Shown in pieces: positions 1 through 12,719 of a stretch of DNA of 12,719 nucleotides. Position numbers and translations under genes: made by a program. The stretch is from Candidatus Heimdallarchaeota archaeon (GTDB lineage: Archaea > Asgardarchaeota > Heimdallarchaeia > Heimdallarchaeales > Kariarchaeaceae), in NCBI GenBank assembly GCA_015523565.1, contig WAKA01000089.1, forward strand, positions 1 to 12,719, in the 5' to 3' direction. How positions within the stretch are numbered: position 1 is the stretch's first letter; each line of letters opens with the position of its first letter. The notes under the pieces are model-generated. The model had not been told where the DNA came from. It was given only the letters and a program-made list of their open reading frames with translations, and ran no database searches.

Positions 1-2633
1 AATTTGTAGCGTTAATTATTTTACTGTTACTGACTACAGTATCTAGTGCTACTTTGAGCTACACTTATGTTAATCAAAGTATGGACAGTAATAATTTAAG
101 TGACCAGCGATTTTCAGTTTCAAGAGAAACAAAAGAAAAGAGATCCTCTGTACAGATTTCAGCAAGTAAAGTTTTTAATACAACTCTTGAGATTGGAGGA
201 GGTCCGACTACAGAAATTGCGAATAACGTCACCAGAGATCAAGCCCAAGCAAATGGATGGCCAGGAACGGGAACAGTTGATGATCCAATCATAATTTCAG
301 GTTATTTATTTGAAAATTTTGGAGGCACAACTGCAATTTTAATTTTTAGAACCTCGCTTTACATAGTACTTGAAAATAATATAATAGATGTGGCAAATGG
401 AGTGACAACAAATTTTGGGATTTACTCCAGCTTTGCATCCAATGTAAGAATTAGGAACAATGTAATAAGACTCAATTACACAAATACACAAGCAGGCATT
501 TATATGGAAAAAATCAATGCAAGCAACATTGTAATTGAAGACAATGAAATAGTGGTTTCATCTTCGGCCATAAGTTTTTGGGAATTAAATGGTTTCGAAA
601 TCAGGAACAATTACATTGAATCATCAGGTGGCATTAGTGTCAGCAATGCATATGTTGCCCAAGATAATTCTACGAATTATATTTCTGGCAACGAAATGTA
701 CACAAAAGGCAATTCAATTAGCATCTATAATGATTGGAATAATTTTGACAATCGAACAACAATTGTAGAAAACAATCAACTGGAATCAAAAAATGGCAAG
801 GGAATTTATTTCCAATTCAACTCTAACAATGAGATCAAAAATAATACCATTTCAGTATATAGAACCCATAATTCAATACATCTATCGAAATCATACAATA
901 ACATTGTTACCGATAATAATTTATTTGGAGGAGGGATGAGTTTTCCGTTTCCAAGTGATGAAACAAAATTACAGGATATTGTTGAGAATAATTTCCTAAA
1001 TGGGATTGCAATTCTATATCTTGTTTATGGTAGTGGTTTTGTTGGAGGTCCTTTTAGCCAAGCATTTGTCTATTATTCAAATGATGTGACAATGACAATG
1101 GAATCGCGGACATGGACTGATGCAGTTCAAATAGCTTATAGTTTTGACGTGATGATTGAAGACAGTATTTTTATGGAAGTTGACCAAGCCATTGATATAA
1201 GAGATTCAGGCAATATAATGATCAGAAACAATACCTTTGACCATGTATACTCAGCAATTGACTGTTCAAATTGTTCAGAAGTCAATATTGTTTCAAATAT
1301 GGTTGATTTTTCGGATTATGGCTTTAATCTTCACAAGGGAACAGATGTAAGTATAGAGAATAATTCATTTTTCTCATTAGATAGCAATGCAATTGATGCA
1401 TATGACATTGATAATTTACAGATAATGAATAATTTCATAGATTCGATAGCTGATGATGATGGGATTTATATTTCAGATATAATAAATTCACAAGTCTCAA
1501 ACAATATAATCATGAATGTAAGAAATGGGAACATGTTTGGCGCATACAATATAAGCCATACAGAAATAAGCAACAATCAGTTCCGAGATTCAGAATATAA
1601 TGGGATTGCCATTAGTTCAAGTTCAAACACAACGATAGACAAGAACTTTTTTGTAGGAATGGGTTCAAATGGGATTAATTTTTATGACGTAAAAGACAGT
1701 GAAATAAGCAATAATTTCATTGACAAGATACAATATAGTGGATTAAGTTTATCTGATAGCGAAGATCTCAGCATTCATGATAACTTTTTGGGAGAAATCG
1801 AAGGAAATGCCATTTACAGTTATTCCAATGGATTACTGGGCAACATAAGCATTGCACATAATATCTTTTATAAGATTAGACATTATATTCTTCAATTGTA
1901 TGGGGACGGTGGATATAATTTTACTGAAAATGATGTTTATACAAATGGAATAATACGCGATTATATGTTGATCGATACTCCAATACTGATTTTTGTAAAT
2001 CATAATTATTGGTCTCACTTTAGTCAACCCGATTCTGATAACGACGGAATTGTAGACCAGATTTACAATGAAACAAGCATACAAGATTTTTATCCATCAA
2101 CACATCCACTAAATCAATTTCCATCTGAAGTAACAATTAATTCTAATGATATAGTTTATGAAGTGGGAATGACAGGTAATTATATCCATTGGCAGATTAA
2201 TGGGTTAGAAAAAGGAGTCTATAGTATTTACGATCCTTGGGGCTTATTGATTGAAGATCAATTATTTTATAATGGATCTATCTCATTAAACGTTGACGGG
2301 TTGGATATAGGAAGATATGTATTTACATTAGTGATTTTGGGACTTTTCAATGATTTTGTCGTTAATAGTGTTGTTGTGGAAGTTATAGACCACCCAACCT
2401 CCACTACAACCACAACACCTACAGAAACGATAACGGTAACGCAAACACATACAGTCCAGCATAGTATTACAATTACAACCAATGCTACCCTGACCAATTC
2501 CACATCTTCAAGTTCCACATCACAAGCAGGACTCCCATTCTTATATTATATGACCATTAGTCTCTCAATCGTTTTCATAATAAGGGTAATCAATCATAGG
2601 AAGAAAAATAAAAAAGTAAATTGGAAGACATAA
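1..2633 (+). CDS. Secreted, C-terminally anchored parallel beta-helix (NosD/CASH/PbH1-like) surface glycoprotein, 5'-partial
   Basis: The frame is open from the window edge: nt 3-53 translate as FVALIILLLLTTVSSAT (signal-peptide h-region), so the TTG at 54 is unlikely to be the start. It has an archaeal-type N-terminal motif (AQANGWPGTGTVDDPIII), many Asn/Ile-rich 'I.NN.I' beta-helix repeats and a NosD-like cap (NYWSHFSQPDSDNDGIVD). These are followed by an Ig-like module (DIVYEVGMTGNYIHW...VDGLDIGRYVFTL), a Thr/Ser-rich linker, a TM helix and a basic tail (RKKNKK). Stop TAA at 2631-2633. Confidence 0.85.
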   Translation, partial: FVALIILLLLTTVSSATLSYTYVNQSMDSNNLSDQRFSVSRETKEKRSSVQISASKVFNTTLEIGGGPTTEIANNVTRDQAQANGWPGTGTVDDPIIISGYLFENFGGTTAILIFRTSLYIVLENNIIDVANGVTTNFGIYSSFASNVRIRNNVIRLNYTNTQAGIYMEKINASNIVIEDNEIVVSSSAISFWELNGFEIRNNYIESSGGISVSNAYVAQDNSTNYISGNEMYTKGNSISIYNDWNNFDNRTTIVENNQLESKNGKGIYFQFNSNNEIKNNTISVYRTHNSIHLSKSYNNIVTDNNLFGGGMSFPFPSDETKLQDIVENNFLNGIAILYLVYGSGFVGGPFSQAFVYYSNDVTMTMESRTWTDAVQIAYSFDVMIEDSIFMEVDQAIDIRDSGNIMIRNNTFDHVYSAIDCSNCSEVNIVSNMVDFSDYGFNLHKGTDVSIENNSFFSLDSNAIDAYDIDNLQIMNNFIDSIADDDGIYISDIINSQVSNNIIMNVRNGNMFGAYNISHTEISNNQFRDSEYNGIAISSSSNTTIDKNFFVGMGSNGINFYDVKDSEISNNFIDKIQYSGLSLSDSEDLSIHDNFLGEIEGNAIYSYSNGLLGNISIAHNIFYKIRHYILQLYGDGGYNFTENDVYTNGIIRDYMLIDTPILIFVNHNYWSHFSQPDSDNDGIVDQIYNETSIQDFYPSTHPLNQFPSEVTINSNDIVYEVGMTGNYIHWQINGLEKGVYSIYDPWGLLIEDQLFYNGSISLNVDGLDIGRYVFTLVILGLFNDFVVNSVVVEVIDHPTSTTTTTPTETITVTQTHTVQHSITITTNATLTNSTSSSSTSQAGLPFLYYMTISLSIVFIIRVINHRKKNKKVNWKT

Positions 2634-2661
2634 TTAATATTTTTTGACATAACTGACAAAC
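2634..2661. terminator. Short intergenic gap between convergent genes with oligo-T terminator candidates
   Basis: T6 run at 2640-2645 just after the plus-strand stop. The A-rich end of the plus-strand gene (2601-2620) reads as T-rich on the minus strand downstream of the MFS stop. Consistent with archaeal oligo-T termination. Confidence 0.4.
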
Positions 2662-3846
2662 CTAACGTATTTTCAAAAAAGTGAATAACAATATCACATA
2701 CAAGGTAATGGAAAATATTAACAGAGATTCACTTAATGAAAAGAAACTGTATACAAAACCGACATACAAAGTGGAAAGTGAACGCCCCAAAGAAACAAAG
2801 ACCCCCAATGCTCCAAGAGCCGCCCCCCTTTTTTCGAAAGGGGCAAGTTTTGTTGCACCCCTGTTTACCGCGGTGTAGGCAGTAAGCATCCCTGCGAAGA
2901 AGATTGTTTGCACACCTATCAAAAAGAAAAAGTTTGAAACAAATGTGCTTGAGGCAATTGCCATTGAAACAATAGTCAGACTTAGAAAAACCACATTTTG
3001 AAGGTTAAGATGGTCTGAAATTGAACCTAAATATGGTTTGAAAAAAATCAGGATCAGAGTTGAGATCAATGAAATTTCGGCAACAGTTCCTTTAGAATAT
3101 CCATAAGATACAATAAGTGCTGGAAAAAAGACGATAAATCCAAATGAGGAAAAGGAGATAATGATTTGCAAAAGGTAGACATTTCTTAGAGATTTCATTT
3201 TGATCAGTTGGATCATTATGACAACCATATTCTTGAATGAATCCCAAAAATGCGAAAAATAATTGGTCGATAGATTTTCATGGTTTTTCGGCAAGGATTC
3301 AGGAAGGATGAATATTGCCAAGACCGTAAATAATGAACCAATCAATCCAACAATGAGAAAGACATTGTTCAATGTCAACTGCAATTGATCCAACAAATAT
3401 GAGGCCAGAATAGAGGCACTGATAACCCCAATATCCCCAGCTTGGAATATTTTTCCATTTGATTTTCCATAAGAGGCGAGGTTCACATCGCCAATATAGG
3501 AAAATGTGGCAGGCCAAAAGCTACTCATTCCAATTGCAAAACAGATAACACTAAAAAGAGCTCCAATCCAATTTTTGGAGTAAGAAAGAAGGAAAATGGA
3601 AATAGTATAGAGGGAAATCCCCATCACAATGATAGGTTTTCTTCCTGTAACTTGAGAGAGGTTTCCCAAAGGAATCCTCAAAGGAATCTGAAGAAAATTC
3701 ATTGACGATACAAGGACTGAGAGAATAATTGAAGAAAGCAATAGGTCTTTTTCAAAAAAAATGACAAGATATGTCCTATAAACGAAAGCCAAGAAATTTC
3801 CGAACAAAGTGACAATTCCCAATGATAGAATTGGCTGATGTTTCAC
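2662..3846 (-). CDS. MFS transporter (about 12 TM, DHA1/MFS_1-like, substrate unknown)
   Basis: MFS motif-A-like segments (PLGNLSQVTGRKPII; LGSISDHLNLQN), a 'PFEKRGAALG' loop and about 12 hydrophobic helices. The ORF track starts at GTG 3921, inside narK. GTG at 3846 (MKHQPILSLG) is preferred because it removes the overlap and lies 20 nt after a TATA-like box. Confidence 0.85.
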   Translation of the reverse strand: MKHQPILSLGIVTLFGNFLAFVYRTYLVIFFEKDLLLSSIILSVLVSSMNFLQIPLRIPLGNLSQVTGRKPIIVMGISLYTISIFLLSYSKNWIGALFSVICFAIGMSSFWPATFSYIGDVNLASYGKSNGKIFQAGDIGVISASILASYLLDQLQLTLNNVFLIVGLIGSLFTVLAIFILPESLPKNHENLSTNYFSHFWDSFKNMVVIMIQLIKMKSLRNVYLLQIIISFSSFGFIVFFPALIVSYGYSKGTVAEISLISTLILIFFKPYLGSISDHLNLQNVVFLSLTIVSMAIASSTFVSNFFFLIGVQTIFFAGMLTAYTAVNRGATKLAPFEKRGAALGALGVFVSLGRSLSTLYVGFVYSFFSLSESLLIFSITLYVILLFTFLKIR

Positions 3847-3866
3847 AATGATTGATTTACAGGATG

Positions 3867-3875
3867 AATTAAAAG
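3867..3875 (-). promoter_or_regulatory. Candidate archaeal TATA box (CTTTTAATT) for a leaderless MFS transcript
   Basis: Sits 20 nt upstream of GTG 3846. The identical 9-mer is 22 nt upstream of the DOMON ATG. Confidence 0.5.
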
Positions 3876-3901
3876 AATTGGAAATAGGTAATTTTGTGTG
3901 A

Positions 3902-5221
3902 TCAGTGATTGTTGACTGCACGATGGAGTAACCAAGTCAATAAGAAACAAATTATTCCGAGAATTGTAAAGACAACATATCCTCTTGCATATCCAACAGT
4001 ACCCATTTGATCAACAAAGAAACCAAGGATTGGAGGAATGACAAAACCACCAAATGCGCCAAGTCCGCCAACCCAGCCAGAGGTTCCACCAACCGCATCA
4101 GGTACTGCTTTCGGAACAAGCTTGAAAACGGCTGCATTCATAGCTCCCATTCCCAAAGCCAGTATAATCATTCCAACAATTGCCAATGAATAAGAAGAGG
4201 TATCAAAGATCAGAATAAGGGATCCAAGAATAAGGATGGCAATACCACCATACAATGTTTTGTAACCACCGATCTTGTCAGATAATTGACCAGTATAGAC
4301 TCTCATAAGGGAACCAACAACAATGAATATCCCATTCAAAATAAGAGCCATCCCAAGTTTGACATCATCAAAAAGATTAATTGGACTTGGACTGAAGAGT
4401 TCGACCCAATAAGTCTTGAACCAAGTTCCAAGTGCGATGAAACCCCCGAATGAGGTGAAGTACAACCCAACAAGAGCCCAGGTTTCCCAATGGCGACCAG
4501 ATGCCTTGAGGCTGTCAACCAATTTATATTTCGGGAAAAGCTCCTGACCATGCTTCCTTGCTATTTCCTCCGCCTTGGATTTTTCAACGCCTTGGTCTTT
4601 CAATTGGAAGGACCATGCATCTTTACCCATATAATAATAGATAACGGTTCCTATTATGAGAAGAACCAACCAAAGCAGATATGATTTGGCTACACCCATA
4701 GTGGCAAGGGATATTGCCATGATAAATGAGAAAATGCCTGGGGCAAGATTTCCAATTCCTGCATATTTTCCAAGAGCACTTCCCTGTTCAGATTGCTTGA
4801 ACCAATAGGATACCTGACTTATTCCAACAGAGAATGTTGCAATTCCACATCCTGCCAAGAAACCAAAGAGAAGCAATAGAGGATAGGATGAATTGGTCAG
4901 TGAATTGTTTTCAAGACTGAGACCAAGGAAATAGAGACCAATCAATCCCACAATTGAAAGCAATAATAGGATCAAAATTGGCTTTCTTCCGCCGACTTCA
5001 TCCGTCCATGCAGAAAATGGGATTCTCAGCAAGGATCCAGAAAGGTTTGGCATTGCAACCAATAGACCTGCAAGGAATCCAGAGAGTTGCAGAGCCGCCT
5101 TGAACTCAGGAGCTGTTGCACCCATGGCGACAACAGCCGCAAAGCCGATGAAAAAGCCGATTGTAGCACCCCAAAGTCCTTCTTGGGGAGTTCCACTTAA
5201 TTTATAGTTTTCTTCTGCCAT
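3902..5221 (-). CDS. narK: Nitrate/nitrite porter (NNP family, MFS)
   Basis: Conserved Arg-bearing segments GSLLRIP and GSLMRV. Nitrate-signature regions (FSVGISQVSYWF..QGSALGKYAGIGN; AVFKLVP..VGGTSGWVGGLGAFGGF) and 'FTSFGGFIAL'. Directly downstream of narI, with RBS AAGGTGA at 5228-5234. Confidence 0.93.
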   Translation of the reverse strand: MAEENYKLSGTPQEGLWGATIGFFIGFAAVVAMGATAPEFKAALQLSGFLAGLLVAMPNLSGSLLRIPFSAWTDEVGGRKPILILLLLSIVGLIGLYFLGLSLENNSLTNSSYPLLLLFGFLAGCGIATFSVGISQVSYWFKQSEQGSALGKYAGIGNLAPGIFSFIMAISLATMGVAKSYLLWLVLLIIGTVIYYYMGKDAWSFQLKDQGVEKSKAEEIARKHGQELFPKYKLVDSLKASGRHWETWALVGLYFTSFGGFIALGTWFKTYWVELFSPSPINLFDDVKLGMALILNGIFIVVGSLMRVYTGQLSDKIGGYKTLYGGIAILILGSLILIFDTSSYSLAIVGMIILALGMGAMNAAVFKLVPKAVPDAVGGTSGWVGGLGAFGGFVIPPILGFFVDQMGTVGYARGYVVFTILGIICFLLTWLLHRAVNNH

Positions 5222-5258
5222 ATTATTTCACCTTAAAAAAATTGATTGAACAATCATC

Positions 5259-5942
5259 TCAGGATTTTGATTTGTTCCAAATGACGATCTGAGGGGATCG
5301 CCATGCATACTTAATTGGGTAAAAGATGAGATGACCCAATCTAGTGAATGGGATAAGGGCGATTAGTACCATACCATTGACAAAATGAAGGTGCAGGAAC
5401 CAATCATTTCCTGCAAAACCAGCAACAGCGGTATACTGTGGATTGAGTGTGACAATGGATCGAAGCCATGGAACCATGGTTGTAATGAACCATGAAGATC
5501 CGAATCGGTATTTGATCGCGATGGTAAGCCCAGTAGAAATTTGGGTAGTCAAATCACCAAGCACAATCCAGTCCAAGAGAGTTGTCGTAGCTCGAACCCT
5601 TGGATTTGTGATGCGGCGATAAATCAGGATGAGCATGCCGATAATGGAAAAAGCGGCAAGCAACCAGCCAGTGTATTCCCATATTGGTCGATTACTGTCA
5701 GTGACAAGTAAATTGAATAGGTCAGGGAATAAAATGCCTAAAATGTGCATTGTCAGTATCATGATTATTGAATAATGCCAGAAGTATGACCCGACCAGCA
5801 ATGAGTTTTTATTGCCTAAAAACTCAGAGGATTGGCTGGAGAAGGTATACTTGTCATAGCTGATTCGATATATCCACCCTATGATTGCCAAGGTAATTGC
5901 AATATAAGGGAATATCACATAAAATAGAAAATCTACTGTCAT
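5259..5942 (-). CDS. narI: Respiratory nitrate reductase/NXR gamma subunit, di-heme b membrane anchor (227 aa)
   Basis: Family motifs YVIFPYIAIT and TFSSQSSEFL. Four candidate heme-ligand His in FWHYSIIMILTMHILG and LHFVNGMVLIALIPFTRLGH, and C-terminal YAWRSPQIV. Start re-placed to ATG 5942, which has AGGAGG (5950-5955) 7 nt upstream and a TAATG overlap with the narJ stop. Confidence 0.95.
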   Translation of the reverse strand: MTVDFLFYVIFPYIAITLAIIGWIYRISYDKYTFSSQSSEFLGNKNSLLVGSYFWHYSIIMILTMHILGILFPDLFNLLVTDSNRPIWEYTGWLLAAFSIIGMLILIYRRITNPRVRATTTLLDWIVLGDLTTQISTGLTIAIKYRFGSSWFITTMVPWLRSIVTLNPQYTAVAGFAGNDWFLHLHFVNGMVLIALIPFTRLGHLIFYPIKYAWRSPQIVIWNKSKS

Positions 5943-6604
5943 TATTGTTCCTCCTTTTTCTTTCCTTTTCTGATCCATTGATCGATCTTGTTCTCTTTCT
6001 GGATGGGTGAGTCATGGACTGGGAGAACAAGGACATCATTGGAAATCTTTTCTTCACCTGTCAGGAAATTTAGCAGGGAAGAAATAAGCGAGTAATAGGC
6101 CAGTCCAGCACCAACAGAAAGGGGGCGATCTTCAGGTCTCACTTTTGTCCAGACAATACGTCTCAGGCAGGGGATCACAGCATCGTCGATCAATTCCCTA
6201 GCCAGTTCAGACTCTGGATTGTCAGCAATGAATTTTAAGATAACCCCCAAATGATCCGGAAGTTCACCAATTGGTTCAAAATTGAATTCACGGTATCTTT
6301 TTATCAATTCCACCAAAAATATGCTTCGCAAATAGCTTTCACCAAACAAATGGTAGCCTACATATGGAGCAATATGAAAATTCAGTTCAAAGATTTCGGT
6401 GTAGAATGACTGAAGTTCATCAAGGTCTTTGTCACGGATGAATTCCAGAAATGTTGAGAATTCCTCTTTTGAAGACCCTTCCAAATTGCCCATGCATCTT
6501 TCAGCCACTGCCAAATAATCCTGTTGTGGATAAAGGAAAAGAGTGTGAAATTGGTCAAGTACAGAAGACTTCTTAATTTTTGGCTGGGCTGAAATTGTCA
6601 ACAC
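5942..6604 (-). CDS. narJ: Nitrate reductase molybdenum-cofactor assembly chaperone (delta subunit, 220 aa)
   Basis: Motifs YTEIFEL..APYVGYHLFGESYLR..LVEL...Y and GELPDHLGVILKF. Start re-placed to GTG 6604, 1 nt after the narH stop, with AGGAGGT (6611-6617) 6 nt upstream. Confidence 0.93.
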   Translation of the reverse strand: MLTISAQPKIKKSSVLDQFHTLFLYPQQDYLAVAERCMGNLEGSSKEEFSTFLEFIRDKDLDELQSFYTEIFELNFHIAPYVGYHLFGESYLRSIFLVELIKRYREFNFEPIGELPDHLGVILKFIADNPESELARELIDDAVIPCLRRIVWTKVRPEDRPLSVGAGLAYYSLISSLLNFLTGEEKISNDVLVLPVHDSPIQKENKIDQWIRKGKKKEEQ

Positions 6605-6605
6605 A

Positions 6606-8117
6606 TTACCACCTCCTTGAAGGTTCAGATTTCTTTCCAAACCCACCAGAAGTTTTTCTGACAAATGGGTCAATGACTGTTTCAATTTGGACTTCACGTG
6701 AAATTGGTGGGATAACAAATCTTTCTTCCATAGTTGGCAAGCTTGTCAATTGGAATATTGCTTCTGCTTCCTCGGCATTTGTTTTCCCAACACGGAAGGA
6801 TTCTTCCACCTCTTCAGGGGTAATGTCCTTGAGTTCTTGTGATCTCTTATAGATACGAACAGCCATCAGTTTCCGGTAAACTTCCATTACCAAATCCTCA
6901 TTTCCAGCACCGAAAAGTGAAGCCATGTATTTGATTGGCACACGTGCCTTTTCAATATCACTCATCTGTGGTTTGGAACTAAGATCGTCCGTAACCTGAT
7001 CATAGACACCATTCCGTTTTTGACCAATGATTGGAAGCAAGGGGGGAACATAAAACAGCATTGGCAATGTCCGATACTCTGCATGCAACGGAAGGGCTAT
7101 TTTCCATTGCTTGACAAACTTATAGACAGGTGAGTTCTGTGCTGCCTCAATCATGCCATAAGAAAGATTGTTTTTCTTTGCAGCTTCAATCACCTCTGGG
7201 TCAAAGGGATCCATTATCAGTTCGTTTCTCATCATTTCCACAAGATTTGCATCATCCACTGCGGCTATTTCAGGAACCTTATCTGCATCATACAACAATA
7301 CACCCAAGTAACGAATTCTTCCGACACAGGAATGGAAGCAGGCAGGTGCCTGACCAGTTTCTAATCTTGGATAACAAAGCAGGCATTTTTCTGATTTGCC
7401 AGTACTCCAATTGTAATAGACTTTCTTGTAAGGACAACCTGAAATGCACATCCTCCAACCTTTACAATTGTCTTGGTTTATGAGGACAATTCCATCCTCA
7501 CCTCTCTTATAGATTGCACCTTGAGGGCAAGCCGCGAGACAGGTGGGGTTGACGCAATGATTACAAATTCTTGGTAGGTAAAAGAAGACAAGTCTTTCAA
7601 GTTCATTCAGTTGTTCTTTTTCAAGGTCGGAAAGTCCCTCTAGATTGATATCGTTTTTGGCATAGATTTCAGAACCACCAAGGTCATCATCCCATGAGGG
7701 ACCCGATTTTATATCGATATATTCACCAGTCACTCTTGAGATAGGTTTTGCCACAGGTTGATCCGATGAGATTCCTGCCTTGAACAAGTGTTCGTAGTCA
7801 TAGGTCCATGGTTCATAGTAATCGTCCATTGTTGGCAGGTAAGGGTTTCCAAAAATGTTCTTGCCAAGGGATGCAAATTTTCCATTGACTTTCAGGATGA
7901 CCTTGTCACCTTTCTTGACCCATCCGCCACCGTATTTTTCTTGATCTTCCCATTTCTTTGGGAATCCAGTTCCAGGTTTTGTTTCCACATTATTGAACCA
8001 TGCATATTCAACACCTTTCCTATCAGTCCAGATGTTTTTGCATGAAATGCTGCATGTGTGGCATCCAATGCATTTGTCTAAGTGAAAAACCATTGCAATT
8101 TGTGCTCTTATGTCCAT
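6606..8117 (-). CDS. narH: Nitrate reductase/nitrite oxidoreductase beta (Fe-S) subunit (503 aa)
   Basis: Four Cys groups: CIGCHTCSISC, CNHCVNPTCLAAC, CKGWRMCISGC (Trp replacing Cys, the [3Fe-4S] pattern) and CLLC...CFHSC. Family N-terminus MDIRAQIAMVFHLDKC, with GGTGA (8123-8127) 5 nt upstream of ATG 8117. ATG 8123 is an alternative start. Confidence 0.97.
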   Translation of the reverse strand: MDIRAQIAMVFHLDKCIGCHTCSISCKNIWTDRKGVEYAWFNNVETKPGTGFPKKWEDQEKYGGGWVKKGDKVILKVNGKFASLGKNIFGNPYLPTMDDYYEPWTYDYEHLFKAGISSDQPVAKPISRVTGEYIDIKSGPSWDDDLGGSEIYAKNDINLEGLSDLEKEQLNELERLVFFYLPRICNHCVNPTCLAACPQGAIYKRGEDGIVLINQDNCKGWRMCISGCPYKKVYYNWSTGKSEKCLLCYPRLETGQAPACFHSCVGRIRYLGVLLYDADKVPEIAAVDDANLVEMMRNELIMDPFDPEVIEAAKKNNLSYGMIEAAQNSPVYKFVKQWKIALPLHAEYRTLPMLFYVPPLLPIIGQKRNGVYDQVTDDLSSKPQMSDIEKARVPIKYMASLFGAGNEDLVMEVYRKLMAVRIYKRSQELKDITPEEVEESFRVGKTNAEEAEAIFQLTSLPTMEERFVIPPISREVQIETVIDPFVRKTSGGFGKKSEPSRRW

Positions 8118-8122
8118 TATCA

Positions 8123-11100
8123 TCACCACTCCAGTTTCTTTAATTTCTTCACAAGGACGAAGGTATCCCTATTGACACCCACAGGTCCCCAATAATTGAA
8201 GCCATAAGTCCATTGTGCATAGCCCCCTGCAAGCAAGAGAGGGTTCAATTTAATACGTGTCAAACTATTATGTCCACCGCCTCTTCGTCCACGTTCATTG
8301 GATTTCGGTACTGAAACAGTACGTTCGGGGGAATGGTAGATCCAACAGGTGCCACGTGGAATACGGGAACTGACAATGATACGGGTGACAACAACACCAT
8401 TGTCATTGATCACCTCAACCCAATCATTGTCCTCAACGCCAATCTTTTTGGCATCATCAGGATGAATCCAAGCGGGATAGCAGCCACGACTGAGTTCTTG
8501 CATCCTCAGGTTGTCACCATAGGTAGAGTGAATGTGCCATTTACCATGTGGTGTAATATAGTTGAGCAGGACACTTTGATTTTTATCTGTACTGTCAACA
8601 TCACCAGTGACAGATGGATCGAGTTTTGGCTTGAAGGTTGCAAACTGTTCACCAAAATCAATATACAATGGGTGATCAAGATAGAGGTGCTGCCTGCCTG
8701 TCAGGGTTCTCCATGGCACAAGCTTGTCAATGTTTTGTGAATAACCTGCATATGCCCTTCCTTCATTGACAATACCAGACCAGAAGGGAGAAGTCAGAAC
8801 CCTGCGAGGTTGTTTTTTGAGATCTTCAAATGTGTATCTGACACCCCTGTTCTTTTCAGCAAGCTCTGCGAGGTTGGTCAATCCCGTCTTCTTCTCAAGA
8901 TCCAAAAATGCACGGTAAGCAAGTTCACCATTTGTTTCAGGTGCAAGAGCCAATATTAGATTGATTGCATCCAAGGCATCCTCAAGTCTTGGATAGCGGT
9001 TACCACCCCATTCAATAGCCCTCAAATGCTTTGGATCAGGAGATCGTGTGGTAGGTTGACTTGCCAAGTAATCATAAATGTCCTCGATTGGGAATTGGAT
9101 ACCATGAGCTTTGAGCCCATTAGCCCTTGCCTTTGGTCCATAGGAGATAAATCTCTTGTATAAATCAACATAATTTCTCTCCGTTATGGCAAGCTTAAAG
9201 CCTGTTTTGCCAGGGATATATTCAACCTCATCATATTTCCAATCCCTGATTTCAGGTTGCATCATTTCATCAGGGGAATCATGGGCAAGCGGCTTAGTAA
9301 CAATATCTTTGACAGGTTCAGGCAGGTATTCTTCTGCAAGCTCACTTACTTTTTTCGCAAACGATTTGAATATGTCCCAATCGGAACGGGCTTCCCAAGC
9401 TGGAGGGGTTGCTTGACCCAATGGGTGAACAAATGAATGCATATCTGTAGTATTGAGGTCATTCTTTTCATACCACATTGCAGTGGGCAAGACGATGTCT
9501 GAATAAAGTGCAGAAGTATCCATCCTGAAATTGATGTCAACAACAAGATCCATTTTTCCAGCAGGAGGATCACGGTATACAACATCCTGCAATTTATCCT
9601 TGGCTTTCTCTTCCTTGATGAGATTATCCTTTGTACCAAGATAATGTCTCAAAAAGAATTCATGCCCTTTTGCACTTGACATGAGTGCATTCCCCCTCCA
9701 AATGAAGAAGACACGAGGCCAGTTTTCTGGTGCATCTGGATCCTCAACTGAAAGCTTGAGCTCTCCCTTATTGATTTTCTCAGCCACAAATTTCTTGATA
9801 TCATCATCGGAAGTGTATCCTGCCTCGTTTGCCTCTTGAATAATTTGGAGTGGGCTCTTGTTGAATTGAGGATAGAATGGCATCCAACCATTCCTGACTG
9901 CACGGGCAATGTGATCAGCCACATGACCCTTTGCATATTTAGCATCTCCAGGAACTGACGCATAATCCGTGAATTCACCCTCATACCTGAACTGATCTGA
10001 ATGAATATAGTGCCAAATTGGAGTTTGTTGCACACGAGGTGGTGCAACCCAGTCTGTAGCCATTGCAACAGACAACCAAGATGTCATAAGTGTCAGTTTC
10101 TCCTGACCAACATAGTGATTAAGACCACCACCGTTTCTACCCACACAACCTGTAAGAATCAAGGCAGTGATGGGACCACGATACATGAGGCTATTGTAAT
10201 ACCAATGATTAACCCCTGCACCAGTGATAACCATGGATCTGCCTTCTGTCAATTCTGCATTAGTAGCAAATTCACGTGCAAACTTAACAACTGTGTCCTT
10301 TCCAATTCCTGTGAATTTTTCTTGCCAAGCAGGGGTATAAGCGATGTCCGCGTCGTCATATGATGAGGGATATTCTCCATCCAATCCTCTAGGTACACCA
10401 AAGTGACCAAACAAGAGATCCATTGAAGTGGTAACGTAAGCAGTCCCATTCTCTGTCTCAACTTTCTTGACAGGCACACCACGGACAATGGTTTTCTTTT
10501 CACCATATTCAGGGAATTCGACCATCAAGACTTCATCATGATCACCCAAAAGAGATAGTTGTGGATCAATGTCCTTCCCATTGACATCTTTCAGATTCAA
10601 GTTCCATTTACCCCTATCCTCCTTGGCATGCCTGAAACCCAATGTTCCAATGGGCAATACGATTTTCTTCTCTTTTTCATCAAATACAACAAGCTTCCAA
10701 TCCCCGTTTTCAGCATCCTTGAATTCTTTCAATCGATTTGCCCTAAAGAACTGCCCAGGAGAGTAATTGTTTCCTTTCTTGACCAATTCAACCAAGAAAG
10801 GTGAATCACTGTATTTCTTCAAGTATTCTACAAAGTAAGGCACTTGTCGGTCGACGAAATATTCCTTGAGAATTACATGGTTTACAGCACACCACATTGC
10901 AGAATCCGTTCCTGCCTTTATTGGGATCCACCAATCAGAGAACTTAGCGGCCATGCTAAAGTCAGGTGCGATACAAACAAACTTTGCGCCGACATATTTT
11001 GCCTCTGAAATGAAGTGAACATCAGGAGTCCTTGTCATGCTAAGATTTGATCCCATTGAGACAATGTATCTTGCATTATACCAATCAGCACTTTCTGCAA

Positions 11101-11764
11101 CATCAGTTTGTTCACCCCAAGTTTCGGGGAATGAATTTGGCAGGTCACAATACCAATCATAGAAACTTAGGTTAACCCCTCCCAACAATTGCAGGAATCT
11201 ACTTCCACCACCATAGGAGAGATAGCTCATGGCTGGAATGGGTGAAAATCCAAAAATCCTGTCAGGACCATATTTTTTAATGGTGTAGATCAAGGACACA
11301 GCAATTATCTCAAGGGCTTCATCCCAGGATATCCTTTTGAAACCGCCCATCCCCCTTGCCTGCTGATAGGATTTCCGATTGTTTTCGTTTTCCACAATTG
11401 AAGCCCATGCGTCAATCAAGTCCTTATGTTGCTTCTTTGCATTTCGCCAAAGGTTAAACAAAGTTTTCCTGATGTAAGGATATTTTACACGCAATGGACT
11501 GTAGACATACCAAGATGCGGAAATACCTCTTTGACAACCTCTTGGTTCATAAGGTGGAAGATTGTCTTCCAATAGGGGATAATCGGTTGCCTGCAATTCC
11601 CATGTGATTATTCCATCTTTCACAAAGATATTCCACGAACAGCCACCAGTACAATTTACCCCATGGGTGGATCTGATGACTTTGTCATATTGCCACCTGT
11701 TTCTGTAGAATTCTTCCCATTGTCTGCTCTTTGGATTTAATAGGTCAGTTATCCAGTTTCCCAT
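8123..11764 (-). CDS. narG: Type II DMSO-reductase-family Mo-bisPGD alpha subunit (nitrate reductase NarG / Nitrobacter-type NxrA), cytoplasmic, 1213 aa
   Basis: FS0 ligands H34-C38-C42-C77 ([10 protein letters not shown]...PRGC) and Mo-ligand Asp region [24 protein letters not shown]. Further motifs [39 protein letters not shown] and [12 protein letters not shown]. No twin-arginine signal. RBS GAGGTGA at 11769-11775. Confidence 0.97.
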
Positions 11765-11773
11765 AATTTCACC

Positions 11774-12514
11774 TCAATAGTATTTACTGTTTTTCCATAC
11801 CACAAAAGCGATGAAAGCAATAAATGCCCAGAAAAGTATAGGGGCAATTGGACTTTCATCTTGTGATGCCTGTCCTGATTCACCCAATTGAACTGTGGAT
11901 TGGGCAGGTGTCTTGCTCGAATCGGCAATCTCAACAGTTAGGAGATTGGAACGCCATGTGTGATAAGTAAGTTCATCTGAACTTTCATGTGCTGCGAAAA
12001 AGAAACCATATGTATTTCCAACCTCCCAATTATGATCTTGCCCTGCTGTATCGGATGATTGAAGTGGAAAAATGATTTCAATTGTGGTTATCCCATTTTC
12101 TTCCTTTCCTGCACCTTGAATTGTGATTTGATCAGCATCTTCATTCGGCGCAACATTTCCGGTTGAGAAATAATCCTTTGAAATTAATTTCCCGTCCTTT
12201 ACTGAAGAAATGATCATATCCGCCCCAGCCATTCCTTTTCCAGGTTCGTTCATTCCAAAACCAATCCAGCCAGAAAGTTGACCAGTCATAGCCAACGCAA
12301 TGTGAGTATTGTTGTGACCCCATGAGACAGATAAAAACTTGGAACCATCACTAGCTGCCGTAACATCAAATGTTGTAGGATATTCATTCTCGCTGACAGT
12401 ACCATCCAACACAAGATTAGAGAAATCCGAATAGTAAAGTGTTGTATCTGCGGCTTTCACAACCTGAAAGTGAAAAAGCAGAATTAACAATAAAACATAT
12501 AGTTTTATTCGCAT
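11774..12514 (-). CDS. Exported, C-terminally membrane-anchored DOMON-domain protein (putative Met/His heme b)
   Basis: Signal peptide (MRIKLYVLLLILLFHFQVVKA/A) and DOMON core motif GWIGFGMNEPGKGMAGADMII (Met95). Also DYFSTG..P..D, TTIEIIFPL and terminal-strand YH (His185). Ser/Gln linker, TM helix at about aa 223-240, short basic tail. The stop codon overlaps the narG RBS (9-nt gap). Confidence 0.88.
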   Translation of the reverse strand: MRIKLYVLLLILLFHFQVVKAADTTLYYSDFSNLVLDGTVSENEYPTTFDVTAASDGSKFLSVSWGHNNTHIALAMTGQLSGWIGFGMNEPGKGMAGADMIISSVKDGKLISKDYFSTGNVAPNEDADQITIQGAGKEENGITTIEIIFPLQSSDTAGQDHNWEVGNTYGFFFAAHESSDELTYHTWRSNLLTVEIADSSKTPAQSTVQLGESGQASQDESPIAPILFWAFIAFIAFVVWKNSKYY

Positions 12515-12572
12515 GAATTACTATACATCCCTCAGTAATTAAAAGTATTTGAGACCGAAAGGAAAGTAATTC
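12515..12572. promoter_or_regulatory. Candidate operator: AATTACT-N11-AGTAATT inverted repeat plus extra half-sites
   Basis: AATTACT at 12516-12522, AGTAATT at 12534-12540, AGTATTT at 12544-12550 and AGTAATTC at 12565-12572. Confidence 0.35.
12537..12545 (-). promoter_or_regulatory. Candidate archaeal TATA box (CTTTTAATT) for the DOMON-narGHJIK operon
   Basis: Lies 22 nt upstream of ATG 12514, a spacing that fits a leaderless or near-leaderless archaeal transcript. The same 9-mer precedes the MFS gene. Confidence 0.5.
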
Positions 12573-12582
12573 ACAATAAAAA

Positions 12583-12600
12583 ATTTTTTTGGAAAAAAAT
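12583..12600. repeat. A/T-tract inverted repeat ATTTTTTT-GG-AAAAAAAT (possible bidirectional oligo-T terminator or DNA-bending element)
   Basis: Perfect 8-bp inverted repeat giving T7 on both strands, in the intergenic region upstream of the operon promoter. Confidence 0.35.
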
Positions 12601-12719
12601 CCGAAACTAGGGAGACAATCATGGATTTTTGAAAACAGGATATCAAAATGGTATTAGATACGAAAGAATAATTTGGCGGGAACATTAACAGATTGCTATA
12701 TTTTTTTTCTGTAATATTC

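Follow-up and report, generated by a model that had tools for sequence, protein, structure and literature searches.

Does an operon of nar type on a contig assigned to an Asgard archaeon encode an enzyme that oxidises nitrite or one that reduces nitrate? The window, which is the whole stretch of 12,719 nucleotides analysed here and an entire 12.7-kb contig, was initially described in a sequence-only reading as carrying Nitrobacter-type nitrite oxidoreductase subunits (NxrAB) in an archaeal genome. Were the nitrite-oxidoreductase reading true, the host would be an archaeal nitrite oxidiser.

Gene content of the operon

The genes, which lie on the minus strand in the order DOMON-narG-narH-narJ-narI-narK-MFS (Table 1), make up a complete nar operon of textbook type. 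It encodes a membrane-bound NarGHI-type nitrate reductase that faces the cytoplasm. The family matches of narG and narH (TIGR01580 and TIGR01660) are far beyond chance. NCBIfam cut-offs are exceeded by narG, narH and narI, the last with 124.1 bits against TIGR00351 (cut-off 105.55), and narJ passes that of Pfam only, with 46.4 bits against TIGR00684 (cut-off 59.35). The position and sequence of narJ are kept in Asgard relatives (53–54%), as is the narK-like gene after narI (58–76%). The second MFS gene has no tblastn match among the matches listed for the other loci searched, including the same-genus L148 and L149.

Table 1. Features of the operon, with positions in the window and profile matches
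Feature	Positions	Strand	Match
Second MFS transporter, subfamily unassigned	2662..3921	-	MFS_1 90.6 bits
NarK-like MFS nitrate/nitrite transporter	3902..5221	-	TIGR00886 156 bits (under subfamily cut-off); MFS_1 120 bits
narI, di-haem b membrane gamma subunit (quinol site)	5259..5942	-	Pfam Nitrate_red_gam 181.8 bits
narJ-like assembly chaperone	5942..6604	-	Pfam Nitrate_red_del 36.3 bits (cut-off 22.2)
narH, iron-sulfur beta subunit, ~503 aa	6606..8117	-	TIGR01660 627.9 bits (cut-off 524)
narG, molybdopterin catalytic alpha subunit, 1213 aa	8123..11764	-	TIGR01580 1485.8 bits (cut-off 1084)
DOMON-domain protein, 246 aa, first operon gene	11774..12514	-	Pfam DOMON 60.6 bits

The narH open reading frame (6606–8129) extends to a GTG at 8129, and the start is likely the ATG at 8117 (MDIRAQ...). 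The start of narJ is uncertain; the listed frame reaches 6718 and overlaps narH. In narI, translation probably begins at Met13 of the frame as listed (MTVDFLFY), since the relatives have a stop codon ahead of the corresponding Met.

All the motifs quoted in the sequence-only reading, from an alpha subunit of 1213 residues and its beta partner, were found where it had placed them, including the beta-subunit string HLDKCIGCHTCSISCKNIWTDRKG in narH. NarG has the CTGGC-type FS0 motif, RGCQRG, the Mo-ligand Asp in WYCDLP and a C-terminal KLEW. In NarH all four Cys groups are visible, including CKGWRMC of the 3Fe-4S cluster. His56, His66, His186 and His204 of NarI are invariant and correspond to H56, H66, H187 and H205 of E. 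coli NarI. No Tat signal was found in NarG, which together with the NarK-type transporters places the active site in the cytoplasm. The narG-narH spacer is only 5 nt and holds no gene, so nxrX is indeed missing there, as had been noted.

The DOMON protein has a signal peptide at its N-terminus, is anchored in the membrane at its C-terminus, and is probably an outward-facing haem-b protein. Its AF2 model (pLDDT 75.9) best matches the ethylbenzene dehydrogenase gamma subunit (2ivf_C), the cytochrome domain of cellobiose dehydrogenase and Kuenenia NxrC (7b04_O). Four genomes from this family keep the gene immediately ahead of narG.

The host of the operon

By genome kinship the host is a Heimdall-class Asgard archaeon, and its genome encodes a eukaryote-type actin (456 bits), which bears out the archaeal origin proposed earlier. 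Could the contig nevertheless be a mis-binned bacterial fragment, for example from the Chloroflexi, and the archaeal assignment an artefact? The contig is no longer than the window, GC is 40–43% in the nar genes and 38.6% genome-wide, the operon taken by itself has a tetranucleotide correlation of 0.91, and the closest non-Asgard relatives are from Chloroflexi. However, the whole contig is inside the genome's range in both GC (39.2% against 38.6%) and tetranucleotide correlation (0.966), and no bacterial sequence is more than 66% identical. The operon, together with its lineage-specific DOMON gene, recurs in independent genomes from this genus and family, and relatives are found on contigs as long as 80 kb. 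NarG is present in 9 of the 83 genomes of the class and its similarity broadly tracks kinship: 85% and 80% identity within the genus, with the same gene order, 76% (same gene order) and 66% within the family, and 62–65% in other families. Mis-binning is highly improbable on this evidence, and the operon is native to a Heimdall-class Asgard archaeon.

Placement of the alpha and beta subunits

NarG trees were built with FastTree (106 rows) and with IQ-TREE under LG+C20 PMSF, in quick and careful runs (52 rows). In the maximum-likelihood trees the Asgard NarG fall into separate lineages next to a bacterial/Methanoperedens clade, and the NarH tree agrees. The window NarG and the NxrA of Nitrobacter and Nitrococcus share a clade with 100/100 support, marked by an 8-residue insert, SPDPxxxR, with Thermus and Aquificaceae outside it. 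A grouping of Asgard with Thermus/Aquificaceae was rejected (AU p = 2.9e-63), and identity to E. coli NarG/NarZ is 46–47% against 60% to Nitrobacter NxrA. The enzyme is thus not of the enteric type, as the sequence-only reading held.

Within this clade the picture is different. The NxrA of the nitrite oxidisers are nested many well-supported nodes deep within the bacterial sister clade, and are 69–77% identical (Nitrobacter) to Chloroflexi and Burkholderiales proteins that are themselves 63–66% identical to the window NarG. Grouping Asgard with the NXR subclade was rejected (AU p = 3.2e-11); monophyly of Asgard NarG was not (AU p = 0.22). The NXR-bearing clade is marked by WYAD, WGDQTDVCES and GIFTRDT, whereas the window NarG keeps WYCDLP and GV-NRDT and so lacks both these states near the active site and the one-residue indel. 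The proposal of an NXR-clade enzyme therefore stands for the broad clade and its insert, and fails for specific membership among the NXRs. The alpha and beta subunits belong to Asgard-specific lineages beside a Chloroflexi-dominated bacterial clade, from which Nitrobacter and Nitrococcus derived their cytoplasmic nitrite oxidoreductases as late offshoots. The window enzyme is thus related to the Nitrobacter enzyme that oxidises nitrite, but lies outside that branch. The resemblance to NxrAB then reflects common descent within a large NarG subfamily and is not evidence of nitrite oxidation.

How, then, did the listed motifs come to suggest a Nitrobacter type? The description that the sequence-only reading gave of NxrA from Nitrobacter and of NarG from E. 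coli proved accurate against real sequences; NxrA of Nitrobacter sp. Nb-311A has the short N-terminus, CTGGC, DLPTSFPE, NHWYYN, a PDxRHMR insert and KLEW. Most of the motifs, however, do not mark that type. The short N-terminus, CTGGC, FPE and KLEW are common to a very large NarG superclade that includes Bacteroidota, Gemmatimonadota, Aquificota, Chloroflexota and others, as well as Thermus.

Nitrobacter and Nitrococcus share these four features and the SPDPxxxR insert with the window, have narJ, narI and narK downstream, and are 57–60% (alpha) and 57–61% (beta) identical to it. Absent from the window are the WYAD, WGDQTDVCES and GIFTRDT (extra residue) of their NxrA and the FKBP-type nxrX that lies between nxrA and nxrB in Nitrobacter. 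E. coli NarGHI/NarZYV (structure 1Q16) has the same subunit set, cofactor ligands, cytoplasmic orientation and equivalog models (alpha 46–47%, beta 49% identity), but a long N-terminal tail, CTGSC and DLPPASPQ, with neither the insert nor an outer-face haem subunit. In the archaeon Candidatus Methanoperedens sp. BLZ2 (locus L115) NarG is of the same subfamily (64% identity, short N-terminus and insert), but has a basal position in the bacterial clade, does not group with Asgard, and looks like a separate acquisition. The narCGHJIKT operon of Thermus thermophilus NarCGHI (PMC7694296) matches the window in order, with an outer-face haem protein, narG, narH, narJ, narI and then two MFS genes, the second in the position of NarT. 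Its NarG (59.9% identity) has the short N-terminus, but has CTGSC, lacks the insert and branches outside the Asgard plus Chloroflexi/NXR clade.

Direction of the reaction and the DOMON protein

The enzyme is very probably a quinol:nitrate oxidoreductase. On the established NarGHI model, NarI, the di-haem b subunit, would oxidise menaquinol on the membrane's outer face, and electrons would travel along the four Fe-S clusters in NarH and then FS0 in NarG to reach Mo-bisMGD, where nitrate imported by the NarK-type transporter would become nitrite, which would then be exported. NarJ would insert the cofactor. Neither NirK, nor a sirohaem nitrite reductase (NIR_SIR), nor a real phosphoribulokinase was found in the host genome, which fits nitrite as end product and the lack of Calvin-cycle autotrophy; with genome completeness at about 90%, these absences are provisional.

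Chlorate is reduced in vitro by enzymes of the NarG type, and the second MFS transporter is without an assigned substrate; might the physiological substrate be another oxyanion, such as chlorate, perchlorate or selenate? We give this very little credence, as the narG equivalog score is well over its cut-off, scores stay far under the cut-offs set for the DMSO-reductase type II, selenate and ethylbenzene families, the operon includes a NarK-like transporter, and dedicated (per)chlorate and selenate reductases (e.g. ClrA), which are type II enzymes of the periplasm, belong to the tree's outgroup.

Direction cannot be read from the sequence, as had been cautioned: Nitrobacter shares narI, narJ, narK and the layout with an outer-face haem protein, and its operon differs only in having nxrX and another type of haem protein. 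In vivo the enzyme might act as a cytoplasmic nitrite oxidoreductase, with electrons leaving NarG by way of NarH and NarI, reaching the DOMON haem protein on the outer face and finally a haem-copper oxidase. The clade and insert shared with NxrA agree with this, and inspection of the host genome found two A-type haem-copper oxidase operons and a third COX1 homologue, so an oxygen-linked electron sink exists. DOMON proteins beside cox genes in these archaea have also been reported as putative electron carriers. Yet the NXRs are derived tips far from Asgard, their sequence states are missing from the window, and Nitrobacter and Nitrococcus are Calvin-cycle autotrophs, whereas the host yielded no phosphoribulokinase. 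Published reconstructions of these archaea are heterotrophic. The cultured Hodarchaeales strain HC1, according to its report (bioRxiv 10.1101/2025.02.26.640444), is an obligate anaerobic syntroph with a nitrate reductase, which reduces nitrate with accumulation of nitrite. Nitrite oxidation is therefore very unlikely, and quinol:nitrate oxidoreduction is preferred. Nitrate did not stimulate the growth of HC1 in the same account, so 'respiratory' may overstate the role.

A nitrate-reducing member of this group had also been thought noteworthy. Asgard NarGHIJ operons are, however, already known: two studies place them in Hodarchaeales/Kariarchaeaceae (PMC10307638; bioRxiv 10.1101/2024.07.04.601786), the former (Eme et al. 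2023) inferring NarGHIJ for the Hodarchaeales ancestor. These and the HC1 report concern the same archaeal class and enzyme complex, and the nitrate reductase of HC1 may belong to this clade too. As far as their available text goes, the narGHJ(I) listings come without a placement beside the Chloroflexi/NXR clade and without a DOMON gene heading the operon. NarG of Heimdallarchaeota LC_2 and LC_3 (68% and 65% identity to the window) fall within the same Asgard lineages.

The less ordinary feature is the surface DOMON protein, which occupies the slot of the bacterial cytochrome c NarC. Upstream of narG there is a cytochrome c in Thermus (the membrane-anchored di-haem NarC), Nitrobacter, Nitrococcus and Methanoperedens (NarC-like). 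The DOMON protein would probably be, like Thermus NarC, an extra outward-facing subunit, here with haem b, or an electron outlet on NarI.

A native nitrate reductase operon

Contig C89, of 12.7 kb, is one of 233 contigs in a 3.57-Mb genome that is about 90% complete. Seven of its genes run in the same direction on the minus strand: a DOMON gene, narG, narH, a narJ-like gene, narI, and the genes of a NarK-like MFS transporter and a second MFS transporter. The second MFS gene, which had no tblastn match in the operons of two genomes of the same genus (L148 and L149), occupies the position equivalent to that of NarT in Thermus. Convergent to the operon is a beta-helix/NosD-like gene with a GC content of 32.5%, against 40–43% for the operon.

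Genes identified on contig C89
Feature	Position	Strand	Details
DOMON-domain protein	11774-12514	-	246 aa, signal peptide, C-terminal anchor
narG	8123-11764	-	1213 aa; TIGR01580 1485.8 bits
narH	6606-8117 (ORF to 8129)	-	627.9 bits vs NCBIfam cut-off 524
narJ-like chaperone	~5942-6604	-	Pfam 36.3 bits vs cut-off 22.2
narI	5259-5942	-	TIGR00351 124.1 bits
NarK-like MFS transporter	3902-5221	-	
second MFS transporter	2662-3921	-	after narK
beta-helix / NosD-like repeat protein	3-2633	+	at least 876 aa, runs off contig start

NarG lies above the curated narG equivalog cut-off of 1084.15 bits, covering model positions 27–1233 of 1235, and NarI passes its own equivalog cut-off of 105.55 bits. The narJ product passes the Pfam cut-off only, its TIGR00684 score of 46.4 bits being under the cut-off of 59.35. 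The FS0 His/Cys motif of NarG is intact, and the Mo-ligand Asp is found in WYCDLP. All four Cys groups of NarH are likewise intact (CIGCHTCSISC, CNHCVNPTCLAAC, CKGWRMCISGC and CLLC...CFHSC), the third of these being the Trp-substituted 3Fe-4S group, and the four His of NarI, the di-haem b membrane anchor, are invariant. Unlike Haloferax pNarG, which carries the twin-arginine motif RRTFLEG, the NarG N-terminus has no twin-arginine (Tat) signal. This places the active site on the cytoplasmic side, in agreement with the presence of downstream transporters.

The sequence-only reading had taken the host to be archaeal, as it is. By genome kinship it belongs to a class of 83 species genomes, and the closest named NarG proteins are those of Heimdallarchaeota LC_2, Heimdallarchaeota LC_3 and a MAG labelled 'Methanobacteriota archaeon'. 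It also has a gene for a eukaryote-type actin (456 bits), for which archaeal control genomes gave no match. A search of the genome for archaeal SSU rRNA found none assembled, so the taxonomy is based on kinship groups, named homologues and the actin gene. Could the contig have been mis-binned? This is unlikely, since its GC content of 39.2% is close to the 38.6% of the genome, its tetranucleotide correlation to the genome is 0.966 (14th percentile of contigs), and four other genomes share an operon of this gene order, two within the genus (NarG identity 85% and 80%) and two within the wider family (76% and 66%). The operon, of the NarGHJI nitrate reductase type, is real, intact and native to a Heimdall-class Asgard archaeon.

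NarG of this kind is present in 9/83 genomes of the class, a patchy distribution. Both NarG and NarH of G038, a genome of the same order (L140/L151), group with those of G074 and G075 from other families (L142 and L143) and not with the window's family, and the DOMON gene is missing from all three operons. This grouping suggests either that the operon moved between Asgard lineages or that two versions of it are ancient.

Relationship to the cytoplasmic nitrite oxidoreductases

Does the enzyme belong with the cytoplasmic nitrite oxidoreductases (NXRs) of Nitrobacter and Nitrococcus, as the sequence-only reading proposed? References were gathered by a degenerate pattern scan and whole-genome look-ups, which gave two nxrA copies of Nitrobacter sp. 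Nb-311A along with sequences from one Nitrococcus MAG, from two Thermomicrobiales MAGs and from Methanoperedens BLZ2; named NarG genes of other bacteria, some 60 in all, came from the same scan. Plasmid records provided Thermus, E. coli NarG and NarZ, Cupriavidus, Rhodococcus, Haloferax pNarG and ClrA; no Nitrobacter nxrA was among the plasmid matches listed (60 of 506 records). In a protein library clustered at 50% identity NarG had collapsed to a few full-length representatives and fragments, and five library representatives were added as rows to the FastTree set only, with a long-branch warning on P0166 and P0177. Nitrolancea hollandica, Methylomirabilis, Thiocapsa KS1 and Firmicutes NarG lay outside this sampling, and physiologically uncharacterised Thermomicrobiales MAGs served as stand-ins.

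Two NarG trees were built, one with FastTree (106 rows, pNarG/ClrA root) and one with IQ-TREE under LG+C20+F+G4 PMSF (52 rows, quick and careful runs, ultrafast bootstrap), and their topologies were concordant. The long-N-terminus NarG proteins (enteric, Cupriavidus and Rhodococcus) stand apart from a superclade with short N-termini, inside which a clade of 37 rows with 100/100 support is made up of several Asgard lineages and a bacterial clade of 24 rows, itself supported at 100/100; Thermus, Aquificaceae, a Bacteroidota/Gemmatimonadota group and others fall outside it. Methanoperedens branches at the base of the 24-row bacterial clade, and Nitrobacter and Nitrococcus NxrA lie many supported nodes deep within it, beside Burkholderiales and Thermomicrobiaceae sequences. 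The Asgard lineages fall outside this NXR-bearing clade. The NarH tree gave the same picture at lower resolution.

AU tests were made on a 28-row set under LG+G4, with groups delimited after a first tree and the hypotheses themselves taken from the sequence-only reading. Membership of the NXR clade did not survive them: a grouping of Asgard sequences with the NXR subclade was rejected (p = 3.2e-11), and NxrA is nested in the bacterial sister clade. The placement that the sequence-only reading had set against its own, with Thermus or enteric NarG, was not recovered either, since Asgard plus Thermus/Aquificaceae was rejected (p = 2.9e-63) and enteric NarG lies in the separate long-N-terminus group. 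Asgard monophyly was not rejected (p = 0.22). Pairwise identities to the window NarG are 63–66% for Chloroflexi and allies, 62–63% for Thermomicrobiales, 60% for Nitrobacter, 59.9% for Thermus, 57–58% for Nitrococcus and 46–47% for E. coli. Nitrobacter NxrA is 69–72% identical to those same Chloroflexi proteins and 76–77% to some Burkholderiales proteins, which makes the window NarG the more distant party. The enzyme is akin to cytoplasmic NXR yet outside the NXR branch.

The motifs on which the NXR assignment had been based were all found in the window NarG and NarH, and most do match NxrA; what failed is their specificity. A short N-terminus and KLEW are common to the whole superclade, in which CTGGC and FPE (after the Mo ligand) are widespread. 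All four occur in the window and also in Bacteroidota, Gemmatimonadota and Aquificaceae, and in Thermus except for CTGGC and FPE, where it has CTGSC and ASPE. None of the four is diagnostic of cytoplasmic NXR, and NHWYYN varies even between close relatives. The 8-residue insert SPDPxxxR, which precedes EWGGxRYP, is shared by the window and every other Asgard row with Methanoperedens, Chloroflexi, Nitrobacter and Nitrococcus, and is missing from Thermus, Aquificaceae, Bacteroidota and E. coli. By its distribution it is a true shared derived character of the wider Asgard plus Chloroflexi/NXR clade and not an NXR marker. Around the active site and towards the C-terminus, the NXR-bearing bacterial clade has WYAD and WGDQTDVCES, with an extra residue (GIFTRDT) in its inner part; these states were defined from this alignment and are not published markers, and the sample is biased to Cys at QTDVCES, a scan with which was aimed at Nitrobacter-like nxrA and gave NarG of many phyla. 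The window lacks all three, having GV-NRDT at the last, and is Thermus/E. coli-like at two sites.

The PPIase-like gene nxrX is absent, as the sequence-only reading had seen: nothing lies between narG and narH, and upstream is the DOMON gene, with no NarC-like cytochrome c. Nitrobacter differs in having an FKBP_C-type nxrX between the alpha and beta genes and a cytochrome c upstream, and Nitrococcus is without nxrX, which is therefore not universal in NXRs. One nxrB copy of Nitrobacter sp. Nb-311A (L157:4892-6433, minus strand) consists of two overlapping ORFs (295 and 207 aa) and may be a draft-assembly frameshift or a broken copy. In Methanoperedens BLZ2 (L115:1860-6360, plus strand) a NarG of the cytoplasmic type with a short N-terminus follows a NarC-like cytochrome c, and its basal branching in the bacterial clade suggests that Methanoperedens acquired its enzyme independently of the Asgard archaea.

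A DOMON gene in the position of narC

The window operon has the gene order of Thermus narCGHJIKT, with DOMON in the slot of NarC. In Thermus, NarC is a di-haem cytochrome c anchored in the membrane on the periplasmic side; it binds NarI and has been proposed to branch electrons to outer-face acceptors (PMC7694296). This slot also holds a cytochrome c in Nitrobacter, Nitrococcus, a Thermomicrobiales MAG and Methanoperedens, in contrast to the window. DOMON is found there in the window and four genomes of its family (L148:13485-14171, L149:14120-14806, L150:2404-2979 and L152:3638-4249), and in three Asgard genomes of other families the slot has neither DOMON nor cytochrome c. The idea that NarC was swapped for a haem-b protein for want of cytochrome c maturation was dropped, as the genome has a Cytochrom_C_asm homologue (49.5 bits) and relatives are reported to carry genes for cytochrome c biogenesis.

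Only seven close homologues of the DOMON protein were found in a large protein collection. Its candidate haem ligands (Met88/95/100 and His67/71/176/185) are invariant. An AF2 model (pLDDT 75.9) had its best fold matches, at modest TM-scores of 0.4–0.5, to the haem-b gamma subunit of ethylbenzene dehydrogenase (EbdC), the cytochrome domains of cellobiose dehydrogenase and Kuenenia NxrC.

Related genes occur elsewhere. In the same-genus genome G051 a second copy, 60% identical, lies just downstream of narK (L148:4742-5344), so that a DOMON gene flanks its nar operon at either end. The window's own genome has a paralogue on contig C96 (L164:4231-4965, minus strand; 57% identical) beside a quinone-linked, ETF-QO-like FAD- and quinone-binding oxidoreductase (L164:2805-4118, minus strand). 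Another locus, on contig C157 (L162:5190-7851, plus strand), is cut by the contig end and encodes a 394-aa protein whose DOMON-like region is weak (34% identity across 171 aa; Pfam E = 0.0065), then a 4Fe-4S dicluster protein and an NrfD-type membrane protein. The set looks like a quinone-interacting NrfCD/ACIII-like module in which a DOMON-like head replaces the cytochromes c. A preprint (bioRxiv 10.1101/2024.07.04.601786) also mentions DOMON proteins encoded next to cox genes.

From the slot analogy, the invariant ligands, the fold matches, the paralogue contexts and the reports of DOMON beside cox, it is reasonable to infer that the protein is a putative outward-facing haem-b partner of NarI. 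By analogy with Thermus NarC it might further act as a fourth Nar subunit, enabling NarI to hand quinol electrons on to outer-face acceptors, a proposal to which we give a little less than an even chance.

Reaction direction and significance

As the sequence-only reading had cautioned, direction is not readable from sequence: the narJ/narI/narK layout of Nitrobacter is identical. Terminal oxidases are present in the host genome, in two A-type cox operons and a third COX1 homologue (haem-copper oxidases). For carbon fixation there is one RuBisCO large subunit, with no convincing PRK, the sole match being a P-loop hit of 20.6 bits. Searches of the genome for cytochrome bd oxidase, NirK and a sirohaem nitrite/sulfite reductase domain found none; all these absences are provisional, as the genome is about 90% complete. 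A second molybdopterin oxidoreductase (1008 aa) is encoded with NrfD and 4Fe-4S subunits on contig C2 (L163:3093-7875, minus strand), in a Psr/Ttr-like three-gene set.

In culture, Hodarchaeales strain HC1 reduces nitrate; nitrite accumulates and growth does not benefit (bioRxiv 10.1101/2025.02.26.640444). This is indirect support, by analogy, for the window complex reducing nitrate with quinol in vivo, as it probably does. Gene set and literature favour nitrate reduction and fit a heterotroph taking nitrate to nitrite; the gene set would not readily fit a Calvin-cycle nitrite oxidiser. Reverse use would have nitrite oxidised in the cytoplasm and electrons passed from NarI through the outward DOMON haem-b protein to an A-type haem-copper oxidase. 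If true, nitrite oxidation would be found in an archaeon for the first time, with an electron outlet free of cytochrome c, but we consider it very improbable. A nitrite oxidoreductase in an archaeon would extend nitrification to another domain of life; the evidence points instead to nitrate reduction.

A nitrate-reducing member had also been thought notable, but NarGHIJ is already reported for the Hodarchaeales ancestor (PMC10307638), and a nitrate reductase operon in these archaea is thus known at the level of the finding. The present analysis confirms the nitrate reductase of those reconstructions as Asgard-specific lineages and flags the DOMON gene as a candidate extra Nar component. Cytoplasmic NXRs arose late within a NarG subfamily that is very large and for the most part uncharacterised, with members in numerous bacterial phyla, in Methanoperedens and in Asgard archaea of the Heimdall class, and motif likeness to NxrA is therefore no usable predictor of nitrite oxidation.

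Follow-up and report, generated by a model that had tools for sequence, protein, structure and literature searches.

A DOMON-protein gene heading the nar operon of an Asgard archaeal family points to a possible, so far undescribed electron partner of nitrate reductase on the outer face

The inward-facing NarGHI complex is the textbook three-subunit nitrate reductase, and the only well-studied four-subunit form that we know of, found in Thermus, includes a cytochrome c. This raises the question of what a protein of another type, with a DOMON domain, may be doing at the head of a nar operon of a Candidatus Heimdallarchaeota archaeon (Kariarchaeaceae). The operon lies on contig WAKA01000089.1 (assembly GCA_015523565.1), which was analysed over 12,719 nucleotides (hereafter, the window; Table 1). 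Reconstructions of how the archaeal ancestor of eukaryotes lived metabolically draw on the respiratory chains of the Heimdall group, and to our knowledge the carriers that connect quinol oxidation with the terminal enzymes in this group are poorly known.

Table 1. Genes and sequence elements of the nar locus, with positions in the window and the evidence for each.
Feature	Position	Strand	Basis
DOMON protein gene, 246 aa	11774..12514	(-)	ORF translation; encodes a signal peptide, a DOMON beta-sandwich with a flexible linker, and a membrane anchor at the C-terminus
Signal peptide (residues 1-21; cleavage predicted between VKA and AD)	12452..12514	(-)	translation, hydropathy, model helix
Transmembrane anchor at the C-terminus (residues 223-242), then the tail KNSKYY	11789..11848	(-)	hydropathy and AF2 helix 223-242
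Met95 codon, candidate axial heme-b ligand, in GKGMAGAD	12230..12232	(-)	conservation and offset
His185 codon, candidate axial heme-b ligand, in TYHTW	11960..11962	(-)	conservation and offset
TATA-like box TTTTAATTA, ~26 nt ahead of the DOMON start	12536..12544	(-)	read from sequence
Junction TATTGAGGTGAAATTATG: DOMON stop TGA (11776-11774) inside the narG Shine-Dalgarno GAGGTGA	11765..11776	(-)	read from sequence
narG, catalytic subunit	8123..11764	(-)	TIGR01580, 1486 bits vs cut-off 1084
narH, iron-sulfur subunit	6606..8129	(-)	TIGR01660, 628 bits, above cut-off
narJ, chaperone	5942..6718	(-)	PF02613 above Pfam cut-off; TIGR00684 46 bits, below cut-off
narI, di-heme b membrane subunit	5259..5978	(-)	PF02665 182 bits; TIGR00351 124 bits, above cut-off
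narK-type nitrate/nitrite MFS transporter	3902..5221	(-)	MFS_1; TIGR00886 156 bits, below subfamily cut-off
Second MFS transporter, 20-nt overlap with the narK end	2662..3921	(-)	PF07690

The upstream gene encodes a real DOMON protein. It matches the profile PF03351 with 60.6 bits (E 2e-16; Pfam gathering score 32.7); all 16 relatives match this profile too. Its AF2 model (pLDDT 84.8) forms a DOMON-type beta-sandwich whose best structural matches are EbdC (2IVF_C) and NxrC (7B04_C), with cytochromes of cellobiose dehydrogenase (CDH) matching too. The CDH-cyt profile PF16010 gives weak matches in five of the 16 relatives, and the EB_dh profile PF09459 gives none at E 0.01 or better, either in the query or in the relatives. 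These results bear out both the DOMON assignment of the preliminary description of this locus and its choice of gamma subunits of the EbdC type for comparison.

The protein is predicted to face outward, carried there by a Sec-type signal and held by an anchor of its own. Its N-terminus has a hydropathy peak at residues 1-23 and a modelled helix at residues 2-14, and the signal peptide is presumably cleaved off; at the other end, a hydrophobic helix covers residues ~221-243, with values above 1.6 for hydropathy windows starting at 220-225. Translation, hydropathy and the AF2 model agree with the preliminary description that the protein has a signal peptide and a C-terminal anchor. Judged by eye, the anchor is conserved no better than the rest of the protein, and for this reason we do not claim a specific helix contact through it. 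Between domain and anchor, a linker of some 25 residues is modelled by AF2 with a pLDDT below 50, which suggests a swinging tethered carrier and not a fixed subunit; a mobile carrier, at any rate, agrees with it no less well than a rigid subunit does.

Cysteine is absent from the whole protein, and therefore so is any CxxCH motif, and conservation makes Met95 and His185 candidate ligands of a heme b. In the 16 family members (alignment A1), Met95 is invariant and His185 is found in 15; in 78 diverse relatives (alignment A2), His185 is invariant and Met95 is conserved to at least 90%. The offset of Met95 from the start of the domain is close to that of Met65 of the CDH cytochrome, and His185 lies at offset 163 from the aligned start, compared with 162 for the CDH ligand that we take to be His163. 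Because PDB sequence searches with the family profiles reached no DOMON structure that would allow a residue-by-residue alignment, the equivalence with the ligands of CDH and EbdC rests on these offsets and on conservation. The codons of both residues are where the preliminary description had placed them and the pair is conserved across the family; His185 itself, which had been assigned to the last strand, is placed by AF2 in the loop between strand 168-175 and the last strand, 192-196. The DOMON domain might instead be no cytochrome but a surface module of the CBM9-like kind, structural or sugar-binding, or a factor that helps to assemble the membrane subunit. This we regard as unlikely in view of the conserved Met/His pair, the best structural matches, which are heme proteins, the five members with weak CDH-cyt matches, and the recurrence of relatives in redox neighbourhoods and fusions. 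The protein is small, free of cysteine and endowed with two clear candidate ligands, so that a role as a heme-b partner of NarI is directly testable. The preliminary description had further supposed that an electron wire from the DOMON protein through NarI and NarH to NarG could form without any cytochrome c maturation, a point that is weakened by the CcsA-family match carried by the genome.

The genes downstream encode an inward-facing respiratory nitrate reductase, NarGHJI. The N-terminus of NarG is shorter than that of Escherichia coli NarG and has neither an RR motif nor a Tat signal, as in the inward-facing type, and the four heme-ligand histidines of E. coli NarI (56, 66, 187 and 205) all align in the NarI of the window. 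The true start of narJ is probably downstream of the listed TTG. The position of narK after narI is conserved in the relatives; the second MFS gene is not kept at this place in one of them (G001), which has a second DOMON gene after narK. In principle, the enzyme could work backwards, as a nitrite oxidoreductase of the Nitrobacter type. The DOMON protein would then pass the electrons of NarI on to a heme-copper oxidase, a role ascribed in Nitrobacter to the NarC-like cytochrome c. Three genes for subunit I of heme-copper oxidases are present in the genome, and the topology is the same as in the Nitrobacter-type enzyme, with inward alpha and beta subunits, NarI, and an outer cytochrome gene heading the cluster (PMC7694296). 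However, NarG scores as a narG equivalog, and its nearest relatives are Chloroflexota proteins of 65-68% identity that are mostly annotated as nitrate reductase alpha subunit, with a few annotated as 'nitrate reductase / nitrite oxidoreductase'. There is also no sign of a nitrite-oxidising lifestyle, and published reconstructions take these genes as nitrate respiration. We therefore consider a reverse enzyme very improbable.

Translational coupling by a stop codon inside a Shine-Dalgarno sequence usually marks products that are needed together. Such a junction joins the DOMON gene to narG: only 9 nt separate the DOMON stop from the narG ATG (at 11764), and both this spacing and the position of the TGA within the ribosome-binding site agree with the preliminary description. 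The same arrangement is present in G001, G002 and G007 (TGAGG...) and in G006 (TAAGGAG). The TATA-like box is a candidate archaeal promoter of the operon, and these same four genomes, despite different upstream neighbour genes, have a similar A/T box at a distance of 26-30 nt from the DOMON start. The preliminary description rightly called the DOMON gene the first of the operon; that it follows the only promoter-like region says little, because the window is the whole contig and ends 205 nt upstream of the gene, which is all the upstream DNA available on it.

Of two proteins tried as Asgard markers, actin gave a match and profilin none. Within the phylum, narG was found in nine of the 400 genomes searched. 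In the family of the window (f1), a DOMON gene is located directly upstream of narG in all five narG-positive genomes, which belong to three genera, either 9-14 nt upstream or overlapping narG, while sequence identity falls as low as 65% for NarG and 43% for the DOMON protein. DOMON proteins are numerous in this lineage, and a common surface-protein gene might have come to lie beside the nar operon by chance. This conserved synteny contradicts that explanation: order, orientation, spacing and junction motif are kept in 5/5 genomes with different upstream neighbours. The adjacency is more than chance, and a fortuitous arrangement strikes us as extremely improbable. A metagenome scan with the family alignment added three distant relatives only, and our literature search found no paper linking DOMON to narG.

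In two sister families, f4 and f7, four genomes have narG, and in none of them does a DOMON gene precede narGHJI(K). Nar therefore works without it, and the gene is a lineage-specific accessory. The proposal that it encodes a new Nar or nitrite oxidoreductase subunit is supported in that the gene is the conserved first gene of the operon in one family, and is weakened by the sister families and by the low-confidence linker. The NarI proteins of f1 share 26-36% identity with those of f4 and f7, which is not specific evidence because NarI diverges fast in all pairs. Two possible signs of adaptation of NarI to the DOMON protein were discarded: the outer-loop indels specific to f1 are not unusual once E. 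coli NarI is aligned, and the column of E. coli Lys86 is unreliable in the alignment.

It should be noted that the DOMON family is not Nar-specific, as paralogues lie beside other redox modules and G003 keeps a DOMON gene with no narG found there. One paralogue gene adjoins Tat-FeS and NrfD genes, a pair that recurs in six other genomes, and another adjoins FixCX. Ten long relatives examined with Pfam include fusions of DOMON with 4Fe-4S and with cytochrome b561 domains and none with NarI; a separate search for longer fused forms found nothing. In the tree, the nar-linked DOMONs fall into one clade along with genus-level duplicates. The protein may accordingly be a heme-b carrier that is co-regulated with nitrate respiration and serves a different partner, without electron exchange with NarI. 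The Tat-FeS/NrfD quinol module would be one candidate for this partner; a heme-copper oxidase and some nitrite-handling enzyme on the outer face would be others. The flexible linker would suit a mobile tether of this kind, and the NrfCD-type and FixCX neighbours, the DOMON-FeS fusion, and a sister-family Nar that needs no DOMON all fit; in Heimdallarchaeia, moreover, cox clusters (coxABC) are reported to adjoin 'putatively electron-transferring DOMON' proteins (bioRxiv 10.1101/2024.07.04.601786). Against this, the stop-in-Shine-Dalgarno coupling to narG is conserved in five genomes, nirK was searched for as a downstream denitrification partner and was not found, and the three oxidase contigs of the genome have no DOMON match. 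On these grounds, a partner other than NarI appears rather doubtful to us.

Taken together, these observations make it, in our judgement, just about probable that the DOMON protein is a tethered heme-b redox partner of NarI on the outer face, analogous to NarC of Thermus. The first gene of the operon would encode a heme-b DOMON cytochrome that is tethered to the cell membrane, exposed on its outer face and produced along with the inward-facing NarGHJI. The distal heme of NarI is near the outer surface, and the DOMON cytochrome may contact NarI and exchange electrons with this heme. The chain from quinol through NarI and NarH to NarG would thereby be linked to other outer-face redox proteins. 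As to direction, general redox grounds make an exit, from NarI through the DOMON protein to oxidases or other acceptors, somewhat likelier than an entry.

A wider view, which we put forward tentatively and with little confidence, is that tethered DOMON heme-b proteins are general outer-face carriers in Kariarchaeaceae-type Asgard archaea, in the role that cytochrome c has in bacteria. The DOMON/Tat-FeS/NrfD module would be a quinol oxidase that feeds them, NarI and the DOMON protein belonging to it would add another point of branching, dedicated to nitrate respiration, and these carriers would supply the oxidases as well. If true, eukaryotic trans-membrane redox systems with DOMON domains (CYBDOM type) might trace to such an archaeal network.

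How does this arrangement relate to known systems? The DOMON proteins beside coxABC come from the same lineage and are likewise putative carriers adjoining respiratory complexes, but that preprint mentions cox neighbourhoods only, whereas the neighbourhood here is nar (bioRxiv 10.1101/2024.07.04.601786). With the CDH cytochrome domain, the protein shares a Met/His pair at matching offsets, a flexible tether and, in five of the 16 relatives, the weak PF16010 matches. It differs from CDH, AIR12 and CYBDOM in being archaeal, in having its own C-terminal helix anchor and a gene in a nar operon, and in not being fused to a flavin dehydrogenase or cytochrome b561. EbdC and anammox NxrC, the gamma subunits of type II enzymes of the DMSO-reductase family, are, as is proposed for the protein here, single heme-b DOMON-like subunits of enzymes related to NarGH. 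However, those enzymes are located wholly on the outer side, where the gamma subunit takes the place of NarI and binds to the beta subunit. The operon here does encode NarI, its NarGH lacks a Tat signal, and prediction puts the DOMON protein on the side opposite NarGH. The candidate for the distal ligand is also a His here, and what we take to be a Lys in EbdC.

The closest parallel is with NarC of Thermus thermophilus, an anchored periplasmic cytochrome encoded by the first gene of narCGHJIKT, for which two-hybrid assays show binding to NarI and which probably hands electrons on to reductases of the outer face (PMC7694296). The parallel, already drawn in the preliminary description, holds in that both genes are the first of an inward-facing nar operon and that anchoring on the outer face is predicted for the DOMON protein. 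The two proteins nevertheless have neither sequence nor fold in common: NarC is a c-type cytochrome with two hemes whose binding to NarI has been seen, and the DOMON protein, for which binding to NarI is proposed, is a cysteine-free beta-sandwich in which Met and His are the candidate ligands of a single heme b. If this proposal is true, the conserved DOMON gene at the head of the operon represents a second, independent four-subunit solution, and suggests that the outer heme of NarI can be tapped from outside the membrane.

In the family to which the window's genome belongs, the DOMON gene is the conserved first gene of the nar unit. Nine of the 400 genomes searched in the phylum carry narG, all nine in one class, and in each of the five narG-positive genomes of this family (the window's genome G000 with G001 and G002, of one genus, and G006 and G007, of two other genera) narG is immediately preceded by a DOMON orthologue in the same orientation, with identities among these genomes of 43-61% for the DOMON protein versus 65-85% for NarG. 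An A/T-rich TATA-like box is kept 26-30 nt before the DOMON start in all five, while the genes further upstream vary and are often on the opposite strand, which is why we place the start of the unit here; an additional promoter may lie in the AT-rich DNA within the DOMON gene. The view that a DOMON gene came to lie beside nar by chance is contradicted by this synteny and is barely credible. The preliminary description had put the DOMON gene 9 nt before narG, with its TGA inside TGAGGTGAAATTATG, and this holds, as does every coordinate that it gave. The junction reads TGAGGTG in three of the genomes, TGAGGAA in G007 and TAAGGAG in G006, and the two genes are 9-14 nt apart, or overlap slightly when the longest ORF is taken.

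The window is the whole of a 12.7-kb contig (C89) from a 90%-complete assembly of 3.57 Mb, and it carries seven closely packed genes on the minus strand. Relative to its E. coli counterpart, NarG begins about 26 residues later, and it lacks a twin-arginine motif. NarI retains all four histidines that ligate heme in the E. coli protein, and with narK present these features identify the enzyme as an inward-facing nitrate reductase. The 876-aa protein converging on the operon's end is not a NosD equivalog and is probably a surface protein.

Genes of the nar operon and the convergent gene in the window
Feature	Position	Strand	Match
DOMON protein, 246 aa	12514..11774	-	Pfam DOMON
narG	11764..8123	-	TIGR01580, 1486 bits
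narH	8129..6606	-	
narJ	about 6718..5942	-	
narI	5978..5259	-	
narK-type MFS transporter	5221..3902	-	
second MFS gene	3921..2662	-	
876-aa beta-helix protein, convergent	3..2633	+	right-handed beta-helix/NosD-like repeats

Two genes suggest an Asgard archaeon as the host, one encoding a full-length actin (456 bits) and the other a fused oxidase subunit I-III (823 aa), and one NarG relative, at 67% identity, bears the name Heimdallarchaeota LC_2. According to a preprint, narGHJ among Asgard archaea occurs only in Hodarchaeales and Kariarchaeaceae; a DOMON-nar linkage is not mentioned there. Outside the family, NarG is closest to proteins from Chloroflexota (Anaerolineae, Dehalococcoidia and SAR202; 65-68%). 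The GC3 of the DOMON gene is 0.31 versus 0.30 for native DOMON genes and 0.39-0.44 for narGHJI, which also lies above its flanks. The GC3 values and the NarG relatives fit a history in which the nar operon was acquired and a native DOMON gene was recruited to it, although they are only suggestive of it. Two sister families have narGHJI(K) with no DOMON gene upstream (G014 and G018 in one, G076 and G077 in the other), and the DOMON gene is therefore a family-specific addition rather than something common to this whole Nar clade. In the first of these families the operon is preceded by conserved ORFs of 108 and 160 aa in place of a DOMON gene (loci L030, 3129-4007, and L031, 3513-4392). In a maximum-likelihood tree, the nar-linked DOMON proteins fall into one clade with moderate support (85/83), which also includes two genus-level duplicates, namely a G001 gene after narK and a paralogue on contig C96 of G000. 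The former (locus L001, 10952-11734) is 59% identical to the window's DOMON and occupies the place where the window has an MFS gene. The two DOMON genes that thus flank narGHJIK in G001 match in spacing those of the public MAG D6732 (labelled Euryarchaeota/Methanobacteriota), which lie six locus tags apart. A metagenome scan yielded no informative loci.

The DOMON protein begins with a hydrophobic signal (VKA|AD) and closes with a hydrophobic helix and a short basic tail, so that both termini should be in the cytoplasm and the DOMON domain outside; it has a single N-glycosylation sequon (Asn68) and no cysteine. The assignment to DOMON was upheld by the Pfam search (60.6 bits), and each of 16 relatives, from close to middle-distance, likewise matches DOMON, five of them also weakly the cellobiose dehydrogenase (CDH) cytochrome family and none EB_dh. 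In the AF2 model (mean pLDDT 84.8), residues 22-200 are confident and a low-confidence linker (213-221) precedes the terminal helix; its top Foldseek match is the cytochrome domain of CDH. The candidate heme-b ligands proposed earlier, Met95 (codon 12230-12232) and His185 (codon 11960-11962), are invariant and present in 15, respectively, among 16 family members, and across 78 diverse relatives from a library of 1.8 billion proteins His185 is invariant and Met95 at least 90% conserved. When model residues 22-198 are aligned with residues 1-175 of the CDH chain, Met95 falls at 73 and His185 at 163 from the start; the CDH ligands, which we take to be Met65 and His163, correspond to positions 64 and 162, and the words "M65H mutant" in the title of the matched structure's entry back the methionine of this numbering.

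Relatives of the protein are found time and again with membrane redox modules, an association that speaks for a role of the family in electron transfer; a non-redox surface or assembly role of the DOMON protein seems improbable. On contig C157 of G000 (locus L034, 6783-11851), tatC and a 424-aa gene stand in a row with the genes for an anchored DOMON protein of 394 aa that keeps Met/His, a 4Fe-4S NrfC-like protein with a Tat signal and an NrfD-type membrane protein, an array that is a candidate quinol:DOMON oxidoreductase. Six further genomes from two families (G001, G003, G004, G007, G008 and G049) carry the DOMON-FeS pair, and among the library proteins P0026 is a DOMON+4Fe-4S fusion and P0104 joins two DOMON domains to a eukaryote-type cytochrome b561. 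In P0090 the fusion partner of two DOMON domains is DUF2427, and the giant relatives P0014, P0015 and P0027 contain many DOMON repeats (12 matched stretches in 2531 aa, 11 in 2571 aa and 19 in 4632 aa) and might form long chains of heme b. The C96 paralogue (locus L035, 2488-4965; 244 aa, 54% identical) immediately precedes genes for a FixC/FixX-like ETF-quinone oxidoreductase, and in G003, where the genome search found no narG, a related divergent DOMON gene adjoins FixCX (locus L020, 6079-8699). It is possible, if rather unlikely, that the window's protein is a carrier co-expressed with Nar but serving another partner. The 90%-complete genome of the window holds three heme-copper oxidase subunit I genes, and neither a bc-type cytochrome b (PF00033) nor nirK was found in it. 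A 622-aa open frame matches the CcsA/cytochrome c assembly family PF01578 (49.5 bits; G000:C20:11721-12242, minus strand), and so c-type cytochrome maturation, which the preliminary description had dispensed with, should not be assumed absent.

The best reading, which we regard as moderately probable, is that the DOMON protein is an outer-face redox partner of NarI, a tethered heme-b cytochrome that would exchange electrons with the distal heme of NarI. The flexible linker of the model fits a swinging carrier, and the sister families indicate that Nar can function without the DOMON gene. Judging from heme potentials, the path from quinol through NarI and DOMON to the oxidases would be downhill, whereas entry from DOMON into NarI would be slightly uphill at its first step. 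A Nar run in reverse, oxidising nitrite, is highly improbable.

As a partner of NarI, the DOMON protein would correspond in function to Thermus NarC, an anchored periplasmic cytochrome encoded by the first gene of narCGHJIKT, which interacts with NarI, is required for maturation of the enzyme and is thought to hand electrons on when complex III is repressed (PMC7694296). From Thermus, an inward-facing Nar with an additional cytochrome on its outer side is already known, and DOMON-like heme-b subunits are known from outward-facing relatives, as EbdC and NxrC. In the literature searched, we did not find NarI together with a separate outer DOMON cytochrome.
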